The notes under the pieces were generated by a model. That model was not told the DNA's origin. It saw only the letters and a list, made by a program, of their open reading frames with translations, and made no database searches. Both the position numbers and the translations under genes were made by a program. Shown one piece after another: positions 1-64,000 of a stretch of DNA of 64,000 bases. The stretch covers positions 1-64,000 of the forward strand of contig JAPEUI010000041.1 in NCBI GenBank assembly GCA_026025075.1, read 5' to 3'. The DNA is from Vezdaea acicularis. Its lineage: Eukaryota. How positions within the stretch are numbered: position 1 is the stretch's first letter; every line of letters starts with the position of its first letter.

Positions 1-1097
1 CGTTGTAGCCTAGAAAGGTGATGATGGCGTAGTAGCTGAGTGCGACTAGGTAGAGGGAGTTTCCTAGGAGGAGACAGATCCTGTGGTTGCGGGTTTAGGT
101 TAGGTAGAGAGAAAGGGGGGGGGGGGAGGGGGGCGTACCAATAGTCCTTTGTGACGAGCGGCATGAGCACGAATTGAAAGACGTATAAAAACACCCATAC
201 AGGAAAGAACGCTCTGATCGCGACCTATTACCAGCCCCTGAATGTTAACCAAAAAGCCCACCTCCCAGCCCATAAACCCCCTTTCCAGGCCCCCCAAAAG
301 AAACCGGCGAAAAACTCACATCGAAACAATACCCGAACTCCAGCTCCGCCGCCGCTTGCTCCTGCGTGAACAGGCCTTGCTGCCGCCGCCGGCCGGGCAG
401 GCCGGCCACGCCGGGTCCCAGTAATCGTCCGACGAGGAAGTACATCGCGGTTGCGACGAGGAGGGAGGCGAGGAGAAAGTGGATGAAGATGAAGGTGAGG
501 GTGAGGCGGACGATGGAGGAGGGGGTGGGGCGCCATGCTAGACCCCATGCTAGGGAGGTGAGGAGGAGGAAGAAGGAGAGGAGGTAGGTGAAGGAGGGGT
601 CGGGGCGGTGCCAGGTGTTTTTTGTTTCTGGGGGGTGAGGGGGGTAAGCCATATTGTGCGGATGACAGATGGGTAGAGTGTTGTGGGTTGGGGGTGCGTA
701 CGTTTCTGCGAGGGCGGTTAGTGGACAGTAAGGAGTGAGGAGTGTAGGGGAGGAGGGGGAGGACGGACATGGTAGTATATACTCCTGAACACCCGCTTCG
801 GCGCCAGGAGCAACGAGCTCATCTCCCAGACCGCCATCTCGAAGTCCATCTGTGGGAACTTGAATAACCTAGAGCAAGCCCATTCACGCAATCAGCTCTC
901 ATCAATTCAAAAGGTTCCTGGAGAGGCGCTGCGAATGCCACGCAAAGCGCGCGTTGGCGGTAGAAGGCTGTTTTCTCCTACCTCTTGAAAAACCGCGGCA
1001 TCCTCAGCCCATCACTTCTGCTGTTGCTACTCGGATGTGTTCCGCCAAAGCTAGCGGGGCCGCCGTGCTGTCGGGGTAGGGAGATGTGCGGGTTCAT
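1..1097 (-). CDS. GMH1: UNC-50/Gmh1 family Golgi membrane protein (multi-exon, 3' end outside window)
   Basis: Spliced translation MNPHISLPR..MPRFFKR|LFKFPQMDFEMAVWEM..VFRSIYYH|KQ|TKNTWHRPDPSF..LEFGYCFD|VAIRAFFPV..|ICLLLGNSLYLVALSYYAIITFLGYN matches UNC-50 motifs (QMDFE, W.R.DP.F, YCFDV, TFLGY); canonical GT-AG introns; includes a 4-nt exon at 702-705. Confidence 0.92.
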
Positions 1098-1898
1098 GGT
1101 CGAAGAGTGTGGGGGAGAGAGAGGGACGGTTTTTGCGGGGGAGCTTTGCCCCAGGGATCAACCAAGGGTTTTGAGGCAGGTCAAGAAGACGCTTAAGCGC
1201 CTCGAACAGCTGCGCCAGGGCACTTGCTTAGCTTGCTATGAAGCCCTCAGATCTAGGTCGAATATGGGGCACACGGGGGTTTATGCAGGTCTTTTGAGCC
1301 GTGCTATTCAGATTCAAGGTTTGGTGGTGCCGCGAGACGAAAAGGCGCGGTTGGCGAATCTGGCCGGGGTTCGGAGAATAGAAATGCCGGTTTACACGTC
1401 AAAGGTAGGAATTGTGAAAGGGAGGAATATAAAATAGATTAGCAGCTATATCCCTTTCGTGGCCTTCCTTGGAATTATCTCTTTTATTTTTCGAAGAGCT
1501 GATATTTTTCAAGTGTTTCTTTGATTTTCCTCCCCCCCAACCCACACGCCTGGTGTTATTGTTGTTTTCGCGAGAGTATGCAGACTTTCGAATTGATGGA
1601 AGACCCAACAGGTCGCAAGACTCCAGCGTGATATCATTATCCTTTATGCCTGGTTCACTCTCCAAAACATAGAACAATCGTATTTTCTAGAACTAAGTGC
1701 AAAGCCTACAGCACTCGTTTACGTAGTATGAAAAGGGGCAAGAGTTGAGGGCAAGATGTATTAGTATATTCATGATACATAAGCAGGTCTACGAAGCGCT
1801 TAGCGTTTTCAAGATCCGAACGCCGAGAGGGATCACTGTAGATGTGATCCATCTATGAATCAAGATCCAGCCCCAAGCGCTGCCCTTCTACTTCTCTC

Positions 1899-4802
1899 TC
1901 AAACGCCTCCCTTATCGCCATTCACGGTCACAGTCACTGCCCCTTGTTCAGCTCGGCCATCCTCCTGTGCTTTCACAGTCCGCATCTGCACCTGCTGTTG
2001 TGCCGCAAGCTGTGCTCTTTGTCTCTCCATCATCTCCGTCTGCGCTTCTGGGCTCATCACAGTGTGATATCCCGTTGCGCCCATCACATTTGTTACAGGT
2101 CCCAAGCTCGTGTTGAGTGGGGATGCTTGGCGAGGAGGCCCGCTTTGAGCCTGGGATCCTGAAGCAGTACCGGCTGGACCAGGCGTGGCAAAGTATCGAC
2201 GATCGGTATCCGTTCGCGGCGTGAATGGTGGACGCTGTTGCCCTGGCTGCATGTGCAACGGGATCGAACCTGATTTTTGTGGTGACGCTGAGCGCGCTGC
2301 GCTGTAGGGTGTACTCGTATAGTTTCCTTGTGGGATGTTTGGACGGTGCTGGAATGGGGTTGATGTGCCTTGCGGTGGGTACCGGGTAGGTGTTTGCCCT
2401 TGCTGTGAGCTGGGGGTGTTATTATACTGAGACTGGTTGGAATTATAAAGATTTTGCGGCTGAGCCGAAGATTGGAAGTACTGCCCTGGATTCGTGCCGC
2501 TGTACTGAGACGCTCGGGCGCCGTTAGGTTGCGCGTAGCTTGAAGGCGTAGGCGTGAAGGATGCATTCGGCCGAGGTGATCCAGAAGGCGGGCGCTGTGG
2601 GTTGTAGAGCTGAGCGGGATCCGACGGATGGCGAGCGGGCGCGGATTGAGGAGGACGGTTAGGGAAGGGGCGCTGCTGTTGATAATAGTGCGGTGGCATT
2701 TGCTGGGTTGTTGGAGCCGCTCGCGCAGCTGATTGGGCAGGACCATATACAGGACGAGTCTGATACCCGCCCGGGGTCTGGAAGGGGACTTGTTGAGCGC
2801 TACTAGAGCGGACGCCTGCAGACGTCGAAAGCGCGGCTTGGCGATGAGCGCTGATGGCTTCGTCGTCGTCAAGTACGCCTTTATAGTCCTTACTTTCTGT
2901 CAGGATGGTAGTGCTGAGGTTGAGCTCGGCGATCTGATCACCGTCCAATTTGGCGACAGCGTATGGAGGGAGACTACCAATGAGAAGCGCAAGCTGGGAC
3001 TTTAGAATACTGTAGGTGTCAAATTCTACCGGTGATGGTGTTGAAGGGCTGCCATTGTTAGAGCTCGTTTGCTTGTTCTGTCCCAAAATAGCTCTTTGAG
3101 TTGTTGATGATGACGCTAACGATAGGTTGCGGTTTCGCTGGTGAGAGTTGAGCGTCTCTAAAAGCTCGGATATGTCCCGGAGGACCTGATCAACATCTTT
3201 CTCCGAAACCGCGCTCTCGCTGTCAAGTGCAGGGTCAACTGGAGGATCTTCAGGAGTCCAGATCTGGATCGCCTCTTCCAGAGAAATATAATCATCAGGA
3301 TCGATGGTCTGCTCCTTGCCGGTTTCTACAGTCGGTCCTTCAGATGCGTTGGTGAGAACAGGCTGGAAAAGCTGCTCAAATTGAGATGCACCCACTCGGT
3401 CCCACCATATGCGATTCTTGATTTGTGAAGACACCACTGCTAGCGAATCATCCTCACAAGGAGCAAAACTTGAATAAACTCTCCGAAAAAGGGCATCTTC
3501 TTTCGCCCTGCTATGAGCCGCTATAGCTACTGCTGGTAGAGTAAATTTGGTGTCACCAGTACTTAAGGTCCTTGCCCTCTGCCTTTGCTTGGCGTCGGGT
3601 GACGAGGGTTGAGGAAGATTAGGTGATACATTGTAATTTAGCCACTGTGCTGAGGATAGGTGCTGCGAGGAGTAGCTGCCTGGAAGACTTGGGGCGACAG
3701 GTCTTGAGTTTACATTTTTGGAGGGATCATACCAGCCTATAGTGGTATGTCGAGTCGTGGTATGCTTCGACTGCTTTGGTAGCGGTAGAGGAGGGGCAGT
3801 GAAAGGAGGCGGAAATAGCTCGCCTATTGTTGGAACTTTAATCTTGCTATTTATCTGTTCGTTGGCATTTGCTGGGATGACTTTCGTGATCGAAATACCA
3901 GGTGGTAGCTGTGTCTCACGAACGGGGATGTTGATGTCAGTGAGCATGGGTGTGTCCGGATCTACTGTGCACCCCTTAAGCTTTGGTTGCTGGCTTACAT
4001 CGCTTTGTAGCTTCTCGTCCGTTTTGATCGGGATCGGTAAACTCGAGAACATCTGCTTGGCGTTGCTGGTGCCTCCATGCAGCGTCAAGACTACCCTATC
4101 ACCACGTTGCTCGGCAGCAACTTTCCCTGCTACTGGTGTTGATTGATTCGTATTATCATCCTCTTCCTTACTATTTTCCGTTGGCTTCCTGTCTTCCAAT
4201 ACCGACGCCTTCCTCGATTTTTCTCGAAGGAGCAGGTTGTTCAGAAGTTGCTTGAACCCCAATATCCTCGCCACAGTTTTTCTCTCCTCCGTCGTGAGAG
4301 GCATAGTCCGGCCTTGAGGCACGCCATTTAACGGTCTGCTGCCTGGTTTGATGGCACTTAATATAGATGTAACTTTATCAACATCCGATTGAAGGGCCTC
4401 GAGAGAATGGTAGGATCCAGATCGTAGTCGAGATGCGATCGTGACATTCTCAGTCAGCTTCTTGCGCTTGCTCTCAGGTTCTTCTGATGAATCGCTTGAT
4501 GACGGAATGTGGTAGTTTAAGACGGAGGGGACAGTATCTTGCCTAATAACCACCAAAGTTAGCCAGGGTCACAGAGCTCAAAGTAGAGCCACCACATACC
4601 TCTTCAAGATTTCGAACAGATCCTTTAAGAATTCATTTAACTTCTTCGTTGGCTGCTCATCATTTTGAGGGTTGTGTGTTGTGCCGTTGTCGAGTGTGTC
4701 GCTGTTGCTCTCTGTACGTTTCCGTTTTGACACGGTGGATGAGAGCTTTTCCGGTCGGGGACCCGACGATGGGCTCAGCATGCCATTCATGGCGGCCATC
4801 AT
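1899..4802 (-). CDS. Conserved fungal nuclear protein, probably Rsc58-like chromatin-remodelling subunit, with Q/P/S/Y-rich C-terminal tail
   Basis: Exon 1 4802-4600, intron 4599-4543 (GTATGT..TAG), exon 2 is the 885-aa ORF; bromodomain-like segment IASRLRSGSYHSLEALQSDV and an SSFAP..DDS..VV motif recalled from Rsc58/BRD7-9-type proteins; product is inference. Confidence 0.6.
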
Positions 4803-5478
4803 GATCGCTGGCGACTACTTCCTTGATCGAGCCAAAGTCTCGATGAAAGACGCGCTCGCGAGTCGACAATACGCGAATGGTCTGGCGCAAACTCGTCGGG
4901 CAAGTCCTCAACACCCTAATGAGAGGCCCAGGTTTTCTCCACGCTTGGGGTCCAGCCCTGAGTACGACCAGTATCCCTGATAGAAGGAGATAGGCTGAAG
5001 GCGAGATTCTTTCCCGCTCGGTTTTCGAATGATTGGGAGTAAGGCAGCCTAGTCAGGGGGTCGAATGTCTGGTTGGGCGTAGTCGAACCTCGTCTTTCGT
5101 CTAGGTTGATTGCTCGCGAGAAGACACGACCGAACGGTGAATGAAGGAGCTGCTTCCCTTAATTCACCGAGCTGCGAAAGATCACCCACCAAACGATCAG
5201 ATCCGCTATATAAATCGGATGGAATCGATTTGAAATGATCTTTTTTGGGGGGTAAAGAGAAGTTGAGCGCAAGGAGGTGATGGTGTTTTGCGGAATGTCG
5301 GAGAGAGCACTACGACCTGATTGGCTGGTTCGATTTTTTGGGTGCGTCATCACGTGAAAGCCTAGACTCCATATCCTTGAGCTATTGCTCGACGAGCTCG
5401 GGTTGTTAAAATCGTCACGCCTTTTTTCAATTTGAGCTTGTGAGCCTCTTTACTTCCCTTACCTGCGGATAATGGCGA

Positions 5479-8400
5479 ATGTTTCCGTCTTTCTTCCGTG
5501 AAACGCTCAGAGAAGCTCTGCGCAAGAGCACCGTCAGCGCCTCCACTATTTTTATAACGACCCACGTTCTCAGTGTATGTATGAGACTCCGCTGGCAAGC
5601 CCATAGGCTCACCGATAATACAGTGTGGAAAGAGAGCCAGTACTCATATAATTCAAGCATCTGGCTGGATTAACGATAAGCGCACCCCTCGAAATGCTCT
5701 GTCGAGATCGCTGTGGTCCGGGAGGTTGGAGCCGCAGGCCCAGAGCACTGGAGAGAACGAAGCCGCACAGCAAAGGCAGGCGTCTAGGCCACGGGCGCTG
5801 AGGCAGCAGCATTTTGGCCGCGAAGGGCTACCATTATATTCGAGTTCAAGGGTTTCGCCGGGTCCAAGCAATGTTTTGAACGCATCCCCGTTAAGCTGTC
5901 TCGTCGCCGCAGCAAAGGCAGCAGAGGATTGGCACGACCTCGCTTCATCACTAGAAAATGTTGACCCTGCATACTGCTCTGTGAAGCCTACAGCTAAGCA
6001 AGCAGGCGCAAGCGTCCAGCTGAGGTCTCTATTCGCAAGTCTACACGAATTAAAGGGCCAAATAGAAAGTCTATCGACCGTTTCCCTTCCGGGGGTGTTA
6101 GCTCACTTCATTCAAATTATTTTGTCAAGCTGGTGCATAGAACGGAAAGATCCAAAGTTTCGAGACCATGAGATAGACCTAGAACCTATATCTAGGCACT
6201 GCTCTGACCTGCCAACTAGCTTCCATGCGTTCCTCTTCTCGAAAGGATATAGAGACGAGGACCTCACTCGTTGGGCCTCTGTTCTCCTTGCGAAAGACTT
6301 GAAAACGTCCGTTTCAAGGTTGGACATACATTCGAGGAACAATGCTCCTGGCCGCAAGGCACCTTTGTTCCTGATACTTTTCATCTTGCGCCGCGACTAC
6401 ATCGATTCTGGGTCTTTGAAGAGACTGATATCACACATTCGATCTCACTTCGATCATGATCAAAGCCCAGGCTTTGCTCCTAGAGGAGGCATCGAAAGTG
6501 GAAAGCAAGCCATCGCTAACCCGGTTATAGACGGGTCCACGGCAATGGTCATCTTTGCTCGTCTTCTCCGCCATGCTCGACGGGTAGCGCCAGAATGTCT
6601 TGTTGATATTGCCCACTTCTTCTGTACTCACGTCGGGCCTGTGGGAAATCTGGGTACCACTACGGCGCGACGAAAGATTGGTCGGCTAACCTCGTTCTAT
6701 AATCGTGCCCTATCGTTACTATCTCTACCGTCTTCCACAAGGCCTTTTGCCTCGTCATCCTATCGCCAAAAGGCTCAGTTCATGCTAGTTGAGCGCATGA
6801 CACAGTTTAAACCTCCTTTGCTCATCACCCGAGAAGGTTATCATGGCGTAGCAAAAGTTCAGTTAACCCAGAAAATGACCTCTAGAGAACATGAATGGGC
6901 ATCAATGAAGTCGAGATCATGGCCTCCCTGGAAAGAAGAACGACTTGGAATAGACGCGGAGAGAAGAATTGAGGATGGAATCTCTAGAACTAATTACGCT
7001 ATTCGCCGAATGCACGAAGGTGGTTACGGATCATATGGATGGGAAAAGGCCGCCAATCTATTAGCTGGTTGGGATACTGATGGATCTCCGGCTATCCAAG
7101 TGAGATCAGTAGCTCCTCGCCCAACAGCCACGGGAGCATATCAACATTCAGAGAAAGCAGCACATCATGACCTTCCTCACCAGTCGTTGGCAGGACCCGA
7201 TTCTCAAATATGGGCTGCTCGAATAAGGGCAACAAGGACCGTTAGAGAGGCATGGGCTTGCTTCCTATCAATGCAAGACGAGATTCCGCAGCCTCCCGAG
7301 GATGCTTTCTACGCCATGTTTGAAAAGCTCATCTACCGAAAACTTCGCGCGGGGAGAGAACGCTTGAAACAGCATGTTACTAGCCTATACGATAAGAGGA
7401 TCGTTGTTTCAAATGATGTCAAGGAAGTTCTACCTGAACCTGAGTCTCCTCCAGAGGTCACTTATGTTCGGTCGAAACCGCCTTCTGTGCGGGCCCTCTT
7501 CGATCGCATGATAGAAGCTCAAGTCGTTCCAACAGAAAAATGCCTGGCTTTATTGGTGCGGTATGCTGGTTCTATAAAGCAAGGCGTGTCATTTCTCAAG
7601 AGAAGTATGGCTGTTCCGCAGGATTCGGTCAACGCCCTTATCTCTTACCAGGCGATGGCACGGCCAATTTCGACGGACAGCACGTTTGATGGTATACCCA
7701 TCCGAGTACTCACAGCTTTTGTTCAACTTTTATGTCGCTGCTCACGAACACCAACATCTCTTCTACCTAACTCATCAGGTCGAGGGGAAAACAAAGTGAC
7801 AGCAGAGACAAACCCAAGACATCGGCTGAAATCCAGGGGATCTTTAGGCCATGCAATTGCAATTATGCAAGCGTGGCAGCCGACATATCTTCCACCCTGG
7901 AATGCACTTCTTGCTGCGATTGCGGCTCCTAAAATCGTCATCAGGCAAGGGTCACGATCATATGACCGGGATTTCCAGCATCTGTCGGCGTTTCAAGAAA
8001 TCAAGGTAACACTGGATCTCATGGAATCTAATATCAAACTGGACTCTGAAGGATTTTGTTACGTGTGTCGGGCATTTGAAAAGGCAATCCTCGCGAGCAG
8101 AAGGCTGCAAATTGAGGAGAGAAAGGTCTTCCACTTGATCGATGATAGGCCATTGCGACCCCTCCCTATGACGAGCCCTTTGATCTCTGAGGCGTCTCGA
8201 GTCCTTAAAGTTGCGCCTGTGCTTGTCAAAAGTCTATTCGAGTCTCTAACCGGCAGTCAAGGCCTTCATACCCAAGATGAATTGGCTGAAGTCGAAATCG
8301 TTGGTGTGCAGGAGAGGAAGAGAAGTGGCCTGCCGCAGATGCTTTCGAGCGTAGTACAGCCTCCTCATTTGCACGCCTACATTCGTGTTTTAGGTCAATT

Positions 8401-8740
8401 AAACGACGAACGTGCGCTGCTTGAGTTAGGTAAATGGATGGCTCACTTCTCTCGTGATCTGGAGGCGATGGCTCGAGAACGAGAGCAGGGCCAGCGACAC
8501 CTTCGACACTCTATTGTAGCGCTTCGAGTATTTTTTGAAATTGCAACACAGAAGCGGATTCACACTCATAACCTACCTAGCGTACTAGATGATGACGAAG
8601 ATGAAGCAGGGCGCACTGAAGAGCCAGCAGTTTTGTTTACGGACGAGCGGATGAAACGTCTTATAGAGAGCGTGCCTGGGTTGGGCGGGTGGCCTACGGA
8701 CTCTGAGATAAAAGAATATCTCCATGGAGGGCGCAGATAG
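5479..8740 (+). CDS. Large uncharacterised helical-repeat (PPR-like) protein, probably mitochondrial
   Basis: Exon 1 5479-5574 (MFPSFFRETLREALRKSTV.., presequence-like), intron 5575-5623 (GTATGT..GCTCAC..CAG) joins in frame to the 1004-aa ORF; PPR-like helices (AFYAMFEKL, PWNALLAAIA, LHAYIRVLG); gene well supported, product tentative. Confidence 0.6.
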
Positions 8741-9789
8741 AATTATGTAAAACCTGGTCAACTAGACTTCGGCCTTATGTATACTGCAAGAATTGGTATA
8801 CCCAACCATATTAGACACGGTCCTTTGTAACACCAGAAAAACAGACCACCAGGCCATCAATTGCACAGATTTTTGCATCTCATATTAAGAGTATAGCCCC
8901 CCCCTCCAATTAGAAATCACGGTAGACCACCCTCAAGCCGCTTCTTCTAGGTTAGAGGTGAGCTAGACTTTGAAAACGAGCATCCAGCGTCCCTGTACTG
9001 GAATGCAGCCGGTGACTGGAAGGACTTTCTTAGCAGAACAGCTATTTAGCCGACTTACGAGCTGACAGCTGGACCTATTTATCGATATGCCCCCGGCTCT
9101 TTACGAAAAGGGGGCCTGGCGACTAGGAAGGTCCATGACAGTTCAGGGTTGCTCACTTTGTCTGCTCCCAAATGTGTTTGCCCACTCTAGCTTCCTTGAG
9201 GAACTTATTAGCTTGGGCGTCTTCAACCCCTGCTGGGGACTTGGACTTGTCTATCGCCCTTCTATACACATGTAATAGATTACCCCTATGGTTAAGACGA
9301 TCCAAACCAAGTATCAGGCCGTGGGTACTATTTCCTTCCCCAGAAACTGTGCCCATTTACGGAAAACAGAGAGACATGTGTGCATGGAAATCACGTCAGC
9401 TAACACATTGGAGAAAACTATTATTATCACTTTCTTTTGGTCTAATAGAAAACGCGAGAAGACTGTTTAGCCCGATGCTGAGACAAACCATTCCACGAAC
9501 ACAAGGGTATGATTTGTGGGTTTCGAGCAAGACTTGGTAGCATTAATCTCCGGATTGAATGAGAGCCAAATAACATGGAATGCCGAAGAAGCCCAATTTT
9601 GATCCGGGACTGAGAGCAAAATAGTGCGAGGGAACAGAGTGCACCTGGAGGATAATGTCCTTTGAAATACTTGAAAGTGAAATTTATTCGTGGACTCCCC
9701 TAGCCATACAAAACGCTCCATATTGCCGTTGGTCTCGTAAGATAAGTTGTACATAGAAGAGAAGAGATTCATGGGCAAAATGCTTTATC

Positions 9790-10226
9790 TTACTTCTTCG
9801 GAGGTCCGCCCCGAAACTGGTCCTTCAATTCCTCCACGAAATATTGGAAGACGTCCTTAGACCCAGACGGACCAGACTCTGTACAAAGCGCTCGAGTTAG
9901 GTGTCATGTAATATGTATGACCGGAAACAAGCCTACCCTCAATATTTGTTCCACCCATCTCTGATGGATCTTTCCCGTGTCTTAGCTGGTGTACCCGCTT
10001 ATGGAGACTTTGGACCGCTCGATGGAATGTTGGACTCGCGAGCAGCTTTAAGTGTATTAGCACTGACACCCGCGAGGCAACATCTGATCTTCGACATTAC
10101 ATACCCGACTAGTCAGCCAGACCTGCGATTGATATTAGCAAGAAGTTCAGAGGTCTCGAGCGGCGCATCAGGTGGAATATTAACGGGAGAGCTCAAAAAT
10201 CTCACCTCAAAGACTCGCAACCACAT
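9790..10226 (-). CDS. MRX7: Small mitochondrial MIOREX component 7 (Mrx7)-like protein, 4 exons
   Basis: MWLRVFE|VWLTSR (18-nt exon 10122-10105)|LLASPTFHRAVQSLHKRVHQLRHGKDPSEMGGTNIE|..FQYFVEELKDQFRGGPPKK*; the LL.SP.FHR.V and F..F.EELK motifs recall the Mrx7 family. Confidence 0.75.
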
Positions 10227-10440
10227 ACTAGTGAGGCATTAGTACACATATATATGTGTACCAATATGGGTCTTCTTCGCAGGTACTCGAATAATGTGTA
10301 ATGGTGCGTGGCGACTGCTGCGATGCGATCATATATATTCCCTACGGAGGGCGGAGCGGCAAAATCATAACTTTTTCTAGGCGAACGCCCACACGTTCAT
10401 GCGCTTTCCCACAATTAGCTTCCAATTGTTCAGCAACACC

Positions 10441-11455
10441 ATGAACGTGAGCCCACCATTCGATTATTGCCCTACGCGGCCGGAGCATATTGAAACCATT
10501 CTCAATGGTCTAGACAGATACAATCCTGAGACAACATCCACATTTCAGGACTACGTACAATCTCAATGTGAGGAGAAAACGTATGACTGCTATGCGAATC
10601 TGGCGCTTTTGAAGCTGTAAGTGAATTTTCATTCTCTTTTATTCGACCCCAGAGGAAAGTACTGCAATCTAAGGATGATCACATTTTAACGTTTCCTATT
10701 ACCTGACTCGAGCGGGAGCATGAATCCTCCCGCTTGCTGAAGCTACGATATTAGCTCTATCTGATAGCAATAGTTTTGGGACCTCGTCATGAGCTTCTAT
10801 GTATTTACATGATAGCTTACTAACATTTCTCTGCGTTGGCTAGGTACCAATTCAACCCACATCTCTCCCGTGACGAGACAATAACGAACATCCTCGTGAA
10901 GTCATTGACGGTCTTTCCGTCTCCAGATTTCAGCCTTTCACTCCACCTACTCCCACCATCGTCCCTCTCACCCGCCTCTGCTCTGCCCACTGCCGGCGAC
11001 GCACCCCTTTCTCTAGCTGTTTCTCATCTTAGCACTCTATCCGCCCTCCTGAACGCCGCCAATTATGCTCAATTTTGGAGCACCCTTGATAGCGACGATC
11101 TATATGCGGATCTGATCGCGGATGTTAACGGCTTCGAGGAGTTGATTAGGGTAAGGATTGCGGTCCAGGTCAGCCAGGCTATAAGAGAGGTCGACAAGGG
11201 CGTTCTTCAAAGCTGGTTCAATCTACAAGGCAGGGAGTTTGGAAAATTTGTCGAGGAGGTCTGTGGCTGGGCTATTGAGGGCGACGTTGTGAAGATCCCC
11301 TTGAATAAGGAGAATGAGGCACGGGGAACCGTTGTGCGAGAGAATGTGAAGTTTGATCGTAAGTTCTGCCTTCCCTTGGTCCCCTTCGTGACCATTGCTC
11401 ACCTGCGGCAGAGTTCTCAAGAATGATCAAACGTGCCTATGAACAGCCAGCGTGA
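10441..11455 (+). CDS. eIF3k: Eukaryotic translation initiation factor 3 subunit K
   Basis: [61 protein letters not shown]; introns 10617-10843 and ~11359-11411. Confidence 0.95.
10670..10768 (+). ncRNA. Intronic box C/D snoRNA, dual guide (3' guide SNORD44/U44-like)
   Basis: Inside the unusually long (227 nt) eIF3k intron 1: C-like box ATGATCA 10675-10681, D' CTGA 10703-10706, 10-bp internal stem 10709-10718/10727-10736, D CTGA 10761-10764; guides complementary to conserved SSU (UAGAGCUAAUA) and LSU (UAAUAGGGAACGU) rRNA sequences. Confidence 0.85.
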
Positions 11456-12231
11456 TATTAGAGGAACAGAAGATTTGGTGAGAGCTCGTTTTATAGGGGT
11501 AAGAGCTTAAGGCGGAGTTTTGGCGTGAGGTAACTCGGCATTATGGTGTTCAAATGAATCAGAAAAGCAATCCAAGTCACATAGCATCAAACTTACGCCA
11601 AGTCTCTATTGCAAGTGTGGAATTGTTTCTTATCGTACGAACTAACCTTTTCACTATCTGTGAATTGAACAGTGGATTTGAAGCTGGTCATGTTGATATG
11701 ATCTTGCCAACTTCATCCCGCTCCTGCTAAGCCTGCCAGCCCTCTACCAGTCATAGCCTCTCCTGAGCTTTTCGCAGTGCTCGATGAGAATGTAGCATAT
11801 ACCACATAACAGTTTCTTGCGCTGCCGACAAGTTGAGGGCAAGGATATCCAGCTCGTTTCATCGCTAGTCCCCTGGGTATAAGTCGTCGTCTCATCATAA
11901 GCCAAGGGCACGCTTATTAGCAGACAGGGGGTTAACATTCAGACTGCCACTGGTCACACCTATAACAGCACCTTGCATGGTAGCATAAAGAGGCAGCCAT
12001 GCCCTTCCAGTTCGTCATTCTCTCTTTCCCGAGAGCCGACCGCCAGATGAGTGCTCGCCCAGCTCGTCCACTCTACTTTGGTGTGTCGATATCGATGAAC
12101 ACGCCCGCTGCAGTCACATAAATGCAAACCTGCAGCCCGACCCTGAAAGGAAAGGCTTTAACGGAGGTTTGCCGCAGGCTAAGAAGCAAAACCTGCCTTC
12201 ACCGATGTAGAGGCTCATTGCATAGCCTTTC

Positions 12232-14774
12232 TTAATCTGCATCCTTTTTCGTGAAGCTCTTGTTCTTCCGTAGCCGCCACACCCCTTCACCTAATCTTCT
12301 CTTCTCTCCTGCCTCCCTGACACTGATCAACGGTGTGCTCTTCTTCATCTTTATATCATCTAGAAGTTCTTCTAATTCCAGGGCTTCAGGATCGCAAGCC
12401 CCATGTACACGCTGCTCTTTCCTCTTCTGGGAATTGTACGTCATGGCCTCCGTATAGGCCCAAGTAGGTGTGTCAAGCTTACCACGCACAAGAACCATCT
12501 TTCTTCCCTCCGAGCTAATGTGTTGGAGACTTGAAAGTGGTACTGGCGTCAGCAACTGTAGTTCCTTGTTGGTCGTATCTATGGCGCGGATTAGCGCTAG
12601 ACCGACTGTGTATGACCTCCGAGGATGGAGTGGTTGCATGTGCCGGAGGTATGGGAGACCTTCCTTAGTCCGCTGGACAAGATCCTCCAGTGATGTGTAG
12701 AAGCCAATGCCATCTCCGCCGACCCCTACTTCACCATCTTCATGTTCCGCGTGACTTCTCTCAGTAGTCCCCTCCTCGAGAAGCCGTGAATAGAAACTTG
12801 CCTTAGACTTTGAAGGACCAAAGAATGCCGAGTCAGCCTCCGCAACAACTATGGTAACAACTGATCCATTCAATAAATCAAAAAGCTGGTTAATTTCTAG
12901 TGCTTCATCTTCCAAAACTATGATACCGAAGATTCCGGCATACTTTCCAGCGTATTTGACTATGACGGGCTGGTTTTCTAAAAGCGGAGTGTTATTCCAT
13001 AGGGATGCGCCTTGGGGCTGAAGGTAAGAATGGAAATAAGATATGGATTGCATGATTCTTAGATCCTTTTGGGAGCGAACAAGCTGCTCAATCGGCTGAG
13101 ATGGCAGCTCCCTGAACCTGGCATTGCCACTCGCTTCCTTAATGGCTTGCACCACCTCTTCTGGTCCTTTGATACTCATATAGATAACGGTCGCAGGATC
13201 TGTTTGCTTAATGAGGTCTTTAATTATTTCCAAACCCAACCCTTGTATCCAGCCTGGGCAATTGATCACAAGCGAGCAACCGGGCCTACTCTCTACAAGC
13301 TTTTGATAGTGCAGGATCAGATCCGTTACACTAGCTATGTAGTGAAATGGGTCATCTTTTGGCGTCGTTGCACAAAGTGAATGAGCTCTTATAAGCGCGA
13401 CGCCGGAACTCACTGCGTTGTCTAAGGGATGAGCGATAGGGTGCGAAAATGGTGGCCCAAAAATTGGTGTCTGAACATAAAGCAACGAAATCTGACCCGG
13501 TGCAGAAAACTCAGGCTGACCCAGATCCAGATCCAATAGCGCTACGCCGCATTCCTCCAATGTTTTGTGTAGCAGACCATCGTCGTGACCTTGACGCGCG
13601 CGATAAGTTGTTAGCATCCCGTTGATAAGTAATCGAATGAATGTTGATTTTCCTGAAGCTTGGGGACCACATATGAGCACCTTACGCCGCTTCTTGGCTA
13701 CTTCCAAACATGTTTCAGACAGAAGCGTATTCCAGGCTTCTGGTTGAAGTAAGGGAGCAAGCAGAGTTCGGCCTTTCGCATCAGCTGAAGTTTGGAGCTT
13801 GAGAAAGTCAGCCTTGGGCAACGACTTCAAATCTTGCAACTATACCAAGCTGTACGATTGTGTGCGAATGTTTGTGGAGCTTTTATCGCCTCTCAACTTA
13901 TCGTTAGGGGTTTCATCATCCCAGATATGTGCAAACAAAGGCGACAGCTGCTTCAAACCGACCAAGCCGCTATGAAGTGCCCGCACTTCGACGGAAGATT
14001 CTGGGAGACCATGTCCACCGTCTGAGATCCCCACGATGCAGGGTAGCGAGTGCGTAGAAGGGCAATAGACTTGGTGCCACATCGGCGAAGAGCGAAGTGT
14101 AGCTCCAGTATGCGCAATTACTCCTTGCAGGATGCGAAATTCATATTGACCAAATAATGTCAACGTCTAAGGTCTAGTTAGAAGCCTTCTCCGAGTCACA
14201 TAATTCGGACATACTTCTCCGGCCTTGATCTTGAATAAATGAGCTTTCGAGTCTTCGTTCCATGCCACTGTGGTGGGGCTCGCTTTGAATGTGGAGAAAC
14301 TGTAGATAGGAGCTGGTCCTGACGCGCTCTCATTTGAGGAAAAATTCGGATCGCGACTTCGTACATATTCTCTGTTGATTTAGTACTCTCCCGCCTCTAA
14401 GCAATCAGCAGCTCTCAACATACTCTTCGGAGTCTTCGCTGATCAACGTCTGCCACCCTGGAGTACTACTCTCAGATTCTACACTAGATCCTGTGCCAGC
14501 AAACGAATCGGAAGACTCCTCCGCTTTTCCCGTCTTTAGTTTCCGTTTTTTGAATTGTCTGGGGGCCAAAGGCAACGTGGAGACCTTTTCCGAGGTTTGA
14601 TTGTTGGAGTTGACTCTACCATTCTTGACTTGAGAGGTTGTTGGAAGTTCGGCTTGAAGATGCCTCCTCATGGCCACTGCACTGAATGCAACTCCTTACA
14701 GGCGTTAGCTATCTCGAAACTTCATAATCCATTTTTGTTCGTTTACCATTTTCTTTCTGATTTTGCCTCATCAT
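12232..14774 (-). CDS. GRC3: Polynucleotide 5'-hydroxyl kinase Grc3/Nol9 (Clp1 family), multi-exon
   Basis: P-loop ICGPQASGKST, LDLDLGQPEFS, INCPGWIQGLG, C-terminal GLALIRAID..LQLLTP; upstream exons linked by GT-AG introns; start codon approximate. Confidence 0.9.
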
Positions 14775-15010
14775 AGCATCATTATTCAAAGCTAATGGTG
14801 GATATTGCCAGAGATTGTTCCTCGTTTGAACCATTCACTAAAGGAAGTTTTTCGCGAGAAGCGAAGCGAGATGTCGCGGAGATCTTCGATCCATGGGATC
14901 TGCATTTTGGAATTTCCAAGAAACGTTATAGTTGAGACAATGGCGCATATGTTAGTGATACCTAACAGAATGGACCTTAAAATATAGTCTTGAGTTTCTA
15001 TTCCTTTGAA

Positions 15011-16771
15011 ATGGGCCCCTCTGCCCTACTAAGCCGCCAGAAGCCGAGCAAAGGACGGAAATCTTCTACTGCTAATAAAGTAACTCCAAAGTTCATCAGC
15101 GACGAGTATGTGGCCGATAGTGACGAAGAAGGAGAGCTTGACGGAGCAACAATCCCTCAATTTAAAGGTTCTACAAAGAGTACGGAAGAGCATAACAGGA
15201 AAAACAAAAGGAAAACTCACATAATCAAAAGCATTAAAGATCGGGTTGGGGAGCGGACGGAGAACGAGGGAGATGAGACCGAGGGGAGCACAGATAAAAG
15301 TCAATCTGAAAACCCAAAGAATCTCGCCAACGGCTCCAAGAACATTCAGACCAGACGGCAAAAGAGCAAGACTTCTGCTGGATTGTCAAGCAGTGAATCC
15401 AGCTCAGAAGCGAGTGGCGGTCATACTGAATCTCAAAGCGAGGAGGATGAGAGGGACACTTTACCGCAAAGTGCTCAGACTACTTTACTGTCAGCATTGT
15501 ACTAGACGTATGCGTTGTTGACACGCTGACAGCATGTAGAGCACAAGCTAGTGGGTCTGCGCTCACTTCAACAGCCATAGAACCCACACCGTATGAGCCT
15601 CCCTCTGGCTTTCGACTGCTTACCTCGGCCTCAAGTTCCAGTCTACAAACTTTAGGCTTATTGTCTAGGTCGAGCCTCAAGAATAAGCAACTATGGCATA
15701 TTACGGCCCCACCGTCAGTGCCCATTGGTTTAGTGCAAGAACTATCAACCGAGAGCATACGAGGTGGCAAGGTCGTGCTGTCTTACAATAAATCGGACTA
15801 TGAGTTTAAAACCTGCAACAAGAGGACGCAGGATGAAGCTTTACTTCTTATTCCTGACGGGACCGATGATCTCTACAAAGCAGGTGATTACAAACTTTGC
15901 GCGTGTAAGTTGATGCGGCCACAATTTGCTAATAGCTTGTCTAGCCTCGTTGAGCTTCGAACATACTCTTCATTTGCAACAACAGTTAGGCCTGCAGGAC
16001 TTCTCAAAAATACACACAACTTCGCAGATTACAAAGGTGCCAATCAAGAAGCCCACTTGCTCGCAGCCGGAAGGTCTGAAGCTGCGCTTTCTACCTTTCG
16101 GCACCGCTCATGAAGACCTAACAGTCATGGATTCCACTTCGTCTCCCTCTAAACACAGCACTAGGATTAACCAAGTTTTAAAGCATGAATCTCCTCGTAA
16201 AAGGCACAGGCACCACAGAGAACATCAATCTCACTTAGAGGTTGAAAGCTCAACTATTTCAAGCAAACAGTATCAACATCTTTCGAATGAAGCAGAGGAT
16301 AGTAGCCTTGACATTGAGATAATTGATCTATCAGAGGCACAACAAGCAAAAAAGCTCGGAAGTGTGACTGAGAGCACACAAAAGAAACGTAAATATAACC
16401 AAGGTCATGTCGAACATAGCGAATGGTCCGAGACTCACTCTAATTTGAGGGTGGATCATGCTAGGGATCATGAAAGTCGCCTTCGACTCAACGGAAACAA
16501 ATCGAAACAGGAACAGACCAATGGAGATGGAGCTGCTTACCACATGGAGGCTGACCAGGCACGGAAGCCTCAGGAACGGAAGCGGAAGAAAGAGAGGAAG
16601 AGAATCGAGGAGGCTGAGGAGGGCTCGGTATTCGGTAATGGGTTTGGCTTAACTGAACCTGATAGCGAGAAGGGCATTAAGCAAGAAGTACAGACTTCAC
16701 AGCTCACACCAGTGGTGCAAATGGCCCACAGAAAGGAAAAAAAGAGAAGGGAAAAAGATCCCGTTAGTTAG
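15011..16771 (+). CDS. RPA34: RNA polymerase I subunit A34.5 (Rpa34), 3 exons
   Basis: PYEPPSGF, KQLWHITAPPSVPI, QPEGLKLRFLPFG motifs and Lys-rich tail; introns near 15499-15539 (donor uncertain) and ~15884-15944. Confidence 0.85.
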
Positions 16772-17120
16772 AAGAATAAAGGAATAATGGAGACTCTTTG
16801 CGAAGGATTAAGTCGAAATACCTTGTAGAACTAAAATTCGTAATTATCGATTGGCCAATGCCAAGCCCCTGTGTTGATTGGAAGGTTTGCAGCTTTAGCG
16901 CGGGGCACTTTTCTGGAACGCCACAAAGCGAAATCCTATCAAGAACTTCGCATAGGTTTTGTTGCTCCCTATATGTGTCACAGCTACACGGCAACGTCCT
17001 CTCTACAAATCCTGAATCTGACAATTTTGAAAGACTGAAAGCCTGATCCACTCTAAGTCTTCTCTCACTGCACGCATAAGTAGTTCAAATTCTATAATCG
17101 ACTCCCTTATTGTGCCATCC

Positions 17121-18774
17121 ATGGAGGCCGCAAAGATGGTACCTGTCAATGGAGGATCAAGTGAGGTCCATACTCCGAATGGCACGGCCCATTACGCGCT
17201 ACCACTCTCTCATCAAGATGTGAGCTGCTACCAGAGAAAGTTATACACAATGAAGACAATGAATACTAATGGTAGTGATAGCTACTCGAAAAGTCTTTGA
17301 AAGAGACAGACCCCGAGATTGCGGATATCATGGTGCGAAATCTCTGATAACCTAATTATCTATTCTAGATTCCTATACTGATTCTTCCACAGGCTAAAGA
17401 AATTCAGCGTCAACGGGAGTCAATTTCACTAATTGCTTCTGAGAATTTTACCTCACGAGCGGTCTTTGATGCTCTAGGCTCTCCAATGTCAAATAAGTAT
17501 TCGGAGGGCTATCCCGGGGCTCGGTATTATGGAGGGAACGAGCATATAGATACCATCGAACTGACATGCCAAGCCCGAGCCCTTACGGCGTACCACCTAG
17601 ATGCGGCGAAATGGGGCGTTAATGTTCAATGCCTCAGTGGGACACCGGCCAACTTGCAAGTATATCAAGCCGTCATGAGGCCACATGATCGTCTGATGGG
17701 CCTTGATCTGCCACATGGTGGTCACCTAAGCCATGGCTATCAGACACCTCAAAAGAAGTATATACTATCTTGACATTTCTCAAAGGTCCTATGGTTAACT
17801 ATGTGTCTAGGATTTCTGCCGTTTCAACTTATTTCGAGACCTTCCCATTCAGAGTGGATCTCAATACAGGTATCATTGATTATGATCAGTTAGAGCAGAA
17901 CGCTCTTATGTACCGGCCAAAAGTCATCGTTGCTGGACCTTCAGCTTACTGCCGCTTGATTGACTATAAACGTATGCGAGAAATTGCAGACGCCTGTGGA
18001 GCTTACCTAATGGCCGACATCGCTCATATCTCAGGTCTCGTCGCTGCTGGCGTCATCCCATCACCCTTTGAACATGCGGACATCGTCACTACTACGACAC
18101 ACAAATCGCTCCGTGGTCCCCGTGGGGCAATGATATTTTTTCGGAAGGGGGTGCGAAGGACTGATACAAAGACTGGAAAGGAGACACTCTACGATCTTGA
18201 GGGTCCGATAAACTTTTCGGTCTTTCCAGGTCACCAAGGCGGACCTCATAATCATACTATTACTGCTCTAGCGGTTGCGCTGAAGCAAGCAGCGTCGCCA
18301 GACTTCAAGCTATATCAAGAGCAAGTCATTAGAAATGCAAAGGCTCTGGAGACACACTTCAAGAAACTGGATTACAAGCTTGTGGGCAACGGCACAGATA
18401 CCCACATGATTCTCGTGGATCTAAGGCCAAAGGGACTCGATGGCGCTCGTGTCGAAGCCGTACTCGAGCAGGCAAACATCTCCTTAAACAAAAACTCTAT
18501 TCCTGGTGACAAGTCTGCCTTGACCCCTTGTGGTATTCGAATTGGCGCTCCGGCAATGACAAGTCGGGGTCTTAGTGAAGAAGATTTCATCAAGATTGCG
18601 AACTATATTGACAAGCTGATCACTATCACCAAAGATATTCAATCAAGCTTGCCAAAAGAGGCCAACAAGTTGAAGGATTTCAAATCGAAGGTCGCAAGTG
18701 GTAAAATACCCGAGATACTCGAATTGAAGAAGGAGATCGCGGCATGGGCTGGCAGCTTCCCTCTTCCGGGATAA
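17121..18774 (+). CDS. SHM2: Serine hydroxymethyltransferase, cytosolic type
   Basis: [32 protein letters not shown]-lysine motif [23 protein letters not shown]; no mitochondrial presequence; three introns. Confidence 0.97.
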
Positions 18775-19040
18775 TTTGCTTTAAACACATGTGTCCTTGA
18801 CATTGAATCGTTTGTTTGATGACTCGATGCATCCGGAACCGTTCAACAGGAGTTCCTTGCACTTGCCGGCGTTCTGAGCATAGACGGTTCGTTTCAACAC
18901 AAAAGTGTACCTAAAACTGTTATATAACCTTAATGATGCTTTCTACTGAAGCCTTAGTGAGTTGACGCCTGTATAGGCTTGCTAGTTTGTCCTGTGCTCC
19001 TAAAATTGTCTTCTCTCCTTAGGCGGAAGTTCTTGCGGTT

Positions 19041-19400
19041 CTAGACGCCCACCCCCTGCCCGGCGTCCTTCAGCCTCTCCATCGTTTCCCTCTTCTCTTG
19101 CACCTGCATTTCCAGCTCCCTTATTTCCTCTTCTTGATCCTTCAACGTTCTATCCATATCTGGTAGCCCATTCACCGCTTGCCTTGCTTTCTGAAGACGA
19201 ATCTTAATTGAGGACGCCTCTGTCGCAAGGTGTTGCGGGTCGAGCTCAGTTGGTGCGGCTGTGCTGAGAGAGTGTTGTGAGTTACCTGCCGGGGGTAGAA
19301 GGCGCGAGAGAAGAGTGTGTAGTGGAGAGAGTATATCCAGTACGTCCGGAGGTGGAAGAGGGACAGGTAGAGGTGTCATAGATGATGCAGGGTCGGACAT
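19041..19400 (-). CDS. MED9: Mediator subunit 9 (Med9/Cse2)
   Basis: PPPDVLDILSPLHTLLSRL..IKIRLQKARQAVNGLPDMDRTLKDQEEEIRELE is typical of Med9. Confidence 0.85.
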   Translation of the reverse strand: MSDPASSMTPLPVPLPPPDVLDILSPLHTLLSRLLPPAGNSQHSLSTAAPTELDPQHLATEASSIKIRLQKARQAVNGLPDMDRTLKDQEEEIRELEMQVQEKRETMERLKDAGQGVGV

Positions 19401-19877
19401 CTTGAGGGGCTCCAATTGAATTACACAATTCAATCGTCCTAGCTTACTATGTCAAGCCAAGACAAAATATAATTCTTATGCTTTATGATGGAAGGATCTT
19501 CCGGGCCATTTGGAGTTTGTGCATTAGGATCGAGCAAAGACATCCGATCAAGCAGTCGAGCTTATCAACGGCTTGGTAGAAATGACGTTCGCTTCGTCTA
19601 AAAAGTTTTTGGCGATTGTATTGCTTTTGACGAGACTGAGATAAATTACCCCTCCAAATACCCCGCCACTTCCACCTTTTCTCCACGGCAAATCTGAGAG
19701 AATTCTCAACCAATCACCAGTTCAGAGGAACAAAGCGTATGTGGAACTACTTTTCTAGAAGTCGAAGAGATAGATTGCATTGGGGATCCGCTTTTCAAGT
19801 TCTCACAGCTTCTAATAGGTGTTAACTAGAACCTTGCAGGTCCCTCAACACTCTTGAACGACAAAAATAAGGCTAAT

Positions 19878-21557
19878 ATGGTCAAAGTCGAGCAGAGAGC
19901 GGTGCTCATAGTTATTGATGGATGGGGGATCCCAAGCGAAGCCTCCCCCAAAGATGGAGATGCAATTGCTGCTGCTGAGACCCCCGTAATGGATGACTTC
20001 AAGGCTAAGGACTCGAAGACTGCTCAAGGCTACACAGAGCTGGAGGCCTCGTCCCTGGCGGTAGGGCTACCAGAAGGGCTCATGGGCAACAGTGAGGTCG
20101 GGCACCTGAACATTGGTGCTGGCAGGGTCGTATGGCAAGATGTGGTTAGAATTGACCAGACGCTAAAGAAGGGCGAGTTGAACAAGGTTGAAAACATCAT
20201 GAAGTCTTTTGAGCGAGCAAAGAACGGCAACGGGCGTCTTCATTTGCTAGGCTTGATCTCAGATGGCGGTGTACATTCACATATAAACCATCTGTTCGGA
20301 TTGCTGCAGGTTGCGAAAGAGGTTGGAGTGCCAAAAATATACATTCATTTCTTTGGCGATGGTCGGGACACAGATCCAAAGTCAGGAGCAGGGTATATGC
20401 AACAATTATTGGAGAAGACAAAGGAACTTGGTGTGGGTGAGCTTGCGACTGTTGTGGGGAGGTACTATATTATGGACAGGGATAAGAGGTGGGAGAGGGT
20501 CGAGATTGGCATGAAAGGAGTGGTCTTGGGAGAAGGAGAAGATAGCACTGATCCGGTGAAGACAATCAAAGAGAGATATGAGAATGGTGAGAATGATGAG
20601 TTTCTGAAACCAATCATCGTTGGTGGGAAAGAACGTCGAGTCCAGGGTATGATTATGACGTTGACTTGCCATTTTGGCCATTCTTGCTGATGATTGACCA
20701 TTTTAGACGACGACACGCTCTTCTTCTTTAACTATCGTTCGGACCGTGTTCGAGAAATAACCCAGCTTCTCGGCGATGTCGACCGTTCCCCAAGACCTGA
20801 CTTTCCATATCCTAAGAATATCAGTATAACTACAATGACCCAGTACAAGACAGACTATCCATTCCCAATCGCCTTTGCACCTCAGCATATGGGCAATGTG
20901 CTGGCAGAATGGCTCGGAAAGCAAGGTGTAAAGCAATGCCACGTTGCAGAAACGGAGAAATATGCTCATGTCACCTTCTTCTTCAACGGCGGTGTGGAGA
21001 AGCAATTCCCCGGTGAAGAAAGAGAAATGATCTCCTCACCAAAAGTAGCAACTTACGACCTTGACCCCAAAATGAGCGCTGCTGGAGTGGCTGATAAGCT
21101 TTGTGAGAGGATTAGTGAGAAGAAATTTGAGTTTTTGATGAACAATTTTGCCCCGCCTGATATGGTCGGCCACACTGGCGTATATAAAGCGGCTATACAG
21201 GGTGTAGCGGCAACAGACAAAGCTATTGGCCAAGTATATGAGTGTTGCAAGAAGGAGGGATATGTACTGTTTGTGACGGCCGACCATGGGTAAGTAACTC
21301 TTGACCCCTTTCTCGGACACTTCTAACGAGCGATGCATCATAGTAACGCAGAGGAGATGTTGACTGAAACAGGGGGCACTCCTAAGACCTCCCACACCAC
21401 TAACAAAGTCCCATTTGTGATGGCCAATGCGCCAAAAGGCTGGGGTTTGAAGAAAAAAGACGGTGTTCTTGGAGACGTCGCGCCAACGGTGCTCGATGCA
21501 ATGGGTCTAGAGCAGCCGAAGGAGATGAGTGGTCAAAGCTTATTGATAAAAGGATAA
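19878..21557 (+). CDS. gpmI: 2,3-bisphosphoglycerate-independent phosphoglycerate mutase (iPGM)
   Basis: VIDGWG, catalytic MGNSEVGH, GGVHSH, AETEKYAHVTFF, DMVGHTG, TADHGN; two coding introns plus a likely 5'UTR intron 19737-19839. Confidence 0.97.
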
Positions 21558-21990
21558 TGGCCTCAATTCAGGTGTGGAGAAACCATTAATTAAGATCAAG
21601 CCAAATAGATAGATTAGGCCGCTCCCCTTTTCCACATATTTCATACATGGGGGGGCTCCCTTAGATTCGTGCGGCTTCATTCGTAGTACGGGTTCATTCA
21701 GGTTATGTGTCAATATCTTGGCGATCCGGTTCGAAGCTGATGAAATTAAACATTGGCCCTAGAGATCTTTTGCTATACCTCATAGAAAGGTAAGTGAGAT
21801 CGCTCGAAGAGGCTGGATGTGTTCGTGATATCGGCGCTCAAGCTTCCGAAAAGCTTGCCGAGAAGTTCTCTTGGGAAGGGAAAAAATATCCCGACCCTAC
21901 AAGCATTCCATAGAGGATTCAAGCCAGTAATCCCGATTGCAGGTGCCGCGTCTTCGTGTATGGTTCCTAAAGTATTGATCAGTTGGTGTC

Positions 21991-23288
21991 ATGGTAGAAG
22001 ATAACAGCGACTCGTCTTGTGATGAGGATGCAGGCGTCAGTGAGACTAGTGTCCTTCTGGGGTACGCTTCAGAAGAACCAACAGAAGACTCCATCAGCCA
22101 ACTAGGAGGCATTCCGGTAAGTTTCGTTGTATCCTCAAAGCTTTTGAACTAGCTAACAACTTAGTCAAGACATGGCTCGACGAGGACTCGAAACCAAATG
22201 GGCGTTTTGCAAGATGTATCGTATGTCACGAGCCAATGGTGCTTTTACTACAAATAGACGGGAGTCTCCCGAAACATTTTCCTAGTCACGAGAGAAGACT
22301 GTATATTTTCTCGTGCAAGAGAAATACGTGCAAGCGGAAAGAGGGAAGCGTTAGGGCAATCAGAGCTGTCCGGACCTCTACAATATCGCAATCAAAAGCC
22401 GAGCAGACAGACGATACAGCAAAAAAAGCGGAGGAAAGGGCTACGGAAAAGCCTTTTTTGAATTTAGGAGAGACATTATTTGGGTCAAGGCTGCGAACTC
22501 CCGAAGCTGGGGCTGCAAGTCTCTTTTCAAATTCCTCTAAAGCTGCTTTTAATCCGTTTGCGACAACAGCCTCAAAGCCAAGCGGACCTTCGTCTTTTAC
22601 TACAACATCGGCGAAAGACCTTCCTGCCACATTTGCAGAGAAAGCTTCCATCTCAGAGGCACAACCGACGCAAAAGCCATCTGATAGGGAAGTCTTTCAT
22701 GAAGCATGGCCACCCGCAAGCGAATTCCCGAGCCCATTTCTGGTATATCAGCTCGATGCTGAACTTGAGACTCTCCAAGTCCAACCAGCACCCCATACAC
22801 CCCCTAAAACAATAATCGAGGTTGATGATCCAGCCAAGGGTGTAAATTCTAAAGAGGACAAGATGCTGTTTGAGAGTACACTAGACTCTACATTTCAGAA
22901 ATTTGCAGATCGCCTTGCGCAGAACCCCGAGCAGGTTCTACGCTATGAATTTGGCGGTTCGCCCCTTCTATACTCAAAGGAGGATTCAGTAGGGAGAGCG
23001 TTTAGCAACTCCCAACATGTATCCTCCAAAGTCAAGACGGTGACTCAGGGCCCCACGCCGTGTCCTAACTGCGGAAGAAAGAGGGTGTTTGAGCTTCAGC
23101 TCACCCCTCATGCTATAGTCGAGCTAGAGGGAGACAACATAGACCTGAATGGGATGGATTGGGGCACTATAATTCTTGCAGTATGTTCAGAGGATTGCTT
23201 GCCCAAGGACTATGTGGCTGGAAGTGTCAGCTATCTGGACGAATGGATAGGGGTCCAATGGGAAGACCTAGGGAAGCAAAAGTCTTGA
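21991..23288 (+). CDS. TSR4: PDCD2/Tsr4 family 40S biogenesis chaperone
   Basis: VLLGYA..SQLGGIP|TWL..C..C..MVLLLQ, ERRLYIFSC, QNPEQVLRYEFGGSPL, CPNCG.KRVFELQLTP, MDWGTI. Confidence 0.92.
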
Positions 23289-23454
23289 GCGGGCGGATAT
23301 TACGATGATTTTAACGTCTTACTGGGACATACAAGGGAATTTTTAGACTAGCATATTCAAGGGGCGATTGTGTAATTTTTAGATGCCTTGCACACAGATT
23401 GGGTCAGTTAAATCACACGGGCAAGGTCTGCTTTGAAAATTTTGCCGTGTCACG

Positions 23455-24072
23455 TTATCCTACCACCTGTGAAGCGCTACTCTGCTGTTGCTGTTGCATC
23501 TGAGTCTGTAATTGAAAGACCTGGAAGCACTATCAGCCATGGCGGAATCCAAATTATAGCTACGCTTGACCACAAACCTGCATCTTCTTCTTTTCGCTTT
23601 GTATTTGTGTATCTGAGATCTGCTTCTCGACTCTCTTTCTGTGTTGATTATCAGAAAGGCTGCTGTGAACAGAGAACAATCACTCGACGCACATCTCCTT
23701 GTCAATAAACTCGAGCCTTCCATCAACGGCCATGACAGCCTCCGTTTTCTCCTCCTTTAGCAATACAGGGCCGACAAGTTTATATATGTTCGCGCCATCG
23801 TTCAACAATTTGAACTCCTTAATTACAGCCATTAGGTTTCCCCAGTGCTCTGATGGTGATCTTGGAGCGAATGCGAATGAACGGACCTTCTGTACCCCCC
23901 TGTTCTCCTGTTGTTGCGATTCGAGCTTCTGGCGAGCCTCTATTATTGATTGTAATTCTAAACATTATTAAAGGTCAAGCATGATTAAAAGATTTTAATA
24001 GCCTTTCCCACCAGTTTGTAGCTTTTGGTAGTCATCTGAGAGAGCTTGCAGTTTCTTCTGATCTTCCGACAT
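23455..24072 (-). CDS. PFD6: Prefoldin subunit 6 (Yke2/Gim1), 5 exons
   Basis: Spliced MSEDQKKLQALSDDYQKLQT|ELQSIIEARQKLESQQQENRGVQK|EFKLLNDGANIYKLVGPVLLKEE..VDGRLEFIDKEI|..; not captured by the ORF track. Confidence 0.92.
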
Positions 24073-24485
24073 CCTTGGGTGGATTTAAGAATGGTTGTGG
24101 TTTTCTGAGCTGCTGTAGCAAACATGACCTTGTGTGAAGGTGGGATGGTGGGGCGAGAGCGCCAAGCTTCCGAGAAAGCATCACTGGTAGCATCATTACC
24201 GCAACCTTGAGCCCTTGAGCCACCTCTCTGAGCGTCAAATTTGCCGATTTCCGGACCTATCTCACGTCGGAATTCTTTGTCCTATGCCTCCCCGAGGTCA
24301 TTATCAACCATATACTACTCATTAGGCGCCTTACTTTCGTCTAGTTAGCTTCTCATCCTACCGCCACTTCTACCCCGTAAAGCCAGTTCAATCGATATAC
24401 TCCTGCCTAGTCAGAATCTGGTTTGGCTGGGGTACACATTATTTGCCTATCTAGCTGCTGTCTTTGAGTTTGCAAAGACGTCAAT

Positions 24486-26112
24486 ATGAGCAACACGGAT
24501 TTCCTTGGTCGCGCGATCGACGTTGTGAAGAAGGCGATTGAGCATGACACAGCCGGAGAATATGAGAAGGCATATCAATTATACTACCAATCATGTAAGA
24601 AGTCTAATCAGAGATGCGGGACTTGAAGCTCTTGCTGACTTTTCTATTCCACGTAGTAGAGCTTTTTATGCTGGCATTGAAATGTAGGAACTCATAGGAA
24701 CTACATATTACAACACAGTTGACAAATCGTTTGATGCAGGGGAGAAGAATGCAAAATCGAAGGAGATGATAAGGGCAAAGGCGGCGGAATATATGGAACG
24801 AGCAGAAAAATTAAAGAATCATCTCACGGGCGAAGATAAAGGAACTCGGAAAAAACCGAGTGCCGTAGGAGCCAACGGGAAAGCGACAGGCGGTTCAGGG
24901 AAGGGGGGGAAGTACGTCCCTTTCTTGCATATGGGGGAGCGTTAATGCACTTCTGTCTTCGTAGGTAATGCTAATTGCTGTTTTCATAGGGGTGATGATG
25001 ACGATGAGGAGTTAGATGCGGAGTCAAAGAAGCTTCGCGGAGCACTTCAAGGGGCTATCCTCTCAGATAAACCAAACATTCGATGGGAGGATGTTGCCGG
25101 CCTTGAGGGAGCAAAAGAAGCCTTGAAGGAAGCAGTTATATTGCCTATCAAGTTTCCACATCTATTTACTGGAAAACGGCAACCGTGGAGAGGCATCCTA
25201 CTCTACGGCCCACCCGGAACAGGTAAAAGTTACCTCGCAAAAGCAGTAGCAACGGAGGCAAACAGCACCTTCTTTAGTGTCAGCAGCAGTGACCTTGTGT
25301 CAAAATGGATGGGCGAGAGTGAAAGGTGAGCACCATAAACGTTTGCAAGAAATTGGGCACTCTGATCTTTCAAAGATTGGTGAAACAACTCTTCAACATG
25401 GCACGCGAAAACAAACCTTCTATCATCTTCATAGACGAAGTTGACGCTCTTTGCGGACCTCGAGGCGAAGGCGAATCTGAAGCATCACGACGAATCAAGA
25501 CAGAACTGCTGGTGCAAATGGACGGAGTCGGACGAGACTCAACGGGTGTTCTCATACTTGGCGCTACAAATATCCCTTGGCAACTCGACGCTGCAATTCG
25601 ACGACGATTCCAAAGGCGAGTGCATATCAGCTTGCCAGACATGCCTGGTCGTATGAAAATGTTTGAAATGTCGGTTGGAAACACTCCATGCGAGTTGAAG
25701 TCAAGCGACTTCAAAACTCTAGGCCAAATGAGTGAAGGGTATTCAGGAAGTGATATTAGCATTGCTGTACAAGACGCATTGATGCAGCCTGTCAGGAAAA
25801 TTCAGACAGCTACGCACTACAAAAAGGTAGGTGATCCAAAGCTGTTTCTCTAACGGCGTTCAAGGGCTAGTGGCTGATTCGCTCCTGCAGGTGAACGTAA
25901 ATGGTGAAGAGAAGCTTACACCCTGCTCGCCCGGTGACCCCGGTGCCATTGAGATGACTTGGACCGAAGTCGACTCAGAAAAGCTCTTAGAACCTCCACT
26001 TGTTCTGAAGGACTTCATAAAGGCGGTAAAAGGGGCGCGTCCAACAGTCAGCGTAGAAGATATCAAACGTAGTGATGAGTGGACCAAGGAATTCGGGAGC
26101 GAAGGTGCTTAG
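24486..26112 (+). CDS. VPS4: AAA ATPase Vps4 (MIT + AAA + Vps4_C)
   Basis: [14 protein letters not shown] start, [36 protein letters not shown]-terminal EFGSEGA. Confidence 0.98.
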
Positions 26113-26377
26113 AGGATACAAGGGGCTTCATTTGATGATCTGGGGTGAAGTGATCTCCGCATATCATAGCGCGGCGTTCCAGGGTTCACGAGTGACAAGT
26201 ACCCCTATAGAAATGCTTGACCTAACCTCCTGAATCATTGCTACGCCTCTGCTGACCATTTTCTTGGCGGCAGACTGACACCCAATCTATGAGTGTGGCA
26301 TGATGGTCATCATTCTAAACTGATTGATGGGACTTAGTTCATTGACCTATAGTCTGTAGTATCGAGCTCCCTTTTCT

Positions 26378-27318
26378 TTACCCTATCCTTTCCTCGTCGA
26401 TGTGCCACCTGTCTCCTGATTCCGTTGCCCTCCCCTCGCCTTTCAATTTCATGAGCACTAACCGCACGCCTCTTTCAGCGGGCGCATGCAAGTTCTCTGG
26501 ATACTTTGCATATACGATCTTAACGACCTCCATCGGAGTCTTCCCCTTCACATCGCCACTCCTCAATACATCGAGTATCTCTCCCTCTCGTTCCCGTCTA
26601 TGCTCAATATACTCCCGCACCTTCCCAGGCCCGTCTTCAATTACAGCACCATGCCCGGGGTAAGCCCTGCCAGTGAACAGCCCCTCTGTAACCGTCAAGC
26701 TCGCTACATACTCCTCGTAATTCTCAAAGACGGCCGTGCCATGTCCTAACACGCTATCTCCCGTAAAACATGCATTTTCCTCTTCAAGGATAAGCACCGC
26801 GTGGTCTCTCGTATGGCCGGGCGTATGCACCGCTTTCACCGTCGCCCCTTCCACCTGGCATATATGCCCCTCTTCAAGATTCCTCACGAGGTGCATTGGC
26901 GAATCCGCTTTGACATGCTCGCCCGTAAGCGGAAATTTCCAGATTTGCAAATCCCGCCCAAGTGACGCCAGGTCTGCCACGCCACCAACATGGTCATGAT
27001 GCCAGTGTGTGAGTATGCAGTGGGAGATCTCTGCGCCGTGTGTAGTAAGAGTCGTCCTGAGGAGCTCAAGCCAGCGCGGGAGTCCTTCGCCGGTGTCAAC
27101 AAGGATGCGGTCACGGCCTGTTCCAACAATGTAGGTATTTGTGCCTTGAGCGGGTTAGCATGGATATGGAAAGACAGGGCTAGGGAAGGCCTCATGTACA
27201 GTATGTGAGAAAGGGGCAAACCTTGCAGGGTAAACTTCCCAGGGTTCCCGCCTAGGATGCGGATTACTGCTGGCGAAAGGCTCTCTACTTCCGGTAGAGA
27301 TGGTAAAGAGGTCGCCAT
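26378..27318 (-). CDS. Metallo-beta-lactamase-fold hydrolase, LACTB2-like
   Basis: RILGGNPGKFTLQG|TNTY (intron 27221-27145), THWHHDH, HTPGHT.DH, FTGD.VLG.GT, YPGHG. Confidence 0.92.
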
Positions 27319-27840
27319 AGCAGTTGAGGAACTTAAGTTATGTATTCCATGAAATATACTAGTTACTCTCAATATGCGCCTATGCGATAATAATCCTATA
27401 AAGCGACCATCCATCAAAGCGAACTCGTGTACCGAGGGACCGGGCGAGCGTGCCAGACCTCGGCACCTTTGAAACCCATTCGTAGGGCTGACATCGCGAC
27501 AATTCGAACGTGTGTTGTAAAATACTGATGTGAAGCGGGACCAATTTTAAAAATCCGAGAGATGGAGCAAAAGATAGTGTAGGCATGCGCCTAAGGGTAT
27601 TTCCAAAGATTGTGAAATGGAGTATTTTGGGCATAGCCACGGCCATCTCTGGTAAAAGGCAAGAAATGGATTCTGAGCTAGCTTGTCCCACTCCAATTAA
27701 GCGAGCCGGCTTATAATTGTTAATAAATGCAATATTAATCGACTTACCCCTCCCTCCAGTTTGTGGCTCCCGCCCCGCGATCGATGTCATTGGAGAGATG
27801 GGTGAGGTAAATCTCTCTCAGTTCATAAACTATCTTCATA

Positions 27841-28514
27841 ATGGCCGCATGTATCTTTTGTAAGATCATCAAGGGTAGTTCCCCCCCTCGACTTCCTCGG
27901 CTTGCGTACTGAGGAATTGACACACCATCCAGGTGACATTCCTTCCCTCAAGCTATTCGAGAGCGAGAAAGTTTTGGCATTTCTCGACATCCAGCCCCTG
28001 AGTAGAGGCCATGCGGTAAACGCAGCACTCTCCTCTAGGCCTAGGAGTCAAATGCTCATCCTTATCTAGCTTGTGATACCTAAATTCCATGGCGCAAAGC
28101 TTACGGACATCCCAGACGACCAACTTGAGGAGATCTTGGTTCGTAGTCTCAGAATATAAATGCAGGAGGAAAGCTAATGAGCTTGAACGTTCCAGCCTTT
28201 GGTAAAGAAACTTGCAGTTGCGACAGGCGCAGAGAACTACAATATTCTGCAAAACAATGGGAGGATTGCCCACCAGGTCGTTGATCATGTGCGTATACTA
28301 CCGAAACCGTCGTTTTGACCCCACTAACAAGGTCATAGGTCCACTTTCATTTGGTATGCAGCGATACCAATCCTAATTTTCCGATTCAGTGCTAACAGGT
28401 TGATAGATACCGAAGCCTAACGAAAAGGAGGGGCTCGGGATAGGCTGGCCAGCAACAGACACTGACAAGCCGAAGCTGGAAGCACTCCTCAAGGAAATCA
28501 AAGCGAAGATGTAA
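27841..28514 (+). CDS. HNT1: HIT-family nucleotide phosphoramidase (Hnt1/Hint), 6 exons
   Basis: MAACIFCKIIKG|DIPS..AFLDIQPLSRGHA|LVIPK..|LQNNGRIAHQVVDH|VHFHL (15-nt exon 28339-28353)|IPKP..IKAKM*. Confidence 0.95.
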
Positions 28515-28787
28515 TTGCCAAACTAGTAGCGGTAACCTTTCTAGGCGTACGAATGGAGAACCCATTTTCTTCTGAAAACATACTATTGTTCTTATGATAA
28601 GGAGCTGAGGCTATCTGTTAGGTGAAGAGCCCCCAAATGCCTTCTCCGGACATGATACAAATCTTCAAAAATGCAGTCTTCCTTTGAACACCAGCAATGC
28701 TCCCCTGTATGTTTACAAGCCATATGTCAAGAACCTTGAAATTCCATGAGGGACAAAAGGACACCAATTTTGTGGGCTAAAACCCAG

Positions 28788-30683
<1,896 letters not shown>

Positions 30684-31215
30684 ATAAGAAAGATTCCGTT
30701 GCAATCCTCCGGATCAGGTCGGAGAATATAGTTCCGTCGTATTTGCTTTAGGCCCGAAATGCTAGCCACTCACCCAATCGCCAAGGCCGAGCTGCAGCAT
30801 GCGACACCTTTTGATGGGCGTAAACGATACGACCGCGGGCCACAAACGGCTTTTATTACGTCGCAAATGACCGGCTGGAGTGCGCGAACCCTTCTGGTAA
30901 GACCAAGGGGCATCCTACTGGTTTAAAGTGCGAAAACACAAGATTGTGGGTGGATTTACGCATCTTAATCCTGCAAAACGCGATGACGCCTTGGAGCACA
31001 CTCGACGCCCCGCGCTACTGGGCTTTGTAGCGTGAGGTTAATTCGGCAACAGCGGCGCTGGGAACGCCGAGCGGCAACTCAAAGCGAGCTCTATATGCGA
31101 AAACAAAACCAAGCAAACGCGACTGTAACAAACATCAGAGAAGTTTCTACGAATTCTGGTTCCAAAGCACTTACTCTAACGTTATAAAGAGATGCAAGAT
31201 CAGAACATCTGAGCC

Positions 31216-32048
31216 ATGTCGTCCTCAGCAACCCCGGTCGAGAGCATCAGCGCAAAGCGGTCCGCGTCGCGCAATCGCCTTCCATCATCAAGACCCACGA
31301 CTCCCCTGCGTCCCTCCTCGCGATCATCACTTCGGGACAGTCAAAACTTAGCAGGTAAAATCAGTACTACTAGCCAAACCAAGTTTCCTCTCGATGCTCT
31401 CGAGCTAGGCTTTGCCGAACTTTCTGACTCAATGGCCGACCTCGAGGCAAATTTCATGCATTTACAAGTAATGCATGAGAGCCTAGCGCGCTTCAGTGAA
31501 AGCTTTGGTAGCTTTCTATATGGCTTAAACATGAACGCCTTTTGTGTCGACTTTCCAGAGGTAAATAGTTTGCAACGCAACCTGCCATATGAGTTGGATC
31601 ACAACTGATATTACAATGGTATAGGCCCCAGGCACAGACTCATTCAAAAGGGCAAAGCAACGCGAAGAGCAGCAAGGTAAACGAAAGGATTCTTGGCTTT
31701 TTGCGAGTTTCGAGATGCTCATATAAACTTCAGGCTCCTCTCCTGCTGTAGACAGATATCGCCAGGATTACGATGTTGATATGACGTTCATGTATATTCC
31801 CAGTCTAATATTTAGGATGTTACAGAGGGCGCTTACCCTGTTTTAGGACCACAGACACCTCATTTGTGGACAACCCTCCACCGTCTTCAAGAACTGCTCC
31901 GAAGTATGCAACTCCAGCACCGGCCTCAAAAGCAGGAGGTCCATCTCACAGAGGGAACATCGGAGGAGTCTCGAGGGGCGGTAGAGGTCTTCCTCGAGGT
32001 GCTCGCACAAGTGGATTAGCTCGAGCACGAGGCCGAGGCATTCGCTGA
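31216..32048 (+). CDS. DAM1: DASH complex subunit Dam1, 4 exons
   Basis: RPTTP, FAELSDSMADLEANFMHLQVMHESLARFSESFGSFLYGLNMNAFCVDFPE|AP; MTFMTTDTSFV; RGG-rich tail. Confidence 0.95.
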
Positions 32049-32992
32049 GATCAAGATCATGACTATCAAATCACCAAACAGAGTACTGCCCTTATACAAG
32101 ACAGATTTCAGCGCTGCTTCCACAACAGTAAACTCACTCGAGCTCAGCCTTATCGTCGAAGCGCCTTCACAAAAGAAAGGCGGCTGAAGATACATGACTT
32201 CGGGAGTGCGCAGCGACCCGAATGATTCGCGACAGCAAGCGCTGAGATTCCTTTGATGCTCCCAAGTAGGTTGGGAACATTCCGCTCGAGGAGAACGCTC
32301 CAGAGTGGGGCTTTAATATGAATATCGAAGTCCGGCGAGCCTAAGTAGCCCTAACTACAGTTACTCACCGAAGACGGCAATGCCTTGGGGAAAATAAAGC
32401 TCTAAATTGCGCCTGTCTGGTTTTTTTTAAAAGAAAAAAGGGGGGGGGTGGCGCGGGACCCCTAGGCCTTTTAGATAGAGTAGCATAGTCCTCATAGATA
32501 TAATCAGGCCTATCAAACAACCAACGCCATCCATGGACTATTTGCTTGCATAAGTGGGGTTAGTTATTCTCAATCTTGGAGATACTGGAGGCTAAGAGTA
32601 TCCTCATGGTCAGGGATGAGTTAGTATGTGAGTTACCGATAATAGAACGCGCCCATGGTAGTCGAATAAAATGTCAAAATAATCTGATAATAATTCCTCC
32701 TTGTAGCACTGACTACACCGCTAGATTTTTAAATATTTTGCTTGAAAAGTTGGCTTTTTGAATGATATATTTAGATCATAGAGCACCCACAGTAAACCCT
32801 ATTTCAGCCTTACGGGGCGTTCAAGTTTAGCGCGACGCGACAGTCCCCTAGACGAATAAAGCTTCCATTCACGACACGTGTATCCAACAATCTACTCGCG
32901 ACGAGGGGGATGTTGAACAATCGAATGAGATATTAACTCCTAGGAAGTTTGCTGAAGGGGTCTTGCAGAGCAGGTTCTCAGCAATCACAGAA

Positions 32993-34856
32993 ATGGCAAC
33001 CGTAACAATAACGTCGAAACCGACGGGGACTGCCTCAAGCATGCAACCCCTTTCTATGCCAAATGATTATCCGAGTTATGGCTGCAGTAAGATAGATAAC
33101 TTCTGGGGCATCCAAGAAATTACTAATGTTTTCCAATCTACCAGACCACTTCGAGTTGATCATGACCAGGGACGCGGATTTGACGCAGCGTACTCTCAAG
33201 TCCTACAACACGATATTGGACATAGTCTACGGAGGAAACCAGATTGTCACGCGCACGCATAAGGGCCCGGGACAAGGAGAGAGTCGTGGTTTTGTTGTGG
33301 TCACTCCTACGTCCCTGTGTCTGCAGTGTCAGGCAGGTACTGCGATTGCGGATGTAGCTGGACATCATAGCTTCAAAAAGCATGCTTTCTGTAAGATCTC
33401 TCATGCTAGATTGACCCAACAGACTTGGCTTACGCATGTGCAAAAGTCGTTGATTCAAGGTCAGGGTGTCTATACTGTGCGTTGTGCAAGGATGTCGTGT
33501 ACGATTCAGGTTTGGAGCAACTAAGACTACGCAGGCAGAGCTTGAATGGTCAGACTTACTAAGACAAAATTTACGGTGTTTTCAAAAGTTCTAACTCCCT
33601 CAGGCGCCAAGAAAAGGAAATTCGATGCCTTGAGCCGTTCGAACGAAGTCGACAGCTATTCTGCAGCAAACTCCTCACATCCGCCCTGTGTAGCGCAAGG
33701 AATCCGTGGGCTCTATAACATGGGCAGTACTTGTTTTATGAGTGTCATCATCCAGAGTCTTATCAACAATCCTTTCATTCGAAGTTACTATATGGGTGAT
33801 GGCCATGTGACGGATGAAGATCACGACAATAGTTGCATGAGCTGCGCTCTAGTTGATATTTTCACCGAGTTCTACACGAACGACACCGTGGATGGGTTCG
33901 GAGCTGTCGAGTTTCTGGCAAAATCATGGCAATGCGACTCAGTAAGCATACTCATGCCTCGGCTCTTCCAAATCAAGTTGCTGACTGAGATATAGTCACT
34001 CGCTGGAGACAATCAACAGGACGCCCATGAGTATTTCATCTTCCTGCTGAACCAGCTTCATTTGAACGAGAAGCATCTTTCTAATGAAGGCAATTCTTGT
34101 CAATGCATCATCCACAGAACCTTCTATGGCAAGCTTCAGAGCGACGTTACCTGTAGCAAGTGTCATAAAACCAACACGAAGGAAGAGTTGATGATTGATC
34201 TAAGTCTAGATCTTCGGGCACAAGTGAAGCGGCAAAAGAGTGATGCTCGATCTCCAGATGGAGGAAATAAGATTAGCTTAGAAAGCTGTCTACAAAGCTT
34301 CACGAGTCCGGAGCAACTACAAGCAAGCCAGTATACATGCGGAAATTGCGATAATAAGGAGCAGCACGCCATAAAGCAGTTGAGTATCAAGACATTGCCC
34401 CGCATTCTTTGCATTCAACTCAAGGTAAGAAGCGCCCTTGCCTGAGGAGTTGAATTTCCTGCGTCTGACACCTGAGTAATAGAGATTCGAAGCGTCGTCT
34501 ACCGCTTCCACAAAGATTAACATCAATGTTCCATTTCCGCTGACGCTCGATATGTTTCAATACACAACACATGCCATCCAGCAGAAGCTGGAGACGTCCC
34601 AGAAAAGAGCTAAAGCTAGTACATATGATCTCTTTTGCGTGATCGAACATCGAGGCGATATTAACGGTGGTCATTATGTCGCATATGTGAAAAAGGACAC
34701 CCAAGTATGTTTCCAGTACCATCTAATAGGTTATGTAACCTGACCTGAAAGCAGTGGTTTCTCTTCGATGATGCGAAAGTGACTTTGGAATCTGAAGCAA
34801 AAGTCTTAGCTGTTCATGCATATCTATTATTCTACAATGTAAGATTTGTAAGATGA
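32993..34856 (+). CDS. UBP8: Ubiquitin C-terminal hydrolase, Ubp8/USP22-like (zf-UBP + C19 peptidase)
   Basis: N-terminal Cys/His zinc finger, Cys box GIRGLYNMGSTCFMS, QQDAHEY, C..HRTFYG.LQS.VTC, His box HRGDINGGHYVAY, AYLLFY. Confidence 0.88.
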
Positions 34857-35003
34857 AGAAGGTATCATCCTTGCTACTCTTTTTTAGGCACAGAAATGCA
34901 TTTCGGGATTGCTGCATTGAACGACTTGCATACCTCATTTTTGGGCATAGAAGGCATATTTCAGCACATTGGGCAGCATGGAGGCGTATTGGTTGTAGCA
35001 TTA

Positions 35004-35993
35004 TTATTGCGGTGGTGTTCTATCTGGACCGTCTTTAGGATGGTAGACATCCATGTCCCTCTTTTCAATGTCTCCGCTAGAGCATACCTCTAATTCAGGC
35101 AAAACCCTTCTATAAGCGTCCTCCCACGGATCAATGACTCCATACCCGGCGGGGTCTCGTGTCTTGAGGAAAGACTGAACCCTTTCGTCTTTATTACCCG
35201 ATGCACTGACTGTCTCGTTTCGCCGCCGCATCAAATCTCGACTCATATCGCTATGGAGTTTATCACGCTCCTCCAAAAAGCTCATCGAGTAGTTCCCCGC
35301 TCTTGTAGCCTGTCCAATACCTCCCAACGCAGCAAATACGACGATCAAGGAGACAAAGGCGCTATTCGAGAAGTAGTAGGGACCCTGTGCACCCCTCGCA
35401 TCTCGCTGATACCACCGCTCCCAATCCTCCCACGTGGCATTCTGGCTCGGCGACTGGTCTGAGTCCCATCTGCGACGTGCTACCGATGATTCTTCTGCCC
35501 CTCTCACTTCTGGCTGCCCATTCCAGCCAGCGCCGTATCGATCGTACATGCTTCGTTTGACGGGATCGCAAAGGATGGAGTTGGCTATTACTACCAGCCT
35601 GTAGCGCTCTACCATCATCGCATGCGTGATCGGATGTCCATGTTCATCGCAGTGCTTGTTTTTACAATCCGGGTGATACAGCTTGACCAATTCGTAAAAC
35701 CGACGCTTTGAGTATGGAGCACCTTTCGTCTGATTGAAGATCTGATACGGTGTTGGAACGGTATTGCCGTGCTTGCATTCAGGCCAATTAAGATTTTCAT
35801 GACGGCCATCTTGCGCAACACTGGCATAAGAACGTCTCGGTTGTAGATTTTCTCTTGGACTGGTACGTTGTCTCTTCTGGCATTGGGCTGAGCCGTGAGG
35901 TTGTGACGACGTGCGGGGTTGGCACTCAGACGAGAAGGCTTTCATGATGCCGTTGCATGATGGAAACAGGACCCCTGGCCTGCTGAAAGGCAT
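35004..35993 (-). CDS. JID1: Mitochondrial J-domain protein, Jid1-like
   Basis: PTPYQIF..KRRFYELVKLYHPD (HPD motif)..ERYRLVV.AN.IL.DP.KR..YD; NATWEDW; single C-terminal hydrophobic segment. Confidence 0.85.
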   Translation of the reverse strand: MPFSRPGVLFPSCNGIMKAFSSECQPRTSSQPHGSAQCQKRQRTSPRENLQPRRSYASVAQDGRHENLNWPECKHGNTVPTPYQIFNQTKGAPYSKRRFYELVKLYHPDCKNKHCDEHGHPITHAMMVERYRLVVIANSILCDPVKRSMYDRYGAGWNGQPEVRGAEESSVARRRWDSDQSPSQNATWEDWERWYQRDARGAQGPYYFSNSAFVSLIVVFAALGGIGQATRAGNYSMSFLEERDKLHSDMSRDLMRRRNETVSASGNKDERVQSFLKTRDPAGYGVIDPWEDAYRRVLPELEVCSSGDIEKRDMDVYHPKDGPDRTPPQ

Positions 35994-36370
35994 TATTGCA
36001 GATAGTACCAGCGGGACGCGAGACGCCTCATGATGAGTGTTTTGATATCATGGTAAGGTGGCGTTGTGTGAATGGATAATTAAAGCAAATGTCGCAGGCA
36101 TGGAACACTCAATGAAGCCTTGTGAAGCGAGCTAGCCCAATAGGATCCAACGCAGCTACGTCGGCTCCATAAGACTCCGTAACAGCTGGGAAATTTAGGC
36201 ATGCGACTGTAAGGCTGACTCAAAAATAATCTGCTGAACTGAATTATCAGCTTCACAACCATGGCTAGGTGCGCAAGGCTGCACACCCGGCTGGTATTCG
36301 AAAAAAAGCCCCTACACGTTTCCTCTTCCCACGATGGGACGTACTTCTGACCACCGCGCACACGACTACA

Positions 36371-37645
36371 ATGTCTCTGCGACTTACGATCCGGCCCGCC
36401 CGTCTGGATCCCATAGCGGCAGAGTATCGTGCCCTCAAGTTTGATCATGACTCTGGCCAGGTCTACGATGAGACCGTGCGTAAAGCCGTTGACTCAAGGA
36501 TATGGCGGTACTGGCAGTATAAGACTCGAGGGAGCAATCAACACGTGAAAGTCGACAAGGAGGAAGGAAATCGAGGCGTGCCGTCATTACTGAACCTCGC
36601 TATCCGCTGCACGCTGCAAAACCTCGATAGCATAGATCGAGAATGTTTGGAAGGACTAGACTGGGGCATTGCAGAGATACTGTGGCGCGCTATCAAGAGA
36701 TTGTTCGTACCCTTATGTTACCCCGCGACAATCTATCTCTAAGACTAATTGCGCGTCCGCAACAGCGAACTTGATAGCTTCCATATCTGGCGGACCTTTG
36801 TGTCTGTATACCATTCCGAAGATGCCTCATCTCTGCTCTACCATCGCCAATCGATTATCGTCCCTTCCGTCTCTCTCGACCACTACGCCACGCCCATCAT
36901 GTCCCCAAATTTTGAATGGCTTACCCACCTCACGATATCTGGGCTTTTCCTCCCAAGGTCCGAACTGGTAAATCTCTGCCGTATCGTCAACCTCAGTGCG
37001 CTAGACATAGTTGCCCCGAAGACTCTGGAGAAGATCGTTACGATCCCTACAGTGGATGATGCCCTGGTGCGGAGTTGGAGCCGCGAAGCTGCTTCAAATG
37101 GTGCCTTCCCGAAGCTGCGTGTTCTTTCAATAAGGAATTATGAGACCATCACCCAAACGACCCTTAGCTACTTGAGCACTTTCCCATCTTTGACTCTGTA
37201 CAACGTCACTGGATGCAGCATACACCGGGATCATAATGTTTATGCTAAAAAGCTTGGGTGGAGCTGTGAGGGTGCCGAGGATCTGATCGAGGCCATGCAA
37301 CGAGACAAGCAGAACTCACAAACATGGGACATTCCTATTCAAGCGTGCTTCCGGCGAGCAGGCTTCCTAATTCAAAACCCGACAGTCCTAGGAGACGTAG
37401 AGGCCGATAACAGAAGACCAGTTCTAAACTTTCGCATGGGACCCTCGCAGTCTATCGACATATTCACCGCGTACAACGTAACGCGCTCTTTCGTCTTCCA
37501 GCGAGTGGAATTCGAGGTTCCTCAAGAGACAAGGAAGGAGCCAGACAAGGTGGTCAAGAAGCGGCGGTTACGAGTTAAATCGTCCAAGCAATTGAAATTT
37601 GAGGATCTATTGGGGGATTTTGGGGGTGTTAAATATGGTTTATGA
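36371..37645 (+). CDS. Uncharacterised RNI-like LRR protein with BC-box-like N-terminal motif, 2 exons
   Basis: Two ORFs joined by intron ~36703-36765; LRR-like LTHLTISG, LSALDI, FPKLRVLSIRNY..IT..TLSYL..FPSLTLYNVTGC. Confidence 0.7.
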
Positions 37646-38141
37646 TTATGATATCCTACACTGTTGCGTTCACATAGCCTGCGAGGCGTTATCGGTCATA
37701 CTAGCGCGATCATGAGTGAACCAATGTGCTTTACACCTCAAGATTGTGTCCGTTGCATTGAACTTATCTTCTTTTGTGAAGGGGGAACCCTAGGAAATGC
37801 TTGCGCTGAACCTCTAAAATACAACCGCGCATTCTTAGGGCATAATGACATGGTGCCTTCAAGATGCCATGTAATTCTTCCAACGCTTCAAAAGGTCTAA
37901 CCGCGTAATCGAGCATGTGTCGAGGATTGCACCAAGTGTTGAATGAGCTCAGGGCTCCTCCCAGCACGAGCTTAGCGCCACTCGTCTGATTTGCTGGTGG
38001 CTCGGCTGAGGACGTCACCTTAGGTTGACCCGCCAGTGGACTTGTTCAAGATAGTCGCGATATATTCTCGGTGGTGCTCTTCATAGCTTTCAGCAACCGC
38101 CTCCACAACTCCCTCAAGAGCACGAGCACTTATCTATTGCA

Positions 38142-40017
38142 ATGGCTACTTCTTCGTCGGGCTCGTCCGCTGAACAGCCCTCACCTGCTGTCTCCGCGGT
38201 CTCCACCGAAGCATCAATAGTCCCGCCTCCAGATACAGCGCTTGACAAGACGCCTGACGACCGGTCGAAGATCGCAACGTTCCTCTCTATACTGAAGAAG
38301 TAAGTTGCGCAGGTTACTCCTGTCTCTACTGAGTCACAGGCCTGCAGAGGCAGTCCAGAAGTCTTCGTATTCCCGCTCAATGCTCTTCCCAAATCCCAGC
38401 GTTGGAGACGGTATTCATCTCAAACGAACTAAGCTGACAGTGGTGCGTTTGCGTTTGATATAGGTTTATCGGAGTCGCAGATATCGCAAATGTGCGCTTT
38501 TCACTGCCATCTAATCTTCTTGAACCAACTCCGAACCTTGGTACGCCTTCAACAGGCCTCAAAACCACTCTTCTAGCCGCATAGAACAGGGAATGCTGAT
38601 AGACAGGGGCATTACAGAGTACTGGAACTATATGGATCGGCCAGAGACCTTTGTTGCGTGCGTTTGCCACCGCTTTGACGGCATTGCCAACAGCAGTTCT
38701 GACATACTCGTCTAGTATGGGAGACTCAGACGACGCAACAGAGCGAATGCTTGCCGTTTTGAAGTTCTGGTTTACCAAAGATTTGGTGCGTTGATAGAGT
38801 TGGAGATTCGTGACATTTTTCACGCTAATATCTTGTGCAGAAATTCATAAAAGGGAAGCCTGTCAAGCCATATAACTCAACCCTTGGAGAATTCTTCCGT
38901 GTAAGCGACTCGGCATGGATTGATGTCGACTTGAGAACATTTGGCTTATGATTTGTGCGGCAGTGTAACTGGATTATTAGTACTGACGGAACCCCTGTCG
39001 GCGCCCCTGGTGTAAAAGAGAATAAGCAACAAGAAAATCAAGCGACAACAGCACAGTCCGCCGCGAAGCCGATAAGGGTATCGTATATCACAGAACAAAC
39101 GTCGCATCACCCCCCCGTCTCCGCCTTTTACGTTGATTGTCCCGAAAAGGGCATCACCGCACGAGGCTACGATCAAATCGCCGCCAAATTCACCGGTACA
39201 GGCGTGCGGATTACGCCAGGCGCCCATAACCTTGGGATCTTCGTAACGCTGCAGAAGCATAACAACGAGGAATACCAGCTGACGCACCCAGCCGCGCATG
39301 TCGGTGGTCTCCTTAAAGGGGCCCTCTCCATCACAGTCGCAGACTTGTGCTACATAACATGTCCCAAGAGCAAGTTGAAAGTTATCCTGCATTACATGGC
39401 CGAGGGCTGGCTCGGCCCGTCTAAGAATAAAGTCGAAGGCGTGCTTTTCAGATACAACCCCGATAATGACAAGGTCACGAAGCCGAAGGACGTTCCCGCG
39501 GACGACGTATTAGGCCGGATAGAGGGGAACTGGCAGGACAAGGTGTACTACACACCGTCCAAGACGCCCTCCGTACGTCCCTTGCCCCCTTAATAGTCTT
39601 TTCATCCCACACTTCCCCATTCCCCCTTCCCCCCCCTGTACCCAACTAACACCTTATCCCAAGGAGAAAACCCTCCTCATCGACCTCCTCCCCCTCTACC
39701 CCGCCGCCAAAGAAGTGCCCCCCGAATCCGAGCAACTACCCAACGAAAGCCGGCGCTTCTGGGCCGGCGTCACGACCGCCATCCTCGCGCGCGACTACAA
39801 CAAGGCCAACGACGAGAAGCAAGCGCTCGAGCAGCGACAGCGCGAGCGCGCCGAGGAGCGCAAGGCCAGCGGCGAGACCTGGCAGCCCCGCTTCTTCACC
39901 GGCGCTACTACCCCCGTCGGCAAACCTGAGCTGACCACCGACGGAAGGGAGGCGCTCAAGGGCTTGCATGAGGGCCGCTTCGCGTTGGAGGAGAGTAAGG
40001 TTCTGGGCGCGTTATAG
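38142..40017 (+). CDS. Oxysterol-binding protein (short ORD-only OSBP/Osh family), ~7 exons
   Basis: FSLPSNLLEP, KPYNSTLGEFF, signature EQTSHHPP, ESRRFW, EK..LEQRQR, WQPRFF. Confidence 0.95.
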
Positions 40018-42479
40018 TTGCCGGGATTCGTAGCTGTGGAAGATGTGCATGCTGTGGCTTTTGTTTTTCTTGGCCGAGGCTTGATGCGTTCTGGCGTTTT
40101 TTCCCTCTTGAGATCGTGCTTGGCCTCGTCGTGCTTGGCACGTGGTTTTCTTTGGTCCTCTTTTTGTGTCTTTTCTTCTGTAGTAGACTTTTCCGGAGGC
40201 TAGGATGCTGTCACTCCCTCCTGATATTGGACATGCATGACCAGAGCGCTCAGGGGCTGGAGAGCGTAGCGTACATGCATGCGATGGATGGGTTGATGCG
40301 AGGTGGTCGTGGATAGGATAGATGGCTTGGGAGAGGAGCGCTGTTTAGAGTAGATGTCTAGACAGGTAGAATGGGTCTGTTTGTGCGTATGTGTGAGAGA
40401 GAGGGGGGCGTGTGGGGGGAAACTGTGTGTGTATGTGAGAACGGGTGGTAGGTAGGAGAGAGGCTTTGGATTAAACACATGCATCGGCAACGACTTACCC
40501 ACTCAGTGCACTTTGGATCGCGTGGTCTTATGCCCCATCTATACTTCGACCCCCCCTACTAGACTACCCCTCTCACCAGGCTATATTTGTTCTCGAGCAC
40601 TATCCCATATCCCATATCATCCCTTTCTTCCCCCATCCCCCATCCCCCATTCCATATCCCCCTCTTCCCTTCCTCCCTTCCCTTCCCCCCCTTTCCTTCG
40701 TCCCTTCGTTTCCTGTTGAGATGGGGTAGTACTCTCCCTCACCTATCTCGTCTACTCCGTAACACACGCACGTCAACTCCGTAACACACGTACATACAGA
40801 TGGCTAGTGCATAGTCCAGACTCCAAATTGAACCCCCTGCGGGGTTGGGTGGGGCGGGTTCTGGAATGAGACCGGTAAAGAGAGGAGATGGGGGAGAAGA
40901 CAGAGAGAAAGAGAGAAAGAGAAAGGGGGGGAAAGAGAGGGATAGATAGAGGGGCTCCGGCGGGGTTGAGTGTCTGATTGATTCGATGCGGGGGCGGTGG
41001 GGTTGATGGAAGGGGTAGGGGGATGGGTTTGATGCTGGTAAGAGGAACGAGGGATGAGCAAGGAGCAGGTGGATGGTGGATGGTATGGTATGCTGTGCTA
41101 CACATCCTATAGACAGGAAAGGAGGGGAGAGGTGTCTATATCAAGCCATCCACCTCTACCACCCCCCGGCGGTGTATATACATATCCCCATCCGTCCGTC
41201 CAACTTCATCGAACTTCAACACCCTTCATCGACCCATCGGACCCAGGACCCAATGATACAAACGCTGGATCACCGAGGCCTTTCACGCTCTTGGTGACCT
41301 AACCGTCCCCCTTTCCCTTCTTCTCGCTCCGCTTCGGGGTGTGACGAGCTGGAAGAGAAGTGTCTCGTAGCCTGCAGCATGGTACTCCTGAGATGGAGGG
41401 AAGAGGAAGGCTGGGTCATGAAGCCTGAATGAGAATGAATGGAGGATAGAGACAGAGAGAGAAAATGGGGGGGGTGGCGTCTTCGGGTATGAAGACACGT
41501 GAAGACCAACGCACTGTGAAGGAAACACCAAAATATTTTAGCAGCGTAGTCTCCGGTATGGGCAGCCTATCTATTCCGGCGACTGAAAAGAGATAAAAAG
41601 GGGGCGAAGGAGAGTTCCCTCCCACCTCCACCCCAAACCGCGGCAGCTCCAAGAACGAGAAGGGAGTATCACGCTTCCGTCACGAGGTCCGCGGTTCAGT
41701 GGGAGGGGGGAGGGGAGTGTGGTTCTCCGCCGACGAGGAAGAAAGGGAAGAACGGCAAGTCTTCGCAGCTCATGTGATGTGGGACTGCAGCACTCCCCCG
41801 AATTTTCCCTGGATGGGGGGAGATGAGTCAAACCGAGGAAGAGAAGGGGGGGCTTACGACGACTGTGCGCTGATCGTAGTGGGGCTGGTTTCCTAGGGGA
41901 AAGAAGGGAGGGGGAGGATGATCAAGGGGAAAGGGGGAATCGAGGGCCAGTCGAAGCGTAACCCGAGCGAGCGCTGTCTGTCCAGTGACAAAGTCTGGGT
42001 CCTACCTGCCCGCCAGTCCGAGAGGAAAGAAAAACGTCAGCTAGGGCGCTGCGTCGTCATGACTGAAAATCTCTCAATTGGGGCGGGGTACCATGGAGGA
42101 TTTCCAAGGGCGTGTTGGTCAGGGCTATCAAAGCAATTGATGGGATGGGGGACCAAGCTTTTTGCGAGGGTAGTGGATAAAGCGGCGTGTTCTGCTTCGC
42201 TCATCCAATGATCGTGAAAGAGAATGAGTGCTGTGGCGGTGCGGACGTCACTAGCCACATCTCGTTTCGCCACAGCTCGCTTAGGACGGAAATGCCACAT
42301 CTTGAAATGTCTCGGCATTTGGCACCGAAAGGATTCGAGGGGGACAATTTTTCGCGGAGGAATTCTCGGTGCACCGCGCGGCGTTTGCCGGGGGGGAGGG
42401 GAGGGGACTGATAGAAGGTTTCGAAACAATGACGGGATTAGCGGTGGCTTGCGGCGTCGTCGGCAGTTTGCGGTGTGGC

Positions 42480-42484
<5 letters not shown>

Positions 42485-42518
<34 letters not shown>
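42485..42518. repeat. (AG)17 microsatellite
   Basis: Perfect dinucleotide run read directly. Confidence 0.95.
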
Positions 42519-42519
<1 letters not shown>

Positions 42520-45500
42520 CCGTTTTGCGTTTTTGCGATTTTCCCCTAGCCCTCTCCACCGCATAGTCAGCCGATGACCAGCGAGCGACGACCGCATCCA
42601 GTAGCAGGCCGTACCGAGGGAACCTGCGCTAAACATAGGTCGCCGCCGTCGTTCCGGCGGGTGGACAAGTCATCGATCGTCACCGACCGCAGACCCGAGC
42701 GAAGCCAAAAGAGCCGGGTGGGCAGCCACCCGGTAATCTGGCGCAGGAAGGTCCAGTCCCGTCTGGCGCGGCTGGGCCAGCCACTGGCACGGCCAATCAG
42801 CGCACGCGCGCGTCCCTCCGACCGGCCTGTCCGCCGCGTGCGTTCGTGGCGGTGCACATCCCAAACGGTATCTGATCTTCAGCCCGAAACCGCGCGCTGG
42901 AGTCCTATTCGACCTCGAAGGACTCGAAGGGGAGAAATCTAGAACCGGCCGAAGATCTCTGACGCTCCCCTCCGCAACCATGCCGATCGCCCATCTTCGA
43001 GCGTGCGGCCGCGTCATTCGGGCTTAGGCCTTTTGGCATCTGTTTCTTTGATGCACGGCGAAGATCTTGATGGCATATTTAGAAGCACTCGCAAGGGGGA
43101 GGGCTTGTGCTACCGAGCATCTCCGGGGGGCTGTTTTCGATGGGACCTGACGCGAGCGAGGATGCGATCAACGGTGTGGTCCCGCGGTCGTGACTGGCGA
43201 GATGCGGTTCTGCCCTAACCCTACCCAGGCAAGAGAAACGTCGCTCCGTCCCATGGGCCCGGCCGACTCACTCGCACGCCCGACGCAACGGCGCCGTCTC
43301 GACCTCGATCTCTAGCATTCTCGCGAGCGGCATGAACGGGCCTCGACCTGCGACGTTTCCATGCCACATGGCGCTCTCGTCGGGCACTCCATCTCATCTC
43401 TCTCTCCATCTCGCACGGCGGTTGGCGGAGATGTATCGTGCACCATCCGTCATCGCTTTTTCCCCATGTCAAGCCGACTCCTCTGGTGCAGGGTCGCGAG
43501 GTCGCGAGGTCGCAGGGTCGCATGGCTGCATGGTCGGATGAGGGGGGCAGGCAGGGACGAGGATTGCCCCCCGGCACCGCCAATTTCCATTCTTCGTCCT
43601 CAATTTCGACTTTTCTCGCGGGGTTGTGCAGAATAGCCGTGATTATTGGCAGATTATTGGCAGTTTTCCCTTCGTCCGCCGTCCCCACTCCTTCGACGAG
43701 GAAACTAAAGGAGCTGCGCGTGTCGCTCGCAGAGAGCGGCGGCTCTCAGGCACGACGAATGATGGCCGTGGACCAGGTCGCTGCTCCGACACGATGACGA
43801 AACTGGCACGCTCCGAGCAGTGCGCTGGCGGTCGCTTGACTGGTAGTCACGCCCACCCGAGCATTTCATCGGCGCCCCCTTCGTATTTCGCTGCCCGCGG
43901 ACGAATCGCAGCGCGCGGCACCATCCAGTAGCGGGGAAACCGTTGCGAAAAAGCAGCCATCGCTGGAAGCTTGTCAGTGCGTAGTATCCATTCACCTCGT
44001 CGTTGTTGCGGCGGGCCACGGGACCCTTTCTGCTTCTTCGTCTACTTTCTTCTTCATCATCTTTCTCCATCACGTCAAGAGGACGTCGGGGTCCCGGTCA
44101 CGACCCTGACGGCTCCCTGTGCCTCACCTGGCCCTTTCCGCATCGGGCCTTCCATCTTGGCGCGCTGCCGTGTGCCGAGAAGGGGAAAGATAGAGAATCC
44201 TTTTGGTCGAAGCTTCTTCTCACGACCGGGGGGGGGGGCCAGTCGCTGTCGGCCGTGTGTGATCAATTATCCTCAGGGCTCGGCAGGGATGCCGCCCTCG
44301 CGCCGCGCAGCCATTTGCGAGAGGAGGAAGAGGCAGGAGCGAAGGGAAAAAGGGAGAAGGGCAACCTTCGGGCGGTGCGGGCGATGATGGAGGGGCAAGC
44401 CTCATCTCCGAGATAGCGACATGTAAAGCAGCAAGGCGGTCTGGGGGACGGGCCCACGGGTGCGTGCGGGCACTGATTGGCGGAATTGAGATCCGGAGGG
44501 TTGTGGCTGACTTAAGGCGGCGCGGTGGCCACTGACCTCACAGAACGAGGGTCGTGGCAGGGGTGTGGCAGGAAACGGCCAGGGATGATCCCCACTTAGC
44601 GTTGGTTTAAGTGTGGCTTGCGCGTCCGCGTCTCCTCAGTCTCCGCAAGCGACGCATCTCCCACCCGTCCACCGCCGCCCTTCCAACCAGCGCCGCTCGG
44701 ATCCATGCGCGAGGGGGCGTGACGGCGTCGTCGCCGGACCCTCAGACGCCTCTTTTGTCGCCCGTCGAGGGCAATGAATGCCGCGCCCGCGACACCCGGC
44801 AACTCCCTGCGCGCCCGCGTCAAGATGCAAAACCCGCCAGGAAAAAGGGTCTGAGCCAGCAGGGCCGAGACGCGGTAGGGCCGACGCCTTCCCCCCCCCA
44901 AGAGCTACCGCACCGGACTCGCAACTCGACGGTACTTGTGCACGTAGCGAACGGCTGTCGAGAGAGAGGGAGCTACGAGCGCTGCCCGGTCGCTGCTTCC
45001 CTCTGCGGTCAAGCCCTTGTATCAGGATCCGGCGCTGCTTTTGACGGCGATCGTCCCCGCCGCCGAGCTATCGCACCTGCGCACCCATTACACTATCATC
45101 ATCCGACCCTTCCCTTCTGCCCCCCCCCCCGGTCCGCCGCCAAGATGAGGAAGGGACGACGGCCAGCGCGAGGCGTGACTTGGCCGATCGATTGACTGAT
45201 GAGGCACACTACTCGCACTACCGCCCTCGACGCCCACGACCACGCACCTCCAACCGCGTTTCTGCCAGATGCCTGCCGCAAACCCTCCTAGCTCCCGCCG
45301 GCCTGTGGCTGCCCTCTCTCGTCTGTCAATAATATGGCGACATGCCCGAACTGCCAGAGCGCCCCCCATGGCTATCTGCTCCACGCCGACTTTTTCCCCA
45401 TCCTACGAAACTCTCGACACGTCCTCCTTGACCTCGTCCTGCTTCCAACCCCGGACTGCACTGCCACTATCTCCATCAAGCTCCTGTCTGTATATGATCA

Positions 45501-45668
45501 TGCCCCCTCCGCCTGCCCTATAGACCCCCGACGCCTCTCTTCATGACCAGCAGCTTGATATATCGACCCAGACGCCATTGCTCCGTTCTTCGCAGACGCC
45601 GGACGGTCTCCATCCCCTCCCCCATTTCAACGACGAACGCTTGACGTGGATGTGGTGGACCGACCCTC

Positions 45669-48614
45669 ATGTTTCAAAAAAGGTACGTCTCTCTCGACCT
45701 GGGGAAGTACATATAGGGCGTGCCCGTGCTTGCGCTCTCCCCCTTTTCTTTGTGAACATACACCCCCATGATACCTTCGTGCGAAGCTTTATCCGCTGAC
45801 GTTGTGCTCGCCGTAGGAGGAATTCGCAAAAGCCCGCCGACGAGCTGTATTCCAGCTTCAAACAAAACTTCCCCGGCATCAGGATCGCGACGTCGGCGGC
45901 CGAGCCGGAGAAGAGCAGCACCGCATCGATGAATAGTGGTTTGCCCAACGTGGCGGTGGACCATCGTGGAGAGTACGTCGATAGTTCATGTCTCTGGGGC
46001 TCTCCTCGGGGTTGCGCTGGCGCGGGCTTTGCGATGCCCTCACCCAGCCTAAGCGACCCTCTGCTACCCCCCGCAGAGTATTACTCCACTCGGAGCTTTT
46101 TTTTGGACGGGGAACTTTGAAGCTGACGATGTCTTTTTCCATTTCTAGGCACCTTGGTCCCGATCATGACCAGTTGAAAGATGCTGATGCCACGCCCAAG
46201 GGCATGCATGAGCCATGGCGATTCACCCCTTCGCTGATGGACGTGAACTCCTTTGCCTTCACCTCATTTGCGAATCAACCGCCGGGCTACTATACTCCCA
46301 CGCCCGGCGGGACGAATACGCTCTATCATCATACGGCCGGCGACCTGCACACCCCGACATTGGGGATGAGCATCGGGACACCACTGTCCCTGCCTACCTC
46401 GGCCAGTTCGTTGCAGCAGCAGGTGACCGCCATGGACATGCACGGATTTCACGCCCCGAGCATGCACCCCCATCAGTTTCAGAACTTCAATCCCTTCACT
46501 TCCCATGACTCTTTTGCCCCGAGCCATTTCTCCCATCATCCGGCGGGGTTCGATCAGATGGAGGACGACGCGGACGGAGACCTTTCGCCAACGGCAGGCT
46601 TTGGCCTGGACGGCCAAGTCCATGAATCTCCAACGCGGCCTTTCTCCTCTCATTACGAGAGCACTATGGGGGCCCCTCCCATTCCTACCACAGAAAAGTA
46701 AGTTCTCCCAAATCTTCACCCCCTGGGGAGTTGAAGGGTGGTTGGTGGGGAGGCGCTCAGTTGACAGGAGATTGCCTGGTGCTGGTGCCCGGACTCGTCG
46801 CAGTCTTTCGAAAACACTCAACAGCTAACAAATTCATCACAGGTTTCGGTTTCATGTCACACTAAACGCACCCACGGCGATGATCAGGCACGCGGATGAG
46901 ATCCCGATCACGTACCTGAACAAGGGCCAGGCCTACAGCATGTCGATCACGGACACCGCACCACCTCTGCCCTCAGCACATTCTGGACCCGTCAGGTATC
47001 GCACTTTCGTCCGGATCTCCTTCGAGGACGAGCAGCAGCGACAGAAACCCGGCGCATGCTGGCAACTCTGGAAAGAAGGTCGAGGGACGAACGAAGCGCA
47101 CCAACGGGGCGGCAAACTGCAGGCCGTTGAGTACGTCGAGGCGAGTTCAGCAAGCAACGAAGACGCAGCGAGGACGAAAGCCGAGTTGGAAACAGCTTCC
47201 TTCGATGGCTTTTCGGTCTTTTGGACGGCAGGTCCAAACGGAGCGGCCGATTGCTCGGTCGCGGTGCGGTTCAATTTCCTGTCTACAGACTTCAGTCACT
47301 CGAAAGGAGTCAAGGGCATTCCCGTGCGACTCTGCGCAAAGACCGAAGTTGTCCCATCGGATAGCTTGGACCCGACCGAGACGGCAGAGATCTGCTTCTG
47401 CAAGGTCAAGCTGTTCAGGGACCACGGTGCAGAGCGAAAACTATCGAACGATGTGGCTCACGTCAAGAAGACCATTGACAAGCTGAAGCAGCAGATCGCG
47501 CAAGTCGAGTCCGGAGTCAAGGACTCGGGAAAGCGGAAACGCAACTCGATGGTGGCCAAACCTCTTCCCAGCAAGATAGGTAAGGCGCCAAAGCACAAGA
47601 GGACGTGGTCCTTGTCGAGCGTTGGCTCTGGCGGTCGCAGCCAATCTGCCGACGACGACCTCTACAGCAAGCTGGCGACGGTGCAGGACATGTTCACAAG
47701 CACTCGACCGGTCAGCGTTCTATTCTTGCGAGGAGCGGACCTGGACGATCCAGACCTGTTCCCAGTCCGTCTTTCCGGCGAACCAGTCGATCTGACCAAA
47801 GTCTCCCTCGACCGACAAGACAGCTGGGACCGGAGGGAGAGTGGTGGCAACACGGTCGCCGCGACGGCTTCCTCGATGACTTCGCCGTCAATGAGTTCCG
47901 TGTCGTTCCCCGCTCAAGCTGTTCCAGCCACGAGCTTTTCAGCCCCTGCGTCGATCAAAAAGTCTCCTCAGCAAGTCCAGTTCGAGTGGACTCATATTCC
48001 TGTCACAGACGGAGATGTCCAGTCGTCGAATCCACAGCTGGCGAGCCCGCCCGATCAGATCGTGAAGGTTCCCCGGGCTGGTGCGCAGAACAACGAATCG
48101 TTGGCACAGTTCATCGAAGCCACGGGCATCGATTCCTCGTACAGACCGCCGGCAGAGCGGCCCATCAGACCAGGTGAGTTTACTGCTGTTGTTTTGTAAC
48201 TTGGTCTCCATCTTCATCTACTAACCCGATTTGCCAGTTGCATGTTTCTACATCCTTCAGAAGGCGACCGAGAATGTCCCGTCGGACGCTTACTACCGCG
48301 CCATCTATCTTATGCGACGAACAGTCAAAGACTTTGTCAACGGCGTCGCGACCAAGTGCGGCGTCGAGCCCACGCGGATCCTGCGAACGACGCACGTTCA
48401 CGAAAAGGGCTTGCAAGTCCTGGTCGACGACGACGTGATCAACGAGCTCCCTGAAGGCCAGGACATGCTCGTCGAGTTCCACTTCATCGAGAGCAAGCCG
48501 GTCGCGACGAACGTGTCGGAAGTCATCGTCGACGGCATCGTCGATCAGCCCGAGGGCTCGGCGCTGCAAGACAATAACAGCGCAATCGGCTATGAGATGA
48601 GACTGTTCTACTAG
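45669..48614 (+). CDS. grhl: Grainyhead/CP2-family transcription factor, 5 exons
   Basis: MFQKR (14-nt exon 45669-45682)|RNSQKPADEL..; CP2 domain FHVTLNAPTAM..EIPITYLNKGQAY, FNFLSTDFSHSKGVKGIPVRLC, CKVKLFRDHGAERK; C-terminal YYRAIYL..VDDDVI.ELPEGQDM. Confidence 0.93.
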
Positions 48615-51220
48615 ATCTGCTTCTTCCTGCTTTCTTTGTCTTTTGAGGCTGTCTGCGATGCTTTTTGATCGACTCTTCCTTTTGAGTCTTTGCTTGTCTC
48701 TCATCAAGGGGTTTGACATTGGGGACGGCGTTGGCGGCAGCGGCGTCCTTCCCAGCGTTTTGCTCGAATCGTGGAAAATCGAGCATCCCACAAAATTTCA
48801 CTCTACCTCTCACCTTATCAGCCAACCATCACCACTCGAGCACGGCTTCTCCTCTAATCTCGACCTCTACTTCAGCACACGCACTGCATCCCTCCGGGGG
48901 ACATCCTCCTTCCCAACTCCTTTCCAGCAGCATCCACAGATCTCGCGCCGGCAACATTCTTGCTCTTTCCAAAAACAGGAGGGCTGACGGGAAATCCAAC
49001 GGTCTTTTCTTCACGGCCATGTCAAATCATCTACATCATCATTCATCATAATCGTCATCATCTAGGCGGAACAATTTGCGGCTCGGTCAGCGGGGATATA
49101 CCACCTTTTCCTTTGTGTCTTGTTTCTTGCGTGCTTTTTCTGCTGCTTTTGGGAAGTTTGCGGTTATGGGAAATGGATCAGTTTGCTTCATACCGCACGC
49201 ACACATGGATATATCGTGGCGGATTTGACGGCCTGGCGGGATGAATGGGTGGGCGGGCGGACTGACGGACGACTATATGAACTGGATAGGGACATTCTTG
49301 CGATCTTCTTCTTCTTCTTCTACATACACGATACCACTTTCCAGCCTTTTCTTTTTCTTTCCTTCTTCTCCCTCAATTGTACCTAACTGTACCTAACTTT
49401 TCCCCGCCCCCTTTATCCTCCCCCTCCACCTCCCTTAATCTTGGGGGAACCGTATATAGCTCGCTCCATCCATACCCTTTTTGGTTCTGACTGCCTACTT
49501 GCTTCTTGCGGCTACTGCTACGGGTTTTCTTTGTCAGATCGGGATTAAGTCGATTCCATAGTCAACTAAACCACATCGAAATCAACCCCCTCGCGAACCC
49601 CCCCCCTCTTCTTTCTCTTACTTCTCCCCTACTGTAGCGATCAAGACCGCAATTTTACCATAGAGGCGGCAGCTCGTGCCTTCCTCCTCTCCTTCTCCTC
49701 CCTCGGAGAAACCAAGAAAAACAAGAAAATCGAGACTTACCAGTGGCCTGTACCAATTCAGGAGGCCCCCCCCTCCTTTCGGCAGGAAATACGTAGTAGA
49801 CGAACGTGCAGATCTTTTACTGGATTAGGAGGAGAGGGTGGAGATCGTGTGGCGCGGCGGGGTTGTGGCGCAGTGTTGGAGTGGCGTCCATATAAACTAC
49901 AATCACAACTCCTCCTACTCCGCGGAGGCGTTGATCGTCTGGGGACGCGCGGCCGGAGGGGAGGGGAAGGGGGAAGGTGATCGATGGGCTGGAGAAGCGG
50001 AGGAAGGGAATTGGGGCAGAGTAGAGTAGAAGGTATTAGGGCGATAGATCGTGATGGACTCTGCTACGGTATGGGAGGCTAGGAGCGAGCGAGCGAGGCC
50101 AGGACAGTAGGGCGAATGAGGGTGCTGTAGTGGTTCATCGAGTCGTAGGGTATGATATAGAACGGTACATACACCTAGAACACCTACCTCCATCATTTTT
50201 TCGTCGTCCGGGAGTATGGATATATCCTAGACTCCCCCCCCTTTCGATGAAATCCCTCGGGATAACAGCTTCACAGGCGGGAAGAACTGGTAGCGGTCAT
50301 GGATGCTGGTGGTGGGATATAAATAGCCAACTAATCAACATCCCACGCGAGTCCGTCTTAGCTTCTAGTGTAGTGCCTAGACCACCGCTAACCAGCCTCT
50401 GCTTGCGAGGTCGCAGTCAAAGCTGATAATGTACGAGTACAAAACCCGCCATATATCGACCACTTATGCGCCATCAATCTTGACCGCGGCGACCTAGTCG
50501 TGCGTTGTTGGCGTCGTCGTTGTTCTGCTCCGACAACGGGATGTGCTGCTCCCAAACCTAGATCTTGGAAGAGATGACGATGGGAGAATGACAAGATAGA
50601 GGAAGGAGCAGAAAACGGGATTCCCGCAGCTCGACTCACGGTACCACGCCACTACCCAGCTTGCATAGCCATTCCCCACACAAAACCCTGGACGCCTGTA
50701 GTGGCGACAGTGTACATGACGAAATGTCGCGCTCTGCAAGATAAACCCTGAGCTCGGTGGAGGAAGACATGGGATGGGAGTTGCGGTGAGGTCCCCATTC
50801 CCTCGCTTCGGCTACATAACTTGGGAGCAGGACAGCGGGACTGCACAGCCACCGCGTCATTCTTTGTCCGGGTGGGTTTGTGGGGATGGGTCACGCTTCG
50901 TGCTGAAACGAGCGCTGCTTTTGGGGGGGTTTCTTTTCTGGAAACCCTCACGTGCACTAAACTTTAAACGGGGGTTCCCCCATAGCTGAAAGCTTCACCC
51001 TCGAAAGTACTTGTCAGGCCGCAGATATAACCCGGAGTATGATAATTCAACAAGAGTAAATGAGGGGTACTATTGAGCTGATACTAAGAATATTCATCAC
51101 GCATGCCAATGGGTAAAACATGCCCCACACATCGCTTACGCGCCATCAATTTTTGTCCACCGCTTCGCACCGACTCAGATGCTCGTCCATCGGCGTGGAA
51201 ACCACCGCTAGGCAAAGAGA

Positions 51221-51963
51221 ATGGCTGTTCCAGACGTTCAAGTAAAGACATCTGGCGGGACGTGGTCTCTTCAGAACGACATCACGAAAATTCACAGTGA
51301 TCTCACTCGAAATGGGTGGGCGCTTCTCAAAAATGCAACTAGCCTTGCTCCTATTGAACCGATCCTATCGCGAGACTTGAATTCCCCGGACGCCGTCACA
51401 GAGGACTTTCTGTTCAACAGGGCAAGATTCTGATAAGTCTGTGATGTCATCCCTGCTAATAGCACCAGAGTGTCATACGAATACTTGCTTCGCAAAAAGA
51501 GGAATTTCTAGTAATTGGCTATCAATCCTCCCGACTCTCCACATCTCAGAGCGGGGAATCCCGAGGGGACAGGATGCGCCAAGAGGGCCGACTGATTCAA
51601 GTCAACGCCACTCATCTCGGAGGCGACGTCAACGACCTATGGAATTTCGAAGTTCAGGGCGAGGGTGAAAAGACGCAATTGATTCAAGCAAATGGCCGTG
51701 ATGTGTATGATGCTCAAGTCCTCCTTCTTGCTTCTACACATCCTAACAATCAGCAATCTAGCTGGATGTTCTGCTCTTGGCTGTTTCGATCTGCCCCCCG
51801 TCCTCAGATCCTCCCTCCTCGCTCTCAACACGCGATTTCAGTGGCGTATTTAGTAAAGAGTTGGTCGGCCATATGGACCAAAAACGCCGATATAACTCGG
51901 AGAGTCGCCAAGGTGACTGAAGAACGCGGCCGCCGCAGTGGTAACCCTCTCGACATGACATAA
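51221..51963 (+). CDS. Orphan ~210-aa protein, 3 exons (first intron GC-AG)
   Basis: Exon 51221-51421, intron 51422-51468 (GCAAGA..GCTAAT..CAG), exon 51469-51704, intron 51705-51761 (GTATGA..CCTAAC..TAG), exon to TAA 51963; frame preserved across both junctions. Confidence 0.6.
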
Positions 51964-52296
51964 GATTGGAAGAGCGAGCACCTGTGCTCCTTTCTCTCCA
52001 CTCCACAGCGTTTGACTCACTTCGCTCACCTCCTTCACCAACAAAAACCCCCTTCCCCCAACTTCACCAATATATCATACATCGCAGAACACGTACGTAG
52101 CAGTCAAAAAGCAAGTCAAGCACCCCCTCTTCCTCTTTACCATACCCAACCCAACCCAAACCTCCATCCACCCACTCCCTATTGCTCACTTCCTTATCAC
52201 TATTCCCCCACCCCTAGCGTTTCGTCGACGGGAGGAAGAAGGGGACACGAACATTACGAGGCTATACTGTCACTGCAGCCCCGGTAGGTATGCTGA

Positions 52297-52326
52297 ACCG
52301 GACCGGACCGGACCGGACTGGACTAG
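52297..52326. repeat. Short (GGACC)n pentanucleotide tandem repeat
   Basis: accggaccggaccggaccggactggactag read directly. Confidence 0.8.
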
Positions 52327-53218
52327 TATTTCGTTCAGAAGTTGGATATCACGTGTGTTTGCTAGAAAGGATGATACATTTGAACGAACAGACGGGTGGA
52401 GAAGATGAACACCGGGTGACGTTAAGGAGGCAGAAGATAGACCTTTAGGAGCATTTAGGCACAGGACTGTCCGGGGCTACATATCCAATGATGCCTTATT
52501 GAAGGAGGAAATGCCATCTATCACTTCATTTCTCACCTACGAGGCCTTGGGGCGGGACGGGGGGTAGGTACGGGATTGATTGATATGATAGGCTGGAGGA
52601 AGAGGTAATCTATACAAAATACCAGCCGATGCCGATGCCGATGCCACCGCCATCGCCATCGCCATGGCACTTCCCCCCTCCCCCCTTTTCTCTTTCGTCT
52701 CCTGTTCTATCCAGAGTATGCGTACGGGCGCCCCATTACACTACTAGCCATATGGTAGCCCTCTCCTCCTCAGTCAACAGCCGAAGTCGACTCGAATCAA
52801 CTTCACGCCCGAGTTTATGTATCAAAAAAAAATGCCCGCCGATTAACCCCTCTACCGACCAAGCCCGACTCGCCTCCAAACCCCTCGAGTGGAGCTAGGT
52901 GCGGCCCGTTCTATGCTGCGAATGTATGTATGTGTGTATGTATGTACGCGAAAAAAAGAGGGCCGTGGTGTATGCAAGCGTGCGTCGATGCAGCGATGCT
53001 AGTAAGGTGTAGTAGAGGAAGTAGAAGCGCGGTATGTATGCAGAGGCTCTAGGTGCGTATGCATGGCTACTGATGCGTAGGGGCAAATTACCACTTCTCT
53101 TCTGCACGGCCACCACTTCCATGGCGCCGTATGAGCGAATCTGCGTACTGTATGCACCTCTATCTCGATTAAGAATCTCTGTGATTGAATAGTGTAATAT
53201 ATAATGAGGGCGGAGTTA

Positions 53219-55657
53219 TCATCGCGTGATGATGAGCGAGAAGCCGTCGACCCACTGGCCACAGGAGCCAGCGATGCCGGCAATGGTGTAGCCGCGGGGA
53301 GGAATTAATGTATGCCTAATATCTCTCGTTAGCTGATAGGCCCTCAACATTGGGTGCATAAGAAGTGTAATACCCCGAACCACCTGTGGCGTTCCCGAAA
53401 ACGCCCGACCTCCTCCCTGTACTCGTCAGAATCTCGACGCCATCAATCCAGAGCCCTGCTCTGAGATAAAAGCCCATCAGCGTCTCGCCTCTCCGCGTGT
53501 CCAGACTAAAGATGCTCGGCTTGCCGCCCCTCTTCCCAAACAGCTGTGTCGTGCGGTCCTCGTACATGAACTCAATCCCATCAAGCGCAAAACCATGAAA
53601 GACTTTGATCTGCAGCATCAGCTTCGTCTGGTGTACCACGTTCTCCAGGATGAGGTCTTGCGCTTGGCTGCCTTCGGTCTGGGAGAAGCCGAGTTTGCTG
53701 CCGCGGAAGCCAGCGCGGCCGTTCGGGAGCTTCATCAGGGCGGACTTCGATGCGAGGGCGCTGAAGTCTTCGACTGTGTGCTTGCCCTGGCCAGCGGCGA
53801 ATATGTCGAGCTTAATCCGTTTCTTTTGGCGGTCTGCTGGCAGGCGGCTCCGGAGGTCCGCTTCTGTCAGCATTACCTGTTGAAGGGGTCCGCCGCTGCC
53901 ATTTCCGTCAATGTACTCGATGTGGGTTCGACAGAGGTCGTCGCCCTCGCTAAATATTTCGATGAACGCTATTCCCGTCGTAGCTGTGACCATCACATTC
54001 CCGCTCTCGACTGCCCATACCTGGACACTGCCGTCAGAGCTTAGTACGGGGTCCGTCGGGATCTTGAAGCATGGATGATATCGGAATCGAAGGCAATCAA
54101 GCCTATGCCATGCACACTCGTCTTTTGGAAGACACAAGCGCTGCCCTGGAGACTTGGTCCGTGTCGAGAAAGGTTCTCTGCAGAGGAAGGTCCTGTTGAG
54201 TCTCACATAGTCCCTCAACATGATTCCGGACTCCTGATGGGGACTTCCAAATAGATGGCCAACTTCATGCAGGAACGCGCCGATCCCTATATTTGCCGCC
54301 TCCCAGTTGCTGCCGGACTCGTTGCAGTCATTCACAACATAGTTCGTATCTGTTCTTGTGCAGTCGGAAAAGGCCGAGACTACATCTTCTAAGCATGCAG
54401 GAAAGCTTTGTAGAGCATGAGAGCCGAAGATAGCGAGCTGGATGTTTCCATCTCCACCGCCCAAGGCGGCATGGCCCCTGACAACTCCTTTCTTCTTGTC
54501 CCAAGTAGTATCCATAAACAAGCACGCAACATACTGCTTCTGGTTCGGCGTAGGGTTGAAGTATCTTCGGACAGCTTCCATAGCGATCGAGAAAAGCTCT
54601 CCCTTCTTCCCGGCCGGTTCGTATTGCTGCGCAATCTCTAGATCCCGAATCTCTGCAACGGTCTTGTCACTTCTCACGACATGGATCCTAGCTTCATTCC
54701 TCATCTGCCCGCTATCACGGTCTCTTGAGCTGAGCGTACCGGGCTGCCACTCTTCTTCAAAGCGGAAACACCGTCTGCCAAACATGTTCCTATACATCTG
54801 CTCTCCCGTGAAGCTTTGCCATAGATATGCCGCAGTGCGGAACTTCCGGATCGCCGTGTCCAAACCGTTCCCCTCACGTTGGATTCGCTCGGGCACCGCA
54901 TCAAAAGTAGCAGGGGAGTCTTTTCCGAGTAAAATCACAAGTTGTAGGGGAGGTGCAGAGTCCAGTGGAAGATAGTTGACATTCAAGAAGGAGGCGTGCA
55001 TTGAGTTGGGTGTGGGGTGTGAAGGTCGCTTTGTCGATGTGAAATCAAAACGTAGCCGGTTTGGGCCAGGCGTCAGATGGACTAAAGCCTTGAAATGTGA
55101 ATCGCACACCGGCCAGCTAATAGAAGGGAAACCATCCTGGTGGTGATTGACGCTGACGCTTCCGTCAATTGCTTGTTGCGCTGGATCCCCAATTTGTCCA
55201 TATACTAAAAGCACTTTTTGGTGCACCTATGAGGAAAGACATATTTTAGCAAAGAAGGGCGCCGGAAAGTATCAATACTAAGATCACATACCCACGAATT
55301 GTCTGTTACAGACAATATTTGAGGGGCGTAAGGAGACGTCGGAGGGGGCGCCTTCATCGGTCCATTGGCTGATCCGAGTCCCATGATACTATATCTGCTC
55401 TGAGCTGACCCTGCAGAAGGCCTCTTGGGCAGATCCGGTGCCAGCCCATTCGGCGTTAACAGATTCGGAGAGGATGAATGAGGTTGAAGAGTTGAGGGAG
55501 GTGTTGTCGAGCCATAATATGAGCTCAGCGTGGAGGTTGACTGCGCTGTGGGCACCGTTGAAATGGTTGAGTTTGAGTTGGACGAAGACTTGTCGGTGCT
55601 CCGGAAGCTTGCGCGTGATCGACGCCTGAGGTCCTTCAGGTCCTTGAAGAAGGGCAT
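53219..55657 (-). CDS. Putative zinc metallopeptidase (YIL108W-like) with C-terminal jacalin-like domain, 3 exons
   Basis: HEXXH motif FLHEVGHLFGSPH, GHAALGGG, IMLRDY; C-terminal G..LDGIEF / G.WIDG repeats; introns 55291-55227 and ~53372-53316; last exon HTLIPPRGY..WVDGFSLIITR*. Confidence 0.9.
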
Positions 55658-57292
55658 GATACAGCCGCGTACAAAGTTCAAAAGATCTAAAACCGCGGCG
55701 CAATACTAAACCGTTTTTCGTACGTCTGCTGTACGTCTGCTGTGATGCAGCTAATAGCTCGAGGTGTATGGTGGTCGTACGCACAACCCCCAATGCAACG
55801 TCAGTCAAGTGAATACGAGGAGTTAAAGGTCTTATCCAATGCTACCAGCGACGACAAAGAATCCGAATTGCAAAACGAAGGGCTAAGCTTCGAAGGAAGC
55901 CAAAAATGACAGTTGGTGACGGCTTATCGTCGTTGCAGATCTGGCGGTGGTGATGCCGGGAAGCTTTTCTGGGCCACGCTTGGAGCACGGGCTGAACGTG
56001 CGCCTGCAATTTCTAGGGTGCGGTGAAGAGAGCGTTGAGTGGTGTTCGGCGCAGGTTAGCAGAGACAACGACGGCGCTGGTTGGCAGAGATAGCACTTAG
56101 GTGCATTAGAATCCGCCCGACTATCGAACGGTATCGCTACAAAGGGAAAATGGCTGGTCTCCCTAGCAGGAATCCTGGCGTGGAGGAGGAAGTTTCGTGT
56201 TCAAGCCGCCGTTCTGTATCCCTGTTTCAATCGAATGTCGCTCGGCGTCCGTCGGTGGGTAATAGGTCTTCCGAGGACTGCGTCACCACATCACAATAAG
56301 GGACAACGAAGCTGTTGATCGCAGAGATTGAGCAAAAAGTTGAGAGGGAAAGCGTGGAGAAGAAGAAAATAGCCCGAGGTCGGACGGTGGTCAGTGTTTC
56401 CTGCCCACAATCGTCTTCTCGACAGGTCTCTTGTGCCCGAGTCAGCGCCAAGGAAAGACGAGCGCTGCAAAAGTCAAGCTCATGTCTGAGCAGGAGAACA
56501 GCGGGTCAAGAACATCATTGCCTAATTTAAGCTACACGGTCTGTCCCGGCCAACCTTTCTCCCAGATCTCACAGGGAAGAGGGAGCCGGTGGAAGATAAT
56601 GGCTTTTCGGTCTGTAGACTGTAGATCCGCATTGAGTCGTCACAAATGCCATGCCTCGACTTACTCAATGACCGAGTACCAGTACAACTGCATTCATGAT
56701 CACCCCGTGTGCAAAAGCAACGATCAAATGCCGCCCAGCTGCTCATTCCTTACCGGCTGTTCCATGCTACTCCCCCTTCGTTCCCTCCGTTCCATCGGTT
56801 GCGCATCGCTCGCGTCGCTCCGGCACCAGTCGTAGGGCTTCGCTTGAGATCCGGCGCTGCTGAACAGCAGCGCCAACCTCCTCTGGGGCAGGATTCCTTG
56901 GTCCACTTCCAGCCCGTGCCATGCAACCACTTTAACTACCTCCTCTCGTCGCTCCGACGACAACTGCTTCTACCTCTCCGTCCTCCTCTTCTCGAGCTCT
57001 GTCCGTAGAAACACCTCAGTAGAAGATCAGGGCACTGCTCAACATGCTGGTTCTGTCAAGAACACGGAGCGTCTGAGGCGTGTTACTCGATCCAACTAGG
57101 CTGCGCTTTGGTGGCCTTCGACAACCGACCATTTCTCTAACCGCCCACAATCCCAGTCAGCTCCGACGAGTCCCCGCCTTCCAGACGCCATCCCTGAGCC
57201 TGAAAGTTCAGGAATCGATTTCATATCATATTCCAATATCCTTACAAGGGGGAATCGAATTGAGCATTGTGAATATTCAACGGCCAACTGCA

Positions 57293-58550
57293 ATGGGTTC
57301 GCTGCTGGAGATGGACCAGCCCGGGATAGCCGACAAGATCATACGCAGGGCGGAGGTTGCAAAGGTAGATACTCCTCTTATCTCACACTTCTCTAGCAAA
57401 CCCTTGGGTTTCAGATTGTTGGCCTTACGAACGTGTGATCTGACATGTCTCCCCGCAGAGAGCCCGCCTTCTCGTCGATCGTCTTGGTCTCGCCAGCTTC
57501 AAGACAAAGCATGGCTTAGAACATCTGTCGTTCGATGTGATAGAGCCACGCATAGACCAAAAGTTGCAACAAATGAAGCGTAGCCGTCCAAATTCTAGAG
57601 GAGAGGTTTTCTCAGATACATCGTCAAGCATGTCCGATACTCAATTTCCTGCTGAGATGGTTGCCTCGTCCCCTCTTGGGGCTCCCATATTCTCAGACGA
57701 AGCGTTGGACGCTGGGAGCCGAAGCAGTTTCCGGAAGAGGCCTATTACTCAGCCCAACTTCGAATCTTCAGACCCTACTTTAGGTCCGAGAAAACGGCCA
57801 CGGTCAATGTCTTCGGCTCTTCATTCTTCCCGTATACCCCAAAATTCCTGGCGTGAAAGGAGACCACACACACAATCCTCGCCCGTTTACCATCGGCATA
57901 ATTCACGCTTTCCTGTTTCTCATGGAGCGAATCTCTCTTTCGTCTCCGAGACCACTACTATTCCCGATCATCATTCACCACCACATTTCGGCTCAGGCTC
58001 TGACAACGATGACAACGATCTTCCTATGCACTCCTTCCAAGTCTCATCTCAGATCCGGTCCTCCCCACCTCGAACACCACCACCTAGCCGTCGTGGACCT
58101 AAGTCTATCTTCCGGAAACCTTCCCTCCGTTCTCCTATACTCTCGAAGAGCACCCCAAAACCTGGCGAAGAAGCAGCCGATCTTCTAATGCTAATCGCTA
58201 CCTCTCCCTCACCAGCAACCCCAACGACAAAGCGAGGCAATCTGACGCCACTTCAAAAGTTCGACGGCCACTTTGGGGATCCCAAGACACCCGGGTCTGC
58301 ATTCAACTATTACGACTTTGTGAACTTTACGCCAAGCCCGTCACAACATCCCGACTTTTGGAGGACGCCGGGAAGAACGCCGGGAATGCCCGGAAGTGCA
58401 AAGACCCCCGGAGCGATGAGAGAAGCGAGGAGAAAACTTAATTTTGATTCGTTAGCCCCTCCCACGGGCGGTAGTCCAGAGCTCAGCAGACTGGGTGGAG
58501 CGACCCCGAAGGGGCTCGGGATGGAGCTGGGCGGTGAGCTGGTCTCCTAA
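57293..58550 (+). CDS. Whi5/Nrm1/Stb1-like G1/S transcriptional co-regulator, 2 exons
   Basis: MGSLL..RRAEVAK|RARLLVDRLGLASFKTKHG (Whi5-type L..RL.LA.FK motif); intron 57364-57458; many S/T-P sites; EEAADLLMLIATSP helix. Confidence 0.65.
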
Positions 58551-60472
58551 GTCGCACATCAAAGGAAGAAGAATAAATATCGAGCTTCCCCGGTGGTCAT
58601 ATGGGGGACTCTTACACCAACAACGGTTGAAAGGGCCTTTACGCTACGTCATGATTTGATCTACGACCCGATAGATTTGCAGCTGCGCCTGCACGAAATA
58701 ATGGACAAACGGCTTTTTACGACTATCGTCCTCGGGTTCTCCGATACCCTCGCATCCTTTCCATAGAAGTGAAGAATTTCTTTCGCTGGAACTTGGATAT
58801 ATCGCGGGAACATGCTAACCCACAGCGGGGTAACATGACACAATACATACGCTGCACACTCATTTCTCAATGTCTTCTGACAAAGGCGAAACCTATATTT
58901 CCTTTTTTGTTTTTGGGTCGAAATGTCTCTAGCTGGCGTAGGATCATCGTAATAGTAGCAATAGCAATGCATCTTAACCCAAACCTCCTCGTCCCTGTTG
59001 CCTGGACTGCGTTCCTCTCGTGTCGCTCGCTTGGGGAAGACGCGCCTGTGCAAGTTTTTTGACGCGTTCTTTCGCGTGGTGCGCTAGCACTAAACCGGAT
59101 TAGCGCGATTTGCACTGTGCGGAAGGGTTGCGAGTTTGAGCTCCGCAAGGATGATGGTGTATGGACTTAATCATTGTCAAGATGGATAATTTCGAATTCA
59201 ACACGTCTGATGGAATAATGCAGATTCATGAATTTTTTTTTAGGTCTTATTAATGCGGTATCTATCCAGAAGTGGCCGGACGTTTTACAGCATTGCCGAT
59301 CGGATTAGATCTGAGTGATTTGGAGCGATAGTGCCATGGAGGTCTTCCAGTTTTGGAACAGTACTTTATACCACGGGTGATACCTGAGGTAATATTCAAA
59401 GCGGAGTCGGCTGCGATCTCATGTCATGATATGAAGTATGGGCGATCATATCTCTCTTTGGGCAAGAGCGGCGTGAGTGCAACATATATTTAGTCAGAGG
59501 CCAGAAAACAGGGGATTCTTGCTTCAGTGGACCAGAAAATCCGTCGATTGGGGGCCTTGGCAAATTTCACGATCTTCCTGCGCGCTTGGAGATTTGGGAT
59601 GGCGAGTTGTCGGTCGCGGTTTTGGCGCGCATTCTGTTAAATGCTCTTGTTCTCATGTCAGTGGTATTGATGATACATGCATATATTGGTTTCGATCTAC
59701 ATTTCGATCTACGTTTCTTTACTTCTCTCTCACTTGCTTATGGCACAATGAATATCATAATTCATTCCTCTCCCATTTGGCAACCGCCAGTCTACCTATG
59801 CTTCTATGAAAGGAGGGGATAAGAGCCTGAGCTCTGATCGGGTGGAGAACCATGGGATAAAGTAATTGAAGCTGTACGCTTCAGATAGAGGCGGGAGATA
59901 CCCCCGTTATGGCTGGACCCGGAATCCTTTGCGGACGACTGTATTGCTATTTTTCTTATGAGCTGTGTATTGGATTGCCTTTTCATTCTCTTAATGAGAA
60001 AATGGATACCTTCTTGCAACTTTGACGGATTTGAAGATTTATTGGCGCTTCGCTCGCGAAGGTTCCTTTCACATCACTTTCCAGCTCAGATATATGAACT
60101 AAATCTTAGAGCTACGCGTCTATATACGCAGTTCCTATATCTCTCATCTCAACATTTGCTCCAATGTTAAGCAGAAGTATGATATGCAACTACACATATA
60201 ATTGGAATCCAGGTGAAACGATTGCTTAGCCAGTCCTGGGTTGGAGTTGTTCCATTCAAGTGAGTTATTCCTCGATTTTTATCACCTTGCGGCGTCTTGC
60301 AAGATATGGGTATAGCTTGACTCTGGTGCAAGCTCAATTAAAATTGGCCGCGCAAGCATACCAAATGAAACATCCCTAAAGTTGCGTTTTACGGGTAGCT
60401 GGAGTCCCCTGTTCACTTCCGGCGGCTGCACGGGAACAGTGGTCACCACTTTACTTCAGAATATCATCAGTA

Positions 60473-61679
60473 ATGGGTCTCTCAGATTTCAACCTTTCTG
60501 CTAACGATGATACACAACTCAGCTAGGTTCTGGGCAGTATTCCCTGCAACGTATGCCAACCTAACGTCCATATGACCCTGCGGCCACCCCGTCGTTCATA
60601 TCCTCGCTGCCAATTCTCCCACCAACACCATCTCAAGACAGTCACCAGCCCTCTCAATCTCCTGTCTCCACCTTCACGCAATCCACGCAGGTGCAACCTC
60701 ATGGGGTCTCAAAGTCACTCTTTGATCCACATTTTCCTTATCGACGAGGGTGCCATCAGCGCCACCCCAAGAAAACCCCTTGTTAACTGGCCTGTTTCAG
60801 TTAACATTGCACGATACGGACGTGTCACTGCTGATACACGGATTCTGGGAAATCCTGCTTCAGAAGCAGGAGATGGTTCAACCTCGGCACCAACGGTACC
60901 ACATCCATAATCAACGGGAACTTCCACATCAACATTCACGTTGAAACATTGCAGCATTATACAAGAGTTTCGCTTCTTCAAGTATTGCACTGGTAGCTGA
61001 CTCTTCATCACCGCATTTGCTACCTTCAAGGACCGCTACATAAATTCGGCAGACTCTTGTATAATCTCTCTTCGGCCGCCCTCATCGGTAACATGGATAG
61101 ATGACCTCAAGCTCCCTATCAAGAGGCCTGGCAATACGTCGGCAGCATACTTCGTATCCTCTGCAGTCATAATCCTCACCATTGCATCTAAAAAGACGGA
61201 AACCGCTGTGGTTATCGATATTTTTTCGAAGTGGGTTGAAACTACCTTAGCACTTCGCACCATCCATGCAACCCCAAGACGCAAGACTGATTTCCGACGT
61301 CGAACTTGCCAGCAAGCTCCACTGGCTCCTTAGCCTTCTTCTATCGGGTCCCTCGCATTCGGTGTGAGTTTGTGTGTTATGATTTACACTCGCGTATCAA
61401 GCCCTTTATTGGAGTCCTTTGTTATCAAACTTTAAGAATTACTGAGGCGGTGTGTGGAGTGCGAAGCTCATACGTAGTGAGAAGCCTTCACTGATGGCGA
61501 GCCTCCTGGCCCTTCGAGCCATTTCGGATCGGTTCGTGGAAACCTTTGGTCAGCCCTTTACAGAGAAGGCAGTAGAAGGGGCTCGATCGATTATGGAACA
61601 AAGAACGAAGCATCCTGAAACACCAAACTTTTGCTTTGGGGCATCTGAGTGGTCTTCAATCGGTCCGCATATAAGGTGA
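60473..61679 (+). pseudogene. Probable decayed protein-coding gene
   Basis: Protein-like segments in shifting frames separated by stops (APYQEAWQYVGSILRIL; LISDVELASKLHWLLSLLL; GTGAGT..TAG intron; SLMASLLALRAISDRFVETFG); no intact model found. Confidence 0.3.
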
Positions 61680-62363
61680 GATACAGGAGCTTGTACCTAA
61701 TACTTTAGGGGCAGACGAATGTCCTCTCCAATATCCCCCCCTGAACTCTGGACCCGTACCTTCAGGTTCAGGCTTAGACTGAAGCAAGCGAAGATATTGC
61801 TTTATATATTACAAGCTCACGATGCAGGACTCAGCCCCATCAACACTTTTTTTCCTCCTGGTCATCTTCCGGGTTGCTCCTGACCTTCGAAAGCATGTGG
61901 TGCCCGGAGTGTTCTCAGCCCCTATTTAGTCACACCAGCACATAACACAACTGGCAGCATCATGTTTACATTATCCTTGAACTCTCTCGTGTTCGAGATC
62001 CCCCGAACGACGCCTGTAACACCAACACCTGTGGTGTGTACAACACGCTTGCCCTGCCCTGTGTTTAGATGCCCTATAAAACAAACCAGGTCAAGACCCT
62101 TTTCCTTTCTATCTTCCTAAATACCCCTCTAGAGTCTTACCCCCACCCCAACCACCCAACACAAGACACCAACACGCGAACACCATCTGCAATACCCCCC
62201 ACCTGCGCCCACCCAGCCCCATAAGAAGCCATCCCCCAGCACGACCATATACCCCCTCTCTAAATTCACCTTTCCCCGGAGGCTTATCTCTACATTCGCT
62301 ACTCCCACAACTGCTGGCCCTCTTCCTAACGATACAAACCTATCTTCAGATTCAGCTTCAGCA

Positions 62364-64000
62364 ATGGCTATTAGGTTATTCCATCTTAGACAAGATCATA
62401 CCGACTCAAGGGTAGCCTCCATAGTCCGTAATACCCCGCAAAGCAGTCACTAACACAGTAATAATAGTTCGAACTAGACGAGGACGAGGTTATCAAGCGT
62501 CTTCCAATTGTTAAAATTAAAGGGGTAAGTACCTCCCCCCCTTTCTCATATACTACTGCTAACACCTGCTTCAAGCCCCTGACCGGCGGACACAAAGCTC
62601 GACATGTCCATTATATCAGAACCTTCATTGACTGGGACTATGAAATATACCAACTCCTCTTACAAGATGGTCGTGAAGTTAAGGAAATTTACGTCACCGT
62701 CAAGCCGGATATAAACCCAGATACATTTCATCGCCGCATATGGCAAAAACATCAACTCTCTGGGTCATATGGGTTATGGCTACCTGGCCCATATGAGAAT
62801 TATATTTTCCGCCACGTAAGTCGAGCACTTGCCCCTTAGCTCATTACTGACACGATTGTAGCGAATGGAAAGACTGAGAGCCATACCTCATGCTCCATTG
62901 ATGAGTAAGGAGGTGGTTGAGTTTAATTTACAGAGGGATCCCAACGATTGGCCATTTGATTCAATTGCGGCATCGCCAATTGATCTCGCTCCAATCGATC
63001 CCATTTCCATTTTCAATCTCGAAGAAGGGAATTACCGAACGAACAACATTATCGTCAAGCTGCCACCTCAATCTCTATCTGAGGTCACCCCGCCCGCCGT
63101 GTCCGAGACTGAAATTAAACAAGAAGACACAGTTTCGGACGGTGAAAGCGCAACTGAGGCCACGGCAGAACGACTGCCATTGAGAGAAGTGGCACACAAC
63201 TCTCGTGTGAAACCAACCTTGCTCAAAGACAATGGTAGCGATCTGGAGAACAAGGAGAATGCTCCCGCGAAACGCCCATCTTCTAGTGCAATTAAAATCT
63301 TTGAGGACCCTGAAGTTAAGGATATTACAGAGCAGGAGCCGGTCAACAACCGTTATCGACCAGATAAACGCAAGCAGGCAGAGAAGGCCGCTAAGAGGGC
63401 GGAAGAGAAAAGGTGCAAAAATGCTGAGAAGAAATCAGCCAAGGAGGCAGAAAGAGCGGAAAAAGCGGCTAGGCAGAAGGCTGAAAAGGAGGCTGCTGTC
63501 GACAAGAGTAGCGAGGTTGTTGCAGCTCAGCCCATGCGCGAAGACAGCGCCTCTAAGCATGCCTCCAGAGTCCAGGGCGCTGACTGCACATCATCCGCAC
63601 TTACCACGGTACTCGCAGATGTGGATGACGAATCAGCTCTCAAGGACCAATCCCGGGAGAGCTATCCGCTTTTGAAGCATTTGAGATCCTACCCTGTGCT
63701 GGAATCAGCCGTCGACAGATACGACCATGCCCTGGCCGAAAAGAGGGTTCATCCAGATGCAACTGATCCAGCATATCAATGTACCATACAACATGCTGGC
63801 GAGATTTTGATGAAGCGACTTCGCACATATCTTGAAGAGATCAAGAACCTCTATGCGGATATATCACTGCCGCAGCTTGAATCATCTTGGGAGTGCTTAG
63901 GGGAGATTCGCAAGCGTCTCCAAATTGTCGATAAGAAGGCCCTTACGGTGGTCGAGAAGAGCAAGGACATCCAGACCCTAGTGGATGATGGGGCTGTAAC
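62364..64000 (+). CDS. Orphan protein (partial, runs off window) with clustered APC/C degron-like motifs and a charged helix
   Basis: Exons 62364-62411 (or -62423), 62468-62524, 62576-62815, 62862->64000; all junctions phase 0 with CTAAC/CTGAC branch sites; last exon open for ~379 codons; TATAAAA at ~62075; missing from the ORF track because there is no stop in the window. Confidence 0.8.

Follow-up and report, generated by a model that had tools for sequence, protein, structure and literature searches.

The eIF3k gene and its first intron

The window analysed here is a 64,000-nucleotide stretch of the Vezdaea acicularis assembly GCA_026025075.1 (contig JAPEUI010000041.1, positions 1 to 64,000), which carries the eIF3k gene at 10441-11456 on the forward strand. 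Exon 2 of this gene matches PF10075 (E 4e-29), and eIF3k is the protein found in five of five PDB matches; the closest named relatives are filamentous-ascomycete eIF3k proteins, at 80% for Vezdaea and approximately 70% for Leotiomycete, Dothideomycete and lichen-forming species. An earlier note on this DNA had remarked that intron 1 is long in comparison to the 45−60 nt of most introns; this agrees with the length of intron 2 and with a rough splice-signal scan of the window, in which an excess over shuffles is seen only at 40−59 nt (21 versus 9.3). Intron 1 hosts the elements of a box C/D snoRNA (Table 1). The D box was said to lie about 55 nt upstream of ACTAAC, close to the distance found here to the branch adenosine; among the matches listed, the distance from D box to branch A has a median of 61 nt in the 35 of 37 related introns that have a branch motif. 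A fixed D-box-to-branch spacing of this order may serve splicing-coupled snoRNP assembly.

Two database models of eIF3k (P0181 and P0233) start within intron 1 and translate the snoRNA as protein; the presence of the snoRNA accounts for these mis-called gene models. Elsewhere in the window, at 27584-27696 on the reverse strand, lies a gene for U5 spliceosomal RNA (74 bits, Rfam).

Table 1. Features of the eIF3k gene and of the snoRNA within its first intron (window coordinates)
Feature	Position	Strand	Remarks
eIF3k exon 1	10441..10616	+	58 codons + 2 nt; relatives named translation initiation factor 3 subunit K
eIF3k intron 1, snoRNA host	10617..10843	+	227 nt
C box AGGATGA (G for U at position 2)	10672..10678	+	Aligns with RTGATGA of orthologs
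D' guide	10689..10701	+	13 bp (one G.U) to LSU rRNA; +5 position is yeast-numbered U2935
D' box CTGA	10703..10706	+	Same register in 32/32 cluster representatives (among the matches listed)
D'-C' hairpin	10709..10736	+	10-bp stem 10709-10718/10727-10736, one G.U; 8-nt loop 10719-10726 with UGAAUC
Putative C' box	10737..10743	+	Core TGAAG at 10738-10742; core identity 0.93 in orthologous introns
D guide	10749..10759	+	11 bp, perfect, to 18S rRNA; +5 position is Neurospora A161 / Arabidopsis A162 / human A166
D box CTGA	10761..10764	+	Near 3' end of snoRNA
Branch site ACTAAC	10819..10824	+	Branch A 10823, 59 nt past D-box end
eIF3k exon 2	10844..11358	+	PF10075 and PDB eIF3k
eIF3k intron 2	11359..11411	+	53 nt
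eIF3k exon 3	11412..11456	+	Ends at about the stop codon

Anatomy of the snoRNA

Intron 1 of eIF3k almost certainly carries a genuine box C/D snoRNA. The element has a C box with the GAUG core, a D box, internal D' and C' boxes, and two rRNA guides of at least 10 bp upstream of D and D'; the earlier note had the positions right for both of its CTGA boxes (10703 and 10761), for the two guides and for the 10-bp hairpin. Its C box was misread as ATGATCA, which would lose the pairing partner of the D-box C, a G; orthologous introns fix the other register, with AGGATGA three bases upstream. The GAUG core is intact in AGGATGA, and at the aligned place 28 of 33 introns have TGATGA, three AGATGA and two GGATGA, among the matches listed. 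The D' box is CTGA in 24 and CCGA in eight of the 32 cluster representatives among the matches listed. A third CTGA, at 10737, was absent from the earlier feature list and belongs to the conserved segment that is assigned as C' box from its position and GA core. The D guide together with the D box has its sole exact match in the genome here, and the snoRNA element is single-copy.

A search against Rfam, which had been proposed as a check, returned only U5 at gathering score in the window and no snoRNA family at the eIF3k intron. The folding of the element is likewise not significant alone (z −1.79, 11 of 200 shuffles). Both results would suit a reading in which there is no separate RNA, the motifs being a cis element of the eIF3k pre-mRNA or a product of chance; this is scarcely credible, however, as the four boxes and two rRNA guides persist in introns whose spacers and stems have diverged, homologs (L096 and L097) lie outside eIF3k in an apparently non-coding snoRNA cluster, and the Neurospora relative CD32 was cloned as a small RNA (PMC2780460). 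It is the conservation that is decisive for regarding the snoRNA as real.

Conservation in related eIF3k introns

Metagenomes were scanned with a pattern composed of the C core, D guide and D box only, the D' guide being absent from the query; the pattern recovers only introns bearing the RNA, and it yielded at least 117 matches at a minimum of 114 loci. At least 48 of these loci are eIF3k genes with the RNA in the same intron, forming 37 clusters at 85% identity among the matches listed; within the same matches both splice sites fall at the window's codon in 46 of 48 loci, contig ends truncate the remaining two, and the host introns measure 181−298 nt. The D' guide at the 48 loci, again among the matches listed, is of the exact class in 35, a variant in two, another guide in five and none recognised in six, meaning that it is replaced or damaged in 11; the LSU-type D' guide occurs in 32 of the 37 clusters.

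An alignment of intron 1 across relatives, as the earlier note had called for, was built from the matches listed and comprises 33 introns: that of the window, 31 others bearing the guide and one in which the guide is damaged. Four clusters with other D' regions and one incomplete locus were left out. It bears out the expected conservation: among these matches, identity to the window over the 32 other introns averages 0.98 in the D' guide, 0.94 in the D' box, 0.93 in the C' core and 0.76 in the loop hexamer, versus 0.33−0.35 in the stem arms and 0.25−0.28 in the flanks; a value of 1.0 for D guide and D box follows by construction, as both are in the scan query. Departures from the D' guide in the 32 representatives among the matches listed are C to U at position 13 (three), U to C at position 9 (one) and C to U at positions 7 and 8 together (one); every change at positions 7−14 retains pairing with the LSU site, while positions 1−6 are invariant by class definition.

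A sample gathered by exon-1 similarity, and hence independent of the DNA pattern, contains 120 proteins, 42 of which run at least 20 aa into the intron; 24 of the 42, among them P0089 from Endocarpon pusillum, spell the D' guide in one of three frames. The fraction of 24 in 42 is a floor, because the C box stops many frames. Placement of guide-bearing loci by tblastn puts L039 at 95% to Cadophora (Leotiomycete) and L044 at 95% to Parastagonospora (Dothideomycete), with other loci at about 80% to lichen-fungus proteins; the named protein set holds no Sordariomycete or Eurotiales members, and many loci are therefore unplaced.

Several copies depart from the common form. L008, L020, L028, L030 and L077, all in eIF3k introns, have the D' guide swapped for one that could form about 9 bp with 18S immediately 3' of the D site, which would predict another uridine, four nt past U167. 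The D' guide is damaged or lost in L016, L052, L047, L081 and L105; L081 and L105 retain the hairpin loop and sit in an intron whose host was not identified as eIF3k. A distant eIF3k (L045, L050, L066 and L103; approximately 35% to named ascomycete proteins) has the D guide and D box at the same intron position and no LSU guide in that intron, which suggests that the host intron is older than the sampled group.

Predicted rRNA targets

The rRNA of Vezdaea acicularis was not found in its own assembly in a stricter first-look search, and pairing was therefore tested on rDNA from public collections; two complete rDNA units (L145 and L146) from unassigned eukaryotes, with a fungus-like helix 91, served as the stand-in target. 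The bacterial/archaeal genome collection contains at least 39 eukaryotic LSU rDNA stretches (L117-L155), most likely contamination.

The earlier note had paired the D guide with conserved 18S sequence, and the D' guide, with one G.U, with LSU sequence just 3' of the A-loop; both pairings hold as the best sites in L145 and L146. For the D guide this is an 18S site of 11 bp without wobble (next best 9; −14.3 kcal/mol), and for the D' guide an LSU site of 13 bp with one G.U (next best 9; −17.2 kcal/mol). The arithmetic of the +5 rule was also correct for the 18S adenosine and the LSU uridine; with the A-loop uridine as numbering anchor (yeast U2921 = Arabidopsis U2922 = C. thermophilum U2880), the D' +5 position is yeast U2935 = Arabidopsis U2936 = C. 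thermophilum U2894. The D guide very likely directs 2'-O-methylation of 18S rRNA at the Neurospora A161/Arabidopsis A162/human A166 site, and the D' guide probably directs that of the LSU uridine at yeast-numbered U2935. To our knowledge, Um2935 is absent from the rRNA 2'-O-methylations of S. cerevisiae. The equivalent uridine, U2936, is unmethylated in the Arabidopsis RiboMeth-seq data, no 26S-2893 target appears in the available Neurospora table (PMC2780460), and no entry with the predicted targets is found in the C/D table of PMC3890542 as accessible. The novelty of the sites was overrated in the earlier note: the 18S site is an existing prediction for Neurospora (Am161), Arabidopsis Am162 is its one measured form in the literature consulted, and snoR18 of plants already joins it to the adjacent LSU nucleotide.

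Position 9 of the D' guide, where the wobble forms, is U in 31 of 32 representatives among the matches listed although C would pair better; simple pairing does not explain this invariant G.U. Three U likewise precede the C run in the plant consensus, and the position-9 U may thus be inherited. Its constancy among the matches listed would also be accounted for by a different and perfectly complementary target, with A rather than G opposite position 9, but such a target is very unlikely: rDNA offers no better site, all fungus-like LSU copies have G there, no perfect RNA target explaining the U was found in the assembly or rDNA, and the assembly has the exact 11-mer at just three further places, none of them in an Rfam family at gathering score.

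There is little likelihood that the D' guide instead methylates A2934, the plant site, by means of a slipped or bulged register in place of the +5 rule. Plant snoR18 (RF00359) does target that adenosine by a very similar guide at the same D' position; however, the stretch from the shared core to the D' box is one nt shorter in the eIF3k-intron guide than in the plant consensus, in 32 of 32 representatives among the matches listed, there is no alternative D' box, and a slip would break the perfect 3' pairing.

The D'-C' hairpin loop

The motif UGAAYC is present in 25 of 33 introns (UGAAUC in 21, UGAACC in four), and in 23 of the 25 it is inside the hairpin loop predicted from single-sequence folds despite rewritten stems, all among the matches listed. 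Both forms are able to pair with LSU GUUCA (yeast 2922−2926), the U/C change facing G, and GUUCA ends five nt before the D' target; it is conceivable, if somewhat short of probable, that the loop adds five bp to the A-loop just 5' of the D' target. Against such pairing, a 5-bp match is found in 3−13% of 26-nt rDNA windows, UGAAYC is missing in eight of the 33 introns among the matches listed, and L096 and L097 keep the loop though their D' guide points at 18S. RNAalifold gave no consensus pairs on a 25-sequence alignment chosen for hairpin-bearing members, because the stems vary in length and misalign; support for the hairpin comes from single-sequence folds and not from counted covariation.

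The loop bears on a further reading, in which the snoRNA is real and methylates 18S while the D' guide and loop only hold or unfold helix 92 and the A-loop in 60S assembly, leaving U2935 unmethylated. The invariant G.U, the long 13-bp guide and a loop aimed at the A-loop would fit this role, and methylation of the U2935 equivalent was not found in the Neurospora and Arabidopsis tables as available or in a literature search by site name. It is considered improbable all the same: the D' and C' boxes and their register are strictly kept, as for an active methylation site, and in plants the corresponding guide does lead to methylation at the base of helix 92.

Proposed mechanism and significance

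With good but not full confidence, the element is taken to be an intron-encoded double-guide C/D snoRNA with both sites methylated, that in the LSU at U2935. A snoRNA of approximately 95−100 nt would be co-transcribed with eIF3k and, following the standard pathway, released by splicing, then debranched and trimmed to the protein-protected C/D core, with Snu13, Nop56, Nop58 and Nop1 presumably binding the C/D and C'/D' motifs. The D guide would then present to Nop1 for 2'-O-methylation the 18S adenosine common to the targets of U44, snoR18 and CD32; the D' guide is predicted to pair at the base of LSU helix 92 and to lead to methylation of U2935, one nt 3' of the adenosine of snoR18, with the hairpin loop perhaps contributing its five bp to the A-loop.

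No description of an eIF3k-hosted snoRNA or of Um2935 was found in the literature searched, mostly non-subscription; the features considered new, none of them found in print, are the eIF3k host, the D' register shifted by one nt to U2935 and the conserved UGAAYC loop. The snoRNA fills a gap, in that a guide of U44/snoR18 type, whose reported fungal range was limited to Sordariales, appears to be widespread in eIF3k introns, where Rfam misses it; the nearest named proteins of those eIF3k genes are Dothideomycete, Leotiomycete and lichen-forming ascomycete eIF3k. It also predicts an rRNA methylation beside the A-loop that would not appear in yeast-centred maps, and gives a small system in which the sliding of a guide register and the switching of targets can be tested.

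Comparison with known guide RNAs

Conserved D'-C' sequences complementary to rRNA beside the target are also found in yeast snR70, snR75 and snR76, with 4−11 bp (van Nues et al. 2011, PMC3116282), and in yeast such loops boost methylation up to five-fold; unlike these RNAs, the eIF3k-intron RNA has other targets, and its pairing is only predicted and of 5 bp.

The end of the D guide had been likened in the earlier note to human SNORD44/U44, and the 18S site is indeed the same, Am166 being equivalent to Arabidopsis Am162 (Table 1 of PMC3511168 and Table 1 of PMC2780460). The SNORD44 model (RF00287) has 61 positions, and the tables of these two papers, as available, give it no LSU guide; searched on the genome with a 40-bit criterion, it leaves the locus unreported even at E 10, with four weak matches elsewhere (16−18 bits). 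Among weak Rfam matches, RF01509 Afu_300 (16.8 bits, E 1.3) was rejected as generic, as its guides differ and a plant copy also scores 17.1 bits, and nqrA-II was likewise rejected as generic.

A known parallel for the pair of targets is plant snoR18/SnoR77.1 (RF00359 snoZ102_R77, clan CL00060), which has the same D guide and D box and a D' guide on the same LSU stretch, the 3' strand of helix 92. In Arabidopsis, SnoR18/SnoR77.1 guides 18S A162 and 25S A2935, with RiboMeth-seq scores of 0.94−0.97; pairing of an SSU with an LSU target is thus already known, one nt away. The difference lies in the D' +5 position, which is an adenosine in snoR18 (Arabidopsis A2935) and the next U in the eIF3k-intron RNA, and in the genomic setting, as the plant copies sit in tandem arrays and not in eIF3k. 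Of the scan matches outside eIF3k, 19 are plant-type, 31 have an snR38-type D' guide, two are CD32-type and 17 are other or chance, among the matches listed. RF00359 recognises five of five plant-type loci (L011, L035, L064, L076 and L090; 72−96 bits) and has no match at the 40-bit criterion in the window or genome, while 15 other scan loci submitted to Rfam gave no snoRNA match. Under a sequence-only fungal profile, built from the 25-sequence hairpin-bearing alignment, held-out eIF3k copies whose D' region is of LSU type reach 38−80 bits and plant copies 14−18 bits, mostly over the D guide, with probable chance matches reaching 21; outside the D guide this profile gives no similarity between plant and fungal copies. 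What speaks for a common origin with the plant D' guide is the likeness in targets and layout, which could be convergent. The 31 matches with the snR38-type D' guide (e.g., L004, L010, L012, L017, L080 and L108, among the matches listed) have the same D guide and come from unassigned eukaryotes; eight of them gave no match in Rfam, and L110 shows an apparent paralog lacking the snR38-type guide beside a separate snR38-like RNA.

In fungi the relative is Neurospora CD32, an intronic double guide cloned from cDNA and listed by Liu et al. 2009 (PMC2780460) as a homolog of U44 and snoR18 with no counterpart in either yeast; its D guide is predicted there to direct 18S Am161. The CD_32 family is reported only in Sordariales by Canzler et al. 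2018 (PMC5824354), as far as the excerpt extends. In the published CD32 sequence the final 16 nt, made up of D guide and D box, match the eIF3k-intron RNA exactly and the GGAUGA form of the C box is shared, as are five end letters of the D' guide and its distance to the D' box; the guide middles differ, and CD32 targets 18S U167 where the eIF3k-intron RNA targets the LSU. A separate guide for 18S U167 was sought in the genome and not found; the seven exact matches to the CD32 D' guide lie in no evident snoRNA context. L096 and L097 combine a CD32-type D' guide (18S U167) with the UGAAUC loop in an apparently non-coding, multi-intron host that is not eIF3k, where a further C/D snoRNA, with a D guide like that of Neurospora CD20, lies upstream of them; the fungal profile matches both end to end (30 bits, E 4e-8 and 8e-8), the Neurospora sequence itself being compared by eye only. 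These likenesses support kinship of the eIF3k-intron RNA with CD32-type RNAs. The D'-C' hairpin of CD32, whose D' guide is on 18S, has seven letters complementary to the LSU A-loop, a post hoc observation that may be chance. The claim of a dual-guide C/D snoRNA related to U44 is supported by the conservation in orthologous introns, the 16-nt identity to CD32 and the unique best rDNA pairing of both guides.

A broader history can be drawn, which is unlikely to be right in all its parts together: an ancestor of plants and fungi would have had a double guide for 18S A162 and the base of LSU helix 92, in filamentous ascomycetes this RNA would have entered eIF3k intron 1, slid its D' register by one nt to give an unreported, subphylum-wide Um2935 beside the peptidyl-transferase A-loop and gained a loop gripping the A-loop (G2922-A2926), and some lineages would have redirected the D' guide to 18S. 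If true, the loop could time A-loop folding or the methylation of Um2921/Gm2922, and in this family nature would have run an experiment on the switching of targets and on their sliding by one nucleotide. Set beside the known systems, the snoRNA is a correct but fairly ordinary find that brings no new mechanism; it is a fungal variant of the line that includes U44, snoR18 and CD32.

Follow-up and report, generated by a model that had tools for sequence, protein, structure and literature searches.

A Lineage-Restricted Orphan Protein of Vezdaea acicularis with a D-Box, KEN and ABBA-Like Cassette, a Candidate Multi-Degron Substrate of APC/C-Cdh1

Introduction

The window analysed here, a stretch of 64,000 nucleotides (contig bases 1–64000 of a 130 kb contig in a 19 Mb genome), contains at its 3' end the beginning of an orphan gene, whose product carries a D-box, a KEN box and an ABBA-like motif in close succession. 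A preliminary description, made from the sequence alone, proposed a pseudosubstrate inhibitor of the APC/C, comparable to Acm1 and Mad3, or a tightly timed substrate. The locus therefore raises the question of whether the three motifs constitute a genuine ligand of APC/C coactivators and, if so, whether the protein is a substrate, an inhibitor or a diverged copy of a known regulator.

Results

Gene Model and Genomic Setting

Completion of the gene past the end of the window, where it runs for a further 886 bases, yielded four exons encoding 789 aa, with the motifs in exon 4 (Table 1). The spliced translation is identical to the database protein P0002, the record of which is itself a gene prediction. 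All three introns are of the GT-AG type: intron 1 is 56 nt long, with a CTAAC branch site and an AG end; intron 2 is 51 nt long (GTAAGT...AG); and intron 3 is 46 nt long (GTAAGT...AG), with a CTGAC branch site. The donor of exon 1, GTAGCC, matches the consensus weakly; 12 bases further on is GTCCGT, which could act as an alternative donor in the same frame. Exon 4 is independently backed by the homologue P0003, while exons 1–3 lie outside the P0003 alignment and have no homologue evidence.

Table 1. Coordinates of the orphan gene, its motifs and predicted structural elements.
Feature	Position	Strand	Remarks
Forkhead-type site GTAAACA	61963..61969	−	~400 bases 5' of the ATG; weak
Exon 1	62364..62411	+	residues 1–16, ATG start; spliced model = P0002
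Exon 2	62468..62524	+	residues 17–35; spliced model = P0002
Exon 3	62576..62815	+	residues 36–115; spliced model = P0002
Exon 4	62862..64886 (contig; window ends at 64000)	+	residues 116–789; 674-codon open frame; P0003 aligns across
D-box RLPLREVAHN	63171..63200	+	residues 219–228; R1, P3, L4, basic 5, E6, V7, N10
KEN box NKENAP	63249..63266	+	residues 245–250; Asn at −1, acids upstream, Pro two residues after
ABBA-like motif IKIFED	63291..63308	+	residues 259–264; Ile at 1 (non-canonical), Glu at 5, Asp at 6
E/K/A-rich single helix (predicted)	63366..63500	+	residues 284–328; 13 lysines in 284–330
Helical bundle (predicted)	63642..63962	+	residues about 376–482; fold not assignable

The gene is preceded by an ordinary Whi5-like gene (57444–58550, + strand), and a gene encoding a protein kinase with a long fused array of ankyrin repeats (contig 66842–70240, + strand) is found shortly 3' of it; no tie between these neighbours and the orphan gene was seen. 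The window also contains an ordinary gene for a CP2/grainyhead transcription factor (46829–48614, + strand), another for a metallopeptidase with a jacalin-like end (53316–55226, − strand), and a 97-codon open frame resembling a protein fragment, with no Pfam match (61036–61329, − strand). The seven promoter patterns tried did not reveal a convincing cell-cycle promoter element in the upstream region; ACGCGA at −190 is at the background level (1.07 expected per 800 bases), and GTAAACA, a forkhead-type motif, occurs at three sites in the window, with 0.04 expected per 800 bases.

Three Motifs within 46 Residues

The stop-free translation of 63171–63308 (+ strand) gives the 46 residues reported earlier, and all three motifs are present where the preliminary description had placed them in the last exon. 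Judged by their residues, all three fit extended consensuses. The ten-residue D-box consensus is given as RxxLx[D/E][hydrophobic]xN[N/S] (PMC5717348), and the D-box of P0002 agrees with it at R1, L4, E6, V7 and N10, in addition to the common Pro at position 3. Only His at position 9 departs from this consensus, so the claim that the Asn comes one place late does not hold, since Asn at position 10 is the consensus residue. The first four letters, RLPL, are the same as in the consensus D-box peptide RLPLGDISN, as quoted in PMC12401543. The KEN box, in the context DLENKENAP, matches the extended pattern ([DNE]KEN, preceding acids, Pro one or two residues after); the short form KENxxP has its Pro one residue later (PMC5717348). 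IKIFED corresponds to the degenerate ABBA pattern, as had been noted, but not to the canonical one (Fx[ILV][FY]x[DE]), the Phe of position 1 being replaced by Ile. Degenerate motifs with a non-Phe residue at position 1 can work, as shown by BubR1 (PMC5179498). IKIFED is the only degenerate ABBA match in P0002, and the same is true of its counterpart IIIFED in P0003. The order is D-KEN-ABBA, with 17 residues between the D-box and the KEN box, 10 separating the KEN box from the ABBA-like motif, and 30 between the D-box and the ABBA-like motif.

Homologue Searches and Conservation

The only homologue found is P0003, a protein of 690 aa whose alignment with P0002 starts at Met117, extends to its end and shows 70% identity (465/665). 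A word-indexed search with exon 4 gave two matches among the 8,000 candidates scored, namely P0002 itself and P0003, and a phmmer search, run against 1.84 billion representatives, matched P0003 and P0004; the latter was dismissed as a homologue, being a tandem-repeat protein and a compositional match. A search with residues 1–165 among proteins of 30–432 aa found no homologue, so distant orthologues keeping only the region of exons 1–3 could be missed. Two metagenome scans confirmed 0/599 and 0/55 candidate stretches, and the ESM Atlas gave no usable match, from which neither absence nor novelty follows. The main texts of the literature yielded nothing on P0002, a protein without a name to search under.

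The cassette (residues 216–265) is identical in P0003 at 44 of 50 positions, compared with 70% overall and 117/202 (58%) in the tail; when 70% identity is assumed, the binomial p is 0.0025. It ties for the best 50-residue window from Met117 on, where 18 of 624 windows reach 44/50. The D-box is fully identical (10/10), the KEN region (243–250) retains 7/8 residues, and the ABBA motif retains 6/7 (IIIFED), the lone change affecting the free position 2. The linker between the D-box and the KEN box (229–244, 14/16) and the region of the E/K/A-rich helix (47 residues, 284–330, 41/47) are conserved as well as the motifs, which, in this one homologue pair, are thus not sharp islands. The preliminary description had looked to conserved islands in orthologues as a check; the motifs are indeed kept in P0003, but so is the linker, and a single pair is thin evidence.

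Chance of the Motif Trio

In 565,192 shuffles of P0002, where the trio was required within 45 residues, minimal patterns were found 2,194 times (0.39%). This number fell to 95 when the D-box alone was extended, to 25 when the KEN proline was required as well, and to 4 with all extensions (7e-6 per shuffle); per protein, the trio is beyond chance. Among 134 open frames of at least 200 aa in 280 kb of the genome, the minimal trio occurs within 45 aa in one, the orphan gene, and within 100 aa in two, the second being an E2 enzyme with two KENs.

In the genome censuses, introns can hide neighbouring motifs. In the KEN census, the pattern [DNEK]KEN-x(1-2)-P occurred at 65 distinct sites, of which 37 lie in frames of at least 100 aa (the 28 in shorter frames were dropped); three of these 37 have an extended D-box and two have an ABBA-like motif within 60 aa, and both are found together only in the orphan gene. 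This census, which demanded one of the residues D, N, E and K ahead of KEN, overlooked a gene with the layout of Acm1 (GKEN; see below) and is not exhaustive. In the D-box census, with 54 of the 55 pattern rows examined, 21 distinct sites translate as R-x-[PA]-L and 10 are in frames of at least 100 aa; of these, only that of the orphan gene has both a KEN and an ABBA motif within 100 aa. A KEN-then-F-ABBA pattern had no match across the genome. Reversed control patterns matched 23 and 25 times, versus 33 and 35 for the KEN patterns, and 25 and 25 times, versus 31 and 24 for the D-box patterns, which means that single motifs mean little and are often noise.

Perhaps one or more of the motifs are accidental, lying in a slowly evolving stretch without coactivator binding in vivo. 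The frequency of the minimal trio in shuffles, the near-equal frequency of the controls and the equal conservation of the non-motif neighbours speak for such an accident, as does the origin of the finding in a very large scan, since events of 1e-5 will occur when millions of proteins are scanned. On the other hand, the simultaneous fit to all three extended consensuses is rare even among shuffles, and the only change in the ABBA motif is on a free position, while the 8 residues directly preceding the motif are just 5/8 identical. Moreover, the remaining motif clusters met in the genome are all in APC/C regulators or likely ones (Mad3/Bub1, the gene with the Acm1 layout and the E2 enzyme with two KENs). 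A chance origin is considered unlikely, though far from negligible.

Predicted Protein Architecture

Modelling predicts an alpha/beta N-terminal region, a disordered motif stretch, a charged single helix, a helical bundle, a long acidic tail and a basic end. The model of P0002, built from a two-sequence alignment, is weak throughout (mean pLDDT 38), with pLDDT below 50 over residues 93–282. The FoldIndex of the motif region is −0.08 to −0.16, and this composition, together with the low pLDDT of the weak model, indicates that the motif stretch is probably disordered. The linker was described earlier as acidic, but the cassette carries almost no net charge (+1 over 216–265), the acidic part lying upstream (net −7 over 166–215). 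The E/K/A-rich helix proposed to follow the motifs was predicted as well, with pLDDT about 80 in its core.

The N-terminal region, including exon 3, is probably folded as alpha/beta according to the models, the second of which comprised exons 2–3 with intron 2 read through and ended at residue 115; a putative ubiquitin-like fold of residues about 55–145 is a guess. Structural comparison of the low-confidence models found only unrelated chains for the N-terminal region (best Z 6.3, rmsd 3.9, 90 aligned) and unrelated bundles for the helical bundle (best Z 9.3, rmsd 3.6, 112 aligned; Foldseek best E 0.16). There was no Pfam match below E 0.5 for P0002 or P0003, and family, PDB sequence and fold searches found no significant match for any part of P0002, in accordance with the initial impression that the remainder of the protein resembles nothing recognised; it is a true orphan.

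The acidic tail (contig 64000–64886) contains conserved islands at residues 525–545, 589–617, 735–755 and 770–787. These islands include a short helix, predicted to lie ahead of KLR, and the basic C-terminus, whose end carries W-L-P-F-x-W (WLPFDWKG in P0002). This C-terminus is neither an LRRL tail of the Emi1/UBE2S type nor an IR tail of the coactivator type. P0002 contains three minimal S/T-P sites and no full CDK site (S/T-P-x-K/R), and no extended D-box precedes residue 219. The B56-type pattern matches P0002 five times, but this pattern and the PxL and STP patterns are too loose to read. The charged helix, helical bundle, tail islands and basic C-terminus would suggest a nuclear scaffold.

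Other APC/C-Related Genes of the Genome

The canonical pattern F-x-[IV]-[FY]-E-D had 21 matches in the genome, versus 10 for the control, and one of the 21 has a KEN and a D-box nearby. It belongs to a gene of contig C261 (about 132660–134200; stretch L114:736-2274, − strand) that has the layout of Acm1 and no Pfam or PDB sequence match. The product contains an N-terminal D-box-like RRPFGMLDN, WFFDIYED, a helix-like stretch, GKENVPP at +40, RAPLGDL at +97 and three full CDK sites, and ACGCGT is located about 414 bases upstream. From its sequence, this gene appears more likely than the orphan to be the fungus's Cdh1 inhibitor. A study on Aspergillus nidulans reports no obvious homologue of Acm1, Emi1 or Rca1 (PMC6078057), and where Cdh1 inhibitors of moulds are sought, the C261 gene is a better candidate than the orphan.

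A securin-like multi-exon gene (C16; stretch L175, about 1000–2300, + strand) encodes DQEN near its start, the D-box RAPLGFKTTN and EIEYMPPKP. The Pfam securin model matched nowhere in the genome and missed this gene; its result is uninformative. The securin Glu pseudo-cleavage pattern, [DE]-hydrophobic-E-aromatic-x-P, is absent from P0002. The E2 enzyme (UQ_con; C110, stretch L024:4079-5455, + strand), which is presumably UBE2S-like, has a long tail that contains two KENs as well as KRPLSDL and ends in GLKRL. The Mad3/Bub1 gene is split across two overlapping contig ends (C200 end and C151 start), its ABBA-KEN-ABBA cassette being intact, and it uses the degenerate ABBA motifs LAIFSD and MAVFKD.

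Coactivators and the ABBA Pocket

The genome encodes Cdc20, Cdh1 and a third activator, which is read here as Ama1-like; the upstream frame of the latter (C306) contains a canonical ABBA motif, FTIYKD. Cdh1 is 81–93% identical to Cdh1 of filamentous ascomycetes, and the best-scoring fungal matches, among those listed, come from Geoglossomycetes, Sarea and Pleopsidium. In the Acm1-Cdh1 complex, as described in PMC3690534, K333 of Cdh1 is the partner of Glu65 in the A motif, whose aromatics sit at I311 and P374. These sites were mapped by a hand-read alignment, with the named residues in register: Cdh1 of this genome has Ile, Arg and Pro at I311, K333 and P374, whereas its Cdc20 has Ser, Glu and Ala. 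Two of the five A-motif contact residues are changed in this Cdh1 (L325 to Tyr and I344 to Thr). Among 119 fungal Cdh1 matches, I311 is kept in 116, K/R333 in 115 and P374 in 115. Position 5 of the ABBA-like motif is Glu in the orphan, versus Ser and Lys in the Mad3/Bub1 motifs. As the facing site is Arg in Cdh1 and Glu in Cdc20, the motif appears Cdh1-leaning, and the cassette would prefer Cdh1 over Cdc20.

Discussion

The best reading of these data is that the orphan may be a lineage-restricted multi-degron substrate of APC/C-Cdh1, a reading that we regard as having about an even chance; that the protein is a real APC/C ligand, substrate and inhibitor taken together, seems fairly probable. 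This agrees best with the second option of the preliminary description, a timed substrate. The motifs fit their consensuses, are probably disordered and are kept in P0003. The segment 219–264 would give the APC/C a multi-degron handle that favours Cdh1 as coactivator, and the protein would be ubiquitinated and then destroyed in late mitosis/G1. The D-box would bind the Cdh1-Apc10 co-receptor and be reinforced either by the KEN box, which follows after 17 residues, or by the ABBA-like motif, which follows after 30, in alternating modes like those of cyclin A2. Such alternation is suggested because the KEN site is on top of the propeller whereas the ABBA groove is on its lower face, and 10 residues probably cannot connect the two on one propeller. 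A distance of at least 60 Å has to be covered between the D-box and the ABBA pocket (PMC6712056), which 30 residues can span. Lysines are plentiful around the cassette, and those within and after it may accept ubiquitin.

The same motifs might instead belong to a lineage-specific pseudosubstrate or competitor that acts on APC/C-Cdh1 or on the Ama1-like activator, occupies two or three pockets tightly or bridges two coactivators, and is perhaps meiotic like Mes1. APC/C inhibitors of the Acm1 kind evolve fast. Three motif classes in 46 residues is a density typical of inhibitors (PMC3690534, PMC5179498); the Glu at ABBA position 5 is of the Acm1 type, the A-motif pocket is kept in 115–119 of 119 fungal Cdh1 sequences, and the genome encodes three activators. 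However, the KEN box precedes the D-box in Acm1, Mes1 and OSD1, and the A motif comes first in Acm1 (PMC3690534), an order that is reversed here. The gap of 10 residues between KEN and ABBA is short, and shorter BubR1 spacers abolish function (PMC5179498), although BubR1 spacers are described as highly variable between species (10.1101/088161). The orphan also has neither a full CDK site nor an IR or LRRL tail, its length of 789 aa with predicted folded parts is unfavourable, and the separate C261 gene combines the Acm1 layout with three full CDK sites. Taken together with the presence of Mad3/Bub1 elsewhere, these features do not support the Acm1/Mad3-like pseudosubstrate originally proposed, and an inhibitory role in general seems rather improbable. 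A second, lineage-specific APC/C inhibitor independent of Acm1, with reversed order and a spacing too tight for a single propeller, switching modes or bridging coactivators and tying APC/C-Cdh1 to a structure or to meiosis, would be improbable too. The substrate reading appears to require fewer assumptions than the inhibitor, but the two are not exclusive, since Mes1 is described as both substrate and inhibitor of the APC/C (PMC3084671), and sequence cannot separate them with certainty.

That the orphan is a known APC/C-linked protein (the Acm1-like family, securin, Mad3/Bub1 or a long Cdc26) in highly diverged form is very improbable. Such proteins are disordered and fast-diverging (PMC6690013), but this reading is largely refuted by the lack of any Pfam match for P0002 and P0003 at the threshold given above, by the absence of similarity between P0002 and the C261 product (BLASTP best E 4.7), by the separate securin-like and Mad3/Bub1 genes, and by two domain searches in which the orphan gene is single-copy in the genome. 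As the known posts are filled by the gene with the Acm1 layout, the securin-like gene and Mad3/Bub1, the orphan would be an addition. If the cassette works, a complete D-box/KEN/ABBA handle would have arisen in a lineage-restricted protein, in a motif order unlike that of the inhibitors and substrates compared, and it would represent a natural ligand of the A-motif pocket, which nearly all of the filamentous-ascomycete Cdh1 sequences examined retain. The reach of this is narrow, with two known sequences from fungi that are maybe hard to handle.

Comparison with Known Systems

Acm1, the Cdh1 pseudosubstrate inhibitor of S. cerevisiae (PDB 4BH6), resembles the orphan in having an A/ABBA motif with Glu at position 5, a KEN box and also a D-box within about 50–70 disordered residues, and the matching Cdh1 pocket residues are found in this genome. 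In Acm1, however, the order is A motif, helix, KEN, D-box (A-KEN-D), with KEN binding the top of the propeller and the A motif its lower face, and in Mes1 and OSD1, KEN is followed by the D-box (PMC3690534), whereas the orphan is D-KEN-ABBA. It also differs from Acm1 in the absence of a helix after the ABBA motif, of an N-terminal Cdc20 D-box and of a full CDK site, and no sequence similarity between the two was detected.

The BubR1/Mad3 cassette likewise contains a D-box, then KEN, then an ABBA motif with a non-Phe residue at position 1 (PMC5179498). Unlike BubR1/Mad3, the orphan has no TPR (no PF08311 match), no N-terminal KEN, no ABBA before KEN and a single ABBA motif, and its KEN-to-ABBA distance is 13 residues, versus 36 in BubR1 and 26 in the Mad3/Bub1 of the same genome. 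The N-terminus of cyclin A2 shares with the orphan a D-box located 5' of the ABBA motif, at 41 residues there versus 30 here, and has a KEN-type motif, to which the orphan's KEN may be likened, and alternative binding modes (PMC6712056). The orphan differs from it in lacking a cyclin fold, in the location of KEN between the D-box and the ABBA motif, and in an ABBA motif that looks like the Cdh1 type and not the Cdc20 type. Compared with Hsl1-type APC/C-Cdh1 substrates, the orphan has an additional ABBA-like motif and no kinase or other recognisable domain, but it shares with them the combination of a strong D-box with a KEN box in a large protein; in Hsl1, two degrons lead to an about 100-fold longer dwell time on Cdh1 (PMC8764033).
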